From NCBI GenBank assembly GCA_020184695.1, contig JAANOX010000048.1:1-64000 (forward strand): 64,000 nucleotides of DNA, in the 5' to 3' direction. The first letter of the stretch is position 1. Every line of letters starts with the position of its first letter. Below the pieces are notes generated by a model that was not told the DNA's origin, searched no databases, and saw nothing but the letters and a program-made list of their open reading frames with translations. Below are positions 1 through 64,000 of this stretch, one piece after another. The stretch is from Histomonas meleagridis 2922-C6/04-290x. Taxonomy: Eukaryota > Protista > Parabasalia. A program made the translations under genes and the position numbers.

Positions 1-517
1 GAGTACCCAAGCTTGGCACACAGATCTCCACTATCTGGAAAAACTTCCAGAAGAAAATTTCATACAAAAATACTTAATCGCTTTTATTGATGACAGGAGT
101 AGAAAGATTATCCATTATTAGATACTTGATCAAAAAACAAGTATCTTCGCAATGAATGCTCTTGCAAATGCGTTTCAGAAGGAAAGCTATTTTAAAATCA
201 TGATAATGGATAATGGAACTGAGTTCCAAGGTCCCTTCGAAGAACTTCTCCATAGGAACAATGTGGAAATAAAGAAGACTCTTCCTTATACACCACAACA
301 AAATGGAAAGATCGAACGGTGGTGGGATACCATCGAAAGGAAATAGACTCAACCACTTAGAGGTGAGTACCTTGATTGGTTAGTTGATCAGCACAACACC
401 AAGTGGGAGCAAAGCTCGCTTAAGGTTCTTACTGGTCAAAGGACCACACCGCAAGAAGCATTCCAAAGCATGACCAGGTACTCAGGTCAGCAAGATGCAA
501 ACTTCATTTGCAGTTAA
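1..517 (+). pseudogene. 3' part of a disrupted IS481EU-like DDE (rve) transposase
   Basis: Frame from nt 2 reads QAWHTDLHY...FIDDRSR..HY*IL...IMDNGTEFQG...PYTPQQNGKIERWWDTIERK*TQPL...TPQEAFQSMTRYSGQQDA and ends at TAA 515-517. It has in-frame TAG at 119-121 and 344-346 and is colinear with the intact transposase at 29876-30787. The 5' end lies outside the window. Confidence 0.85.
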
Positions 518-550
518 TAAAAACTGAAATGATATTTTTTTGAGGGCTTT

Positions 551-723
551 CGCCGAGCTTTGTAATGAAAGCTTGGTGGTCGATGCAATCGATCAGATTG
601 CATCAACACACTGGTTGACTGTTTGTGTGTTGACTGTTAACTGTTGAATAATTGCTTTTGAGTTTTGGTCCGACCACAACCGTAACCATTTGTGGTCGTT
701 CATTTTGCGAGCGCCAAGGGCGC
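551..723 (+). other. Cluster of five GC-rich hairpins downstream of the transposase stop
   Basis: Stems: 551-561/568-578 (with G-U pairs), GATGCAATC 582-590/596-604, CAACACAC 604-611/625-632, CGACCACAA 671-679/690-698, GCGCC 711-715/719-723. Confidence 0.7.
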
Positions 724-795
724 GAGCGGTTTTGATCGGTGTGCATTGAAAAACGAAGTTGTGGTGCCCCATTCTTGCCTTATTCTTTTCGATTG

Positions 796-1407
796 ATGTG
801 TATATCATTCAAAAAGTGGAGTGTCAAAAAGTGCGGATTTTTATTTATTAGAAAAAATGCTAAAAATAAGTTCGTCAAGAAAAACACGAAAGTCATTCCA
901 GAAATAACAAAGCCAATCAAAGTCGCTTTCCTTGGCTATTCAGCAGTAGGGTGCCAAAGCTTAATGGTACGTATCATAAATAATACATTCAACCAAGAAT
1001 ACGAACCTAGTTACGATTGCACTTATAATAAAACTATCACACTTTACAGCAAACAATATCAATTGACGCTTTTCAACACTTTCGGCATGGAACCAATGAA
1101 TAGTCGCCCACCTTCCTTTTATCTAGATAAAGATTGTTTTGTCTTTGTTTACGACGTCATTTATAAGCAGTCATTTGAATACATAAATGAAATGCACCAT
1201 CACATTTCACAAATACGGGATAGCAAACAATTCCCATGTATCATATGCGGAAATAAAATTGACATGAAAAATGAACGTGTCATTTCGAGTGAAGAAGGAA
1301 AAGCCCTTGCAGAAAGACTTGGTGCACAATTTTTAGAAATATCTGTTAAAACAGGCGAAGGTGTTCAAGACCTTCTTGAAATGTGCATAAAAATATTTGC
1401 GATTTAA
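796..1407 (+). CDS. Ras-family small GTPase-like protein (degenerate G1/G3)
   Basis: KVAFLGYSAVGCQSL (G1 Lys missing), YEPS, LFNTFG (DTAG equivalent), GNKID, EISVK. First in-frame ATG at 796. Confidence 0.8.
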   Translation: MCISFKKWSVKKCGFLFIRKNAKNKFVKKNTKVIPEITKPIKVAFLGYSAVGCQSLMVRIINNTFNQEYEPSYDCTYNKTITLYSKQYQLTLFNTFGMEPMNSRPPSFYLDKDCFVFVYDVIYKQSFEYINEMHHHISQIRDSKQFPCIICGNKIDMKNERVISSEEGKALAERLGAQFLEISVKTGEGVQDLLEMCIKIFAI

Positions 1408-1816
1408 GAAATAAGTGTTAAATTCTTTTTTGCCTATTGTGATGACTTAAATTGAAAAAGTATAGATTGAATTCAAATAAATCATTTCTATGGACATCTT
1501 ATCTTAATTGTTTTTTTTTGTTATTTAAAACAACAAATTAAGTTATACTTTACTGAATGAAAAATTGTTTGATTATTAATTTTTTTTTACATTCATTTTA
1601 ATGAAAATTTCAATTACTAACACAATTTTTTAATGTTGAATTCAAATGTATTTCTTTTACATAAGTTCTTAATATATTGATGAAAACCTTTTTTGCATTG
1701 TTCCTCCCATTTACCACTAGAGATTATTTAACGATAGAAAAGTGGAAATTTCAGCAGGTGAATTGAACCAGAAAATTCTGAGAAACCGAATTTATAACAG
1801 AAAATGTGAATGTAAA

Positions 1817-1821
1817 TCATT
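1817..1821 (+). promoter_or_regulatory. Parabasalid-type initiator (Inr) TCATT upstream of the formin ATG
   Basis: TCATT 11-15 nt upstream of ATG 1832 matches the trichomonad Inr consensus TCA(C/T)(T/A). Confidence 0.5.
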
Positions 1822-1831
1822 TCACCAGAAA

Positions 1832-4546
1832 ATGATATTAAATCGAAGTGTAAAGGAATATACCGAAAAAGATTTTGAACCTTTTATAACAAACACATTA
1901 CCTAATGAAATGCCTGGAGATGAAACTGTTAATTGGATGGCATTCGATTTATTTCGTGATTTGAATTTTGTTGGTGCCAAACTAAATTCGTACCAGCAAA
2001 AGCCTCCAAATGAAAAATGGGCTTTTGTTGTTGAACAGCAAAATCGCGATCAAAAAATTCCCTCACCAGAATCATTATTAAAAGCTCTTCGACGTAAAGT
2101 TACTGAAGACCTTATTGTGATACTTTTAGACCAACTTAAGTCTAATAGAACAAGCTGGATTCAACGATTTTTCAATTGTGGAGGTCATTCATTTATTTTT
2201 TCAATCATTTCACAAATTTCATCACGTATCACAACAGCTGAAGGGATAACACATCAGGAAGGAAAAATTTTACTTTCTCTTTTAGATTGTTTTTATGAAA
2301 TATGTAACACTAAAATTGGTCTTGAGAAAGTATTTCCCTTTTATGACTCCCTTGATACCATTATTAATTGCATACATACACATATTCCTCAGACATTTGA
2401 TGCCGTTTTCAAAATTTGCATTGCTTATCTTTATTGTGATGTTGATCCTAAACAAGAAGGAATAATTCTCCGAATTATCTTTGATTCATTCCGTCGTCTT
2501 AAACGCGAACGACATGGTTGGAAAAATATTACATATTTTGTTAATAATGATCCTCGACCTGAATTTTTAGGATCATTATTATGTTTCATCAAAGGTATTT
2601 ATCACAAGCTTAAAGGAAATCCTGATAGTGATCGATATCTTTCATTTCAATATGATTGGCTTTTAGAGCTTGATAAATCAGGACTTATACTTTCACTTAA
2701 ATCATGTCCAAACGCATCACTTAATTCAATTGCGCGTGAATTTGAAACAATAATTCGTGATTGCACGCAAATTTTCCCTGATGGTCTTAACTTGTTTAAT
2801 CATAAAACGGTTAGTAAGGCACTTTTGCTCAATTCGAATCCACAATTTTTATATCAAAGCATACACCTTGGATTATTAGATTTATCTGTGCGACACAAAG
2901 AATACTTTCAAAAGCTTTTAACATTCTTCTTTAATACTGTTAATATTTCAAGAATTTATGCAGCGTCATCACCCAATGACATCAGTAAATGTAAACTTGC
3001 AATTGAAAAAGCAGTAAAACTTGAGAAGCCAATACATTTAAACATAGTTCCTGGTAATAATTCTGTTCTAATAAGTTTAGCAAAGCAAATGTATTCTATT
3101 GAAGATGATATCCGAACACAATCATTTGATGAAATGATAGATGAAACAGAAGATGAAAAGACAATTGAGAACGAAAAGTATAAAGAAATAATATCGAAAC
3201 ATAAAAACAAAATCAAATTATTAAAAGAAAAAATTGCAACAATTGAAAATGCTTGTAGAGATATTACAAAAGAAAACGAAGAATTAAAATCAAAATTAAA
3301 CAAAACGAATATTGATAATATAAGTCAAACAGATGAATCAACTTCGAATATTAGTGAAGAAACTATAAGTTATTCGATTAATGAAAAGCCGAATTTAAGT
3401 CCCAAAAAACCTTTACGAAATATATATTGGAAGAAGATTCCAAATGATTCAATTAAAAACACAATTTGGGAATCAATTAATCAAATAAATGTTGAATTAA
3501 ATGAGGAAAAATTAACAGAAATATTTGATGAGAATCCATCATCAACAAATAAAAAGATTGAAATATTGGATAAAAATAGATCAGAAGAAATTATACTTAT
3601 GTTGTCTCGATTAAGGAAAACGATTTCACAAATTAAAAACACAATTTCTCATTTGGATAATAATTTTACATCAGAAGAAATTTTACTTTTAAGGAATAAT
3701 TTACCAACAGCAAATGAAATCCAATCAGTTTCTACATATAACGGAGGATTTCCATTACTTGGCAAAGCTGAACAATTTGTATTAAAGTTAAGTACAATTA
3801 AAATGCTTTATCAAAGTGTTGATTTTCTATATTTAAGAAGTATTTTTGTAAAGCAAAATAAAGAAATCAAAAAACAATTCCAAATTCTTATTAATGCATT
3901 AACTTATTTAATCGAATCAAAAATCGTTCAACAACTTCTTGCGTTATTACTTAAAATTGGTAATATTTGTAATGGCGGAACACCACTTGGAGGTGCATAT
4001 GGTTTTAATCTTGATTTCATTAATCAAATTAATGAAATTAAGACACAAATCAATGGATATGATTTAATTCATTTCGTTGTTGAACAATTTAAATTCGTCG
4101 AAGAATTTTGTAATGAAATGGCAATAGTTAAAAAGGCTTTAAATGTTAATTATGATAACATTAAGAAATCGTATAAACAATTAATAAAAATTTATAATAA
4201 CGTTAAAGAATCAATGCCAGAAGCCGAGAAATTGTTCATTAAAAAGAAATATAAACATTGTTTATACCCACAGTTCATTGAGTTTCAAAAGAAAAACGAA
4301 AATGATATCAACGAATTAATGAAAATGTTTAAGAAAATTAAACAATTACATAACGTTTTGGCATTGTCTTTCGGAGAAAATATTAAAACACTTTCAATGA
4401 ATTCAATATTCGAAGCTTTCGCGAAAATGGAATTCGAAATAAAAAGAACAAAATTGGAAATGGATAAAAAGAATGATGAATCTTCTGAACTAAGTCAGAC
4501 AAATATCGGCGTGCTCGATAATATTTTGGCTAAAATCCAGAAGTAA
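1832..4546 (+). CDS. Formin (GBD/FH3, coiled coil, FH2; no FH1)
   Basis: N-terminal Drf-GBD-like EKWAFV and helical FH3 region. FH2 motifs PLRNIYWKKI, LLKIGNICNGG, GAYGFNLDFINQINEIKT. First ATG at 1832, with Inr. Confidence 0.88.
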   Translation: MILNRSVKEYTEKDFEPFITNTLPNEMPGDETVNWMAFDLFRDLNFVGAKLNSYQQKPPNEKWAFVVEQQNRDQKIPSPESLLKALRRKVTEDLIVILLDQLKSNRTSWIQRFFNCGGHSFIFSIISQISSRITTAEGITHQEGKILLSLLDCFYEICNTKIGLEKVFPFYDSLDTIINCIHTHIPQTFDAVFKICIAYLYCDVDPKQEGIILRIIFDSFRRLKRERHGWKNITYFVNNDPRPEFLGSLLCFIKGIYHKLKGNPDSDRYLSFQYDWLLELDKSGLILSLKSCPNASLNSIAREFETIIRDCTQIFPDGLNLFNHKTVSKALLLNSNPQFLYQSIHLGLLDLSVRHKEYFQKLLTFFFNTVNISRIYAASSPNDISKCKLAIEKAVKLEKPIHLNIVPGNNSVLISLAKQMYSIEDDIRTQSFDEMIDETEDEKTIENEKYKEIISKHKNKIKLLKEKIATIENACRDITKENEELKSKLNKTNIDNISQTDESTSNISEETISYSINEKPNLSPKKPLRNIYWKKIPNDSIKNTIWESINQINVELNEEKLTEIFDENPSSTNKKIEILDKNRSEEIILMLSRLRKTISQIKNTISHLDNNFTSEEILLLRNNLPTANEIQSVSTYNGGFPLLGKAEQFVLKLSTIKMLYQSVDFLYLRSIFVKQNKEIKKQFQILINALTYLIESKIVQQLLALLLKIGNICNGGTPLGGAYGFNLDFINQINEIKTQINGYDLIHFVVEQFKFVEEFCNEMAIVKKALNVNYDNIKKSYKQLIKIYNNVKESMPEAEKLFIKKKYKHCLYPQFIEFQKKNENDINELMKMFKKIKQLHNVLALSFGENIKTLSMNSIFEAFAKMEFEIKRTKLEMDKKNDESSELSQTNIGVLDNILAKIQK

Positions 4547-4754
4547 AAACTCATTAAGTTTTTTGTTTTGTTGATTGTTACTTAAAATGAATTTTATGAG
4601 GAAATATGTGTGAATTCACACCTAAAAATGTATATCGAAACTTTTATTGACGTAAAAATGAGTTAAATCTTAATTTATTTTCGTATTCTATCTTTGGCTG
4701 TGCATATTTTTTTATGCTCATATTATAAGTTCAAAAAAAGAAATAAATATTTGA

Positions 4755-4912
4755 GAAGGAATTGATATAAATGCTAAAGATATTTATTTTTTTATTTAAA
4801 ATTTATTTTAATAATTTAATATTTCAAAATAATATTTGGAAATTATTTAAATTATTTGGAACAGCGCTTGCATACGCAAATAGGAGAGGTTACAACGAAA
4901 TCGTTAAATTGG
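4755..4912 (+). pseudogene. Ankyrin-repeat fragment interrupted by an AT-rich insert
   Basis: EGIDINAKDI (4755-4784) is followed by ~67 nt of AT-rich sequence with stops, then GTALAYANRRGYNEIVKL in another frame. Confidence 0.65.
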
Positions 4913-5714
4913 GGAAAAAAATTTGTAACTTTTTCCTAATTTGTTACATTATTTGCTAATTTTTCATAAGGACTATCCTTAATAATCTCTTTTTTCAAAA
5001 GTGTTTCAATATAATTGAAGTCAGCCTGTATCACGATTGTTATTCTCTCAAAGTATTGTATACAAACGAAACTGGAAAATCAACATTAGAAATTTTGTAT
5101 AAATTACAAAATAAACCATTCAATAAATATTAATCATAAAACATATTTATCTCAGCAAAAAGCTAATAATTTATAAATTCTTTATTTGATATTTAAATAT
5201 ATATATATTAAATAAAAATGTAAAATAAACTGCTTCCAGAAAGTCACAGTGACCATTAGACCATAAACAACGAATATAAATTGGTTATTTCCTCCACCAT
5301 TTTTACAGACTCGATTTGATAGTATAACTTCTCCTTAAGCCAAGGAAACTTTCGTTCTTAAGCTCAAAACAGAGATTTCCTGCAATCTCAAAACTAAATG
5401 GTATTTAAATGAGTCAATCCGAACCTCAAAAAAAGAATAAAAATATCTTATAAATTTCAAGCTTTTATTTCATTATACTTAGTTTATGTATTCACAAATA
5501 AAAATGATATGAAATTATAAAATAATTATAGAGAATTGTTACAATGTTTTTCAAAGATTGCATAACGTTCGCCAACATATCACTTTTCATAAAGTATAGA
5601 ATTTTCCAAAAAATTCATTTGAAACTCAAATGAATTTTTAAACTATAAGTTTAAAGTTTATTTTGAAAATTGAAATAGTTTGAAATCAAACACCACAAAA
5701 CCAAAAAATCTAAA

Positions 5715-6691
5715 ATGATAAATCAAAGGGAAGAAAAAAAGACGAAACAAATAATTCACAACAAATGGGAATTCCTTGTATTCATTAAACAAATAATTTT
5801 CAATTTGAATGAAGACAATATTATTCAATCGTTTAATTCTTTAATCACTAAATTTGATGGAAACCATTTTTACTCATTTAACCTTGTTATTAGTCAAATT
5901 ATATATCTACTTTTTAGTATGCGAGTAAATTATTATGAAATTTATTTTGATTTTATAAAAAAAATTGAACAATATGAAGAGAATAACAACAAGCCTAAAA
6001 TTTTAGAAGTATTTACAAGTTTTCTTTTGTATGAACACAAATATAATCAAGAAACATTTTATATTCTTGAGTATTTGATTGAAAATAATTTCATTGAATC
6101 AAAAATTGCTAAAGATATAGACGTTCCATATTTTATCATTATATGACTGAAGAAGAAATTAATGAATTAGAAAAAGATAATTATTTAGAGTAAATCAAAG
6201 AAAATTATGATAAACTCTCAAAGAATGATTGGGAACTTCATAAACAATTCATTAAAGAAGGAGATAATACATTTGGAATTGCAGAAATAATCCGGAATGA
6301 TGATGTTGAAAAACTTCAAAAAATTTCATCACAAAATGATTTTGATTTTAATCAAATCATTAAACCATCAATTTATGAAAGATGTGATTTTATTAATCTA
6401 TGGAATGTTTCATTAATTGATTATTTTTTTCTTCAGTTAAATGTTTTAAATATTTAATGAATGAATGATGCAAATGTAAAATATACAGGTAAATATGCAA
6501 TTGCAGGTGGAAATGTAGAAATCATTCATTTATGTGAACAAAATCATGCATCATTTGATAAAGCATATGAAACAGCAATTGAAATTCATTTTAATAATTT
6601 TATATTTCAAAATAATATTTGGAAATTATTTAAATTTTTTAAAACAGCACTTGATTTAGCAACTCAAAACAAACACAAAGACATTAAATAA
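5715..6691 (+). pseudogene. DUF3447/ankyrin-type gene remnant (frameshifts, stops)
   Basis: Broken frame gives ...AEIIRNDDVEKLQ...FDFNQIIKPSIYERC...VKCFKYLM..KYAIAGGNVEIIHLCEQ...TAL. This is typical of the expanded parabasalid ankyrin/DUF3447 family. Frameshift near 6140, stop near 6190, further shifts near 6430-6460. Confidence 0.75.
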
Positions 6692-6777
6692 AGCACTGTA
6701 TTATTAATAAATGCTTTCATTTGCCAACTCAAATATTACATAAACATAAAATTTCTCATCAATCAAAACGTTTGTCT

Positions 6778-7370
6778 TTATTTCTTGAGAATATCGTGTT
6801 ACTTAAGATATTCGTAGAATTTGAAGAAGATATTTGTACTTCTCAATACATTCTCCACATGCTGTAGATCCGGTATTAATTTGTTGTGCGCCAATACGGC
6901 AATATCAGCGATCTATGATTTACTTCTATGTTTTGTCCGTCGTCAAGTTCATGAGCTTCACCGCATACATAACATCTCAGATAGTACAGATTTGGTTTAC
7001 CTTAAGTCGCAACGCGTTGCAATATTTTCCTTAGATTGTCTTTGGGTTTGATGCGTATAGGTCATCACCGACGAGTTGCACCTTTTTGACGAGTGTTGCG
7101 TTGAGTTCTTTCCAATGTATATAGTCATTTTCATGAAGACCATCGATTGAGACAATGGATGAGTGCTTCGCTATGAGGTTAGCCCAGTATTAGATCATTT
7201 CGTCGCCGGCTTCTTGACAACTATCTCCACTTCGTAGAGTTTAGTTTCTTCGTAAGAGAACTCATACGCTGCGGATATCCTTAGAAGGCGTCTTTGATCA
7301 CAAGACATGGCGCGAAGCCTCCTTCATCGCTGAGGTTCTTTGCGGTGGTGTCCATTTTCTGTGCCAAAAA
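6778..7370 (-). pseudogene. ENO: Enolase pseudogene, C-terminal half
   Basis: Minus strand pieces: TTAKNLSDEGGFAP, IVSIDGLHENDY, KVQLVGDDLYASNP, LKVNQI, QIYEYLK*HDILKK*. Many stops, frameshifts and deletions. Confidence 0.8.
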
Positions 7371-7669
7371 TTTGTGTTCTGCATTTATGTACGTAAAAGT
7401 TTTATGTGTATATATTTTTATAATAAAAACCCATTGAGATCAAATGCTTTTATAATGTTCGGACTGCGCATATTATAACATTGAATTCAAAATCCTGTGA
7501 GATATTTTACACAAAAGCATTAACAAAAGCGCAATTTCAAACGAGTAAATACAATTATTCTCCATCCCAAACTTTTTCAAACATAAAATTTTACATCAAC
7601 TAGAATGTTTATCTTTATTTAAAGGACATGTTGCGTTATTAAAGATATTCTTGGATTAACATCATTTAC

Positions 7670-7800
7670 TTCACAAGAACCTGTGGAGCGGATGTTCGGC
7701 CAGCAATCATAACAGCACCTAGGTAGTTGATATAAACGTCGGTTTCGACTGTTGGGTTAAGATGATTGATTGTTTTTTTGGCGGAGCTTTAGCTTTGAGA
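7670..7800 (-). pseudogene. ENO: Enolase pseudogene, N-terminal fragment
   Basis: Minus strand NPTVETDVYINYLGAVMIAGRTSAP, followed by a deleted/frameshifted SGASTG-equivalent. Matches the enolase NPTVEVD...PSGASTG region. Confidence 0.62.
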
Positions 7801-8085
7801 AGATGTGAGAGGGTTACCAATTGGATCTAATCTTTCACCAATTTGGGTCCTTCATTCTGCGATAGCTTGAGCAAGAGCAGATATGAAAAAAAGTGAAGTA
7901 ATCAGAACTTTTTTTGATTGGAATATTGTCACTTTTCAATTTAACCTTTAAATTTTATGACTGAAGAAGAAAAAGAGCATTTCACTTATGATCTCATTTA
8001 TTTTGCTTATTATATAAAAATATTAATACAAAATTAGAACAAATTTATACATTTTATATTAAAGAAAACAAATGAAATAAATTCA

Positions 8086-8733
8086 TCAATGTGCTTGCAG
8101 TCGATCTGACAAAATTGTCCAAAACTCATGATTTGGAGGAATTATATCAGTTAACGGAATTGACAAATTAGAGAAATTTGTTGTTGGAGCAGATTTAGCA
8201 AATGATGCCGAAAGAATTTTGTCATGCATTGTGTATTTGTTCAATTCATCAACAGCAACTTTCGCATCCTCAACAGTATCAAAGTCAATAAATGAAAATT
8301 CATGGTGAAAAGAGATATGACGAATAAATCCCAATGGAGCAGCAAGGAAATAAATGTCTCGTTCTGTTATTGTACGCTGATCATATCCAGTAAGATATAT
8401 ACGCTTACACGGTGGATAGTTTACAATGGTTTTGGTCGAAAGTTGTGCTGTAATAACATAATTTCGAAATGTAAAATTATTGAAATGTTCAACAAATAAT
8501 TGCGCATCTGCATTTGTTTGAAATCTTACGAAACCATATTTGTCATAAAGTTTAATTGATTGTATGTTTGAAAATCCTTCCTTTTCAAACAAATCTTTGA
8601 TTGTTTCTGCATTGCCAAAAAGCGGTTTGAAATATGCTTGAATAAGGTAAGTTGTTTTTGTAGGATAATTTTGTGAATTTGTTTCCTGGTGTGAATTATC
8701 AGAATTTGATTTTTCTGTTTCTTCCTCAGACAT
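8086..8733 (-). CDS. Two-RRM RNA-binding protein
   Basis: RNP1-like KYGFVRF and FSFIDFDTVEDAKVAV in two RRM domains. ATG at 8733. Confidence 0.8.
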   Translation of the reverse strand: MSEEETEKSNSDNSHQETNSQNYPTKTTYLIQAYFKPLFGNAETIKDLFEKEGFSNIQSIKLYDKYGFVRFQTNADAQLFVEHFNNFTFRNYVITAQLSTKTIVNYPPCKRIYLTGYDQRTITERDIYFLAAPLGFIRHISFHHEFSFIDFDTVEDAKVAVDELNKYTMHDKILSASFAKSAPTTNFSNLSIPLTDIIPPNHEFWTILSDRLQAH

Positions 8734-8934
8734 TTTGAAATTGACCAACTCTGTTCGTTCCGAAATAAACGGCTACCCATTTATTCGTATTAATTTTGAT
8801 CGCCTTTATGTGAGGTGAATTTTACAACAGTAACGTGCAACCAGCACTCACTTTTTCAACGAGAATTTTGGTGGAAAAAAATATTCCTTTTTATTCAAAA
8901 TAAACTTATTTATATAAAATATGAAGTGCATATC

Positions 8935-9234
8935 CTATAGGCCTGTTTCGTTTTTGTGCTCCTTTTCTTTTTGCTTTTGAATTAGATCATCCCAAGTTCT
9001 CGAAACATGACTATGTTTGACTGGATCATTTGAAATAGCTTTAAGAACATCATCTGGCGTTATTTTTGATGGGTTAGGTGCTCCACGATGGGCTGTTTGT
9101 GCTAATTGTGTTATATAATATTCTATTGCACCCAATGTTGCGTCAATTGTTTGTTCGTACTGTTCAGTGTCACCACCACAAGCATAAAGTAGTTGCGAAA
9201 CCAGTTCCCTCATTGCATCTTTTTTTGGTGGCAT
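8935..9234 (-). CDS. TAF13: TAF13/SPT3-type histone-fold protein (TFIID 18 kDa)
   Basis: LLYACGGD...TIDATLGAIEYYITQL...ITPDDVLKAISNDPVKHSHV resembles the TAF13 pattern MYGFGD...SV..LE..V..FI...V.VEDI.F.IRKDP.K..RV. 99 aa. Confidence 0.7.
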   Translation of the reverse strand: MPPKKDAMRELVSQLLYACGGDTEQYEQTIDATLGAIEYYITQLAQTAHRGAPNPSKITPDDVLKAISNDPVKHSHVSRTWDDLIQKQKEKEHKNETGL

Positions 9235-9279
9235 TAAAAACCTTGGAATATTTTGAGAAAGTTTGTCAGCACCGCGAAA

Positions 9280-9975
9280 ATGAACACGCCAAACTTACTT
9301 CTTTTCCATAGAAATAAATACGAAAATCTTTGTGTTGAGTCTTCAGTTCTTCTTCTTGTTGATAATCATCAGTATCAAGAAGCACTTCAAGTTTTACAAT
9401 CAACTCGACTTGATACAAGTCCAGATTTACTTTATTGTGCTGCTTCATGTTATTTTGCTCTAAATCAAATTCATAGATCACTTGAAATTACTTGCCTTGC
9501 AGAAGAACGAGGTTGGTTACTTCCAAAAATTTTAATTCTAAAAAGTCGATGCTTATGTAAAATTGGTGAATACGAAGCAGCATATGCAACATTACAAAGT
9601 GCATACGGGATTCAACCAAGCAAGGAAATACAAGAATTTATTATCCGTGTTAAAAGTCATTTTCAAAAAGATTTATCTAAATTACCTGTATTTGACATTA
9701 GCAACATCGAGCATAACGCCTCTCAAGATTTAGCTAATGTTTACATCCAATTTTATATTCAAGGTATTGAAGAAAATGATATATCAGTAGAGTTCGACGA
9801 AAAAGAAATAAGAATTTTGTTAACAAGAGAAACGTTTTCATTCATAAAAATCAAATTACAAAAAAAAATTATTCCAAAAGATTCATCTTTTATTCTAACC
9901 AAAGAATCCATCAACCTTTCGTTGAAAAAAGAAGAAGAAACTGACTGGGATATACTCGAGTGTGTTGAAGTGTGA
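9280..9975 (+). CDS. TPR + CS domain protein (SGT1-like co-chaperone, no SGS domain)
   Basis: About three TPR-like helical repeats, then the CS domain (NASQDLANVYIQFY...ISVEFDEKEI...KKIIPKDSSF...LSLKK...W). First ATG at 9280. Confidence 0.68.
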   Translation: MNTPNLLLFHRNKYENLCVESSVLLLVDNHQYQEALQVLQSTRLDTSPDLLYCAASCYFALNQIHRSLEITCLAEERGWLLPKILILKSRCLCKIGEYEAAYATLQSAYGIQPSKEIQEFIIRVKSHFQKDLSKLPVFDISNIEHNASQDLANVYIQFYIQGIEENDISVEFDEKEIRILLTRETFSFIKIKLQKKIIPKDSSFILTKESINLSLKKEEETDWDILECVEV

Positions 9976-10444
9976 TTTTTATATGTGCAAATATATATTA
10001 CCAAAATTTTGTTGATTGTAAACTATAAAATATAATTATACTTCATAAATCCAACACTTTTTCTTGAATAACGTTTCCATTTTTTAGATTTATGATAAAA
10101 ATTTAATTCTGCCATTTCTTCTTTTTTTGATTAAAACAGGTTTTAGCCAATTATTCATGGTGTGCTTATTTTTGGTGTCTTTAAGAGTAGTTCAATCTAA
10201 GAAAGAAGAATCACTGAAATATATGCCATAGCAAATCTATGACAAAAATTTGGGCTCTCATTTTTTTGAACAGTGTTCCAAGGTTTTAGTGAAAAAGTGA
10301 ATATTTTTTTCAGAAAAAATTTGGCCACCATTATCCCTTACACCATTAACGCTATCAAAAAGTTCATCGAACCACTCAAACGAACATTACAGTTATTTTT
10401 GATTCAATTTTGTGGTTTCTGGTTGTCAAAATTAGTCTGTGCAA

Positions 10445-13400
10445 ATGCTCTTCTTGAACACGTTGTTCTTTCTCGCTGTAAGGATTAATGACCTTAATGA
10501 TGCAAATGCTGATGGCAATGTGGTCAAGCTTGGGTTGTATGATCGAATGAAGTCTATTATCAACGAAAAGTTATTCAATCAAAACAAAGAAATAAAATAC
10601 TATCCATATAGTGAAAAGCAAGAAATTTATGAAAATGTTGAAGAAACACAAATCCTTGGTAGTAAGGATGAAGTTTTCAATTTAATTCAATTATTAACTA
10701 GTGAAACACCATTAGAGCCATCTGAATCATCCTCAGAATCATCAAGTGAATCATCATCAGAGTCATCTTCAGAATCATCAAGTGAATCATCATCTGAATC
10801 ATCATCAGAGTCATCAAGTGAATCATCATCTGAATCATCCTCTGAGTCATCTTCAGAATCATCATCTGAATCATCAAGTGAATCATCTTCAGAATCATCA
10901 TCAGAGTCATCAAGTGAATCATCAAGTGAATCTTCATCAGAATCATCATCTGAATCATCTTCAGAATCATCATCAGAGTCATCAAGTGAATCATCAAGTG
11001 AATCATCTTCTGAGTCATCCTCTGAGTCATCTTCAGAATCATCATCTGAATCATCAAGTGAATCATCTTCAGAATCATCATCTGAATCATCTTCAGAATC
11101 ATCATCAGAGTCATCAAGTGAATCATCAAGTGAATCATCTTCTGAGTCATCCTCTGAGTCATCTTCAGAATCATCAAGTGAATCATCATCGGAATCATCT
11201 TCTGAATCATCATCTGAGTCATCAAGTGAATCATCTTCTGAATCATCTTCTGAATCATCCTCTGAATCATCAAGTGAATCATCTTCAGAATCATCATCTG
11301 AATCATCTTCAGAATCATCCTCTGAATCTTCATCAGAATCATCCTCTGAGTCATCATCAGAATCATCATCTGAATCATCTTCTGAATCATCTTCAGAATC
11401 ATCATCTGAGTCATCATCAGAATCATCTTCAGAATCATCAAGTGAATCATCTTCTGAATCATCATCTGAGTCATCAAGTGAATCATCTTCTGAATCATCT
11501 TCAGAATCATCAAGTGAATCCTCCTCTGAGTCATCTTCAGAATCATCATCTGAATCATCTTCTGAATCATCTTCAGAATCATCAAGTGAATCATCATCGG
11601 AATCATCTTCTGAATCATCATCTGAGTCATCAAGTGAATCATCATCTGAATCATCTTCTGAATCATCTTCTGAATCATCAAGTGAATCCTCCTCTGAGTC
11701 ATCTTCAGAATCTTCATCAGAGTCATCCTCTGAATCATCCTCAGAATCATCTTCTGAGTCATCCTCTGAATCTTCATCAGAATCTTCATCAGAATCATCA
11801 TCTGAGTCATCAAGTGAATCATCTTCAGAATCATCTTCTGAATCATCTTCAGAGTCATCCTCTGAATCATCTTCAGAGTCATCCTCTGAATCATCCTCAG
11901 AATCATCTTCTGAGTCATCCTCTGAATCTTCATCAGAATCTTCATCAGAATCATCATCTGAGTCATCAAGTGAATCATCTTCAGAGTCATCCTCTGAATC
12001 ATCCTCAGAATCATCTTCTGAGTCATCCTCTGAATCTTCATCAGAATCTTCATCAGAATCATCATCTGAGTCATCAAGTGAATCATCTTCTGAATCATCC
12101 AGTGAATCTTCATCAGAATCATCCTCAGAATCATCTTCAGAATCATCAAGCGAATCTTCATCAGAATCATCTTCAGAGTCATCATCAGAATCATCTTCAG
12201 AATCATCAAGCGAATCTTCATCAGAATCATCTTCAGAGTCATCATCAGAATCATCTTCAGAATCATCAAGTGAATCCTCCTCAGAATCATCTTCAGAATC
12301 ATCATCAGAATCATCTTCAGAATCATCTTCAGAATCATCAAGTGAATCATCTTCAGAATCATCCAGTGAATCTTCATCAGAATCATCCTCAGAATCATCA
12401 AGCGAATCTTCATCAGAATCATCTTCAGAGTCATCCTCTGAGTCATCAAGTGAATCCTCCTCAGAATCATCTTCAGAATCATCATCAGAATCATCTTCAG
12501 AATCATCAAGTGAATCATCTTCAGAATCATCAAGTGAATCCTCCTCAGAATCATCAAGTGAATCTTCATCTGAATCTTCCTCTGAGTCATCAAGTGAATC
12601 ATCCTCTGAGTCATCAAGTGAATCCTCCTCAGAATCATCTTCAGAATCATCAAGTGAATCATCTTCAGAATCATCTTCAGAATCATCTTCAGAATCATCA
12701 AGTGAATCCTCCTCAGAATCATCAAGTGAATCCTCCTCTGAATCATCAAGTGAATCATCCTCTGAGTCATCAAGTGAATCATCCTCTGAGTCATCAAGTG
12801 AATCATCCTCTGAGTCATCAAGTGAATCCTCCTCTGAGTCATCTTCAGAATCTTCATCAGAATCATCTTCAGAATCATCAAGTGAATCATCTTCAGAATC
12901 TTCATCAGAATCTTCATCAGAATCATCAAGTGAATCATCTTCAGAATCATCAAGTGAATCCTCCTCAGAATCATCAAGTGAATCCTCCTCAGAATCATCA
13001 AGTGAATCATCCTCTGAATCATCTTCTGAATCATCCTCTGAGTCATCAAGTGAATCCTCCTCAGAATCATCTTCTGAATCATCAAGTGAATCCTCCTCTG
13101 AATCATCTTCTGAATCATCCTCTGAATCATCTTCAGAATCATCATCTGAGTCATCAAGTGAATCTTCATCAGAATCATCTTCTGAATCATCCTCTGAGTC
13201 ATCAAGTGAATCATCATCTGAATCTTCATCAGAATCATCCTCTGAGTCATCTTCTGAATCATCCTCTGAATCATCAAGTGAATCATCTTCAGAATCATCA
13301 TCTGAATCATCTTCAGAATCATCCTCTGAATCTTCATCAGAATCATCCTCTGAGTCATCATCAGAATCATCATCTGAATCTTCATCAGAATCATCATCTG

Positions 13401-14773
13401 AATCATCCTCTGAATCATCTTCTGAATCATCCTCTGAGTCATCAAGTGAATCATCATCAGAATCATCAAGTGAATCATCATCAGAATCATCTTCTGAATC
13501 ATCCTCTGAGTCATCAAGTGAATCATCATCAGAATCTTCATCAGAATCATCCTCTGAGTCATCAAGTGAATCATCATCAGAATCATCTTCTGAATCATCC
13601 TCTGAGTCATCAAGTGAATCATCATCAGAATCATCCTCTGAGTCATCTTCTGAATCATCCTCTGAATCATCAAGTGAATCATCATCTGAATCTTCATCAG
13701 AATCATCTTCTGAATCATCTTCTGAATCATCCTCTGAGTCATCAAGTGAATCATCATCTGAATCTTCATCAGAATCATCCTCTGAATCATCTTCTGAATC
13801 ATCCTCTGAGTCATCAAGTGAATCATCATCAGAATCATCAAGTGAATCATCATCAGAATCATCTTCTGAATCTTCATCAGAATCATCCTCTGAATCATCT
13901 TCTGAATCATCCTCTGAGTCATCAAGTGAATCATCATCAGAATCATCAAGTGAATCATCATCAGAATCATCTTCTGAATCATCATCTGAGTCATCAAGTG
14001 AATCTTCATCAGAATCATCCTCAGAATCATCAAGTGAATCATCAAGCGAATCTTCATCAGAATCATCTTCAGAGTCATCCTCTGAATCTTCATCTGAATC
14101 TTCATCAGAATCATCATCTGAATCATCCTCTGAATCTTCATCTGAGTCATCAAGTGAATCATCTTCTGAGTCATCCTCTGAATCTTCATCAGAATCATCA
14201 TCTGAATCTTCCTCTGAGTCATCAAGTGAATCATCTTCTGAATCATCTGAATCATCTTCAGAATCATCATCAGAATCATCAAGTGAATCATCATCAGAAT
14301 CATCAAGTGAATCATCATCAGAATCATCATCAGAGTCATCATCTGAATTATCAAGTGAATCATCTTCAGAGGTTTCGAGCGAATCCTCATCTGAACCACC
14401 AGTTGAGTCATCCACAGAAGTTACATCAGAAGTTCAATCCTCTGCAGAGACACAGCTCACAACTGAAGTCGAATCCACTTCAGAAGTTCTTCCTACAGAG
14501 GTTCCTTCACTTATTACTTCATTGGAAACATTTACCAATGTATCTGTGATCACAGGCGAGTCAGGAATCAGCGGCGGTTCCACAGCGGGCGTTGTAATTG
14601 CAGTCATCATTGTTGCTGCAGCTGTTGCAGCTCTTGTTGTTCTTTCTGTCATTGTCTACAAGCGTATGAAGGCCAACAACGCCGGCGGTGACGAAAATGA
14701 CATCTCAGAAAAGAACGACGAATCGGTATCAAACGATGCACAGAACGACAGTGAAGGCGTGTTCTTTATTTAA
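10445..14773 (+). CDS. Type I membrane surface protein with giant (ESSS)n stalk
   Basis: Hydrophobic N-terminus (MLFLNTLFFLAV), about 300 ESSS units, a T/E/V-rich spacer, TM GVVIAVIIVAAAVAALVVLSVIVY, stop-transfer KRMK, and a short acidic tail ending GVFFI. Confidence 0.88.
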   Translation: MLFLNTLFFLAVRINDLNDANADGNVVKLGLYDRMKSIINEKLFNQNKEIKYYPYSEKQEIYENVEETQILGSKDEVFNLIQLLTSETPLEPSESSSESSSESSSESSSESSSESSSESSSESSSESSSESSSESSSESSSESSSESSSESSSESSSESSSESSSESSSESSSESSSESSSESSSESSSESSSESSSESSSESSSESSSESSSESSSESSSESSSESSSESSSESSSESSSESSSESSSESSSESSSESSSESSSESSSESSSESSSESSSESSSESSSESSSESSSESSSESSSESSSESSSESSSESSSESSSESSSESSSESSSESSSESSSESSSESSSESSSESSSESSSESSSESSSESSSESSSESSSESSSESSSESSSESSSESSSESSSESSSESSSESSSESSSESSSESSSESSSESSSESSSESSSESSSESSSESSSESSSESSSESSSESSSESSSESSSESSSESSSESSSESSSESSSESSSESSSESSSESSSESSSESSSESSSESSSESSSESSSESSSESSSESSSESSSESSSESSSESSSESSSESSSESSSESSSESSSESSSESSSESSSESSSESSSESSSESSSESSSESSSESSSESSSESSSESSSESSSESSSESSSESSSESSSESSSESSSESSSESSSESSSESSSESSSESSSESSSESSSESSSESSSESSSESSSESSSESSSESSSESSSESSSESSSESSSESSSESSSESSSESSSESSSESSSESSSESSSESSSESSSESSSESSSESSSESSSESSSESSSESSSESSSESSSESSSESSSESSSESSSESSSESSSESSSESSSESSSESSSESSSESSSESSSESSSESSSESSSESSSESSSESSSESSSESSSESSSESSSESSSESSSESSSESSSESSSESSSESSSESSSESSSESSSESSSESSSESSSESSSESSSESSSESSSESSSESSSESSSESSSESSSESSSESSSESSSESSSESSSESSSESSSESSSESSSESSSESSSESSSESSSESSSESSSESSSESSSESSSESSSESSSESSSESSSESSSESSSESSSESSSESSSESSSESSSESSSESSSESSSESSSESSSESSSESSSESSSESSSESSSESSSESSSESSSESSSESSSESSSESSSESSSESSSESSSESSSESSSESSSESSSESSSESSSESSSESSSESSSESSSESSSESSSESSSESSSESSSESSSESSESSSESSSESSSESSSESSSESSSESSSESSSELSSESSSEVSSESSSEPPVESSTEVTSEVQSSAETQLTTEVESTSEVLPTEVPSLITSLETFTNVSVITGESGISGGSTAGVVIAVIIVAAAVAALVVLSVIVYKRMKANNAGGDENDISEKNDESVSNDAQNDSEGVFFI
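10724..14370 (+). repeat. 12-bp coding tandem repeat (GAA/G TCN TCN TCN/AGT), about 300 units
   Basis: Continuous 12-nt periodicity with synonymous variation and higher-order block duplications. One 9-nt (ESS) unit near 14245. Confidence 0.97.
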
Positions 14774-15370
14774 TGACGTTGTATGGACTTTAATTATATA
14801 CTCATGCTAACTCTTTTTAATCTCATAAAGAGAACTTTTATATTTCTGTTTTTATGAAGAGATCTCTTCATTAAGTACCAAATTTGTGGAGAACGTTTTA
14901 ACTTTTTGACAATTCTAATTACGATTAGTGATAATTCAAAATTTGACAGTCATGTGAATTTTCAGATGTGATAAGGACATATGATATAAAATACGATGAA
15001 GGTGGGTTTGAACAATCACGGTTAGAAAAAATTCGACTAAAACTATTTAAGCACAATGTAGAAAATCAGCTTATTCTCAAAAATTAATTTTGTTAATACA
15101 AAATCATTCCATAATTCCTAATCTTGTTAAAACAAATTGGAAATGTTCTATCATTTTACATTACTCTTCTAAATCAAATAATTTTGGCATCATTGATCTC
15201 TGTTTTTCTTCCATTTTGAACAACAAATTATTTTTCTTCACATATTTCATAATATTGTCGATATTGATGTATTCACTAATTTGCTTAAGTAAATAATTGA
15301 ATTTCTTAAAAAACTTTTGTTTCTTTGGTAATCTTCAAACATCGAACTAAATTATGAGAATGTTTATTCT

Positions 15371-17233
15371 TTAATAGACTTGTTTAGACTTCCTATATTT
15401 CAGATATGCGGCCACGTAAATAGCGCCCACGAACAACACCACAATTACAGAAATAGAAGCGACCATCGGTGTAGCGTAAGAAGGAGCTTCAGTCTTATAA
15501 ATCCAACCAGATGAGCACTTATATCCCATAGATTCTTGAGGTCCGTCTTTTTCACCTCTCATACATTTCTTATTCTTGAAACAAAATCCACATCCTGGTA
15601 TACTCTTACAAGTTTCCTTATCATTATTTCCACCATAAATAGCGCAATAATCATTCGGAGCGAATTCGATCCAGTCGTGTTTGAATGTATCCTTAAGACC
15701 TTTACGTGTTACGTCAGGCCAATCCAAGAAACTGAATGGAGGATTGTACTTATATTCAGGTGACAGGATAGCATCCCATGTTTGGTTTTCCATGAACCAA
15801 GAGAGTCGTGCAGATTTTGTGTCTAATCCACCGAAACAATTTCTTGCTCCATAAGTTGTACCATTTTCTGGTCTTAAGTCATAACGTGATAAGATTCCTT
15901 GAGCCGGCTCTGGGATACCATTGATTAATAATAATGGATCGTTCTTATAATCATTATAACGCATAAACTCTTGGAAACTAGTATAGTCATTAATCTTTGG
16001 AGCATCTCGTGCAATGATCTTATAACGTGGTTGTTCCCAATATGACCAAAAGTCTTTCTTAATTGGCTCTCGTTGTTGTTGTCCTGGATAATCGGCTAAG
16101 TTGAATACGGACTCAAAGAATGGAGCATTGACTGAGCCAAAGTATCCTTCTTTATAAAGTTGTTCTGTGATATCTTGTGATTCATAAAATCCTGGAAGTT
16201 GTTCAATGGCCCATAATAAACCGGGTTTATGTTCTGGACTTGTTGAGTTCTTTACAAATAATTTGGTATCAAGAACTAAATATTGATTATTGTATGTGCC
16301 TGAATTCTCTTTGATGAATTCTTTGGTCCAATCTTCTCCATTGTCAGTGACAAAGGTGGCATAATATGAACGTAACCAACATAAAACACTTTCTGGTTTG
16401 ACATAAAGATCATAAAGTGTATTATTGAAGTTATGCATCGTGGTTTCCATAATTAAAAGTCCTTGATCAGTGGTCCAAAAGTCATCAAGACTTGCTAAAT
16501 GACCTGTTCTTGTACTTACTGTGACATGATGTGCTTTGAATTCAGGAATGTTAAGGTTATAATCTTTGAGATAGGCATGAAGTTCGGTGTAGCTGCTCCA
16601 TGTGTCTTGGGCAAAATAAATGTCATCATGATCTGGTGATAATTTGATGAGACCAGTGCAACGTGTAAGCTCTGGATCTTTAGGAACGGAACCTTCAAGT
16701 ACAGAGGCAAGATCGTCAAGATCACCTGAGGCTTGAAGAAGCCAGAAATCAACTTCAGAAATTTTGGCTGATTCTTGGACTCCTTCATTAAGACCACGAA
16801 TCATACCATCAACTTGATTCATGATAAGACCAATATTCTTCCAATAGCTACTAGCACTATTCAAAACTTTTGATCTAACATAATTGATGTTTTCTGATAT
16901 AAATAGTTTCCAGCTAGTTGGCCAATCCTTACCCTTTCCTACTTGAACTTCCTTGTAGTTATCAAATGCTTCACGAATTCGGCCTTGAGTAAGATAAGCA
17001 TCAACAAAACCAGCACAATACATTTGGTTATAGCTTGGTGAATGTGGGTTTGTCCAAATATGGATTTTACCCCAACCTATTTCATCGTAAGAATCATGGA
17101 ATGTGGCCCATGCATCATAAGTCTTATCGAACTCGAGTTTATAGCTAAGATTACCATATTGGTCAATCTTACATGACGCTGTCTTGTTTGCATATTCCGA
17201 AGATAGGAAGAAAAGCAAAAAGGTTGGGAGCAT
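15371..17233 (-). CDS. Phospholipase B-like (Ntn hydrolase) with PSI-like domain and C-terminal TM
   Basis: Signal peptide; GWG, AGFVDAYLT, RCTGLIK (N-terminal nucleophile Cys), NSGTYNNQY, GGLDTK; Cys-rich CKSIPGCGFC...C; TM followed by YRKSK. Confidence 0.88.
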   Translation of the reverse strand: MLPTFLLFFLSSEYANKTASCKIDQYGNLSYKLEFDKTYDAWATFHDSYDEIGWGKIHIWTNPHSPSYNQMYCAGFVDAYLTQGRIREAFDNYKEVQVGKGKDWPTSWKLFISENINYVRSKVLNSASSYWKNIGLIMNQVDGMIRGLNEGVQESAKISEVDFWLLQASGDLDDLASVLEGSVPKDPELTRCTGLIKLSPDHDDIYFAQDTWSSYTELHAYLKDYNLNIPEFKAHHVTVSTRTGHLASLDDFWTTDQGLLIMETTMHNFNNTLYDLYVKPESVLCWLRSYYATFVTDNGEDWTKEFIKENSGTYNNQYLVLDTKLFVKNSTSPEHKPGLLWAIEQLPGFYESQDITEQLYKEGYFGSVNAPFFESVFNLADYPGQQQREPIKKDFWSYWEQPRYKIIARDAPKINDYTSFQEFMRYNDYKNDPLLLINGIPEPAQGILSRYDLRPENGTTYGARNCFGGLDTKSARLSWFMENQTWDAILSPEYKYNPPFSFLDWPDVTRKGLKDTFKHDWIEFAPNDYCAIYGGNNDKETCKSIPGCGFCFKNKKCMRGEKDGPQESMGYKCSSGWIYKTEAPSYATPMVASISVIVVLFVGAIYVAAYLKYRKSKQVY

Positions 17234-17762
17234 GCAGAGGTATGGGTCAGCCCATTCAAATTCATATCAAAAAGTTGTTTCAATGAACATCGTTTTGGGA
17301 AACCACCAAAACGACACTTTTTATTGAATGTTGTTTAACATACGGTTATATCCGATAGGCATCGAACGATCGATTCACAACAACAACAAAAATTAAAGTT
17401 TATAAAAAAAATATGACAATTTCAATGCATTAATGCCTTTTTGCTGGCTTTTAGATTTTAATTTTAATGTTGCATTATTTTGACGACAGATTATTATTAA
17501 TTTAATTTTGAATCACCAAAAAATAAAATAAGAACTTTTTTATTAGTGACAACAGTTCATCAAATAAGATTTTCATCTTAAAGCAAGTTTGCATGCATTC
17601 TAAAAAAAAATTAGATAAGAAATATAGATGAAAAAATTTCTTATATCTTAAAACTGCGGCACACAGGAACTAATTATGGACTTAACAGTAAATTATTTTT
17701 ATAAGATAACACAAAATATTTTTTATTGATCTATCAATTATTTTTTTTGCAAATATGTGTAT

Positions 17763-18596
17763 TCATATAAAATCTTCCTGTTGTACATCTTCAACTTCAG
17801 GATGATCGTTTTCATCATCATTATCGGATAAATCTGCATTATCATAATATTGTAAAATCAGATCTATTTGAGCAACAATCTCAATAAGCATGTCATTATC
17901 AAAAGGATTGTACGGTATGAACTGGAGAAGGCTGTATTCATCGATTAATTCGCATATTTTTTCTGTTAATTTCTGGATTTGTGGTTTAGCTGTAATTGAA
18001 CCACAAAGGGTACCAGTATCCATATCACAAAACTCATCAATTCTATTCATTTGTTCTTCAGTAAGAAGATCACACTTTGATAGAAGATTCACATGTGGTA
18101 TTTCAAGCATTGTCATTACAGAAATTGCTACCAAAGAACCACTAAGAAACTTAGATGGGTCAATCATAAACTGAGAGTCAAGAAGAAAAACACCACAAAG
18201 ATGATATCCCTTATCTTCAAGATTCTTGAAAAGTTGTGGCAGAATATTAAGATGTGAAAATAATTCAATTTGACCAGGAAGATCAATGAGGAGGTAGTCA
18301 TAATCATGATTTCCTATTTCTTCATCAAACCAATCATGATCTTCAACTATTACTTCCATACAATAAATGAGACCCCCATTTGGTCCAAACCCTTCTTCTT
18401 CCATAACTTCTTTTACATTAATTGCATCGCGAATATCGATCGTTGGTGTGTAAGCAAGATTATCTGCTGCAGGATCAAGATTAACAGCATGCACATTTCT
18501 TTTTGTTACTTCAAAGTGGTCCATAAGACGCTTTATATATGTTGTTTTTCCAGATCCAGCAGGTCCCATAACAATCTGAGCATAGCGATTGGACAT
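17763..18596 (-). CDS. GPN3: GPN-loop GTPase 3
   Basis: MSNRYAQIVMGPAGSGKTT, VNLDPAA, GFGPNGGLIYCME, DLPGQIELF, VNLLSKCD. ATG at 18596. Confidence 0.88.
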   Translation of the reverse strand: MSNRYAQIVMGPAGSGKTTYIKRLMDHFEVTKRNVHAVNLDPAADNLAYTPTIDIRDAINVKEVMEEEGFGPNGGLIYCMEVIVEDHDWFDEEIGNHDYDYLLIDLPGQIELFSHLNILPQLFKNLEDKGYHLCGVFLLDSQFMIDPSKFLSGSLVAISVMTMLEIPHVNLLSKCDLLTEEQMNRIDEFCDMDTGTLCGSITAKPQIQKLTEKICELIDEYSLLQFIPYNPFDNDMLIEIVAQIDLILQYYDNADLSDNDDENDHPEVEDVQQEDFI

Positions 18597-18638
18597 ACAG
18601 AAAAGTGACGTTTTAAACCAATTTAACGGTCGTAATAC

Positions 18639-19994
18639 ATGAGCAAACTTTCGCTTGGGATCGACATTGGAACAACAAAAATTGCAGTTATCGTAACAAA
18701 TATAGAAAGTAAAGAGGTTCATTTTGTTTTATCAAATAATCATAATGCTATTGTTAACACTGATGAAAATCTTTCGGAGCAAAATACTGATATATTAATT
18801 AAAAAAGCTATCAACTTAATACAAAGTATACCAGAAGACCTTAAAAAGAATATTTTATCAATTGGAGTAACTGGTCAGATGCATGGAGTAGTTGAATGGA
18901 ATTCTTCTAATTTAGTTTCCAACTTGGTTACATGGCAAGACCAAAGAGGCACGTCAACAGGTAAACTGAGTCAGATTCAAAAACTTAAAGGATGTAATAA
19001 TCTAAAAGATGGTTTTGGCTTCACAACACTTTCAATTCTCGCATCAGAAAACAAACTATCAGAGTTTGAATTTTGTGGAACAATCCATGACTATCTAGTC
19101 TGGATTTTAGTTGGAATGCCATCTAAATCTTTTATTGACACAACTGATGCAGCATCATGGGGACTCTTTAACATCGAAACAAATAGGTGGAACTCAGAAT
19201 CAGTTCATTTATTGGAAATCCCAGAAAGCATTTTACCAACAATTTACAACTGTGGTTCAAAAGCGGGACTTTTATCACAAGACATGGCCTCCAAAACAGG
19301 CATTCCATCTGGTATTCCTGTTATGGTTGCTATTGGTGATAACCAAGCATCAATAATTGGAACATCAACAAAACCATCTGCTGATGAATGCTTTATTAAT
19401 ATAGGCACATCTACACAGTTATCTGTTGTAGCTTCAAGGGAAAAAGCACTTTCTCTTTCTCCATCACCCACATTTGAAATACGACCGTTTATTGATGACA
19501 CTTTTCTTATCGTGACTGCTCCATTATGTGGTGGAAGAGCGTGGGCTTTTCTTAAAGATGTTGTTAAAGAATGGATGCATTCTCTTGGCATGCCCGAAAT
19601 TAGTGATGATATAATACTATATAGTAAGATTGATTCTTTAGCACTTAATGAAATTGATTCAAACGATTTACCAAAAATTGAACCACATTTTTTGGGAGAA
19701 AGATGGGATGAAACTCTTCGTGCATCATTTACTAATATTAACTTGAACAACTTCACATTAGGAAAAGTTGGAGCAGCTATGGCATTGGGAATTGTTTCGA
19801 ATTTGAAGTCGAACATTTCCGAAGAATGTTTCAAAGATTGTAAATCTATTTTTGTGAATGGAAATGCTGCAAGAAAGAATAAAGCAATGCATAGAGCAAT
19901 AGAAAAGACTTTCGGAATTTCTCCATCTTTTAAAGAAGGCGTTGAAGAAGCTGCTCTTGGCGCAGCAATTCTCGCAGCAAGATTAGTTGAGTAA
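18639..19994 (+). CDS. SHPK: Sedoheptulokinase-like FGGY carbohydrate kinase
   Basis: LGIDIGTT, GVTGQMHGVV.W, LVTWQDQR, CGTIHDYL, TDAASWG.F, GDNQAS, INIGTSTQLS, PHFLGER, AALGAA. Confidence 0.8.
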   Translation: MSKLSLGIDIGTTKIAVIVTNIESKEVHFVLSNNHNAIVNTDENLSEQNTDILIKKAINLIQSIPEDLKKNILSIGVTGQMHGVVEWNSSNLVSNLVTWQDQRGTSTGKLSQIQKLKGCNNLKDGFGFTTLSILASENKLSEFEFCGTIHDYLVWILVGMPSKSFIDTTDAASWGLFNIETNRWNSESVHLLEIPESILPTIYNCGSKAGLLSQDMASKTGIPSGIPVMVAIGDNQASIIGTSTKPSADECFINIGTSTQLSVVASREKALSLSPSPTFEIRPFIDDTFLIVTAPLCGGRAWAFLKDVVKEWMHSLGMPEISDDIILYSKIDSLALNEIDSNDLPKIEPHFLGERWDETLRASFTNINLNNFTLGKVGAAMALGIVSNLKSNISEECFKDCKSIFVNGNAARKNKAMHRAIEKTFGISPSFKEGVEEAALGAAILAARLVE

Positions 19995-20029
19995 AAATTA
20001 TTAGATGTCTATGAAAATTCAAGTCTGTT

Positions 20030-23000
20030 TAATGTATTCCTTGTTCTATAAGTATAAGTATAATATAGAGATTTACATTTTTTAGGTGCTAATTCCATTC
20101 CTGAAAATTTGCAAAACTTTTCAACTGTATTTAACATGTTATTCGTATTTTCTTCTGAACTAGACATTAAAATAACGTCGTCTGCATAAGCTTGAATATT
20201 AAATCTAAGTATTTCATTATTGATTTCGTCTTCAATTAATATACCATCATCTTTATTTTTAATTTAAATTGCTTTTGATAGCGGTTCTAAACATTAATTG
20301 AATAATGTAGGTGATAAAGGAAATCCTTGTTTTACACCTCGTTTGACGAATATTGGTCTAGAATTAGTTCCTTTATAATATATTTCCGTGTTTATTTAAA
20401 TTTTTGATAATATTAATGAACTTATCTGGGAAACCTTTGGCTTTTAATTCCCAAGTAATTAATTCATAAGGTAATGTGCCAAAAGCATTAATAAAATCTG
20501 AAGCTGTAATATAAATACTTTGTTTCTTCTTTCTGGCATTAGAAATTAATTCATTAATTGTTTCAATATGTCATGCTGCTTTATTAAATCCTTCTTTAAA
20601 TCCTTTTTGAACTTCATTAATAATATTGACTTTATAATTGATATTTTGAATACATTTCGAATTCAGACAAAAGATAATTCGATATAAATTGGTTACCAAG
20701 ATCTTAATTCTTCTGGTGCTTCTTTCTTATATAATAAAATACTTTTTGATGATTTCCAACTTTCTGGAATTCTTTCATATAAAATCATATAAGAAACTAT
20801 ATATTTAATAATTTTAGATGTAATATTAATATTGGATTTCCAAATTGAGTTAGAAATACCGTCAATACCATGACTACTTAAATTTGGTCTAGATCTAATG
20901 ACTTCTTTAATTCTATCTTTATCTAATAACATAGTAATGAATAAATCTTTATCTTCTTTTTCAAAACAATTATATTAATTCCATTTAGAATCATTATTAG
21001 GTGGATGAAAATCAATTTTATAGTTACATTCATTTTTAAAGAATTCTTCAAATTGATTTAAAGGGAAAGGACATTCTGGTGTAGGATTTTTACTGATATG
21101 CCAATTAATACATTTTCTAGGATCTTCTTGATATAAATTTTGAATCTTTTCTAAATATTTTTCACTTAAAATACCACTTTTGGTAGCAATTTCATCTTCT
21201 AATGTATTCTTAATCCAGTTAAATTTCATATTTCGAAATTCTTCTTCTTCATTTATAAAAGATCTAATATCTTGAATTTCTCTTCCTCCGAATGTTCTGT
21301 TAATTAATTCATCATCTAATTTATGTAAAATATTTACAAATTTATCTTCAATGATTGATATACTATTTAAGATATTTTGATTTTGTTCTCGATTATTTAA
21401 TTCTAAATATTTCTCAATATTTGAAATGAGATTTGTAATATTTCTTTCTTTTTCATAACTAATTCGTTCTCTTCTTAATTCTTCTTCGTTATTATTGTTT
21501 TTGTTTAGAATTGGTCGTCTTCTTAACATTTTGTTAATTGGGATCTTTAAAACTGTTCGAATAGTTTTTCTGACGGAAAGAATCATTTTTGCTATAATTC
21601 CTTCCATTATAAACCATTATTGATCATTAATTTGATAGTTGTTTTTAATTTTGATCTTCTTCATTAATAAAATAATTTTATTCTTTAATAATATACTTAT
21701 AGGTTTTCTCGAAGATCTTCTAATCTTCTCTGTACATTTAAATATATTAATTCCATTTAATTCTTCTCGTTCGCATTTCTTGATCCATTTTTTTGCTTTA
21801 TTTAATAAATTATCTAAATTTTCTTGTTCTAGATTATTGGGTTGATTATTATTATTAATGATAGTAATATTTGGAATAATTCTTTCTTCTTCATTTTGAT
21901 AATGTAATTGTTGATCTTCTTCATTATTATTATTAACTTTTTCTATTTGTTGATTAATTACAACATTGTTCTCAATTCTTTGAATCATTCTTCTATTTCT
22001 TAATCTTTGTCTTTCTTCACTTTCTCTTCTTCTATTAATTATTTCTTCATTATTATTATCATCATTATTGTTATTTATTTGATTTTGTTGTACTGGTTGT
22101 TGTATATTGATAGGTTCATCTTCAGCTCTTCTAATTCTTTCTCTAATGTTTTTCATTTCATCTTCATTCTCTTTACATTTAGATTTGATAAATCTAATTT
22201 TATCTTCTGTTAATTCTTTATTAATGTGAGATTTAGCAATAGCATCTTCAAATTTTCCTTGATTTCCTGCTACTCTAGATGCACCATGCATCGATTTAGC
22301 ATGTAAACCTATATTATTTATTGAGGTTCCAATGGCTCTGCAATAATTACATTCTTTAATCTTTTTGGACTTAAACAATTTCTTTATAGTTGGTGGGTTC
22401 CTTTTCAATGGATGCTTCACCCATTGTAAAATCATTGCCCAAAACCAACCATAAATGTTCTTATCTTTGTTGTATTGTGGATGAACTTTTCGAACATGAT
22501 TAGCTAATCCTGTTTTTAAGTCACCTACATATTTACAACTTGAACAAAAACAATTCCATAAAGTTTTCCGATGAGTTTTCCTTTTATTACCATTACTTTC
22601 AAATGTGATAATTTTCCAAAATGTTTTCTTATTTTAATTGATCCAATTGTTTCTAATATTTGATTCCCTTTTAATATTTTATTATGAACTTCTCTTTGAT
22701 GTATATCTAATAATGTATTAGAATGTGTTGCGAAACCACATGTATGTGAACAGACAAATGTATTAACACCTGGCCATTTCCTTTTAATAACTATTAAGTT
22801 TGTAATATAATGTTCTTCCAAGGGTTTATTATCATCTATCCAATCTGAAATATTATTAATATTATACGAAATTAATTTATCGATTATTTCTTTTAAATCT
22901 TTATCAGAGTTAACATTCCTTAACTCTTCAATTAAATCTTTTGGTTTGTGTGATAATTCTCTATTATTTTATTCATATTCATGATTATTTCTTTCATTAT

Positions 23001-24912
23001 TGTTATTATTATTTGTATTCTGTGTAACATTTACATTATTTTCATTATCATGATTTGAATTTTGAGTATTATTTTCAATATCTTGATTAATCCCTTTGTA
23101 TGTTAATTGATAATTTTGTTGTTGTTGTTATATTACATTATTATTAAATCTGAAGTTTGGTACTGGTATCTCAATGTCGATTTGTTTGGGTATTATGTTG
23201 AAATTAAATCTTGGTATATCTATGGGAACTGAAATATCTCTAAAATTATATTTCATGACATCTATATCCATTTTGATCCGATCTTCGTAGAAATCTATCT
23301 TTGGGATTTCAACAGGAACATCAATTTTACTTTCTACTAATTGATAATTTGGCTTTTCAATAGGTATTAAAATATCTTTAGGTTTATATACAAAATTAGG
23401 TATATTAACTGGAACGTCAATTTTATTTTTAACTATATTAAACTCTGGCTTTTCAATTGGTACTTGATATTTATGGTAATCTGGAATACCTATTTCGAAT
23501 GTAGTTGGATTTCTAACGTAATTCGGTATATCTATGGGATATTCTATGTCACGTTGAATTAATTGATAATTAGGAATTTCTATATTGATTGGCATTTGTG
23601 CCATAAAAAAGGCAGGAATATTAATTTCTTGATTAAATAATGTAATTTTAGTTTCTGGGATTCTAATAGGAATTATTTCACGCTCGATAGAAACTTCTGG
23701 TATTTTTATTTTAGTTTCTTCTTCATTTATATGAACTTGATTATAGTTTCCATAATTGTTTCTAAAGTTATTCTCTAATATGTGTAGGATAAAAGATAAT
23801 AGTCTATTTCTTAACTCATTTATTTTCTCATTTCTAATCATTAATTCATCACTTACTTCTTCAATAATTGGAATCGAATCACCTATTTCACAATTGATTA
23901 GTTCCCCATTATTTTTAATTTTTTTGACTCTAGGGTCATTATTCAGAGGAATTTGGGGGATATTATTGATATTGTTTAAGTCAATATTATCTATAATTAA
24001 ACCACCATCTATAAATTGAATTGGTAAACCTGGAACTGTTAAACCCATGTTTCTATTAATTAATCCTAACCAAGGTGGAGAGTTATTAAAATTAAAATCA
24101 ATGTTTCTAAATAAAATCAAAATTGGAATGTTAGAATTATTACTAATAACGTTTCTTGGTATTAAAATATTTGTCTCTGGAATTCCAAGAAATTCTCTAA
24201 CTGTAGGGATTTTGTTACGAATTTTAACATGACTAATAATTATCGACCAAATATAACCGTTAGTGGCAAATGATTGATCTAAGATTTTTAACTGGTTTAT
24301 GTGATCGGCGAAATGCTGCCGAAAATCATCAGGGTTTTTAATAAAATAATTACAATTTGGTAAAGGACATTTACGTATAACAAAATTTTCTTCATGAGTA
24401 TAAAATGAAAATGGTATTAAATTGTTGATAATATTTGGAACTTGGAATTTGATTTTTTCATATAAACAAGCGTATAATGTAAGTTCGTGAGGTAAGAAAC
24501 GCTTTAGTTGGTTGATTTCTTGTGGTTCATGCTTTTCTTCCAAATATGCATGTTTGATGCATTCTGAAAATGTATAAAAAATTCGTTGACAAAGTGGATA
24601 AAACAAACATGGGAATGTGTTTTGTGATGGAATAAGGTTGTAGGTGCTAAATTGAAGTGATTCTGTGATGGGTAAATTTATCACATTTTTCGAGATTTCT
24701 CCGTTAAGACTAATGATACCTCTAGATGTGTTGGGGTCGTTCTGGAGGTGTTCCTGTTGTGTTCTGTATAGCCTATCGATGATTTCTGGAGAAATTATCT
24801 CGAAATTATTTATCTCCGAAAAAATTTTTTCCGTCCAAAAAAAATTCTTAATAAGGTTATCAGGGGTGCTGATTACGGTAGTATCATTATCTCGACTTAA
24901 AATTGCTTGCAT
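20030..24912 (-). mobile_element. Decayed R2/NeSL-like (early-branching) non-LTR retrotransposon: zinc fingers plus RT, C-terminal endonuclease absent
   Basis: One largely colinear frame from ATG 24912, with five C2H2-like fingers. RT motifs: SHGIDGI, IPESWK.SKSILLYKK, QKGF, DFINAFGT, GVKQGFPLSPTLFN, QAYADDVIL, FSGMELAPKKC. At least 8 stops/frameshifts lie below 23130. Confidence 0.85.
23128..24912 (-). CDS. Intact 594-aa N-terminal ORF of the retroelement: two C2H2-like zinc fingers plus Ile/Pro-rich ~16-aa repeats
   Basis: C..C..H..H patterns CQRIFYTFSECIKHAYLEEKH and CPLPNCNYFIKNPDDFRQHFADH; repeats such as PIEKPNYQLVESKIDV. Ends at a TAA inside a CAA run, and the frame continues past it. 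Confidence 0.6.
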   Translation of the reverse strand: MQAILSRDNDTTVISTPDNLIKNFFWTEKIFSEINNFEIISPEIIDRLYRTQQEHLQNDPNTSRGIISLNGEISKNVINLPITESLQFSTYNLIPSQNTFPCLFYPLCQRIFYTFSECIKHAYLEEKHEPQEINQLKRFLPHELTLYACLYEKIKFQVPNIINNLIPFSFYTHEENFVIRKCPLPNCNYFIKNPDDFRQHFADHINQLKILDQSFATNGYIWSIIISHVKIRNKIPTVREFLGIPETNILIPRNVISNNSNIPILILFRNIDFNFNNSPPWLGLINRNMGLTVPGLPIQFIDGGLIIDNIDLNNINNIPQIPLNNDPRVKKIKNNGELINCEIGDSIPIIEEVSDELMIRNEKINELRNRLLSFILHILENNFRNNYGNYNQVHINEEETKIKIPEVSIEREIIPIRIPETKITLFNQEINIPAFFMAQMPINIEIPNYQLIQRDIEYPIDIPNYVRNPTTFEIGIPDYHKYQVPIEKPEFNIVKNKIDVPVNIPNFVYKPKDILIPIEKPNYQLVESKIDVPVEIPKIDFYEDRIKMDIDVMKYNFRDISVPIDIPRFNFNIIPKQIDIEIPVPNFRFNNNVI

Positions 24913-24929
24913 ATAAAAAATCAAAAAAA

Positions 24930-25002
24930 TGTACCACCCAGGACTCGAACCTGGAATCTCATGCTCCGTAGGCACACGCCTTATCCATTGGGCCAGTGGT
25001 AC
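24930..25002 (-). tRNA. tRNA-Arg (anticodon ACG)
   Basis: 73 nt. Acceptor stem GTACCAC/GTGGTAC plus discriminator A, D-arm TGGCCCAATGGATAAGGC, anticodon loop CT-ACG-GA, T-arm CCAGG-TTCGAGT-CCTGG. T7 Pol III terminator at 24923-24929. Confidence 0.95.
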
Positions 25003-25137
25003 TTCTGATAACAATTTAATTTGATTTATAAAAGTATCTATGCCTAACATTTTAGTTAAATCTTAATTTATTAAGTGCTCAGCAAACAGCAAATAAAAAC
25101 AAAAAATAGATAAGTTAATGAAAAAGCTATTTACAAT

Positions 25138-26181
25138 TTAAAAATCCAAGGTGAAATCTAATGATTGTATTATGCCGAACAATTGATCCTCAGTTAAGTC
25201 AAATTGAGGATGAATCATTGAGTTCTTTGGTGAATCAGAGGTGAGTAGCCATGTTGGTGAATCTATTCTTGTCTTGTTGTATTCTTCTTCTCCCTTTGGC
25301 TTAAACTCTTTAAATTCTATTGAACAATCTTGTGTAACAATTGCTACAGATGCGTAATTATTAATACCGCAATAATCCGAGTTTGAGAATATTGTGATAC
25401 AGTTTCCTTCCTCTCCAAAAGGATATTCGTATCCAAATTGGCAATATTCGTGAGACCTTATTAATTTGGAAAGATTATTGGAATCCAAAAAAGACTTTAA
25501 ATTGGCCGCGTTGAAAAAGCAGCCAGCTCCTCTGTCATTAGGTTTGAAATCTTCAATGTCCATTCTTGGATCACTCCATAATATTCCATTTGATATGGGT
25601 GAATCAGATATGAGCATAGGTCGAGTTAAGCTCTCTATGTCTTCTAATGTTGTTAGCTCGGGTGTAATTCCGCCATGAACGCAAAAAATTGAGTTATTAA
25701 CAACAGCTGCAAATGGCATATAGCTAAAGCAATTAATAAACATTTCATATATTTCCGTAGACAGCTTAGTCTCGCATTCTTGCTTAAAGCCAAAAATTGA
25801 TGTTAATTCTTCACATTCATGATTTCCCCTCAAAATATAGATATTTTGTGGGTAAAGAACCTTAAGAGAAAACAACAGTAAAAGTACCTCAACACTACAT
25901 GCTCCTCTATCGACATAGTCCCCTAAAAATAGGAAATTCTGTTCTGGCGGATAATTGCATGTCTGTAAAATCCGAATGAGATCATCAACATTACCATGGA
26001 TGTCTCCAACGATGGTGATTTCTCCATTTATTCTTAAAAGGCTTTTCTCATTTTTGAAGATTTCTTGGACGTTTTCGATCAATTGGGTGATAGTCGACTG
26101 TAATGGCAGAGCTTCTTCAGAGTTTGGGTGGCGTGAGTTTAATATTTTCGAAACGACTTCGTCGAGTTCGTTGCGGTCCAT
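25138..26181 (-). CDS. PPP-family Ser/Thr protein phosphatase (PP1-like)
   Basis: GDIHG, GDYVDRG, RGNHE, HGG, WSDP, IRSHE, TIFS..DYCG. ATG at 26181. Confidence 0.92.
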   Translation of the reverse strand: MDRNELDEVVSKILNSRHPNSEEALPLQSTITQLIENVQEIFKNEKSLLRINGEITIVGDIHGNVDDLIRILQTCNYPPEQNFLFLGDYVDRGACSVEVLLLLFSLKVLYPQNIYILRGNHECEELTSIFGFKQECETKLSTEIYEMFINCFSYMPFAAVVNNSIFCVHGGITPELTTLEDIESLTRPMLISDSPISNGILWSDPRMDIEDFKPNDRGAGCFFNAANLKSFLDSNNLSKLIRSHEYCQFGYEYPFGEEGNCITIFSNSDYCGINNYASVAIVTQDCSIEFKEFKPKGEEEYNKTRIDSPTWLLTSDSPKNSMIHPQFDLTEDQLFGIIQSLDFTLDF

Positions 26182-26992
26182 CCCAAACAAAATCTGACAA
26201 ACCGTAAATTCTATTCATTGCACTTGCCGATTAATTGTGACTGAAGATCAAACAAACTTCGTAAAACGAAATTGAGAGAATAAATGGTTTCATAAAATCT
26301 ATCTCAAGGGTACATTCGCACGCAATTCCATTGAATGAGTATATAACTTATTTTTATCACAAAACTCTAGTTATTCCCTTGTTAAGGCTTAAGCCTTAAA
26401 CCCAAAATTTGATCAAATAAAATACATTTTACTTATTGTGCTATTCTTTTTTTCGACAGATAATTTAAATGAACTTAAACCTGATACCTTTATGTAGTGG
26501 TGGGCACATATACTTTATGTCTTGCTTAATGAATATAAATTCTTCAAATAACAATGGCAAATTTTCTTCAATTCTTTATTTCAACTAAATTAAGGCTAAA
26601 TTTGAGACCCCAACAACAATGGTATAATATTCACCATGCAAAAACATTAAAATTCAATTTTTATAAATTAATGAAAATTAGCAAAATATTTTATTAAGGC
26701 AAATACAAACACAAGCTAGCTAATGCCACAAACTTTTGGTGAATTTATTATGGAAGAATTCTATGTTTTGAAAAATACTATATATATGTATAATATTAAA
26801 TGAACGAATTCACTTTTTTCGTAACTACTTGAACAACCGCTCACGCTGTACTTGTGTTTAAATTTAAACAAAACTAATTATAAAGAAACAAATCGAATCA
26901 AGAATCAATCAAAATTTTAAATTAAAATGAATTGAAATATATAATGTCCTAGATGTGGTTAATCTGTTATTAAAGACTATTTCTTTTATTTC

Positions 26993-27646
26993 ATGAAATT
27001 TCCGTTTGGCGCTACCAGACGAATTCTTGCAAGAATTGTCACTTTTCAAGATCACCAACTTTGGAAAATGGATACTTTTATGTTTGTTGATCCTGAAGAA
27101 TTCGAAGAGGAAGAAGAAATTGGTGAAGAGTACACACAAGTGCTTTTAATGGGATTAGATGGATCAGGAAAAACAAGTGTATTCAAAAATTTTGTTTATA
27201 ATGATTTCTTCTCCAAACCAGAATCAACTGGAATGAGAGGACATTTCAGATTCAATTATAAAGGGCATAACATATTTATACAAGAGTTGGGAGGAAGGTT
27301 TAGGTATCATGAATTTTGGGAAAAATATTATAATTCAAAGCGTGCTTTAATATGGGTTGTTGACTCTATTGACAGAGGTCGAGTAACAGAATCAAAAGAG
27401 AAATTAGATGAAATTCTAGGTGATAAACGTTTAGGCTCAATTCCAATTCTTTTGATTTTTAACAAACAAGATGGGAAGTACAAAATGACTGATGAACTTC
27501 TAGATGAAAAATTTCCAGTAAATCACTTTCAAGACAAAAAGATTAAGATGATAAAAACAAACTTTATAACACTCGAAAATATGAATGAAGGATTCGATTG
27601 GCTTATTGAGCAAATGGATAGTCCAATACAGAATAGTAATGAATAA
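26993..27646 (+). CDS. ARF/ARL-family small GTPase
   Basis: GLDGSGKT, QELGGR (DxGGQ equivalent), IWVVDSIDRGR, NKQD. Confidence 0.82.
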   Translation: MKFPFGATRRILARIVTFQDHQLWKMDTFMFVDPEEFEEEEEIGEEYTQVLLMGLDGSGKTSVFKNFVYNDFFSKPESTGMRGHFRFNYKGHNIFIQELGGRFRYHEFWEKYYNSKRALIWVVDSIDRGRVTESKEKLDEILGDKRLGSIPILLIFNKQDGKYKMTDELLDEKFPVNHFQDKKIKMIKTNFITLENMNEGFDWLIEQMDSPIQNSNE

Positions 27647-27714
27647 ATATTATTTCAAAGGAATTTTCATTTAACAGAACATGTTAAAAAATTGACTTAT
27701 TTCTGTTCTTTGGT

Positions 27715-28056
27715 ATGAGTGGGAATTTAACAGTTTATCTCTTTGTCAAAGGAAAAGTACAAAATGTTATGTTTAGGCAGACGATTATGAGAGGATCTAT
27801 AAGTCGTGGTGTTGTTGCTGGTGCAACAAATAATAGGCAAGATAGACAAAGAGTTGATATTACACTTGAAGGTCCTGAAGACAAAGTAAATGAAATTATT
27901 GAAGGATTACGGTCAGGCAAGAAACTAAATTCTTGGGGAGCGCATTGTACTTCTGTCGAGATATTAACATCCGGAAAAAAGCCATTAGAGCATGAAGTTA
28001 ACACATCAAATGTTGACAATATCAAGTGGAAAAAAGGTGTAGAATTTTATTTATAA
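27715..28056 (+). CDS. Acylphosphatase family protein
   Basis: VKGKVQNVMFRQT resembles GxVQGVxFR; conserved Asn (ATN); V.I.LEG..DKV..II..L; 113 aa. Confidence 0.72.
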   Translation: MSGNLTVYLFVKGKVQNVMFRQTIMRGSISRGVVAGATNNRQDRQRVDITLEGPEDKVNEIIEGLRSGKKLNSWGAHCTSVEILTSGKKPLEHEVNTSNVDNIKWKKGVEFYL

Positions 28057-28297
28057 GTAAAAAATCTGCTGTTTTAAAGAATTGATACTTTATACTTTAC
28101 AAAGCGACACATCCAGTCATTGCGTAATTTCCAAATTATTAAATCATTGAAACTTTACATTTAAGTAACACATGAGTTAGAAGATCAATTAAAAAAGAAT
28201 TAGCAACGATAAAGTCAAATGAATTAAAAATCATCGTATTCAAATTCAAAAACTGAAACAAAGAATTAAAAGATAAAGTAAAAAAAGGTTGCACAAT

Positions 28298-29242
28298 TTA
28301 TGCCAAAACCAAAAGGGCATCAGAGGCAACACCGCATTGATTGTTCTTGTTACGGCTCATACGGATGTAACCATTTTCACCCCATGATGTACCCCATGAG
28401 TTACGGACAATCCAGTAGTCAACACCATTGTCGGTACCATAACCAACGCAACCAACGGCATGGTTAAGGTTGTATGATGAGCATCTTGAGTCATTGTAAA
28501 CACCAGATGTGTAAAGTTGGAATGAGTATGATGAAGCATCGATAGCAATATCGCAAACACCACGTGTAAGAAGTTCGGCTAAGTAATCTTCATCACCTTC
28601 GATACCATGTTCGTAGCTCTTGATTTGGATGACCTTCTTGGAAGCATCAAATTTGCAAGAGCCTTCATATGCCTTGTATGGATAGTCATCTTCTGCCATT
28701 AAGTAACCACTTTGTTTTTTAAGGATGTAATCTAATGCGCTTGATTCAAGACCACCATTGCAGCCAGAGCAGCTTGTAACGCAATCAACAAGGTTTTGTT
28801 CAGAGCATGAGTAAAGCTTTCCTGTAGCAAGAGCATAAGCAGATTCGCAAGCTTGAACTGTACCGAAAGCCCAGCATGAACCACATTGACCTTGATCCTT
28901 AACTTCGTTAACAATTTTCTTTTGACGCCAATCAACTGATTCGTCAGCCTTGACCTTGTTAAGTTTCTTGACTGTGTTTCTGTTTTCACCGTTTGGCTTA
29001 TGACCGAGGAGTGAAAGGTATTCTGCGTGTGTTAAAGCAGCAAACTTGTTTAATGAAACCTTGAATGTTGATGCTTGGTTGTGTTCTTGAACAAAGCGTG
29101 AGTTAGCAAGATAAATACCTAATCTCATCTTGTATTCGTCACCAGTGTAAAGGGTGTTTGAAGAACGCATCCATGAAAGGAATGACTTTTCTTCGTGGCT
29201 TTTGATTGTAACTGCAGAAGCAAGTGCAATGAAAGCAAACAT
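28298..29242 (-). CDS. Cathepsin L-like papain-family (C1A) cysteine protease
   Basis: Signal peptide and prodomain (LNKFAALT), QGQCGSCWAF, LNHAVGCVGYG, YWIVRNSWG. GC-richer, high-expression codon usage. ATG at 29242. Confidence 0.95.
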   Translation of the reverse strand: MFAFIALASAVTIKSHEEKSFLSWMRSSNTLYTGDEYKMRLGIYLANSRFVQEHNQASTFKVSLNKFAALTHAEYLSLLGHKPNGENRNTVKKLNKVKADESVDWRQKKIVNEVKDQGQCGSCWAFGTVQACESAYALATGKLYSCSEQNLVDCVTSCSGCNGGLESSALDYILKKQSGYLMAEDDYPYKAYEGSCKFDASKKVIQIKSYEHGIEGDEDYLAELLTRGVCDIAIDASSYSFQLYTSGVYNDSRCSSYNLNHAVGCVGYGTDNGVDYWIVRNSWGTSWGENGYIRMSRNKNNQCGVASDALLVLA

Positions 29243-29337
29243 TTTTTTGAAGTGCAAACCCATACAACCGACATATTCAATTTTCACAGCATCGGTTGAA
29301 AATTTGAAAAGATCACCTCATTCAAAATTGAATACAA

Positions 29338-29352
29338 AAACAGTGCTTTTAG
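29338..29352. repeat. Left 15-bp target-site duplication AAACAGTGCTTTTAG
   Basis: Identical to 31085-31099 and directly abuts the TGT terminus. Confidence 0.92.
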
Positions 29353-31084
29353 TGTGGTAAGAGAAAAGCGCCTGACTTCACTTTCTCCACTTTTTGAATG
29401 ATCTCATAGAATAAATTCTATTTGTTAATAGAAAAAAATATCATACGAACTTTTTGAATTGCATTTACGACAGGGGGCCCCGAAATGATCGCCGATACCA
29501 CTTTTTGAGTGCCCTCAAAAAGTGGTATCGGCCCGTCCGTGCCTGTGAACGACTATTAATCCTGCTTGTAGTCGCAACTTTTTAATGATACTAAGCGAAT
29601 ATATTATATGTGTGCATCGAAATTTAAAAAAATTGAATGGTTTACAAAACATACCGATACCACTTTTTTTGAATGTTTTATTCAAAAAGTGGTATCGGCA
29701 TATATTGATAATAGAAGAAAAATACCAATATATTAATATATAGTTGCACGAGCTAGCTGGATGCGTCCAGTTCGATTAAGCACATGAAAATTAAGCAATC
29801 GTTGTTCATATCAGTACTAGGCTTATATAATATAAGTAAACATAAAAATAATAATAAAAATCAAATGAGATGGAATTATTTAATCATTTCAATGCAAGCA
29901 TCAGTTTGACCTGTATACCTATCCATTGTGCGCCATGCTTCATAGGGTGTTAAGGATTGGTGAGTGAGTTTTCTCAAACTTCGATGCGTCCAAAAATAAT
30001 TATATTCATGAATTATGCTATTAATCTTAGGAATGCTCCATGCAACATTTGGTCCTTTGGCACGTTCAATCGTCAACCAAAAACGTTCTATCTTACCATT
30101 CTCCTCTGGAGTATAGGGGTGAGTACGGTAATCTTCAATACCATAAAGCTGGAGTATAAATTGAAATGGATTGCCGGTAAATTCTCCCCCATTATCAATA
30201 GTCAGCATTTTAGGTCGATGTACAACAGAACCTAGAGCTTTAATAAGCGCCGTGGCACAAGCTTCAGAAGTCTTACTTGATAGGACTTCATAATAGATCA
30301 GGAAGCGAGAACGATCATCAATGAATTCAAGGAGATAAAATCGTTCTCCTTCAATGGTAACATAGTGAATATCTGCATGCCATAACTGATTAGCATATTT
30401 TGCAACGAAAAGACGGAGATGTTCTTTGGGGAGCTTTTCAGGTTTCTTGTAACAAAGCAGTTTCTGTTCAGTAAATATCTTCCTAACTGACCACTCAGTA
30501 GTTGCAATGTTATGTCGCTTAGCAGACTCAGCAGTTCGTTGGTAGCCAACATGGTATTTGTCTTTGTAGTCGAGGCAAAAATTAACTTCCTCTTCTTTGA
30601 TTTCCTTTGACGGTCTCCCTCGGCTAGGAATTGCTATCCCCTCGAGTTTGCAAATTGCATGGATCTTCTCTCGACTGATATGGAATATTTTCCGTGTATC
30701 TTCGACTCCATTGTCATTAATTGATTGACGGAATGCTTGGATATCGATGCCATTTCTCGGATCGTCGTTACTTGAGTTCTTCTTCATTGAAAAAATAAAC
30801 CATTGAAAAAGTGGAAACGATACAATGGGGCACCCCCTCATATAAACAACAAGAAAGTGACGGAATAAACTTTTGAATTCTCATATACAAACAATTCTAT
30901 GAGTTCCATCAAAAAGTGAAGGGAATTAAAAATTCAGTACAAAGTTCACTTTTTGATAAATCTCATATGAAATTTTCTTTTACTCGTTGTAAAATCCACT
31001 TTTTGAATCATCTCATACAAACAATTCTATGAGTTCATTCAAAAAGTGGAGAAAGTGAAGTCAGGCGCTTTTTCTCTTGCAACA
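29353..31084 (-). mobile_element. Complete IS481EU-type DNA transposon (1732 bp)
   Basis: 5'-TGT...ACA-3' ends; ~60-bp TIRs (29353-29412 and 31024-31084, 3 mismatches plus 1 indel); perfect 15-bp TSD; intact rve-type transposase. These features match IS481EU as described for parabasalids (recalled from the literature, not searched). Confidence 0.9.
29876..30787 (-). CDS. IS481-like DDE transposase
   Basis: N-terminal HTH-like region, RGRP, W(H)ADIHY (D), FIDDRSRF, LTIDNGGEF (D), PYTPEENGKIERFW (E). An alternative upstream ATG lies at 30841. Confidence 0.9.
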   Translation of the reverse strand: MKKNSSNDDPRNGIDIQAFRQSINDNGVEDTRKIFHISREKIHAICKLEGIAIPSRGRPSKEIKEEEVNFCLDYKDKYHVGYQRTAESAKRHNIATTEWSVRKIFTEQKLLCYKKPEKLPKEHLRLFVAKYANQLWHADIHYVTIEGERFYLLEFIDDRSRFLIYYEVLSSKTSEACATALIKALGSVVHRPKMLTIDNGGEFTGNPFQFILQLYGIEDYRTHPYTPEENGKIERFWLTIERAKGPNVAWSIPKINSIIHEYNYFWTHRSLRKLTHQSLTPYEAWRTMDRYTGQTDACIEMIK

Positions 31085-31099
31085 AAACAGTGCTTTTAG
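31085..31099. repeat. Right 15-bp target-site duplication
   Basis: AAACAGTGCTTTTAG immediately after the ACA terminus. Confidence 0.92.
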
Positions 31100-31214
31100 A
31101 ACGCAATACATCGCCACTTTTTAAAATTGAATGAAAAGTAAAATCATGGCACTTTTCTTTCATCGAAACAGTTCAAACATAAAAAAAATTTAAATTTCGA
31201 ATATATATAAACAT

Positions 31215-32999
31215 TTATTCACTATTTGCAACAATTTTCTCGAACAAAAAGGTTTTTGCTAATGATTCAGAGCTATATTCACTTTTTTCAAGTTCGTTAT
31301 CTGGTATTTTACTAATTTTTAATATTGCTTCTTTTATTTCATCAAATGATTTTTGATCCATTCCTTTTGGTTTTTTTCTATATTCTGCAATCCATGCTGT
31401 TTGTAATAAGCTATGAAGGTAATTCGGGTAATGATTAAAATCACCATCTGTTGAATATGTTATAATTTTATTAATTTCTTCGAACACTGTTCTTGGGTTT
31501 AGAAGTCGTTCAATTGATTTTTGTAAATCATTCACTTTATTTTTCTCTTTTGAAAGGAATTCAGGAAGTCTATATTCTGAATGAAAAACATTTAAATTAT
31601 TTCTAATTTCATCTAAAAACTTATCTTCGAAATCATCTGGAGGTTGTTGTAAATAATTTTGTATTTGTGAAACTATCATTCTTAATTTCTGTCCTTGAGC
31701 CTCAGCTACATTTGCAGCCAAAGCTTTCAGTATTACAGAAGACGGCAAATATTCAAACATATTTGAGATAAGTGACAACAATTTATTAAATGCATCGAAT
31801 GATTTATCAGCACTTAAAAATATTTCTCCACTTAAAATGGAGAAGCAAACAGAAAAACAATTATAAATAACGTCAATGTTTGGCTCAAAATAAAATGGAA
31901 GTATTGATTCAATACATGAAACAGCTTTAACAAGAACAATTGAAGATGTATTAAATCGTATCATTATCGAAACTATGTTTTTAACGAAATCTGGAATATA
32001 AGAAAGTTGTGCTTGACTTTCTAATGTTTCTGTGTATTCTCTAAGAGATTTAATTGCTTCGTTTTCTTCGGGTATATCTGAAGTAAGTGTTAAAATATCG
32101 ATTTCATTTAGTTCGGGATCTTTTCCCATTATGCGTAATACTTCGACTGAAAGATTTGATATACTTTTGTTTCGATGATATACACCTGTTTGAAGTCTAT
32201 TACATATACTGTTCTCTAATGTCGCAAGTTTGCATAATGAATTAACGACTAATTTATGTATTGATTTGGAGTAATCACATATATGTATAAGAACGGCAAA
32301 TAATATATTGGATTCTTGTTTATGAATATGCCCAAGTTCAAGAAATTTTTCAAGAAATATGAGGGCATTGTAAATGGATTCTTCATTGGAAAGTGTTATA
32401 ATAAGTGAAACATATAAAAGAAAAAAATCTGAATTAGTTATAACTTTTTTTCGATCATTTTTTAGCATTAATGTAAGTGCTTGAAATGCTTTTTGAAATG
32501 AAAAGTCATCATTCGAAATATCAGTTTCAATAATTAACTCAGGAACAAATGATGACTGTTTGTGTATAGGAATTGAGCTATTTGTGCTTATAACAGAACT
32601 TTTGGATTTGGTACTACTAATTGATAATCGTGATATTTGATGTGTGGTGAAATATGATGGAAATAATAAATTGTAAACAGAAAATGAAAAAAGATCACTC
32701 GCTATTTTCTTGGTATATGTGTAAAGAGCTTGAATTTGAGAATCATTTCCAAATATTTTGGGTCTTCCTTTTAACTCAATTGGAAGATATCTTGGAGAAG
32801 AAAAATTTTGCTTAAAGGTAGATGTGGCTAATTTAGTTTTAGCTGATATTTCTGGAAGATTGTTCACATTTTCTGATTTTGATTTCAATTTTGCTTCAAT
32901 TGAAGTTTTTGCATTTCCATTTTTTCTTTGTGCTAATTTTGATACTGTTCCTCTCTGTGGAATCATAGAACGACTTTTATTCGTCTTTATTTTATCCAT
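31215..32999 (-). CDS. Helical (HEAT/ARM-like) protein with basic N-terminus
   Basis: 594-aa open frame with a basic, low-complexity N-terminus followed by Leu/Ile-rich helical repeats. Confidence 0.7.
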   Translation of the reverse strand: MDKIKTNKSRSMIPQRGTVSKLAQRKNGNAKTSIEAKLKSKSENVNNLPEISAKTKLATSTFKQNFSSPRYLPIELKGRPKIFGNDSQIQALYTYTKKIASDLFSFSVYNLLFPSYFTTHQISRLSISSTKSKSSVISTNSSIPIHKQSSFVPELIIETDISNDDFSFQKAFQALTLMLKNDRKKVITNSDFFLLYVSLIITLSNEESIYNALIFLEKFLELGHIHKQESNILFAVLIHICDYSKSIHKLVVNSLCKLATLENSICNRLQTGVYHRNKSISNLSVEVLRIMGKDPELNEIDILTLTSDIPEENEAIKSLREYTETLESQAQLSYIPDFVKNIVSIMIRFNTSSIVLVKAVSCIESILPFYFEPNIDVIYNCFSVCFSILSGEIFLSADKSFDAFNKLLSLISNMFEYLPSSVILKALAANVAEAQGQKLRMIVSQIQNYLQQPPDDFEDKFLDEIRNNLNVFHSEYRLPEFLSKEKNKVNDLQKSIERLLNPRTVFEEINKIITYSTDGDFNHYPNYLHSLLQTAWIAEYRKKPKGMDQKSFDEIKEAILKISKIPDNELEKSEYSSESLAKTFLFEKIVANSE

Positions 33000-34696
33000 A
33001 AAAATTCTTCCGTACGTTTAAAATGAGAAAGTGAAACGTTAGAGTGCCACACCCCGCGGCAAAAAGTGAAGAATCCGATTAAAAATGATCTAAAAAGTTA
33101 AATTGACGGCCAATAATAAAAAGGAAATATCTTTATCATTTCGAATAATAAACTAATATTGATGGCAAAAATGGTTATTTATTTTATTCGTTGATTTAAA
33201 TATAATTTTTATATATTGAGAAATAAATTTTCAAATGAAAAAAGAAGATACGAACTTGTTCTATTATTGATGTGTTCGGAATTATTTTTTTTAGCTGAAT
33301 AACAAAACGACATCCCTAATTATATAATTATCTTAAAAATATAACAAAAATATTTTAACATATCTTGCAATGTTTAAAAATCTTATACCAACATATTGCC
33401 AGAGTAAAAAAGGATTGAAGTCTCATATCTGGACTTCTAGTGAATAAATGATATTTTTAAAAACATTGTTTTATTATAGAAGATGTATGTACTAATAAAC
33501 TATAATTCCTTGTCGGTGAAGATATAATTTTGCTTGAAATTTTGGGCACCATCACAAAAATTCTGGCTGCATTCTCGTAAAAATTTGTAATTAAATATTT
33601 CTTCCTTATATAATTATGCATACCACATTGAAGAATGCACTTAAATATAATATTATAAGCCTGAGAACTTCTAAGGAGATTTGTAAAAAATTCGAAAAAG
33701 TAGATTTATCATGCCTATCCAGGAATTTAATTGTACAAACAACTTTAACTTAATTGAGCTAGTTACTTAGATCCTTGAGAAATATTCATCCTTAATTATC
33801 AAATGCATCTCAATGTAATACAAGGTAACACGTCAAATAATATTAAAATTTTTTAAATATGATCTGTATTTAAGAAAATATGTCTCAAAGTGGATCCCAT
33901 AAGAGTTAATAGGAATTAGGGGAAATTTCCTAAATGAAATGATATAACATTCGAATAGCTTTTTAGAAATCCTGAAGAAAGTTACTTAAGAATTTGAAGA
34001 ATTTTATTAATATAATAACAAGTGATCGACCATTGTTGTATTTATGGTATGAAAGTTTTACATATTTACTTTATCAGCTGATAAAGTTCTAATACATAAC
34101 TCAATGTCAATTTTATCTAAAAATTTATGATGTAACATTCTTCTAAAAGTACATAAATATAATCAACAACATTTATTTGATAAATTACTACCTGAAATTT
34201 AATTTATTACTGATAAAATATAGGGTAAACTGGATTTGGAAAATATGGATATGAATTCATATCGAAAATTGCAACCAATAAATTGACGATTTCAAAAGAT
34301 AGAAAAGTTCCTCAATCACACTATTCAATTGACATCACAAGATCTTGTGATTTTTGATTATTTGGAAAAGTATAAAAAATATATAAAGATAAAAGATGAA
34401 CATGACACAAAAACATGCATTTTCGTCGTTAAAAAGCAAAAAGTCTTTGAGAGCCTTAAAATGACTTTAAATAATGAATGGAAAATTTAATCCATATTAT
34501 TAAGCACAGTAAAGAAACACTTTACTAAAGAAAAATCAGGATAAATTTCCTTCCATTGATTGATCGGAGGTTCCAATCATTGTTTTTCTGATAAACAAAA
34601 GATTCCGATCATATTTATTTCGATATCAACAAAATTCTTTTTCATTAATTTCAAATATTTTTTATTTATTTAATTTCAGAACACATCGAATTCATT

Positions 34697-36010
34697 TTAC
34701 ATATTTTGGACATCCACAGAATTTGCCCAAATCATCGCCACCATTATAGCTGCAGTTACTATTGTTTCCAATATTGCTATAATGCTTACTACTTTTGATT
34801 GGAACTTAAACATTGCCAAGTAGCACACGGAAGGAATTATATACATTAGCAACATCATCGCAGTGTTTGCGATTATCGAAAATATCTTATAAACAATGTT
34901 TGGCACGAACACGAAGAAGTCGCATAACAAAACCACTGCTAAACCTGTCACAACTCTTACAGAGTAAATTGACATTTTACCTAAAATTGGATTTTCGCTT
35001 AAATCCTCGCAAAACAATGAAGTAATTTGATCGACAAGTAAATAGTTATACATCACTGAGATATAAATATAATTAATTGCTAATGATATCTTACCGATTA
35101 AAGTAATTGGATTGTTTTCGAAATAAAAGAAAAATGAATTACTTCCATCATTGTATGTATACAAAGTAAAATAACAGAAAAGACCAGTAAGAAATGTAAG
35201 TATAATGCTGATGATAGATGACATTCCGTACCCAATTAAGATCCGACGCTTTGTTGGGTTTCGGAAGTGGGAGACAAATGATGAAAATAATGGGTGCAAA
35301 AATAATATGGAATTAAACGTTTGGAAACAATCAATAATGCTCTTGAAGTCTGTGGTGAAATATTTGATTTGATTCCCGGAATCAAGGCCTGATGAACTAA
35401 GTTTAAATTTGAAAAGTATAATGACACAAATAAAGCCTAAAATAAAACATAAGTTGCCAATTGCAGAAACTAGTGTCAAGCCTGAGAAATTTTGATTAAA
35501 TAAACTTGGAATTGTAAAGATTATTGAAAATACATATACCCAAAAGAAATCATTATTGGCAAGTGATTCAGGAAGACCAATAGTACTGATGGACATTAAT
35601 GATTTGATGATGTTTAAAAAGTTAATAATGGCATCTGCACTAACACTAACAAAATAAATAATTAGAAGAGCTGAAGGAACCCATGAAAACTTATTCCCGA
35701 AAATATTTCCCCAAATTTTTTGGTGTGTAATTATCGAAGAATTAGACCATGATTTAAGGAAAAGTCTGAAAGTGAAATTTGCAAAAAATAGAGCAACAAT
35801 ACAGCAGATGATAGCAGTCGCAATTCCACTATTAAAGTTGCTTCCACATAAAAAAGGTGTAACACCAATGCTAGCTCGAATCATTATAAATATACAAACA
35901 AACATTGGAACTTTGTCACTTCCTCCTGTATCTTCAAGGAATATGCTTTGATCCATGGATTGTCGACTGTTGAATTTATATGTTGAAAGAAGTGCGTCTC
36001 CACCTATCAT
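34697..36010 (-). CDS. Amino acid transporter (Aa_trans/AAAP-like)
   Basis: About 11 hydrophobic segments; IGVTPF..G..F..GI; SAIGNL; HP; FCYFTLY; 437 aa. Confidence 0.78.
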   Translation of the reverse strand: MIGGDALLSTYKFNSRQSMDQSIFLEDTGGSDKVPMFVCIFIMIRASIGVTPFLCGSNFNSGIATAIICCIVALFFANFTFRLFLKSWSNSSIITHQKIWGNIFGNKFSWVPSALLIIYFVSVSADAIINFLNIIKSLMSISTIGLPESLANNDFFWVYVFSIIFTIPSLFNQNFSGLTLVSAIGNLCFILGFICVIILFKFKLSSSGLDSGNQIKYFTTDFKSIIDCFQTFNSILFLHPLFSSFVSHFRNPTKRRILIGYGMSSIISIILTFLTGLFCYFTLYTYNDGSNSFFFYFENNPITLIGKISLAINYIYISVMYNYLLVDQITSLFCEDLSENPILGKMSIYSVRVVTGLAVVLLCDFFVFVPNIVYKIFSIIANTAMMLLMYIIPSVCYLAMFKFQSKVVSIIAILETIVTAAIMVAMIWANSVDVQNM

Positions 36011-36130
36011 TGCGATTTTGAAGTTTTCAGAAGGTTAAAAAAACGTATTTCATTCAAATTATGAATGCTTTACATATATAAATATTTATCGTTGTAAAAA
36101 TGACTACCTATTTGAATTTCCAAACTAAGA

Positions 36131-36679
36131 ATGGAATCAACAAACGAACCTCTCGAAGAAATCCATTTTAGTTTTGTTGTAGGTGGGAAATCAACAGCTA
36201 AGACAAATATTTGCAAAAGATTTTGTGAATTACAACCAACTCTTGTATCTCACAAAAAAATCTTTATTCATGTATGGGAGATAGCAAGTCAAGAAGAATA
36301 CATCGAGGTTGCTCCAATATACTTGAGAAATTGCTCATTTGCAATGATATGTTTTGATACGTCAGACGCTCAAGGATTTCAGAAGGCTGATTTATGGATT
36401 AACTATATTAAAAGCGTAAAACCAAATTGTCAAATTGCCGTTGCAGCAAATAAATGTCATTGTAGCCAAAATGATGTAGAAATGAAACAAATAAAGTCAT
36501 ATGCTAGTTCCAAAGGTTTACCTTGTTATTTGGTCGATGGCCATAGTGATGATGACATTAAAAATCTATTTGATCAATGCGTCCATAATGTTTATGAAAA
36601 TTATATTAAATTTCAACCACCTAAGCAAACAGTTGATCTTGCAAAAAGCAAAGAAACCAAAGGGAATTGCTTCCAATAA
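36131..36679 (+). CDS. Divergent Rab-like small GTPase
   Basis: WEIASQEEY (WDTAGQE-like), APIYLRN, AANKCH, C-terminal GNCFQ. G1 is degenerate (GGKSTAKT) and switch I is deleted. Confidence 0.68.
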   Translation: MESTNEPLEEIHFSFVVGGKSTAKTNICKRFCELQPTLVSHKKIFIHVWEIASQEEYIEVAPIYLRNCSFAMICFDTSDAQGFQKADLWINYIKSVKPNCQIAVAANKCHCSQNDVEMKQIKSYASSKGLPCYLVDGHSDDDIKNLFDQCVHNVYENYIKFQPPKQTVDLAKSKETKGNCFQ

Positions 36680-36790
36680 GTGTATACACATTATTTAATT
36701 AAATAAATTCATTAAACAAATTTAAAACTCCTTAAAATAATGTATACATTATGTAATATGATAGTTTATATATGTATCATTAAGATGTGA

Positions 36791-36797
<7 letters not shown>

Positions 36798-36824
<27 letters not shown>
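36798..36824 (+). repeat. Poly(A) tract (27 A)
   Basis: Direct count in the sequence. Confidence 0.9.
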
Positions 36825-37096
36825 CATATACTTATTTCCAAAGATTAAATAATATATACTCGAAAGAAAATATTTCGTAACCAAGATTTCATGTGAAATT
36901 GCTAATAAGGTTCAAATGTTTTTAAAGAAAACATAATAATCAAATTTAAATATCTAGACTTGGTATTAGATTTTGAAAAAAAGTAATAAAAAATAAATAT
37001 CTAAACAATGAATTTTATTATCAATATGCACATTTTTGGATCCCAAATAAAGATCCAGTTTGGAAATCCTCGAATTTTATTAACGGTCTCAAAAGG

Positions 37097-38629
37097 ATGG
37101 ACTTACAGGAGAGGATATTAATTTCTCAAAATCAAAGCGATCAATTATCCAATGAAGGCGGAGAGCTGTTTGAAGTCATTGACCAACTTCATCAATTTGT
37201 AAACTTTCCTGAGGAATTGCTTCTTCCTTTAAATGCGTTTGCAAGTTCCCTAAATTTGTCATGGGCTCAAGTAACGAAACCTATTCTTGATCAAATAATA
37301 TCTACAGTTACAAACACCATTCAGAATAATAAAGAAATGGCACTGCAAATCCTCCAAGTCATCCATCCTTACATTCATCAAAGATTTCTATCAAAACTCT
37401 TTCAAGAAATTTGTGAAGTATCTCCTTCCATACCTGATTATTTTCTTTTTGAATTATTTGAACTACCTCCATCAATTTTCGATAACATTTTTACTTCTGC
37501 TAAATCCAGACTTTCTATTTATTCACAATGTAAGCCCATATTTATCCGATCCGTTCTTACTACTATCAATGAATTTTGTTGTAATCCATTAAATCTTGAT
37601 TTATTTCTCAACAATATCCGTACTCGTGTTACACAAAAAAAGAATGAAGATGGGGTCAAAGTTCGAAATTTTTCTACATCCAAACTTAATCCTCAACTTT
37701 CTGAATTTCATCATTCCATTTGTTCCGAACCCATCGAAAAGTTACTTTCCATTGCAGGTGAACAGCTTCATTTCTATCAAGAGATTTGTAGTATTCTTCG
37801 TGACATATGGGAGAAAACCGGTAATTCCTTAACTGCATCACTTCGACTTGAATTAGCATTTAAATCACAGCAAACTCAATTTAAAGATCCATTGTTACCA
37901 TTTGCCAAAAGTATATTTAATCTTTTTGATAGCGGCAAGCCCAATTATCTTGAACAAAACTTTCGAGCGTTACCCGATTTTCGTTTTATTACATATGATC
38001 CACTTTTACGCTTTTATCTCTATTGTGAATTTATACGACGGACATTTGAGCGCATTAAGAAATGTCGATATGAGCCATATGAAAATCGTACAGAACAAAA
38101 CAAATTTCTTTTTTTGTTAACGCCAATGATGCAAGATGAAGAACGCGAAGATCTTTCGAATAATATCGAAGCAATTTTCATTGCATTTGATTTAGGTGAA
38201 CCTCGTTTTAGTGAATGTTTAGATGCGCTACAAAAGGATACAAAGGTTAACGACGAATCTTCGCATCTGATAATGTTTGTTGGTCAGTTGTACCTCGAAT
38301 TACATGACTCACCAGCTTTGATCGAAATCGCATCAAATGAAAACGTAGCGCCTGATGTGATTGTTGGCTATTTGATGATGAGATGGTTGGCACTTATGGG
38401 GCTAACAGATGCTTCTGCTCACTCTATGCTGAGATTAATCATTTGTTGGGCGCGAAAGGACAGATTTATACTTTCTTATTTGTTGGCATTGTTGGAATGT
38501 CGATTAGATAAAAGAATGAAACAAGAACAAGAAATAATCGGAAATATAATTAATGAAATTGGAGAATGTTGTTTTGAAGGTATAGAAAAAGCAATGTTTG
38601 AACATATTTGCTCTGTGTTAAATCAATAA
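37097..38629 (+). CDS. NELF-B/COBRA1-like protein (tentative)
   Basis: IEKLLSIAGEQLHFYQEICSILRDIWEKTGNSLTASLRLEL resembles NELF-B V..L..M.G....LY..VLQFLRTLF..T.N..YCTLR.EL. The N-terminal helices and the ~510-aa size are also compatible. Confidence 0.6.
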   Translation: MDLQERILISQNQSDQLSNEGGELFEVIDQLHQFVNFPEELLLPLNAFASSLNLSWAQVTKPILDQIISTVTNTIQNNKEMALQILQVIHPYIHQRFLSKLFQEICEVSPSIPDYFLFELFELPPSIFDNIFTSAKSRLSIYSQCKPIFIRSVLTTINEFCCNPLNLDLFLNNIRTRVTQKKNEDGVKVRNFSTSKLNPQLSEFHHSICSEPIEKLLSIAGEQLHFYQEICSILRDIWEKTGNSLTASLRLELAFKSQQTQFKDPLLPFAKSIFNLFDSGKPNYLEQNFRALPDFRFITYDPLLRFYLYCEFIRRTFERIKKCRYEPYENRTEQNKFLFLLTPMMQDEEREDLSNNIEAIFIAFDLGEPRFSECLDALQKDTKVNDESSHLIMFVGQLYLELHDSPALIEIASNENVAPDVIVGYLMMRWLALMGLTDASAHSMLRLIICWARKDRFILSYLLALLECRLDKRMKQEQEIIGNIINEIGECCFEGIEKAMFEHICSVLNQ

Positions 38630-38782
38630 ATATTTTTTATAGATGAATAACGGTTATAATCGGCTTCGATAGAATTGTATAATTTACAAATTTTACAAAA
38701 GTGTTTAATGTATTCTATTGTTTACAAAAAATGTATATATTCAAAATAATCTATGTGTTAATTGAATTCATGAAAGAATTTT

Positions 38783-39826
38783 TTGATTGTTAAAACTTTA
38801 CCTTCTTCACCAGATCCTTTCGCTAATGATGGACCTGCTTACTTCAACCCTAAGCCTCGTGTAATAACAGATCCTTTTTTAGACCCTTTAATTGATAATT
38901 CAACATTTAATTCTTCATTTTTTTCAGAAACATTTAATGATCCATTTTCTTCTCTTATGCGCAGACTCTTATTGTTTCCTAGTGAAAATTCACAAATATC
39001 TTCTCATTTCCAACAACTTTTTTTAATGAATTCTCCCACAAGTAGTTTTTTTCCTGTATTAGTTGAAATTCTCAAAAACCCCAATATCGATCAAACCAGC
39101 AAATTGTTATCAATTAAATCAATGACAAATTTTTCAATCAACAATGAAGAATTCAGTCGATTTGTCTTAGACAATTGTGCCTATTTTTTTAAACTTTATA
39201 CAAACCGTGACTTCCTCCTTGATGTTCTTGATCTTTTCCAAGCTGTTTGTGCTTATGCCACTGAACAAGATTCAAAAATAATAATTCACAAACTTTATCA
39301 AGACAATCTCATTCATTATGAAGAAAAGGGAACCATTAGACCCGATGACGTCCGTTCCCGACTCCATTGCATATATTCTATTCTTGCCAAATACGGATCA
39401 CAATTTCCAGATGAGCTTGTCAAATACATTCTTTCCCATTATAACTATCAAACTTTGGGTAAGGATCACCTTAAATGGTCCATTGCATATCCTTCTATGA
39501 CATGTATCGAACAGCTTTTGCAACAACCGGAAACGAATGCGTACAAAATATTAATGGATTCGACGTCGAAACTTAATGCGAAAATTGTTTCCGCTGTTAT
39601 ATGTTCCGTTAAGAGTAAGAAAGATAACATAAAAATACTCGCGATGAAGATATTGTTTCAATCGGTAAATCATTCATTGCAAATACAGACAATAATGAGA
39701 TGGGACTCAATATACAACAACCTGTTGTCGGCTTTAATCGCTTTGAAAAGTTTTGGCAAGAGTCAGGTCAAAGAAATGGCCGAACTGTTGTTGCAAATAT
39801 TTGAATGTCCGACTATATCGAAATAA
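38783..39826 (+). CDS. Hypothetical ARM-like protein (probable start ATG 38770 via a homopolymer frameshift)
   Basis: 347-codon open frame of helical composition. The nearest ATG is 1 nt out of frame across a T6 run. Confidence 0.62.
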   Translation: MIVKTLPSSPDPFANDGPAYFNPKPRVITDPFLDPLIDNSTFNSSFFSETFNDPFSSLMRRLLLFPSENSQISSHFQQLFLMNSPTSSFFPVLVEILKNPNIDQTSKLLSIKSMTNFSINNEEFSRFVLDNCAYFFKLYTNRDFLLDVLDLFQAVCAYATEQDSKIIIHKLYQDNLIHYEEKGTIRPDDVRSRLHCIYSILAKYGSQFPDELVKYILSHYNYQTLGKDHLKWSIAYPSMTCIEQLLQQPETNAYKILMDSTSKLNAKIVSAVICSVKSKKDNIKILAMKILFQSVNHSLQIQTIMRWDSIYNNLLSALIALKSFGKSQVKEMAELLLQIFECPTISK

Positions 39827-40567
39827 ATATGTGATTTAAATAAATATAAATTATATTAATATAATTATGGCTAAATTTTATGTAATGAAAGAGTTTTACT
39901 TACATTGTTTTGTCAAAGAATTTGTTGGTTGTGTTTTACCTTATCCTTATATCTAATTTTTCCATCAAATCAAAATATTCTGGATTAGTATGATGTCCAA
40001 CTTTCTGGTTTAAGAATTTTTATTTTAAATGCACCTTTATGTTTATTTTTAGATCTAACATCAATGAAAGTTTGCGCAATATGTTTAATATTATAAAGTT
40101 ATATCATTTTTCATGTATTTTTTATACATGCATTGACATAAGCATGATATTTAGAGAATATTTTATAAATCAAAAAAAATTAATTTCTAACATTATGAAT
40201 TCAACTCACATTCTATTTCATTTATTTTCTTCATATATTGAACAAAGTACCGAATTTTCAAATAACTACGACTTCTAAATAAGACATCTGATTGTTTCTT
40301 AAAATTCATAAGTTTTTTAACATTGGTCTTGAGAAATTATAATTGTAATTTATCAAACGTTTCCAAATATAAAAAATTGACATTGTAAAATAAAATAGAA
40401 AATAAATATAAAAAAATTTATGAAGATGACTAATTGTCTACGAAGCTATCAGGTTCTGCTTGAATAAATTGAAAGATGCCACTTTTGAATTGCCGATATT
40501 TGCGTAAACCAATGAAATTACCCAAACAACAATAACCGCTTTTGCACTGACAATTTCACACAACGCA

Positions 40568-41275
40568 ATGAGTTCGTTCTTCAACAAGATGCGCCATTTC
40601 CCAGAGTTTCACGAAACTATAACTGCAATCGAATCTCAAAAGAAAGCAGAGCAAACAATGATCGATGGATATACAAAAGCATTTGGTGATGATTTCAAAA
40701 AATACTCTGGACAACAAAAACCCGAGTTCCAAAATGGTTTAAACGGAATCATCGAATGTGGAATTCAAGAAACAACCATTATTAGAGATAGTTTTGTAGC
40801 AGTTTCTAATTTTGCTAATGACATGCAACCACTCCTTCAACAAGAAATTGAAATCAACAAGTGGAGAGAACTTTGCAAGCAAGCACAAGAATTAGCCAAG
40901 AAGAGTAGAGAAGATGCTAAAAAGAAAGAAGCTGCTTATAATCGTGCACAAACTTCAGGCAAGCCATCAGACATTAGTAAAGCTGAAGTTGCATACTCTT
41001 CTGCTAAGAGAAAAGCTGAAGAGGATACAAACAGTGCTAATGATCAACAAAAGTCATTAGAAGAAAAGGAAGGACCATATAGGGAGCAATTCCTTCAATC
41101 CTTTGTTACTCCAATGACAGCAGTTATTAACCTTAGAATTCAAGAAGCAGAAAAGATTTTACAACTCACAAATCAATTTGATGAAGCTATTTCTAAAGTT
41201 CAAGACTTCCATGATGAAGGTGTTGATCATTATAAGGAAAGGTTCCAACAACTGAGTGCGGTTGTTGTCGAGTAA
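40568..41275 (+). CDS. Coiled-coil/BAR-like hypothetical protein
   Basis: 235 aa, all-helical and charged, high-expression codon usage, TCACA Inr-like motif upstream. Confidence 0.7.
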   Translation: MSSFFNKMRHFPEFHETITAIESQKKAEQTMIDGYTKAFGDDFKKYSGQQKPEFQNGLNGIIECGIQETTIIRDSFVAVSNFANDMQPLLQQEIEINKWRELCKQAQELAKKSREDAKKKEAAYNRAQTSGKPSDISKAEVAYSSAKRKAEEDTNSANDQQKSLEEKEGPYREQFLQSFVTPMTAVINLRIQEAEKILQLTNQFDEAISKVQDFHDEGVDHYKERFQQLSAVVVE

Positions 41276-41328
41276 ACAAAGTAAACCAACAACAACAAAA
41301 ATTTGTTTTTTTTGTAGTTATTCAAAAT

Positions 41329-41336
41329 AACGGTTT
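41329..41336 (+). promoter_or_regulatory. M3-like (Myb-type) core promoter motif AACGGTTT
   Basis: 36 nt upstream of ATG 41372. Similar AACGGT motifs precede ATGs at 18639 (18625) and 37097 (37082). Resembles the trichomonad M3 element. Confidence 0.4.
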
Positions 41337-41371
41337 TTACACAACGAAAATTCGAATCTTTTTTAGGTAAA

Positions 41372-44300
41372 ATGAGCAAACAAAATCCTCGGGTATGCGT
41401 TTACTGTAGCTCTTTGTGGTATACTCATATTGCTGTCACCGTTACCCGAGAATCACCTACATATATTTTTACTGTTCAATATCCATCAGGAACTGTTTTC
41501 TTTTCAAACACTCCAAAAGTTGACGTTTTCGAAAGTCAAGTAGCTGCTGGGCGTTATATAAAAAGCAAATTTCAATCAAATTTAATTGCTGATGGAACAG
41601 CTTTAATCGGACTTTCAATTTCTCCTGAAGGTGAAATAATTTATGCAATTATTCAACGCGCAAAAGAAAAGGCCATTCTTCCTAATGGATCATCAATATA
41701 TAAAACAAAAGAAATTAACATTTTTTCGATTGATTTAACAACACAAAAAACTAAAAAAATCGAGAACGCGCTTGGAAACAATTTCTTTTATTGTCCAACT
41801 TTTGATATTACACATCCATATCCATCTGAACAAACTGTTTCTGATTATGATCCAGAATTTTGTTGGAATCAAAAATGGCGAATTGCTTTTGAAAAAGTAG
41901 ATGCCAGTTTTGCATGCACTGTTCTTCTTCAAGGTTATATTGGGAGTAAGAGTTCAAGTTCTATTTATATTGCTCGACGATCAATATATAATCCATATAC
42001 TAGATACACCTCTCGAGGTATTTCTGAAGGGTGTCCAGCAAATGAACTTGAATGTGAGCTTATATTTCTTGAGGATAAGCGCTTTTGGTCGAACTGTTGG
42101 CGAAGAGGTTCGGCGCCCGTTAAGTGGCGATCTGCAGTTTCAGGAATCAGTGTAATCCATAATGTATTAGATAATGATCCTGAAGAAACACATTGCTATT
42201 TTATCAAAATTCTCAAGCGATTCCAAATTCAAAAGATCCATGTCTTATCATTATTAGAAGGAAATGGATTTGAAAAAGAGTTATCCAATTCATATCAAAA
42301 GTCAATCCAAAGCTTAGACTTTGTTGATTTCCATGAGTTTAACATCAACACATTAGGCAATGGCAATAGTTTACAAAAAGCAATTTCATTTCAAAATTTT
42401 TTATCATCAACATTCTTAACATCAGAACCAATTTTTACTGAAGGAGAAGTTGATACTGTAACCAAACGCCAAAACACGATAATGCGTTTTAATTGTGTAG
42501 ATTCAACAGATCGTACAAACATTGCAACATTTTTCTATGCAAGAGCGTTAGCCGAACGCAAAGGGTTTTGTAAAATAGATCGAGACTTACTTATTCCACT
42601 TTTTTTAAAATCGGGAAATGTAATTTCATATTTTTATATGTTAAGTGACGCCACCAAAACGCAAATCATTCGAATCTTTACTCCAAATACCGATGACGTT
42701 CGATTTAAAAAATGTTTTCCACACTCAATAATATCTACTTCAAAGTCCGATGCGGCGTTAACGATCACCCGCCGATTGAAAGTCAATTCATTTTATGAGG
42801 TCGATAACAATATTTCTGAATGGCTAACCGCCGATTATAAACCCCCGTTAACGTACACCATTGATTGGACCCATTTGTTAATAATTACCAATTCTAAAAT
42901 GATATTAAATTATAAACAACCGATGCCAGATTCAATATTACATACAAACACGTCGTGTATTCAATGCGATTTAAATCAATTTTCATCGGAGATAATCTTA
43001 AAGTTACCGAAGCCGATGCGGATATCACATTTGACATTAATCGTAATGCCGAATTCACCAACTTCGTTTACGTTAAGTTGTGGTATGGATGAAAATACGC
43101 GTCACATATGGCTAAAGGACATCTCATTGCCAATCGTACAAAACCCAATACCATTACGATATTCATTAATCCAATCTTCACGTCGTTGGAACATTAGCGC
43201 TCCATTTGATATCCATGGGACTGAACCGTCGCGTTTTGTATGGATTACATTTAAATGTGACAACAGAAACAATTCGAAAGTTACAATTTCGAATGTTTTC
43301 ATTGATGGGATTATAACGAATGAATATCAAGTTCAAAAGTTCGATGCAAATACTTATAACCAAAGTAGTATTAATGAATATGAAAAGAAAATCCAAAATT
43401 TCTTCGAAGCAAATAATAGGAATTTAAGTGATTATATGGAATTAGAAATATTTCGTATTAAGAATCGGATTTCTTTGGATTTACGCAATTTAATTACTAT
43501 AAGACTTGGTTATAACCCTTTTTATACATCCATTTTATCAAAGTTAAAAGCGGATTTGTCAAAATGTTATTTCTGTTCAAAGATTACAAGTTATAATGAA
43601 GCAGTTCCAACTTTTTGGGTTCCTAATTTTTGGAATTTACTCGATTATGACAGAAGAAGAGTTGAAACATGTCAAAAGCCCTTTAAATTATGTAATAATT
43701 GTTATAACCAAATAAAACAATTCGAAAAAGATATTAAAGAATTGGAATATAAGTTAACTACAATCAATAAGAAAGTAAATAAGTCGGAAATTATCATGAA
43801 GAATTTGGTTAAGGGTTCAACACTTTTATCTTTACCTGATCAAACATGTTTTTTAGAGTATCCTTTAAATTGTTCGAATAATAATAACATTAATAATCTT
43901 TTAATAGATAACGATGAAGTTTGGTCAATCGATTTACAAGTTAATAATTTAAAGGATTTGATGTTTACAATTTGTTTACCTACGTATTCAATTGTTTCAT
44001 CAATTTCAATTGAGTTCATAGGTGATTTACCGAAAACTATTTCGATATTATCTCTTAGCAAACAAACTTTCGAAATAATTGTACAGAACAACGTCTGCTT
44101 TTTGGTGTTTAAAACACCTTTTATAACTGAATCAATAACATTTGTCTTGACACCAAACGTAAATCAAAAGTTTATGACGATGAAATTGATCAAATTTTTC
44201 GGCGAATTCATAAATCGGCCATTACCGCCTCCGATTTTAGAAAGCGTTGACCCAACGAATCGAAAATTAGTATCAATTCATGGTGAAACTGATCCTAATA

Positions 44301-44593
44301 ATAGAACGATGATTTATAGGATTCAAGAAGAAAATTTGGTTTTGACTGAAATTGGTTTTCTAGTCGATGTGAATTATGATTGTCAACCTCAATCAATTGC
44401 TGTTTCTATTTTTAGATATGGAAAATTACAAAAATATTATCAAATAATTATTCCGCAAATTCAAAATAAAAGAATGTTAATTTATAAGTTGGATGATGAA
44501 CAAATTTGCGACGTATGTATTGTACATTATATTGACTTATCTCAACAAGTATTCGCACCTTATACAACTTTATTTGGAATATCAATTAAATAA
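41372..44593 (+). CDS. SAC-domain phosphoinositide phosphatase (SAC9-like architecture)
   Basis: FCWNQKW, LLQGY, IARRS, RYTSRGI, ANELECE, RRGSAP..W, catalytic RFNCVDSTDRTN (CX5RT); long C-terminal extension with CxxC pairs. Confidence 0.85.
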   Translation: MSKQNPRVCVYCSSLWYTHIAVTVTRESPTYIFTVQYPSGTVFFSNTPKVDVFESQVAAGRYIKSKFQSNLIADGTALIGLSISPEGEIIYAIIQRAKEKAILPNGSSIYKTKEINIFSIDLTTQKTKKIENALGNNFFYCPTFDITHPYPSEQTVSDYDPEFCWNQKWRIAFEKVDASFACTVLLQGYIGSKSSSSIYIARRSIYNPYTRYTSRGISEGCPANELECELIFLEDKRFWSNCWRRGSAPVKWRSAVSGISVIHNVLDNDPEETHCYFIKILKRFQIQKIHVLSLLEGNGFEKELSNSYQKSIQSLDFVDFHEFNINTLGNGNSLQKAISFQNFLSSTFLTSEPIFTEGEVDTVTKRQNTIMRFNCVDSTDRTNIATFFYARALAERKGFCKIDRDLLIPLFLKSGNVISYFYMLSDATKTQIIRIFTPNTDDVRFKKCFPHSIISTSKSDAALTITRRLKVNSFYEVDNNISEWLTADYKPPLTYTIDWTHLLIITNSKMILNYKQPMPDSILHTNTSCIQCDLNQFSSEIILKLPKPMRISHLTLIVMPNSPTSFTLSCGMDENTRHIWLKDISLPIVQNPIPLRYSLIQSSRRWNISAPFDIHGTEPSRFVWITFKCDNRNNSKVTISNVFIDGIITNEYQVQKFDANTYNQSSINEYEKKIQNFFEANNRNLSDYMELEIFRIKNRISLDLRNLITIRLGYNPFYTSILSKLKADLSKCYFCSKITSYNEAVPTFWVPNFWNLLDYDRRRVETCQKPFKLCNNCYNQIKQFEKDIKELEYKLTTINKKVNKSEIIMKNLVKGSTLLSLPDQTCFLEYPLNCSNNNNINNLLIDNDEVWSIDLQVNNLKDLMFTICLPTYSIVSSISIEFIGDLPKTISILSLSKQTFEIIVQNNVCFLVFKTPFITESITFVLTPNVNQKFMTMKLIKFFGEFINRPLPPPILESVDPTNRKLVSIHGETDPNNRTMIYRIQEENLVLTEIGFLVDVNYDCQPQSIAVSIFRYGKLQKYYQIIIPQIQNKRMLIYKLDDEQICDVCIVHYIDLSQQVFAPYTTLFGISIK

Positions 44594-44699
44594 AATTATT
44601 TGTATAGATAAATGTTTTTGTTTTTTAACTTTATACAAAAAAAAAAAATTATCACTTTTTGATAGTAATGCGGTTATTTTCAGATAAAACGATCGTTTC

Positions 44700-46115
44700 C
44701 TATTGAATTTCGACTGTTGTAAAGTTTTCTTCGTTTTGTTCAATGGGGCGGAAGAAATTTTCAAGTATATAAGAAATACGAATTCGAACTTCTTCATTAG
44801 TTTGTTCTAATATTGTATTTAGTGTTTCAAATAAAACAGATTCTTCTGCAATCTGAATGAAAAATTTATAATCATTTTCAAATGCTTCACAAATTATATC
44901 CAAAGTTACAACAAGTTTCCTCAAGGATAAAAGTTCAATAAAATCTAAAATATATCGAAAAATTTCACCTTTAATTTTAAGAGGAACTAAATAACTTTTC
45001 TCCTTATTATTAAAAGAGAAATGTAATAAATGAACGAAGAAATACTCACAACGAATTTTTTGTTCGACATTACTCCTCTCAGCAACATTCAACAAAAAAT
45101 ACACAATTTCATATTTGTACAAAAACTCAAAATGTTCATCAATTAAAGAATCAAAAAACACAAAAATAGGACGATTTTGTTGTGATGTTAAAATCGGAAC
45201 GCATTTTATCGCTAATTTTATAATTTCATCTTTAAGAAACATTTGAATATTATTGTCGTCATAATTAATAATGTTATTAATAATCATAAAGAAATATGGA
45301 ATTGATTCGTTTTCAATAATTGGAATCGATGCGTTAAGTTCATTAATTAAATTATTGATCGATATTTCTTCGATGCATCTGTCATTAAATAGAACATATG
45401 AAAGACACTGATATGAAAGCATTTGAATTTGTTTGTTCATATTACATAAGTTTTGTCTATAAAATGGTATTAATGGAATAAAAATTTCGAGCTGTTCAAT
45501 TTCATTATCTATTAAAAATTCCGAAATTTCACTTTCGATATGTAAAATACAATAAATGTCTTTGGGTGATTGAGTGCGTGTTGAAATTGTGGATAGTAAT
45601 GGAAGAATTTGATTTTGAATGAGAATATAAATAAGTGGCTGCTTATTGGTTTTCGTGGATACTAAATTACTGAAAAAAATAAGAAGCTTTGATTGAACTT
45701 CTGGTACACTATGAAACATTCCATCCATAAGATTATGGATAAAATCATTATTGAGAAAAAGCGATTCAGAACCAATATCAAGAAAGCTTAAATGGGTTAA
45801 AACTGTAATAAGATTGTTAAGAAAATCGCCGGGAATTTCACAATTGAAAACTGAAAAAATGATTTCTTCAATCCCAAGTTGAATTAAATCAGAAGGATCA
45901 ACAGGAGGATCTAAGGAACTAATAATACCAATTATTTCAAAGCCATCTTGAGTCGATAAAATTAATTCTTTTTCTTCTGGATATTGATCAATTGAAATAA
46001 AGTCGGATTTGGAGAGTAATTTTCCTTCTTGGTTCATTTTGTCAAAAAAATCCAAGTTACTACCAGTGAGAATTTCACGAATATCTTGTTTGGGTTGGAT
46101 TTTGTACTCGCTCAT
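44700..46115 (-). CDS. ARM-repeat (importin-alpha-like) protein
   Basis: 471 aa of Leu/Ile-rich helical repeats, e.g. LIQLGIEEII, LTHLSF, LIFFSNLV. Confidence 0.65.
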   Translation of the reverse strand: MSEYKIQPKQDIREILTGSNLDFFDKMNQEGKLLSKSDFISIDQYPEEKELILSTQDGFEIIGIISSLDPPVDPSDLIQLGIEEIIFSVFNCEIPGDFLNNLITVLTHLSFLDIGSESLFLNNDFIHNLMDGMFHSVPEVQSKLLIFFSNLVSTKTNKQPLIYILIQNQILPLLSTISTRTQSPKDIYCILHIESEISEFLIDNEIEQLEIFIPLIPFYRQNLCNMNKQIQMLSYQCLSYVLFNDRCIEEISINNLINELNASIPIIENESIPYFFMIINNIINYDDNNIQMFLKDEIIKLAIKCVPILTSQQNRPIFVFFDSLIDEHFEFLYKYEIVYFLLNVAERSNVEQKIRCEYFFVHLLHFSFNNKEKSYLVPLKIKGEIFRYILDFIELLSLRKLVVTLDIICEAFENDYKFFIQIAEESVLFETLNTILEQTNEEVRIRISYILENFFRPIEQNEENFTTVEIQ

Positions 46116-46209
46116 AAAGAACGTTTAAATATTTTTATATATGAACATGTAATAGAACGTTAATTTTATTGATTAATTTGAATATGTTTGTTCGAATGGT
46201 GGGGATAAA

Positions 46210-47109
46210 ATGTGGTCAGAGTATTCCAATAGTAAAATTCCTTCCCAAGGAATTATAACTTCTATTGCATTTTCATCAAACAGTCGAAGCTTCGCACTTG
46301 GCCTTAGCAGTGGATGGATATATATTTATCATATGGATCCAAATGAAACATTTCAAAAGAAACCAATTTTTACATGTGCAATAAATTGTATCACTTGGTC
46401 AAGAGATGATAAGTATTTAGTTTTGTGCTCAGAAGATTGCAAAGTTTGTTTAATAAATTCATCAACCTTAAAAATTGTTCGCGAATATTTTGGTTCTCTT
46501 GAAGCTCTTTATGCTTGCGATATTTCAAGGTATAATGATAGAATTGTTGCAGGCGGTCGAGACACAATGATACATCTTTGGTCAACATCTACTTCAGATC
46601 ACATTGATTTTATTTCAGCTCACAGAGAGGTTATTACTTCTATTCATTTCAGTAGTGATGGTCAGTTTATTCTCACGTCTGCTCTTGATGGTCTTTGTCG
46701 AATCTTTAATACTAATAACCTATTACTTCTTCGTACTTATGTCACAAATGGGGGCTTTACAACATATTCAACATTTTGTCCTAGTGAAAAATATATTTTT
46801 GCATCCACAACAGATAATAGTTTAAACTTAATTAGTATTCGAGAAAATCGTGTAATTGCATCATACAAAGGTCACATTGATACAAAGCTTCGTGCTTCAA
46901 TTTTTGTACGAAATAGGGAAATGAATGTTGAAGTAATTGTTCCATCAGATGATGGAAGTGTTAAATGTTATAATGCAATTGATGGAAATATCCTTTGGGA
47001 TATAAACCTTGGAGAATCTCCCGGATTGATGATTGGAGTATCTCCTGACTCAGAGTTTATTGTAGTAACGAAAAAAAAGAATTTTATAGTATTCAAGAGA
47101 AACGAATGA
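46210..47109 (+). CDS. WD40-repeat protein (WDR5/SWD3-like)
   Basis: Repeats: INCITWSRDDKYLV.CSED, AGGRD..IHLW, AHREVITSIHFSSDG..ILTSALDG.CRIF, YKGH. Confidence 0.85.
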   Translation: MWSEYSNSKIPSQGIITSIAFSSNSRSFALGLSSGWIYIYHMDPNETFQKKPIFTCAINCITWSRDDKYLVLCSEDCKVCLINSSTLKIVREYFGSLEALYACDISRYNDRIVAGGRDTMIHLWSTSTSDHIDFISAHREVITSIHFSSDGQFILTSALDGLCRIFNTNNLLLLRTYVTNGGFTTYSTFCPSEKYIFASTTDNSLNLISIRENRVIASYKGHIDTKLRASIFVRNREMNVEVIVPSDDGSVKCYNAIDGNILWDINLGESPGLMIGVSPDSEFIVVTKKKNFIVFKRNE

Positions 47110-47360
47110 AATTAATAGGGATAATTATTTATGTAAATATTATTTTCGAATTTCTTGTGATTATTTTTTTTGACATGATAATTTCAAAAATTTATTCTTT
47201 ATACAAGCTTTCTGAATTAAATTTTCTCGACATTGAGATATATTTACGAAGGGGGTAAAAATGGCTCGAACATTTAAGAGTTCACAACATGAAGTAATTA
47301 AACGTTCATGGTCACTTTTTACATCCTTCACTCAGCAAGCAATCATCAACAAAAAAATAT

Positions 47361-50300
47361 ATGAGTGAAAGAGATGAACTTTGTCGTGATATCAAATGCT
47401 TGCTTGATGGGTTTCAAATCGAATTTTCTTTGCTTGATCACGAAAAAATAATTGATGCACTTTTATCAATGGAACAAAAATATTCTCCTTATCAAGGCCA
47501 TGAGGATATGCTTAATAATTGTCTTGGAATGATGTTTAATTATGGAATTAGAAAATCTATTGATCTTATGAATATGAAAACAGAAAGAAGTTATCCAATT
47601 GGCAAAAAATTTATGAAAATGATAACAATATTTGTATCTTTTTATAATTCACATGACAAAGATTTATATATAAAATCATTAATAAACATTATAACAGACT
47701 CATTAGATGAGAAACCAATTAGATTACCATCAATCAATCTTAGAGATGAGAAAAAATTTAGTTCAACTGAAATTTTTTCTCATCTTGGGTCGACAAAATT
47801 TTTAATTCAAGTTTTAATATCAATACTTTCACAACATATTTTTAATGATGTTTCACTTCTTTTTGTTATCTTTAAATGTCTTCAAAACGAAAATATTGAC
47901 ATCCAATATTTAGGTTTAAAATGTTTATCACGAATAAATTTTTATTCCACACAAATCAATTTCCAAGAAATCCGAGTTTTAATTGAATGCTTAAAAACCA
48001 ATTTAATCGGAGTCTATGAAGTTTATCCCAAATCGGACAAATTTTGGTCACTTTCATTTAATAATTCCATTCGATATCTTTTTAAATATATCCAAATATT
48101 AATTGGTAAAGAATTATTTAGTATAATTTCGGTGATAACATTTATATCAGATTTACCACAAACTACGAAAACAATTTTTCAATTAATTGATCAATTTTTA
48201 ACAAATGATAAATCTTCATATGATATGTCAATGACAATATTTAACAAAATATTTCCATTTTTTTATCATTCAGAAGAATTCATTAAGATATGTAAAGAAA
48301 TATCATTATATGAACCAAATTTTATAAATAAATTATTAAAATCATATTCAAATGATATAAAATATATAATTTCATTATCGAAAATCATTGATATTGAACA
48401 AATTCATATATTTAATAATCATTTTAATAACATTGATCCTAATTATATATATCCATTAGTTTCAGCATATAAAAAAGAAAATATGCCGAAACAATTAAAG
48501 ATATATATAAAAGAATCAATTATGAATATACCTCCAATGGTTAACTATATAAAACCTTTATTGAGTTTTGCATTTGATGAAATATTATCACAAATTATAC
48601 GTTATCATCCAAGAGATGTATTATATATATTAAAATTAATAAAAGAAATTAAAGAATGGAATCAAATACAAAATTCATTTAAAGAACAAATTATTAGTTA
48701 TGCATTAAATAGTGAATCATTAGAGTTAATATCATTTGTAGCATTATATTCATTACAATATAATACTTTTAAAGATATAATTAAAACAAATTCTTCAATA
48801 ATTAATTCATATGAATCGAAAAGTTTCATTCAAGTTTTACCAAAAATTTTTAATGAAAATTATAAAGAATTAATTCCAAATAATTTAATTATCGAATTAT
48901 TTAAGTTATCAAAGTTTAAAGCAATTAATAATATAATACAAAGATCTGAATTTTGGAACATATTTTTAGAACAATATTTCCAAATATTTGAAGAGTTCGA
49001 TGATTATTTAGTTGCAAATGCATTGTATTTCTTAAAGAATTATCCAAAATTACGCGAAGTTATAATATTAAATAAGTTTTATGTTGTTCGACGAATATTT
49101 AATTTAATTAAAGATGATGATAACTTAAAAATTTCAAATAGAAATCGTAAAATTAGATATTGTTCAATGTGTAGAGATCATTTTTTTAAAGATTTATTTG
49201 GATTAGATCAAATTAAATATTCATTAATACCCGTTTTAATTAGTGAAGGAAACATTAATTTGTTAAATGATTTTTCGAATTTATTACTAAATTTAAATCA
49301 AAATTTAATACAAAGATTAAAAAGTACTATCGATAACTTAATATCACAAGTTGAAACTCGAATTGATTTCTTAAATTTATTAATGGAATTAAATAATAAT
49401 CTTTCAAATTTATTAAAAATTACGAATAATGATTTATCAAATTTATTAAAGTTTAAAATCGATCAAAAGATAATTTTGACTTTCTTAAATGATTTACATA
49501 AGAAAATATTTGATATATTAAAAACAAATTCCGATTTTTTTGAATTTTCTAAAACAACAAATTTTGAGTTTTTAAGTTTATTTAAAGATTTAAATCAAAA
49601 GATTTCAACAGTTTTAAATTTAATATCAGAAAGTTCTATTGAAACCACGACAGAAGAAAATGGTAATAATTATAAACAAATTGATATTATATTACTTAAA
49701 TTATTAATCACTACAATAAATGATGCATCAGAATTATCGAAAGTTACAGTGAATGATTTAGTTAGAGATTGTTCATCTGAAATATTTACATATTTATTTG
49801 GTTATGTACCACGAAATATTGCAACAACTGGAATCATAACATTAAATAAATTAAAAATAAATCCAAATGATTTACATTATGGTCATACATTATTAAAAGA
49901 ATCGAAATGTTTAGCAGAAGTATCATCACAAGTATTTTTATTGTTAGGACATCCTTCACGAGAAATTCGAATTCAAGCATTAAAAGGTGTTGGAATTTTA
50001 GGCTCATTACATGAAGCATTAAATATCTTTAAAATAGAATCTGTTCCACCAGAGAAGAAAACACAAGTTTTATATTCTAAATTATGGGAAAAACATTTTT
50101 TAAATACAATTTTGAAATTTTCGATAATTTTAGGTAATAAAAATAAACAAATTTGTTTTAAATTAATGATAGTTAAATCATTATTATTTAGTATTAAGTC
50201 AAATTATTTCGAGAATTTAATTGACATTTTTTTTCCTAAATTAACTTCTTGTATAGATATAGCAATACAATATCCAGAACTAAGAGAAAAATGTTTAAAG

Positions 50301-53300
50301 TTTTGGATAAGTTTTATTCAAGCAATTAAAACTCCAAATACATTAACACGTTTATTTGGTCATATTATATCACAAGTTATACAATTTTATGATTCTTTTC
50401 CTAAACATGTAACAGAAATATTAAAACTTTTAATATTTAATAACGCTAAAATCACTAAAGATTACTTTTATGAGATTGTAAATTTACCATTTTTTTATGA
50501 GCATTCAGAATTAAATATATTTTTAAATGAATTAAAAAAAGAATCAAGTGAAAAAGATTGGAAACAACAAATTAATCAATTATATTTACAAATCGAACAA
50601 GCATCGCCATCATTACGTCATTTAATATTAATCCAAATACATATTTTATTAAAACATAATTTAAATGAATTAGAAACCGAATTCTTGAATAAATTATTTG
50701 ATAGTTTATGGAAATTAGTTTTACATGAAACAAATAATTTAAATTTAATACTTTGTGGTCAATGTATGGGATTAATATTAACATTTATTAAAGATTTAAA
50801 TCCACCTGAAGAAGAAGTTATAGATAAAAATAATTCAAATCAAATAATTCATAAGTTAATTGTTGATTATCTTGTAAATATTCTTGAAGATTCTTCATCA
50901 ATATCTAATCATGATCATGCTGCTTATGCTATTCAAGAATTATTAAAACTTTTAGGTTGTAATAATGATGATAGTGAAAATTGGAATTTATTTCCTGATT
51001 CTGTTAAAACAGTTATAAATCCATTTCGAAAATCTGCTTTTATAGCAGAAATGATTCATCCATTAGAAACGGATTATAAACCAATAGCTTTTAATAATGG
51101 AATTAATTCATTTAATATTTGGTTACCTTCTTTTACTAATGCTTTATTATCTGTTATAGTCACCGATAAAACAAACAAATTTAATAAAATATTTTTATGT
51201 TGTGATAAAGCTTTAAAAGATTCACAATCAATTAATAAATTTATTTTACCATTTTTAATTGCGAATAATTATACAAATGAATTGTTTTTAAATGCTTTAC
51301 ATATCGAATGGGAAGCAATTTATAATAAATTAACTTCTAAAGAAAGAAATAATTGGAATTCTGATATTATATTTGCACGAGAAGCTATTTCATTATTCTT
51401 TTCATTATTCAGTTCATTAGCTAAATGGAATATAACGCCTGGTTATAATAAACTAAGAGTTAATTGGTCAACATTAAATATTTCTGATGATTATAACTTT
51501 GCTATAGCTGCATATGAATGTAAATTATATTATCATTCATTACAACATTTAGAATTATATATCTTCAATAATAAAATTGAAGATCCAACAGAAAACCCTC
51601 AAACAAGAGATTTATTATATTCTATTTATATGCATATTGATCAAGATTCACTTGAAGCATTTCATGAAAGTCAAAATAATCAAAATGTATATAATAATGA
51701 TGAAGATTATTCATCTAAAGAAATCCAAATATTTTTTAATGATAATGATAATACTAATAATAAAATACAATTTGTAAAACAATTAATGAGATCTGGTCGA
51801 TATGAAAGAGCTTTATCTGATTCATTATCATTAAAGAAGAAATTTCCTTTTAATGAGAACTTAAATGTTATAATTGTTAATAGTGCTATTCGACTTTCAC
51901 GTTGGGATGTTTTATCTAATTTATATGATCATAATCAAGAGAATAATATCATTAATCAAAAACAACATATATCATTTCAAAAGAAATTTGATATTTCAAT
52001 CGGAAAATTATTATTACATTTAAAGAATAATAAAATTGATTTATTCCAAAAACAATTACATATTTCACGTGAATGTTTATTCCCAATGTTAAAGAATAAC
52101 TCATCAATTTCTTATGATAAATTAACTTCTATTCTTGCATTATATAAATTACTTGATGAAATTGAAGATTTACAAATATCAAAAACATTACCTAATACTT
52201 GGAATCAATGGACATCACAAACGTCATTAAACATTGATGTAATTGAACAAATTACTTCAATTCGTTGTTCTTTAATTAGTATTTATGCTGAGAAATCAAA
52301 AGTTAATTCATTAATATCTCAACAATGGTTATTCTTATCTAAAATATCACGTAAAAGTAATTTCTTATTTCAAGCTGAAATGTTTTGTACACGTGCAATA
52401 CAATTCTCAAGTGATGAATTCCAACGATCGATTTGTATCTATGAATTATCGAAAATATTATTTGCGAAACCTAAAAATGGAATTCAAGCGTTATCATTAT
52501 TACAACAAAATGAACAAAAGAATTCGACTAATTCATTATATCCTAAAATATTATATAAACGAGCTAAATATATGATTGATTTAAACACATCTAATTCTAA
52601 TGAAATCATTGAAATATTAAATAAAGTTATAGAGAAACAAATCGAATTTAATAATAATTCAGGTAAAGCTTATTTTACATTAGCAAATTTAGCTGATCAA
52701 AGAGTTATTTCTTATATTCGTTATCTTGAACAAACATCTTCTGATCCTTCATCAATTCATACACGTAATAGAACAAGTTCAACGAAATTTTGGAATTCTT
52801 CTACATTACCTGGATATGTGACTGACTTTTTTAAAGAACAAATTCCTTTAGCATTAAAAAATTATATCGAAGCAATTACACATTCACCACAATATTCATA
52901 TGAAATCATTCCACGAATTTTAGAATTATTTTTTGATATTGGTAAATATTTTACTCCTGATAGTAAATTCGAGTTAATAAATGCACAACAAAAAGAAACT
53001 GTACTTGAAGCATTAAAACTTTCAATGAAAATGGAAAACCTTAAAAAGGTATCATCAATAGTATGGATTAATTCTATTACCCAATTAATATCTCGTATAG
53101 AACATCCGGATGTACTTAAAAATGTCCTTTTTAAATTATTACGAATTTGTTGCGAAGATTTCTTACAACAATCGTTATGGCATTTAATGACATTATGTCA
53201 AAGTGAATCTAATACAAGAAGATCACAATTTAATATATTTTGGGAATATGTACAATCTGATTTAGAAGCGAAAATAGGTAATAACGTAACAACTATTTAT

Positions 53301-54539
53301 AATACTTTCATGCAAATAACTTCTGAAACTATAAATCTTTGTAAACTTCAAACTACAAATACAAGTCGAACATCCAAAATAATGGATTCTAATAAAGCAT
53401 GTCCGAAACTTAAGAATAGTTTCAACCAAGAAACGCCTATTTTAATGCCTCTTTCAACAACTTTAATGTTTGGAATAAGCCGATCAATAAATAAAACGAC
53501 AGAAATATATATAAATGGAATGTCGAACAATGTAAATGTCTTAAATTCATTACAAAAGCCAAAGAAAATCGAATTGATTGGTTCCAATGGTAAAAATTAT
53601 CATTACTTATGTAAGAAAGATGATGACTTACGTAAGGACATGCGAATGATGGAATTTGCGACTTTCATCAACCTAATTTTACGTGGCGATCGTCGATCTC
53701 GTCAACGTAATTTATCGATAGTTACATATGCAGTCATATGTTTAAATGAACGTTGCGGAATGATCGAATGGGTTGAACATACAACTTGTTTTCGAAGTGT
53801 TGTTGAATCGATATATCATGAATTACATATTCGAGTTGAGCCGGAAACTATAAAAAGATTACAAATGTATGAAAATAATCGGAAAGATCCAAAAGCGAAT
53901 TCTAAGAAACAACAATTCTTTAAAGAACAAGTTTTACCAAAACTACCGCCAGTATCACATATATGGTTTTGTACAAACTTTAGAGACGTTTCGAAGTGGT
54001 TTAAGGCACAAATTTTGTACTCAAGATCAACTGCTGTTTGGTCAATGGTTGGACATATTGTTGGTTTAGGAGATCGACATTCCGAAAATATTTTAATCAA
54101 TCAAGAAACTGGCGGATGTGTCCACGTCGATTTTAATTGTATTTTCGATAGAGCAAAAACTTTGCCGGTTCCGGAATGTGTTCCTTTTAGATTGACAAGA
54201 AATATCGTAGATGCAATGGGGGTTTTAGGAACTAATGGAGTGTTTACAGTATCATCTAAAATAGTTTTGGAGGTGCTAAGAGCAAAAAGACAGAAACTTG
54301 TGTCCGTTCTACAGCCTTTTATACATGATCCTTTGTTGGAATGGAAAAAAGTGAATAAAGAAACAACAGTGGCTACAGCCAAAATGACCCTAAAGGAAAT
54401 AGAAAGAAGATTGGCTGGTCTGGCTGATGATAGATCAACCATATTATCTGCTGAAAGCGTGGTAAAGGAATTGATTAAAAAGGCAAAAGACCCGGATAAT
54501 TTGGCGCTTATGTTTACTGGGTGGCAACCATTTTACTAA
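47361..54539 (+). CDS. ATR: ATR/Mec1-like PIKK kinase
   Basis: 2392 aa; HEAT and FAT regions; SLQKPKKI, KKDDDLRKDMRMMEF, GLGDRHSENIL, VHVDFNCIFD, VPFRLTRN, FIHDPLLEW; FATC ending MFTGWQPFY. Confidence 0.9.
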   Translation: MSERDELCRDIKCLLDGFQIEFSLLDHEKIIDALLSMEQKYSPYQGHEDMLNNCLGMMFNYGIRKSIDLMNMKTERSYPIGKKFMKMITIFVSFYNSHDKDLYIKSLINIITDSLDEKPIRLPSINLRDEKKFSSTEIFSHLGSTKFLIQVLISILSQHIFNDVSLLFVIFKCLQNENIDIQYLGLKCLSRINFYSTQINFQEIRVLIECLKTNLIGVYEVYPKSDKFWSLSFNNSIRYLFKYIQILIGKELFSIISVITFISDLPQTTKTIFQLIDQFLTNDKSSYDMSMTIFNKIFPFFYHSEEFIKICKEISLYEPNFINKLLKSYSNDIKYIISLSKIIDIEQIHIFNNHFNNIDPNYIYPLVSAYKKENMPKQLKIYIKESIMNIPPMVNYIKPLLSFAFDEILSQIIRYHPRDVLYILKLIKEIKEWNQIQNSFKEQIISYALNSESLELISFVALYSLQYNTFKDIIKTNSSIINSYESKSFIQVLPKIFNENYKELIPNNLIIELFKLSKFKAINNIIQRSEFWNIFLEQYFQIFEEFDDYLVANALYFLKNYPKLREVIILNKFYVVRRIFNLIKDDDNLKISNRNRKIRYCSMCRDHFFKDLFGLDQIKYSLIPVLISEGNINLLNDFSNLLLNLNQNLIQRLKSTIDNLISQVETRIDFLNLLMELNNNLSNLLKITNNDLSNLLKFKIDQKIILTFLNDLHKKIFDILKTNSDFFEFSKTTNFEFLSLFKDLNQKISTVLNLISESSIETTTEENGNNYKQIDIILLKLLITTINDASELSKVTVNDLVRDCSSEIFTYLFGYVPRNIATTGIITLNKLKINPNDLHYGHTLLKESKCLAEVSSQVFLLLGHPSREIRIQALKGVGILGSLHEALNIFKIESVPPEKKTQVLYSKLWEKHFLNTILKFSIILGNKNKQICFKLMIVKSLLFSIKSNYFENLIDIFFPKLTSCIDIAIQYPELREKCLKFWISFIQAIKTPNTLTRLFGHIISQVIQFYDSFPKHVTEILKLLIFNNAKITKDYFYEIVNLPFFYEHSELNIFLNELKKESSEKDWKQQINQLYLQIEQASPSLRHLILIQIHILLKHNLNELETEFLNKLFDSLWKLVLHETNNLNLILCGQCMGLILTFIKDLNPPEEEVIDKNNSNQIIHKLIVDYLVNILEDSSSISNHDHAAYAIQELLKLLGCNNDDSENWNLFPDSVKTVINPFRKSAFIAEMIHPLETDYKPIAFNNGINSFNIWLPSFTNALLSVIVTDKTNKFNKIFLCCDKALKDSQSINKFILPFLIANNYTNELFLNALHIEWEAIYNKLTSKERNNWNSDIIFAREAISLFFSLFSSLAKWNITPGYNKLRVNWSTLNISDDYNFAIAAYECKLYYHSLQHLELYIFNNKIEDPTENPQTRDLLYSIYMHIDQDSLEAFHESQNNQNVYNNDEDYSSKEIQIFFNDNDNTNNKIQFVKQLMRSGRYERALSDSLSLKKKFPFNENLNVIIVNSAIRLSRWDVLSNLYDHNQENNIINQKQHISFQKKFDISIGKLLLHLKNNKIDLFQKQLHISRECLFPMLKNNSSISYDKLTSILALYKLLDEIEDLQISKTLPNTWNQWTSQTSLNIDVIEQITSIRCSLISIYAEKSKVNSLISQQWLFLSKISRKSNFLFQAEMFCTRAIQFSSDEFQRSICIYELSKILFAKPKNGIQALSLLQQNEQKNSTNSLYPKILYKRAKYMIDLNTSNSNEIIEILNKVIEKQIEFNNNSGKAYFTLANLADQRVISYIRYLEQTSSDPSSIHTRNRTSSTKFWNSSTLPGYVTDFFKEQIPLALKNYIEAITHSPQYSYEIIPRILELFFDIGKYFTPDSKFELINAQQKETVLEALKLSMKMENLKKVSSIVWINSITQLISRIEHPDVLKNVLFKLLRICCEDFLQQSLWHLMTLCQSESNTRRSQFNIFWEYVQSDLEAKIGNNVTTIYNTFMQITSETINLCKLQTTNTSRTSKIMDSNKACPKLKNSFNQETPILMPLSTTLMFGISRSINKTTEIYINGMSNNVNVLNSLQKPKKIELIGSNGKNYHYLCKKDDDLRKDMRMMEFATFINLILRGDRRSRQRNLSIVTYAVICLNERCGMIEWVEHTTCFRSVVESIYHELHIRVEPETIKRLQMYENNRKDPKANSKKQQFFKEQVLPKLPPVSHIWFCTNFRDVSKWFKAQILYSRSTAVWSMVGHIVGLGDRHSENILINQETGGCVHVDFNCIFDRAKTLPVPECVPFRLTRNIVDAMGVLGTNGVFTVSSKIVLEVLRAKRQKLVSVLQPFIHDPLLEWKKVNKETTVATAKMTLKEIERRLAGLADDRSTILSAESVVKELIKKAKDPDNLALMFTGWQPFY

Positions 54540-54664
54540 ATAAAAAACTTTGTTTGTAATGAAAATTATTTAAAATTTGGTTTTTGCATCTGTTTGTTTT
54601 GATTAGGGCGACAAAATTATTTTCAATCAATTTTAAATGACATTTTATTTTTTTTAATTTAGAA

Positions 54665-55609
54665 ATGAAAAAAATTGCAGTTCACTCAGAATCTTTTCAC
54701 GCTGATGATGCAATATCTGTTTACTTACTTAAACATACAGCAGAATTTAAAGATGCTGAAATTATTAGAACAAGAGATATGAATATCATTAATCAATGTG
54801 ATGCAGCTGCTGATGTTGGTTGTGAATATGATCATGAAAAACGTCGTTACGATCATCATCAGCAAGGTTTTGATGTTAAATTCCCTGGAAGTAATATACG
54901 ATGTGCTGCTGCTGGTCTTGTATACATTCATTTTGGAAAAGAAGTACTTCAAAATCTTATTCAAAAATTTAATCTTGATGTAGGTAATTATTTTGACTTT
55001 GTTTATAATGCTATGTATTATAATTTTATTCAAGAAATTGATGCAATTGATAATGGAATTTCAATCGTTGATGAACAAACAGACAAATCCTACAACATAT
55101 CTAGCGATATATCCTCTAGAGTTGCTATATTAAATCCACATTGGAGAACACCAAATCCAAATCCGGATTTACAATTTACAAAAGCAATTCAACTTGTTGG
55201 TGACGAATTTGAAACCTTGCTTAAACATGTTGTTAAACATTGGATAGAAGGCTTTGCAACATTTAAAGAAGCATATGAAAATCGATTTAATTATGATAAA
55301 TCAGGAAAAATTATTTTTCTTCCGAATCAACCTTTTGTTCATTATTTCCTTCGTGAGTTTGGAGATGACTTCGAAGGAGTATTCTTTGTTGCCCAAAATA
55401 ATAAAGGATGTAGTGTCAAATCGATTCCATACTTTAATCAACCTTTTAAATATAGAAAATATCTTCCATTTGCTGGTGAAGACCCGAAAGAAATCGAAAA
55501 GAAAACAAATACTCATGGAGTATTGTTTTCTCATAAGTCAGGATTTCTAATTGTGTATTCAAGTGAAGAAGAAGCACATAAATTTGCTAAGTTCGCATTA
55601 GAAAACTAG
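54665..55609 (+). CDS. MYG1: MYG1 (UPF0160) DHH-like exonuclease
   Basis: HSESFHADD, IIRTRD, DVGCEYD...RYDHHQ, AAAGLVY.HFG, EIDAIDNG, HKSGF. Confidence 0.9.
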   Translation: MKKIAVHSESFHADDAISVYLLKHTAEFKDAEIIRTRDMNIINQCDAAADVGCEYDHEKRRYDHHQQGFDVKFPGSNIRCAAAGLVYIHFGKEVLQNLIQKFNLDVGNYFDFVYNAMYYNFIQEIDAIDNGISIVDEQTDKSYNISSDISSRVAILNPHWRTPNPNPDLQFTKAIQLVGDEFETLLKHVVKHWIEGFATFKEAYENRFNYDKSGKIIFLPNQPFVHYFLREFGDDFEGVFFVAQNNKGCSVKSIPYFNQPFKYRKYLPFAGEDPKEIEKKTNTHGVLFSHKSGFLIVYSSEEEAHKFAKFALEN

Positions 55610-56114
55610 TAAAAATTTATTGAGAAATAATAAAACAAGATCTCGATGTATTTTTATAAAAATATTTTTTGTGAAGAATATATTCATAAACGTTTTTCCA
55701 AATTGAAATTTACCGGCGTTTTAATTCATTATCCAGAAAATTTCCATAGAAAATATTATAAACAATTCAAAAATTTCAGTTTGATATGATATATTTAAAA
55801 ATTCAATGTATAATTGGCTCGTTGTTGTATTTTCTAATTTTAAAAAATCCAAATTTATTTCTTTATTCGAACCATAATAAATAAAATAATCAAGAATAGC
55901 TTATAAAATATTTTTTACATCTAAAAACATGATTTAAATCTTGTTTCTACATGAATCACGAAAATGAGATTTTGTTGAATGGATTCATCCATTTTGAAAT
56001 GTATTCAAAAAGCTCGTTAGTAGGCCACTTTTGTTTTTGACTCATTGAATTTTCAATATTTTATTTTACGTTTTGATTCTGTTATTAAAAGTTCGTTATT
56101 AACAAAAGCAAAGG

Positions 56115-59100
56115 ATGACCTGTCAAGACACAATCGAACTAAAAACCCTATCAGGAAAATTAAAATATTCCTCAATCCTACGCGTTCCATTCATCACCGT
56201 TTTTGCCGAAGAAATAAGTAAGATGAAAGCAAGAATCAATATTAAATGTTCATTCCACAAATCATTACACATAGTCTTTGCTTTCTTTAACATCCTCTTG
56301 TTTTTAGGTCCATCCTTTTTTGTTGAATCATCGATTATATGGGAAAGTGATTCGATTATTAGTCAGATTCTACGGATTTTTGGATATTTCTGGCAGTTTT
56401 ATTCAGGCTCAGTAAGACAGATTTGTTCCTTTATATACTTAATACTAATAATTCTTACAGAAATCCTAATTTTCATAAAAAATTTCAAATTTAAAATTGA
56501 ACAGATCATTGATACTAAGCAATCTCAAGCTATTCTTCTTCTGGAGAAGTTTATCTGTCCACTTTTATTTGTTCCATCATGTTCTTGTGTTTCTGATTTC
56601 ATTAGTATAATTATGAATAACAATATTCAAGTTCTTCCAATCATCAATATCATACTTTTTGTCATTGTTTTATTAATATATCCATATGGTTATTATATTA
56701 TTTCCACACGACTTTTAGTTGAAGATAATCCAATTCATGAATGGTCCCCAGAGCATAATCTTATCTGGTTATTTTCATGCGGAGTCTTATCCATCCTTAG
56801 CTCTACCATTAATTTTGGCAAACAATGGCATTTTTCCAATCTCATAATAGGAGCGGTAATATATATTGCATTAGGAATTTATTTTTATTATCTTTCACCA
56901 TTTCTCAAGCGGCGGATGTCACTAACATATTCTGCTATCTCATTTACCGGATTTATTTTAACATTATCTGAATTATTATGTGTTGTTATCAAACCTATAG
57001 ATTCAGGAATATTTATACTATTAGCACTCATAGCGTTTATAGCCTTCTTTTTATTGTTAACATTAATACAAAAATATCATTTACGAAGTATCTTAACAAT
57101 ATTTTCAAGATGTGAAAATGACCCAACTAATGAAGAACAAATATTAATGGAGAAATGGAAATCGCCGAATTTATTTGCAGCAGCAGTTCGAAATTGTTTT
57201 GATGTCTTTGATCCATATTTATTATCATGGAAACCATTTAGTATATATTTACAACGCTTTCCAGAGAATCATCAATTATGTTATTTATGTTGTCGAATTA
57301 ATTCATTATTTCCTAAGCAAACTGAATTCTTTCGATGGCTTATTTCTCATTTTGAAGATTTAAAGCCGACATCAATTCGTTCCACATTTTTATATCAATT
57401 ATTATATTTATCATATTCAAGAATTAATGAAACGACACCATTAATCTTTTCTAAATTTGAGAAAGCAAATAAAATGTCGAATCATATTCAAGCATTACAA
57501 CGACGATTTTGGGAGAAATTATTACAGAAATCACTTGGAAGTTTTTGGTCATCTGTTTCATCATTAACTAATTCAACTGATAAATTAAATGTTGAATATC
57601 AACAATTATTAGAAGCATATCCTAATAACAAAGATATTGTCAAGAAATATTGTAATTTCTTATATGAAATTAAAGCAGATATAGAAGGATTTAATTATTG
57701 GAGTCATCGATATCGACAAATGCAAATGGGGAAGAAGTTAAATATTGATCCAGCATTAGAAAGAGCATTACCATTTTTACCTGAATTACAACAAATATGT
57801 GATGATGCAGTAGGTGATGTATCTAAGACTACAATGATTAGTATATCTATAGATGAAGATGTATCTTCTTCAGGGAATCAATTAAAGACAAGTTTCCAAC
57901 AAATTATATCAAAGAGTAAATTCGGTGAACATAAATGTAATATGTTTATAATAATATTAGGTACATTAATATCATTAATCTTCTTTATAATATTAGTAAT
58001 TACTTTCCAACAAAATTATATTGATAATTTTACTAATTCTGGTACATTTATATTTAATTTTAATCAATTAATTTTAGATTTCGTTCGTACATCAGAAATT
58101 ATTTCATTATATCCATTATTTAATAGTGGAATTAAAGAATTTACTCCAACAGATGAAATATTTCAAACTATAGTTAGTCCAATTTTATATAATAGTAATC
58201 GAATTCCTAAATGGAATTATAACAAAACTATAGTTGTGAATGAAATATCAAATTTAAGAGAAACTTTAAATAACTTTGATAGTATCTTTGATAATTTAGG
58301 ATCATCAGATGAATTTAATTTGATTTATGAACGAATATATGTAACACCTTATAAAGATAATCAAAATATATTAAATTATTTAAGGAATACATTATTAACA
58401 TTTACAAATTTAATTGAATTAAGTTCAAATGACTTTTTATCAGATTCACGATTTTTAGAATTTGATCAAGAAATGGATGATTTCTCTAATAATATTGTTA
58501 ATATATCTGAAGATTTATATAATATAATTATCTCAAATCTTAGTTCTAAGAATCAAACAATTAATATCTTTTTAATTATAATATTTTTAGTCGTATTTGT
58601 ATTAATTGAAATTCCTTGTATCTTTCGACATTTATCAAATACAATTGAATCATCAGCAATATGTAATGCATTTGCTTCTATACCTAATTCATCAATTCAT
58701 GACTTATTATTAAAATATGATAATTCTAAGAAATCTAAGAATGAAGGTGAGAATGAAAATAAAGGTCGTGAAATAATATTAAATATGCGACGTAAAGATA
58801 AAAGTACAACAGAAATATCATTATTATTTATATTTAATATGTTATTTATCTTAATTGGTTCATTAATAGTTTATTTCTTTACTTATATAATACCTGATGA
58901 AACTACATTAAATTTACATAGAGCTTCTTATTTACATAGACCTTTCATTAATGAATATTTATCATTTTATAGAATGAGTCGTATTATAACTATTGATTCA
59001 TTTAATCCTTCTACACAAACAACAGAAATTCAAGAAATGCGTAAACTTGAAATTGACTATTTTACAACTGATTGTACCTCATTCAAGACGAATGTAACGT

Positions 59101-60725
59101 ATTCAATTTGGGGTGATTTATCATTAGCAGAATGTTTATTTAAATCGAATGAAGAAATTGATTATTATGAAGATTTAATCCCTTATGTAATGGATATATC
59201 GAGTGAAGTAGCGCCACATTTAACTACATTTGAAGAACTTGCTACACATGATTTCTTATTTTCATTGGATTTATTATTAACGGCATTAAATTCATTTGCT
59301 ACTGAATCAGAAAATAATTTAGTACCATTAAATACTTATACTAATTCATGGCAATATATATATTATTTCATCCAATTTTTAGATGAAGAACGTAATGATA
59401 AATTTATTAATATAGTTATTAATCAAGTATATTCATCATTTAATCATTATCAAAGTATATCGATTATATTATTAATTATAGTAATTATAGCACAATTAAT
59501 AATATTATTAATTACTTTATATTATTTCCATTCGAAAACTAAATATATTAAGAATTCATTATATTTCTTATTATTCTTTGAACCACAAGAAATTTTAGAA
59601 CTTAAAGCTATTTCTGACTTATTAAATTCGATTGTTGAAACAGATACTAAAATTCATGAATCATTTGAAAATGCTGAACGAATATTAGAAAGATTATCAG
59701 AGCCAATTACATTACTTGATAACAACTTAATCTTTTTAGATACTAATTTAGCATTTACTGAATTAATTGGTAAAAACAAAGATGAAATTATAGGTAATTA
59801 TATCTCTGATATATTAATGAACATTACTAATGATCCAGATTCAAGTGAAAAGTTAATTATTAATATATTAGATTCTTTACGAGGTAATTCATTACCTTCT
59901 TTTGAAGAGAAATATGATTTGAAAATGCCGAATAATGAAATCAAAACGATATTAATTAATGTAATCTTAATTACGCCAATAGGTAAAGCTACTGAATCAA
60001 TGTTAGATCAAGTAAATTCTATTGCATTAATATTAACTGATTTAACTCAACAATTACAACGTGAAAAACTTTATGAAGAAGAACACCAAAAACTTACACA
60101 AATCTTAACAAGTATTTTACCTTTGAACATAGTACAACAATTACAAAATGGTATAAAATCAATTTCATTCTCTGTACAATCTGGTACTTTTGGATATATA
60201 CAAATGTCTTTAGGTCATATATTAGGTGATAATGATATATCTCAAAGATTTACTTTAATGAATTCGATATATTCATATTTCGATAAATATATTCAAGAAT
60301 TCCCATTATTAACGAAAATTAGAATTATGTCAAATGTATATTCGTATGCTGGCGGTATATTCGGTACTGTAAATAAACCTGAGAAACATGCAGAAGAGGC
60401 AATAAGATTCGCGTTGAAGTTAATACAAGAAATTGAGTACATATCAAAAGAAGTGGGAGCTACAATACAACTGAAAGTAGGTATTAACACAGGAGGACCA
60501 GTGTTCGGTGGTATTGTGTCATTGGATTCGCCGCAGTTTCAATTGGTAGGACCTGCAACAGAAGTCGCACATCAAATGATGCTGAAGTCTTTGCCTTCGA
60601 AAATACATATAACGAGATCAGTGTACGAACTTGTGTACGGATTTAACTTTAACGTGGTACAGAGAGGAGACGTAAAGATATCGAGAAATAGAACGGTGTC
60701 AACTTATATTATTTCTTTGAATTGA
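56115..60725 (+). CDS. Transmembrane adenylate/guanylate cyclase-like protein with PAS domain
   Basis: Multiple N-terminal TMs, a PAS-like region (DTNLAFTELIG...IIG), and LTSILP..IV..L...GINTGGPV.GGIV....PQFQLVGP....A..M...IHITRSVYELV. Typical trichomonad TM cyclase layout. Confidence 0.88.
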   Translation: MTCQDTIELKTLSGKLKYSSILRVPFITVFAEEISKMKARINIKCSFHKSLHIVFAFFNILLFLGPSFFVESSIIWESDSIISQILRIFGYFWQFYSGSVRQICSFIYLILIILTEILIFIKNFKFKIEQIIDTKQSQAILLLEKFICPLLFVPSCSCVSDFISIIMNNNIQVLPIINIILFVIVLLIYPYGYYIISTRLLVEDNPIHEWSPEHNLIWLFSCGVLSILSSTINFGKQWHFSNLIIGAVIYIALGIYFYYLSPFLKRRMSLTYSAISFTGFILTLSELLCVVIKPIDSGIFILLALIAFIAFFLLLTLIQKYHLRSILTIFSRCENDPTNEEQILMEKWKSPNLFAAAVRNCFDVFDPYLLSWKPFSIYLQRFPENHQLCYLCCRINSLFPKQTEFFRWLISHFEDLKPTSIRSTFLYQLLYLSYSRINETTPLIFSKFEKANKMSNHIQALQRRFWEKLLQKSLGSFWSSVSSLTNSTDKLNVEYQQLLEAYPNNKDIVKKYCNFLYEIKADIEGFNYWSHRYRQMQMGKKLNIDPALERALPFLPELQQICDDAVGDVSKTTMISISIDEDVSSSGNQLKTSFQQIISKSKFGEHKCNMFIIILGTLISLIFFIILVITFQQNYIDNFTNSGTFIFNFNQLILDFVRTSEIISLYPLFNSGIKEFTPTDEIFQTIVSPILYNSNRIPKWNYNKTIVVNEISNLRETLNNFDSIFDNLGSSDEFNLIYERIYVTPYKDNQNILNYLRNTLLTFTNLIELSSNDFLSDSRFLEFDQEMDDFSNNIVNISEDLYNIIISNLSSKNQTINIFLIIIFLVVFVLIEIPCIFRHLSNTIESSAICNAFASIPNSSIHDLLLKYDNSKKSKNEGENENKGREIILNMRRKDKSTTEISLLFIFNMLFILIGSLIVYFFTYIIPDETTLNLHRASYLHRPFINEYLSFYRMSRIITIDSFNPSTQTTEIQEMRKLEIDYFTTDCTSFKTNVTYSIWGDLSLAECLFKSNEEIDYYEDLIPYVMDISSEVAPHLTTFEELATHDFLFSLDLLLTALNSFATESENNLVPLNTYTNSWQYIYYFIQFLDEERNDKFINIVINQVYSSFNHYQSISIILLIIVIIAQLIILLITLYYFHSKTKYIKNSLYFLLFFEPQEILELKAISDLLNSIVETDTKIHESFENAERILERLSEPITLLDNNLIFLDTNLAFTELIGKNKDEIIGNYISDILMNITNDPDSSEKLIINILDSLRGNSLPSFEEKYDLKMPNNEIKTILINVILITPIGKATESMLDQVNSIALILTDLTQQLQREKLYEEEHQKLTQILTSILPLNIVQQLQNGIKSISFSVQSGTFGYIQMSLGHILGDNDISQRFTLMNSIYSYFDKYIQEFPLLTKIRIMSNVYSYAGGIFGTVNKPEKHAEEAIRFALKLIQEIEYISKEVGATIQLKVGINTGGPVFGGIVSLDSPQFQLVGPATEVAHQMMLKSLPSKIHITRSVYELVYGFNFNVVQRGDVKISRNRTVSTYIISLN

Positions 60726-60811
60726 ATTGTTTGATTAATAAATGATTTTATTATAATTTGGTGAAACATAAATCAGAAAAAATATATTTATGTGTCGAAG
60801 CTATTACGCGC

Positions 60812-61085
60812 TTTCAGGAGTGAACGATGTGTAAAGAATTTAATCTGCTATTACTAAGTTATCATATGATCATATGAAAACATATGTTTTCAAGAGTAAA
60901 CGTTGTGTAAAAAATGTTATCTGCTACCACGTTATCATATGTTTTCAAGAGTAAACGTTGTGTAAAGAATGTTATCGCTTTTGCTAAGCTAACACTTGTT
61001 TTCAAGAGTGAACGCTGTGTAAAGAATTTCATCTGCTATTACTAAGTTATCACTTGTTTGCATGAGCAGGCGCTGTGAAAACAAT
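60812..61085. repeat. Imperfect ~55-58-bp minisatellite, about 4.5 copies
   Basis: Unit TTTTCAAGAGTRAACGYTGTGTAAAGAAT...TGCTATTACTAAGTTATCA starting at about 60812, 60887, 60942, 60999 and 61057. Confidence 0.85.
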
Positions 61086-61359
61086 CAGCAAAATCAAGTA
61101 AAAATTAACATTGTGCTTCATTTCAAACTTTATATATAAACAAATGTTACTAATATTTCTATATCAATAAAGTTATTTCACTGATTTTTCAAATGTTGCT
61201 TCAAAGCTTTCTTCTTTATGAAGCATAATGTTGAATCGGTTACCAAACCAAAAATTCATTTACAATGCGATTCAGAAAAGAAATCATACGAAAACGTTTC
61301 TCTAGAAAACTCTTTGAATTTTACCAATGCAAAAAGATAATATCTGAAATTAATTTCGT

Positions 61360-62202
61360 TTACTGACGTGGTGGGAGACCAGCAGCTGCAAGACGTTCGT
61401 TGAGGAGTCTCTTGCGTTCTTCTGGTGAGAGCCTCTTTGCGTGTGGCTTCTTGAGTTGGTAATGTGTTGTTGCCTTTGGAGCTGGATCTGGGTTAGCGCG
61501 GATGGCCTTGTGTGCTTCGGTGTAAATCTTTTCGAGATTTTCTGGTGCGATGCCTTCTTTGATGTAGCGTGAGAATTGTCTCTTGTAGGCATCTTCGTTT
61601 TCGGACTTAAGTTTCTTCATGTAATCAGCAATGTGGCCACCGAGGATGAAGTACCTTTGCTTCTTTTCCTTTTCGCCACCAGCAATACGTGTGTCGCTAT
61701 GTGGAACAAATAATCCGCCATCAACAGCTCCTTTCATAACACCGAAAACACGTGCACCTGTGGTTGTACGACGAAGACCAACATCAAGGAGAACTTTGAA
61801 TGGACGGCGAGCATCTTCATCTTCTTCTTCTGGATTGACGGCTGTCTTGAAGATTTCGTCAAGGCCAAGCTTCTTGAGGAGTCTACGAGCAACAAGTAAA
61901 CCAGTGCAGTAAGCTGCTGGATAGTTAGCAAGACCAAGCTTGATTCCATACTTAACAAGTTCGGTGGATTGGGCTTGGGCCATTGTAACATCGTGGTCAA
62001 GTTCAGCATAAACAATTTGAGCGATGACCTTTGTATTTGTGATACGAGCAACAAGACGATATTTCTTAGCACCATACTTTGTCTTATCTTGTTGAATTAA
62101 TGATGAACGTTGAACATAATCAGTCTTGCATTCACGCCTCCTGCGGAATGGGGTTTGGTAACGTGAAAAGTAAGATGAGTTCTTGATGATCTTTGCAGAC
62201 AT
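61360..62202 (-). CDS. RPL5: 60S ribosomal protein L5 (uL18)
   Basis: YFSRYQTPFRRRRECKTDY, KYRLVARITN, LANYPAAYCTGLLVARR, LDVGLRRTTTGARVFGVMKGAVDGGL. Confidence 0.96.
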   Translation of the reverse strand: MSAKIIKNSSYFSRYQTPFRRRRECKTDYVQRSSLIQQDKTKYGAKKYRLVARITNTKVIAQIVYAELDHDVTMAQAQSTELVKYGIKLGLANYPAAYCTGLLVARRLLKKLGLDEIFKTAVNPEEEDEDARRPFKVLLDVGLRRTTTGARVFGVMKGAVDGGLFVPHSDTRIAGGEKEKKQRYFILGGHIADYMKKLKSENEDAYKRQFSRYIKEGIAPENLEKIYTEAHKAIRANPDPAPKATTHYQLKKPHAKRLSPEERKRLLNERLAAAGLPPRQ

Positions 62203-62348
62203 TGTGCAAAAAGGAGGAACACATCAAACCGCTGTCAAAACACGTGTGGCCATTTGTCACTTTTCTGCCTGTGAAATCATTTTAAGTGTGTTTGACCGCA
62301 TTAGCATGCAAAAAGTCAATTTCGTCGTCAAACAGCTTCACCAAAAGC

Positions 62349-64000
62349 ATGGATCAAATTGCTTTTTATCTGAGCAAATTCGTCGAGACTAATTCTGTTA
62401 TTATTCAAAATTACTTGCTTTTGAGTCGTACTTTAGAAAGTGAGTATTCAATTATTTTTTTATTTGCAGGAATTATTTCATTTTTATGTTCTTTTGTTAT
62501 TTCACAAATTCACTCAATCTCTAGGCTTCCAAACATTGCATTTTCTATTGGATATCTCATATGGGGAATCACATTTTTGATATATTCTAGACAAGACATT
62601 CCAGATTTTGTAATTGCCTTATTATTTATAACGTCAACAATCTCACGCACAGGGTTCAGATTAATTGAACTGGATTATAAAGATGTGAATCAAAAGCTGT
62701 TATCAATTATTCCATTTCTTAGTGTATTAACTTTACCCATTTGTTTAAATGACAAACTTTCCTTTGTTTATGGAGTCCTTTCAATATTTTCTGCAGTAAT
62801 TGCTTTCTCTATGAAATCACCAAAAAGTAAGCCAACAAAATACAATTTAAAGGAAATGATTTCAGTTTTTAAGCCTTCAATGCTTGATGAAAATATAACG
62901 TTTGTTCTGTTATTTTCCTTTTTGTTATTAATAATTATTAATGAACAAATGTCAATTTTATCATTTTTAGAAACATTCAACACTATTGCCAAGCCTGTTT
63001 TTGTTGCTGTTTTCTTGGGTCTTATTGGATTGTCATTCATTATTGATTTTACAAATTTCAAAAGCACTGGTACAAAACTTGCCATCTCTTTAATTGCTGG
63101 TGTTATATGCCTTAAGCTCTCAGTTAGTCTCTTACATTATGTTGGAGTTGCTCTTCTCACACTTGGAATCATTTCACTTGAGAATCAAATTCGAGCAATG
63201 CTTTCTGACTACGTTCCACAATCTGTTACATCGAGTTTTATCACTACATTTGAGTCTCTTTCCATTCTTTTCCCTCTTTTCGGTTCCCACTTTTTGATAG
63301 TTTCCGCTTTTTCAATATTAATTTTATCTATCGTTCTTCCTCAATATCTTCGTTCTAAAACACAAATACTTATGACTCCTTATGCCGAAAAAATGTCTCG
63401 TGATTTACCATGGAATGAATATCCTCGTCCTCAATTTAAACGTGATTCATTTTTCAATCTTAATGGAAAATGGAATTATAAAATTACTTCTTCTAATGTC
63501 ATACCAGAAAATATTGACGGTGAAATTCTTGTTCCGTTCCCACTTGAATCCATCTTAAGTGGTGTTGGTAAATCACTTTCTAAAACACAATTTTTGTATT
63601 ACAAGAGAACGTTTATTTTACCTAATGATTTTGTTAAAGATAAATTATTACTTCATTTTGGAGCTGTTGATTGTATTGCCACTGTTTTCTTAAATGGCAA
63701 AGAACTTATTACACATGTTGGAGGTTATATACCCTTTCAAATCGATATCACATCTTCTGTAAATTATAATTCTGAGAACACGCTAATTGTTCGAGTTCAA
63801 GATCAACTCGATCACAAATATCCATACGGAAAGCAAAGGAAGGACCGAGGCGGCATGTGGTATACACCTGTAAGCGGCATTTGGCAAACAGTTTGGGTTG
63901 AAAGTGTATCAAATGATTACATTGAAAGTCTCAAAATTTTACCCGACATTGACCGCAGCCAAGTCACAATTCAAGTCAATGGCACAACATCCGAAAAGAC
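62349..64000 (+). CDS. Multi-TM (MFS-like) domain fused to a GH2 glycoside hydrolase; 3'-partial
   Basis: My translation from ATG 62349 is open to the window end: about 340 aa of ~10-12 hydrophobic segments, then PWNEYPRPQFKRDSFFNLNGKW, VPFPLES.LSGV, LHFGAVD, HVGGYIPF, GKQR...GMWYTPVSGIWQTVW. It is absent from the ORF track because it has no stop. Confidence 0.85.
   Translation, partial: MDQIAFYLSKFVETNSVIIQNYLLLSRTLESEYSIIFLFAGIISFLCSFVISQIHSISRLPNIAFSIGYLIWGITFLIYSRQDIPDFVIALLFITSTISRTGFRLIELDYKDVNQKLLSIIPFLSVLTLPICLNDKLSFVYGVLSIFSAVIAFSMKSPKSKPTKYNLKEMISVFKPSMLDENITFVLLFSFLLLIIINEQMSILSFLETFNTIAKPVFVAVFLGLIGLSFIIDFTNFKSTGTKLAISLIAGVICLKLSVSLLHYVGVALLTLGIISLENQIRAMLSDYVPQSVTSSFITTFESLSILFPLFGSHFLIVSAFSILILSIVLPQYLRSKTQILMTPYAEKMSRDLPWNEYPRPQFKRDSFFNLNGKWNYKITSSNVIPENIDGEILVPFPLESILSGVGKSLSKTQFLYYKRTFILPNDFVKDKLLLHFGAVDCIATVFLNGKELITHVGGYIPFQIDITSSVNYNSENTLIVRVQDQLDHKYPYGKQRKDRGGMWYTPVSGIWQTVWVESVSNDYIESLKILPDIDRSQVTIQVNGTTSEK

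Follow-up and report, generated by a model that had tools for sequence, protein, structure and literature searches.

Tight specificity for a single tRNA gene has already been described for a few RLE-type non-LTR elements. The closest described system is NeSL-1_TV of Trichomonas vaginalis (Repbase), which is given as specific for a tRNA-Pro gene by Kojima & Jurka 2015 (PMC4640811), its phylogenetic position being left unresolved by the authors. The same source places the elements LIN15_SM (tRNA-Arg) and LIN25_SM (tRNA-Glu) of the planarian Schmidtea in the R5/LIN lineage of the NeSL clade; these are likewise RLE-type and use a single tRNA species each, and target choice diversifies within one lineage. 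In the legible part of S6 Fig (PMC4640811) their insertion points appear to be nearer the 5' end of the tRNA and a longer 3' portion of it to follow the element; rebuilding of an intact gene is not described there or in the accessible text. Here we analysed a 64,000-nucleotide stretch (the window) of the genome of Histomonas meleagridis, in which an element of this kind, family A, begins directly behind a tRNA-Arg(ACG) gene. Family A has the tRNA-gene specificity seen in NeSL-1_TV, LIN15_SM and LIN25_SM. Compared by description only, it resembles NeSL-1_TV as a parabasalid RLE-type non-LTR element confined to one tRNA gene and differs from it in target (tRNA-Arg(ACG) versus tRNA-Pro) and host (Histomonas versus T. 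vaginalis), whereas the two Schmidtea elements have an animal host. Family A is a new family, with a type of specificity already known from NeSL-1_TV in that source, and the statement in the first-pass annotation that nothing comparable was described for parabasalids is out of date (PMC4640811).

R2 of the 28S rDNA and family A have in common a single ORF with N-terminal zinc fingers, a reverse transcriptase (RT), a C-terminal CCHC motif and a PD-(D/E)XK nuclease. Both are also strictly site-specific, with a multicopy RNA gene as target. On entry R2 inactivates its 28S gene, with which it is co-transcribed, and it is freed by an HDV-like ribozyme, whereas in family A the host gene appears restored, the ORF is separated from it by a Pol III terminator, and Rfam recognised no ribozyme. 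Dictyostelium TRE5/TRE3 and yeast Ty3 also adjoin tRNA genes, but they use an APE nuclease or an integrase and rely on TFIIIB/TFIIIC to place them at a distance from Pol III genes of any kind, beyond the coding sequence. Family A does not keep a set distance from tRNAs in general: its junctions lie in or at the tRNA itself, at one nucleotide of one tRNA species, and its nuclease is of the RLE type. The likeness to TRE3 and Ty3 proposed earlier is loose at best, because insertion here occurs inside the tRNA coding sequence and is confined to one tRNA species. Bacterial phages and integrative elements at tRNA 3' ends, which use a tyrosine integrase and carry the tRNA end in attP, also hit the 3' part of the gene, reconstitute it and keep the tRNA; their mechanism is entirely different and the parallel is an analogy only.

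The features of the window copy are collected in the table below. Its tRNA-Arg(ACG) shows 100% identity with all 10 further copies of this gene in the genome. The first-pass annotation was right about the start of the element: the ATG (24912-24910) lies 17 nt past the discriminator base on the tRNA strand, the spacer T7-GA-T6-AT can be read directly in the letters, and the 594-aa frame opened by this ATG runs to a stop at 23128, which is read through in the equivalent copy C227a. Its description of a single long frame carrying five fingers and then RT motifs held only in part. The fingers (pattern C-x(2-5)-C...H-x(3-5)-H, starting at 24609, 24369, 22752, 22546 and 22351) and the RT are present, but the fingers are distributed over two frames, and the RT region has 10 stop codons within 20009-21397. 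Pfam recognises finger 3 weakly as zf-C2H2 (E=1.5e-5). The decayed RT retains 74% amino acid identity to the intact RT of C227a, with a YADD motif at ~20190 and an RVT_1 match on its final piece (E=6e-4).

Table. Features of the family A copy in the window, and junctions of sister families elsewhere in the genome
Feature	Position	Strand	Evidence or remark
tRNA-Arg(ACG) gene, proposed target rebuilt intact	24930..25002	-	ARAGORN; Rfam tRNA 53.6 bits
Final 14 nt of the tRNA, TCCTGGGTGGTACA	24930..24943	-	Repeated at the 3' junction of the complete copy
17-nt leader T7-GA-T6-AT	24913..24929	-	Opening bases of the repeat unit; T7 from element or target
594-aa ORF remnant, N-terminal part of the single element ORF	23128..24912	-	Frame from ATG; finger 1 (24529-24609), finger 2 (24301-24369), about ten 'IP-x-Y/F' peptide repeats (~23131-23800)
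Fingers 3 (22684-22752), 4 (22481-22546) and 5 (22286-22351)	22286..22821	-	Two frames
Charged low-complexity linker, fingers to RT	21398..22285	-	Collinear with sister copies
Decayed RT, residues 1-470 of the C227a 954-aa RT-RLE ORF	20026..21397	-	Ends after RT motif 6
3' breakpoint	20020..20030	.	Homology to C227a and C60 stops at 20026
Candidate sister-family 5' junction loci	C153:270459, C61:361457, C29:220776 and others

Position 20026 was considered as the true 3' end of the family and rejected, as C227a and C60 run on together for a further ~1.75 kb of common sequence past the equivalent point; the part lost from the window copy amounts to ~1.8 kb. The cut lies 31 nt from the stop (19992-19994) of a convergent FGGY kinase gene. 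Because of this cut the window copy has no RT thumb, CCHC knuckle, RLE nuclease, 3' UTR or 3' junction, and the truncation also accounts for the missing second TCCTGGGTGGTACA repeat. With more than 10 stops and frameshifts, it is a dead, 3'-truncated relic of an R2-like retrotransposon, and as a relic it is ordinary.

The most complete family A copy, C227a (~6.7 kb), encodes an intact 954-aa ORF with RT, CCHC and PD-(D/E)XK domains (RVT_1, E=2.6e-34). Residues C784/C787/H797/C802 and PD857-858...E871...K897 are invariant across 14 relatives, and this CCHC/nuclease region aligns to the CCHC/KPD stretch of R2. The best PDB matches of the protein are R2 proteins (9nl2, 9dou, 8gh6; E=2.6e-42), with LINE-1 at 1e-21, while named matches in protein databases were confined to 'hypothetical protein' entries such as Tritrichomonas foetus TRFO_42619. 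The Pfam scan of C227a gave no AP endonuclease domain, and no Myb domain was found. Likewise, Pfam scans of all pieces gave no Ulp1-like protease, a domain that is N-terminal in nematode NeSL and one Utopia element only and is not found throughout the NeSL clade. A single ORF with N-terminal zinc fingers was deduced for family A from collinear broken frames. On the basis of its RT, the CCHC motif with PD-(D/E)XK nuclease, the fingers and the fixed site, all recognised from sequence, the element is classified as an RLE-type (R2-group) non-LTR retrotransposon.

The 43-Mb H. meleagridis genome was surveyed for family A. It contains 11 tRNA-Arg(ACG) genes, all identical, of which seven are occupied by the element at the same nucleotide and four are empty, the latter being surrounded by ordinary ORFs with no element remnant. 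In all seven copies that retain a 5' end the element starts with the nucleotide right after the discriminator base (same tRNA and same junction, 7/7), an adjacency far beyond chance. The upstream flanks are mostly unrelated, the homology among copies breaking off 2-30 nt 5' of the tRNA. Per 73 nt, the mean number of mismatches is 0 within the tRNA, 15.7 directly behind it and 42 on its upstream side. The spacer GA-T6 is common to six of the seven occupied genes and is different at the four empty ones. The copies are found on five or six contigs (C159 and C60 probably join), with three of them within 30 kb on C227; there, C227b and C227c have ~155 nt in common upstream of the tRNA (92.6%), and C227a and C227c are 99.4% identical across 2.7 kb. 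Most family A copies are truncated at the 3' side, the opposite of the 5' truncation usual for LINEs, which is a point against the explanation preferred below.

C227a is the sole family A copy that keeps its 3' junction, and this lies in the T-loop. Its 3' UTR, with a G+C-rich hairpin, is followed by AATAAACAG and then by a second copy of the final 14-16 nt of the tRNA. Since the element end and the tRNA have AG in common, the junction can be placed only to within 2 nt. The 14-nt tail occurs 12 times in the genome, in the 11 tRNAs and once at C227:116951, right behind the C227a 3' UTR. This solo tail is followed by 41 nt of element 5' end, which may represent a stacked older copy. A 57-nt target duplication at C227a was rejected, since all copies have the 41 nt behind the tail as part of the element and empty sites lack them. 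Rfam, applied to the element, its 5' junction and its 3' UTR, matched the tRNA alone and detected neither a ribozyme (HDV-like or other) nor the R2 3' UTR element.

Related elements sit at other tRNAs. The tail of family B, TCCCGTCGAAGGTG, has 17 occurrences (12 tRNA genes and five solo tails), and four complete copies of this family lie between a full tRNA and, 6.7-7.1 kb downstream, a solo 14-nt tail. Family C, too, has a 14-nt TCC... tRNA tail at its end, as do the metagenome relatives L073, L076 and L077. L073 has an intact single ORF of 2210 aa with the same domain order, starting 11 nt behind the tail. Three of the five close metagenome relatives show tRNA tails; ARAGORN found no complete tRNA beside these five in 40 metagenome loci, where contigs start or end at the repeat. 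Among the best 63 tRNA matches, 12 have an RT match within 8 kb downstream on the same strand, compared with ~0.2 expected (Poisson P~2e-17), and the spacing from tRNA to RT is typical of each tRNA score class. The sister families are linked to tRNAs through coordinates, Rfam score classes and tail patterns. At least three families (A, B and C) have distinct tRNA tails. Each appears tied to one tRNA species, and the T-loop position of the cut appears to be the same in all, as does restoration of the gene. The N-termini of the sister families are 25-35% identical.

The family census, the 3' junction and the sister families therefore point to insertion in the T-loop of one tRNA species with rebuilding of the gene. 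We consider it likely (probability about 0.85) that family A is a ~6.7-kb single-ORF R2/NeSL-type element that inserts only into tRNA-Arg(ACG) genes and rebuilds the gene end, in agreement with the tRNA-targeted RLE-type (R2/NeSL-like) family suggested by the first-pass annotation. R2 uses target-primed reverse transcription, and by analogy the endonuclease would make a nick within the T-loop (B box, ~positions 57-60) on the antisense strand, reverse transcription of the element RNA would start from the 3'-OH released there, and the sense strand would be cut at or beyond the tRNA 3' end. The resulting duplication of at least 14 nt would leave a whole tRNA gene upstream of the insert. T7-GA-T6, whether its T7 comes from the element or from the target, would supply the Pol III terminator of the rebuilt gene, and because of this termination the host would lose no tRNA gene. 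The five N-terminal C2H2 fingers are candidates for reading the particular tRNA gene, since sister families with such divergent N-termini sit in other tRNAs. The rebuilt gene would be open to repeat insertion, with older copies stacking downstream behind solo tails, and the window copy would afterwards have lost its 3' third and its reading frame.

The first-pass annotation had also proposed a LINE that uses a complete tRNA as its Pol III promoter or 5' head. On this reading the tRNA would be part of the element, its internal A and B boxes would serve as promoter, and each transposition would deposit a new tRNA-Arg gene. Such a head would fit a repeat unit that starts at the tRNA 5' end in seven of seven copies, with the T7-GA-T6 spacer in six of the seven and seven of the 11 tRNA-Arg(ACG) copies linked to an element. 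We regard it as very improbable. The tRNA is followed by a T7 Pol III terminator, which separates it from the ORF, and the 6.7-kb AT-rich body contains many more T-runs; four identical tRNA-Arg genes are empty. Moreover, stacked or tandem copies (C227:116951; L073) are preceded by the last 14-16 nt of the tRNA alone and never by positions 1-59, and solo tails at 3' ends are to be expected if a gene that was already there is cut in a staggered way. That the copies are segmental duplications of one tRNA-plus-element block, arising without targeting, is less credible still. The upstream homology of C227b and C227c, the near-identity of C227a and C227c and the clustering of three copies within 30 kb would fit duplication, but the remaining upstream flanks show no relationship beyond the 2-30 nt next to the tRNA, the copies are spread over five or six contigs, and in the sister families the same arrangement, solo tails included, recurs at other tRNAs. 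Segmental duplication holds at most for the C227b/C227c pair and is refuted as a general explanation.

An insertion with no target duplication is unlikely, although it deserves more weight than these two. Here the element RNA would carry the last 14 nt of the tRNA at its 5' end, insert at position 59/60 and replace the gene end, as bacterial integrative elements do at tRNA genes. The final DNA would be identical to the outcome of a 14-nt duplication, tandem [tail+element][tail+element] arrays fit equally well, and R2 RNAs of some species carry upstream target sequence. Tails and tRNAs have the same sequence, so the data favour neither mode, but staggered-cut duplications of 10-50 bp are known for RLE elements, including the 20-bp target site duplications given for reptile Utopia in PMC4640811.

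Within the preferred reading of insertion and gene rebuilding, the rebuilt tRNA might also be used for expression, with an RNase Z cut, at the tRNA 3' end, of a read-through transcript coming from an upstream gene freeing an element RNA with an exact 5' end. We hold this to be quite doubtful. Such release would be the tRNA-processing counterpart of the HDV-like ribozyme of R2. The ATG follows the discriminator base by 11-17 nt in the intact relative and in six of the seven family A copies, and no Inr-like motif is present between the tRNA and the ORF. The upstream neighbouring ORF is co-directional at five of the seven occupied tRNA-Arg genes and divergent at all four empty ones, a weak hint for expression via the rebuilt tRNA.

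Thus, the 43-Mb genome of a poultry parasite holds a radiation of R2-like retrotransposons. For annotation, this explains ORFs that start directly behind tRNA genes in Histomonas, the numerous identical copies of many tRNA species and the solo 14-nt tRNA tails. The families offer a natural series of related proteins whose DNA targets differ and are known precisely, and such a series is useful for understanding how RLE elements switch target. That question has gained practical interest with the current adaptation of R2 proteins to insert genes at specific sites.

The R2-like element of the window (family A) is a dead relic lying directly behind a tRNA-Arg(ACG) gene. On the minus strand, the discriminator A of the tRNA is followed by TTTTTTT-GA-TTTTTT-AT and by an ATG at 24912, which opens a 594-aa frame with its stop at 23128. 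Behind five C2H2-like fingers lies a decayed reverse transcriptase (RT) with YADD near 20190 and a weak RVT_1 match on its last piece; it shares 74% identity with an intact sister RT and contains 10 stops. The tRNA, ATG, finger and RT results therefore bear out the parts listed in the first-pass annotation, including the spacer, but not its single frame, as these parts are now frame-broken. The copy is also incomplete. Two longer copies match it as far as 20026, where the stop codon of an FGGY kinase gene in convergent orientation is 31 nt away, and they run on together for ~1.75 kb past this breakpoint. Fingers 2 and 3 are separated by ~10 tandem IP-x-(Y/F) peptide units, which match no Pfam family and are kept in metagenome relatives (L073:1300-1940; L074:40-680).

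DNA searches of the window's genome (43.1 Mb, 281 contigs) with the element as query revealed copies with 86-95% identity to the window copy on contigs C227 (three, C227a to C227c), C259, C279, C159/C60 and C48, besides fragments. In the tally of 5' flanks proposed by the first-pass annotation, tRNA-Arg(ACG) ended exactly one base before the element, at the same spacing, in every copy keeping position 1. Of 11 identical tRNA-Arg(ACG) genes in the genome, seven are occupied by an element directly behind them and four are empty. The empty genes (C268, C153, C18 and C11) have their own T-run terminators and ordinary ORF neighbours, and no element remnants were seen at these four sites. Between occupied genes (21 pairs), the tRNA shows no mismatches, the next 73 nt a mean of 15.7 and the upstream 73 nt a mean of 42, which is close to the random level. 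Therefore, the tRNA is where the repeat unit starts, and flanks are independent of one another except in C227b and C227c, which have 155 nt upstream in common. The region C227:99000-132000 contains three occupied genes, one solo tail (the last 14-16 nt of the tRNA) and loose fragments, all within ~30 kb, with 99.4% identity between C227a and C227c over 2.7 kb; it is a local cluster formed by duplication or gene conversion. Family-A copies are mostly 3'-truncated, ending at element positions ~1295, ~1623, ~2809, ~4904 and ~5350. At C60:~47100-47560 (L048 reverse strand 2440-2900), the C60 copy stops ~175 nt short of the element 3' end, and its broken end is adjoined by a flanking tandem array of ~200-nt units.

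C227a extends from the tRNA at C227:99016-99088 to C227:116950, or ~6.7 kb without an unrelated ~11-kb insertion. It encodes RVT_1 (E=2.6e-34) in a frame of 954 aa that is still open, together with a CCHC knuckle and a nuclease motif (PD...E...K) that are invariant in 14 aligned relatives. The solved structures closest to its protein are R2 proteins (E=2.6e-42; LINE-1, 1e-21), and every feature tested places the element in the RLE/R2 group. The metagenome relative L073 has one open ORF of 2210 aa, which starts 11 nt past the tRNA tail and encodes an N-terminal region, two fingers, IP-x-Y/F repeats, an N-rich linker, three fingers, RT, CCHC, RLE and an acidic tail. The broken upstream frames of family A are collinear with this ORF; therefore, the 594-aa frame is the front of a former single ORF of ~2200 aa. 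The start codon's place directly behind the tRNA belongs to a conserved design and is no accident of the window copy. The insertion splitting C227a (C227:99184-110189; L045:4185-10000 plus L046:1-190) carries terminal inverted repeats of ~190 nt (TACTCTCCAA.../...TTGGAGAGTA) and a 10-bp duplication TTCTTTTTGG, and its first 5.8 kb contain no ORF of at least 150 aa. This insertion appears to be a non-autonomous MULE-like DNA transposon, and a third copy of its terminal repeat lies near C227c (L047:7713-7909).

The 3' UTR of C227a reaches ~90 nt past the stop codon and ends with ...GCTAATAAACAG. Behind it are TCCTGGGTGGTACA, identical to the 3'-terminal 14 nt of the tRNA, T7GAT6, 26 nt from the 5' end of an element and, beyond these, unrelated sequence; because AG is common to the element end and the tRNA, this repeat may be 16 nt. 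The 14-mer occurs 12 times genome-wide, in the 11 tRNA-Arg(ACG) genes and at this junction. Since C227a is the only family-A copy that keeps the 3' end, sister families of the same genome with other tRNA tails were examined. Family B, with an RT 45-50% identical to that of family A, ends with ...AATAAACAA followed by (A/G)TCCCGTCGAAGGTG and a T-run. Its 14-mer has 17 occurrences, 12 of them at tRNA gene 3' ends and five as solo tails. Each of four copies is bracketed, with a whole tRNA upstream and a solo tail at a distance of 6.7-7.1 kb on the downstream side, as linked by coordinates and tails. Family C and the metagenome relatives L076 and L077 end with other TCC... tails of 14 nt that have T-runs behind them, and L073 is a tandem of 3' end, tail, whole element and tail. 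Of the 63 best-scoring tRNA hits, 12 have an RT match on their own strand no more than 8 kb downstream (~0.2 expected; P~2e-17), with tRNA-to-RT spacings grouped by tRNA score class (~3.5 kb, ~3.16 kb and 1.0-2.0 kb). Several tRNA species are present in many identical copies (8, 15, 7 and 15 members per Rfam score class); the classes with a downstream RT include some of these multicopy ones, and in one class an RT lies behind five of seven genes. The 3' UTR of every family contains a short G+C-rich hairpin 55-70 nt ahead of the 3' end. Its stems vary by paired changes (AGCG/CGCT, GACG/CGTC, CCGGTG/CACCGG, AGGCG/CGCCT) and its loops are GNRN-like. The hairpin is a candidate for a signal that the RT binds in target-primed reverse transcription.

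Coordinates of window features, bracketed family-B copies and 3' UTR hairpins (C, contigs of the window's genome; L, sequence loci)
Feature	Position	Strand	Remarks
tRNA-Arg(ACG)	24930-25002	minus	ARAGORN, sole tRNA in 64 kb; Rfam 53.6 bits
Five C2H2-like fingers	starts 24609, 24369, 22752, 22546, 22351	minus	
IP-x-(Y/F) units	23131-23800	minus	
Ser/Thr phosphatase gene	25138-26190	minus	ends 135 nt before tRNA-Arg(ACG)
Family-B copy, C153	270531 to 277240		
Family-B copy, C61	361457 to 354762		
Family-B copy, C29	220848 to 227611		
Family-B copy, C14	74552 to 67451		
Hairpin, L046	6900-6915		
Hairpin, L056	2314-2327		
Hairpin, L067	2651-2662		
Hairpin, L073	6707-6724		
Hairpin, L076	6353-6366		

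The 5' junction of the insertions is fixed after tRNA position 73 and the one family-A 3' junction lies in the T-loop, with the last 14-16 nt of the tRNA directly repeated. The upstream tRNA is intact and perfectly conserved, and the T-run behind it is supplied by the insert. Following the R2 paradigm, the RLE would nick the antisense strand within the B-box/T-loop, the freed 3'-OH would prime reverse transcription at the element 3' UTR, and a sense-strand cut at or after the tRNA end would produce a duplication rebuilding the tRNA gene. Further copies whose 5' starts come right behind a solo tail (C227:116965-117005, C14, C57/C160 and L073) suggest that the rebuilt gene has been hit repeatedly.

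Instead of a true target duplication, the upstream tail could have been carried on the element RNA, which would leave the same DNA structure; we consider this rather unlikely. The first-pass annotation also offered the tRNA as the element's own head serving as a Pol III promoter. This is contradicted by the T7 terminator behind the tRNA, by copies preceded by the tail alone and by the existence of empty tRNA-Arg(ACG) genes, leaving it highly improbable. Spread of the copies by segmental duplication would account for the C227b/C227c pair at most and is otherwise highly improbable. A further idea, that the tRNA acts as an RNase Z processing signal setting the 5' end of the element RNA, is a doubtful lead only. 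Rfam scans of the element, 5' junction and 3' UTR found no ribozyme. Within 1.5 kb upstream of the tRNA-Arg(ACG) genes (L031-L041), the ORF is co-directional with the tRNA at five of seven occupied genes versus none of the four empty ones, all of which have a divergent ORF; the counts are low, and another element copy supplies one of the five co-directional ORFs. In the window, this ORF is the phosphatase gene.

Insertion into the tRNA gene is the preferred reading. The tail start TCC is common to all families, yet their N-terminal regions are only 25-35% identical compared to 44-50% for RT-RLE; therefore, the fingers are likely to recognise the particular tRNA gene. A literature search for tRNA-targeting elements of Histomonas found no paper. 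Elements specific for tRNA genes are as such already known, including NeSL-1_TV of Trichomonas vaginalis (tRNA-Pro) and the planarian LIN15_SM (tRNA-Arg) and LIN25_SM (tRNA-Glu) (Kojima & Jurka 2015, PMC4640811). Thus, the tRNA-Arg(ACG) family, which is itself new, joins these known tRNA-specific elements.
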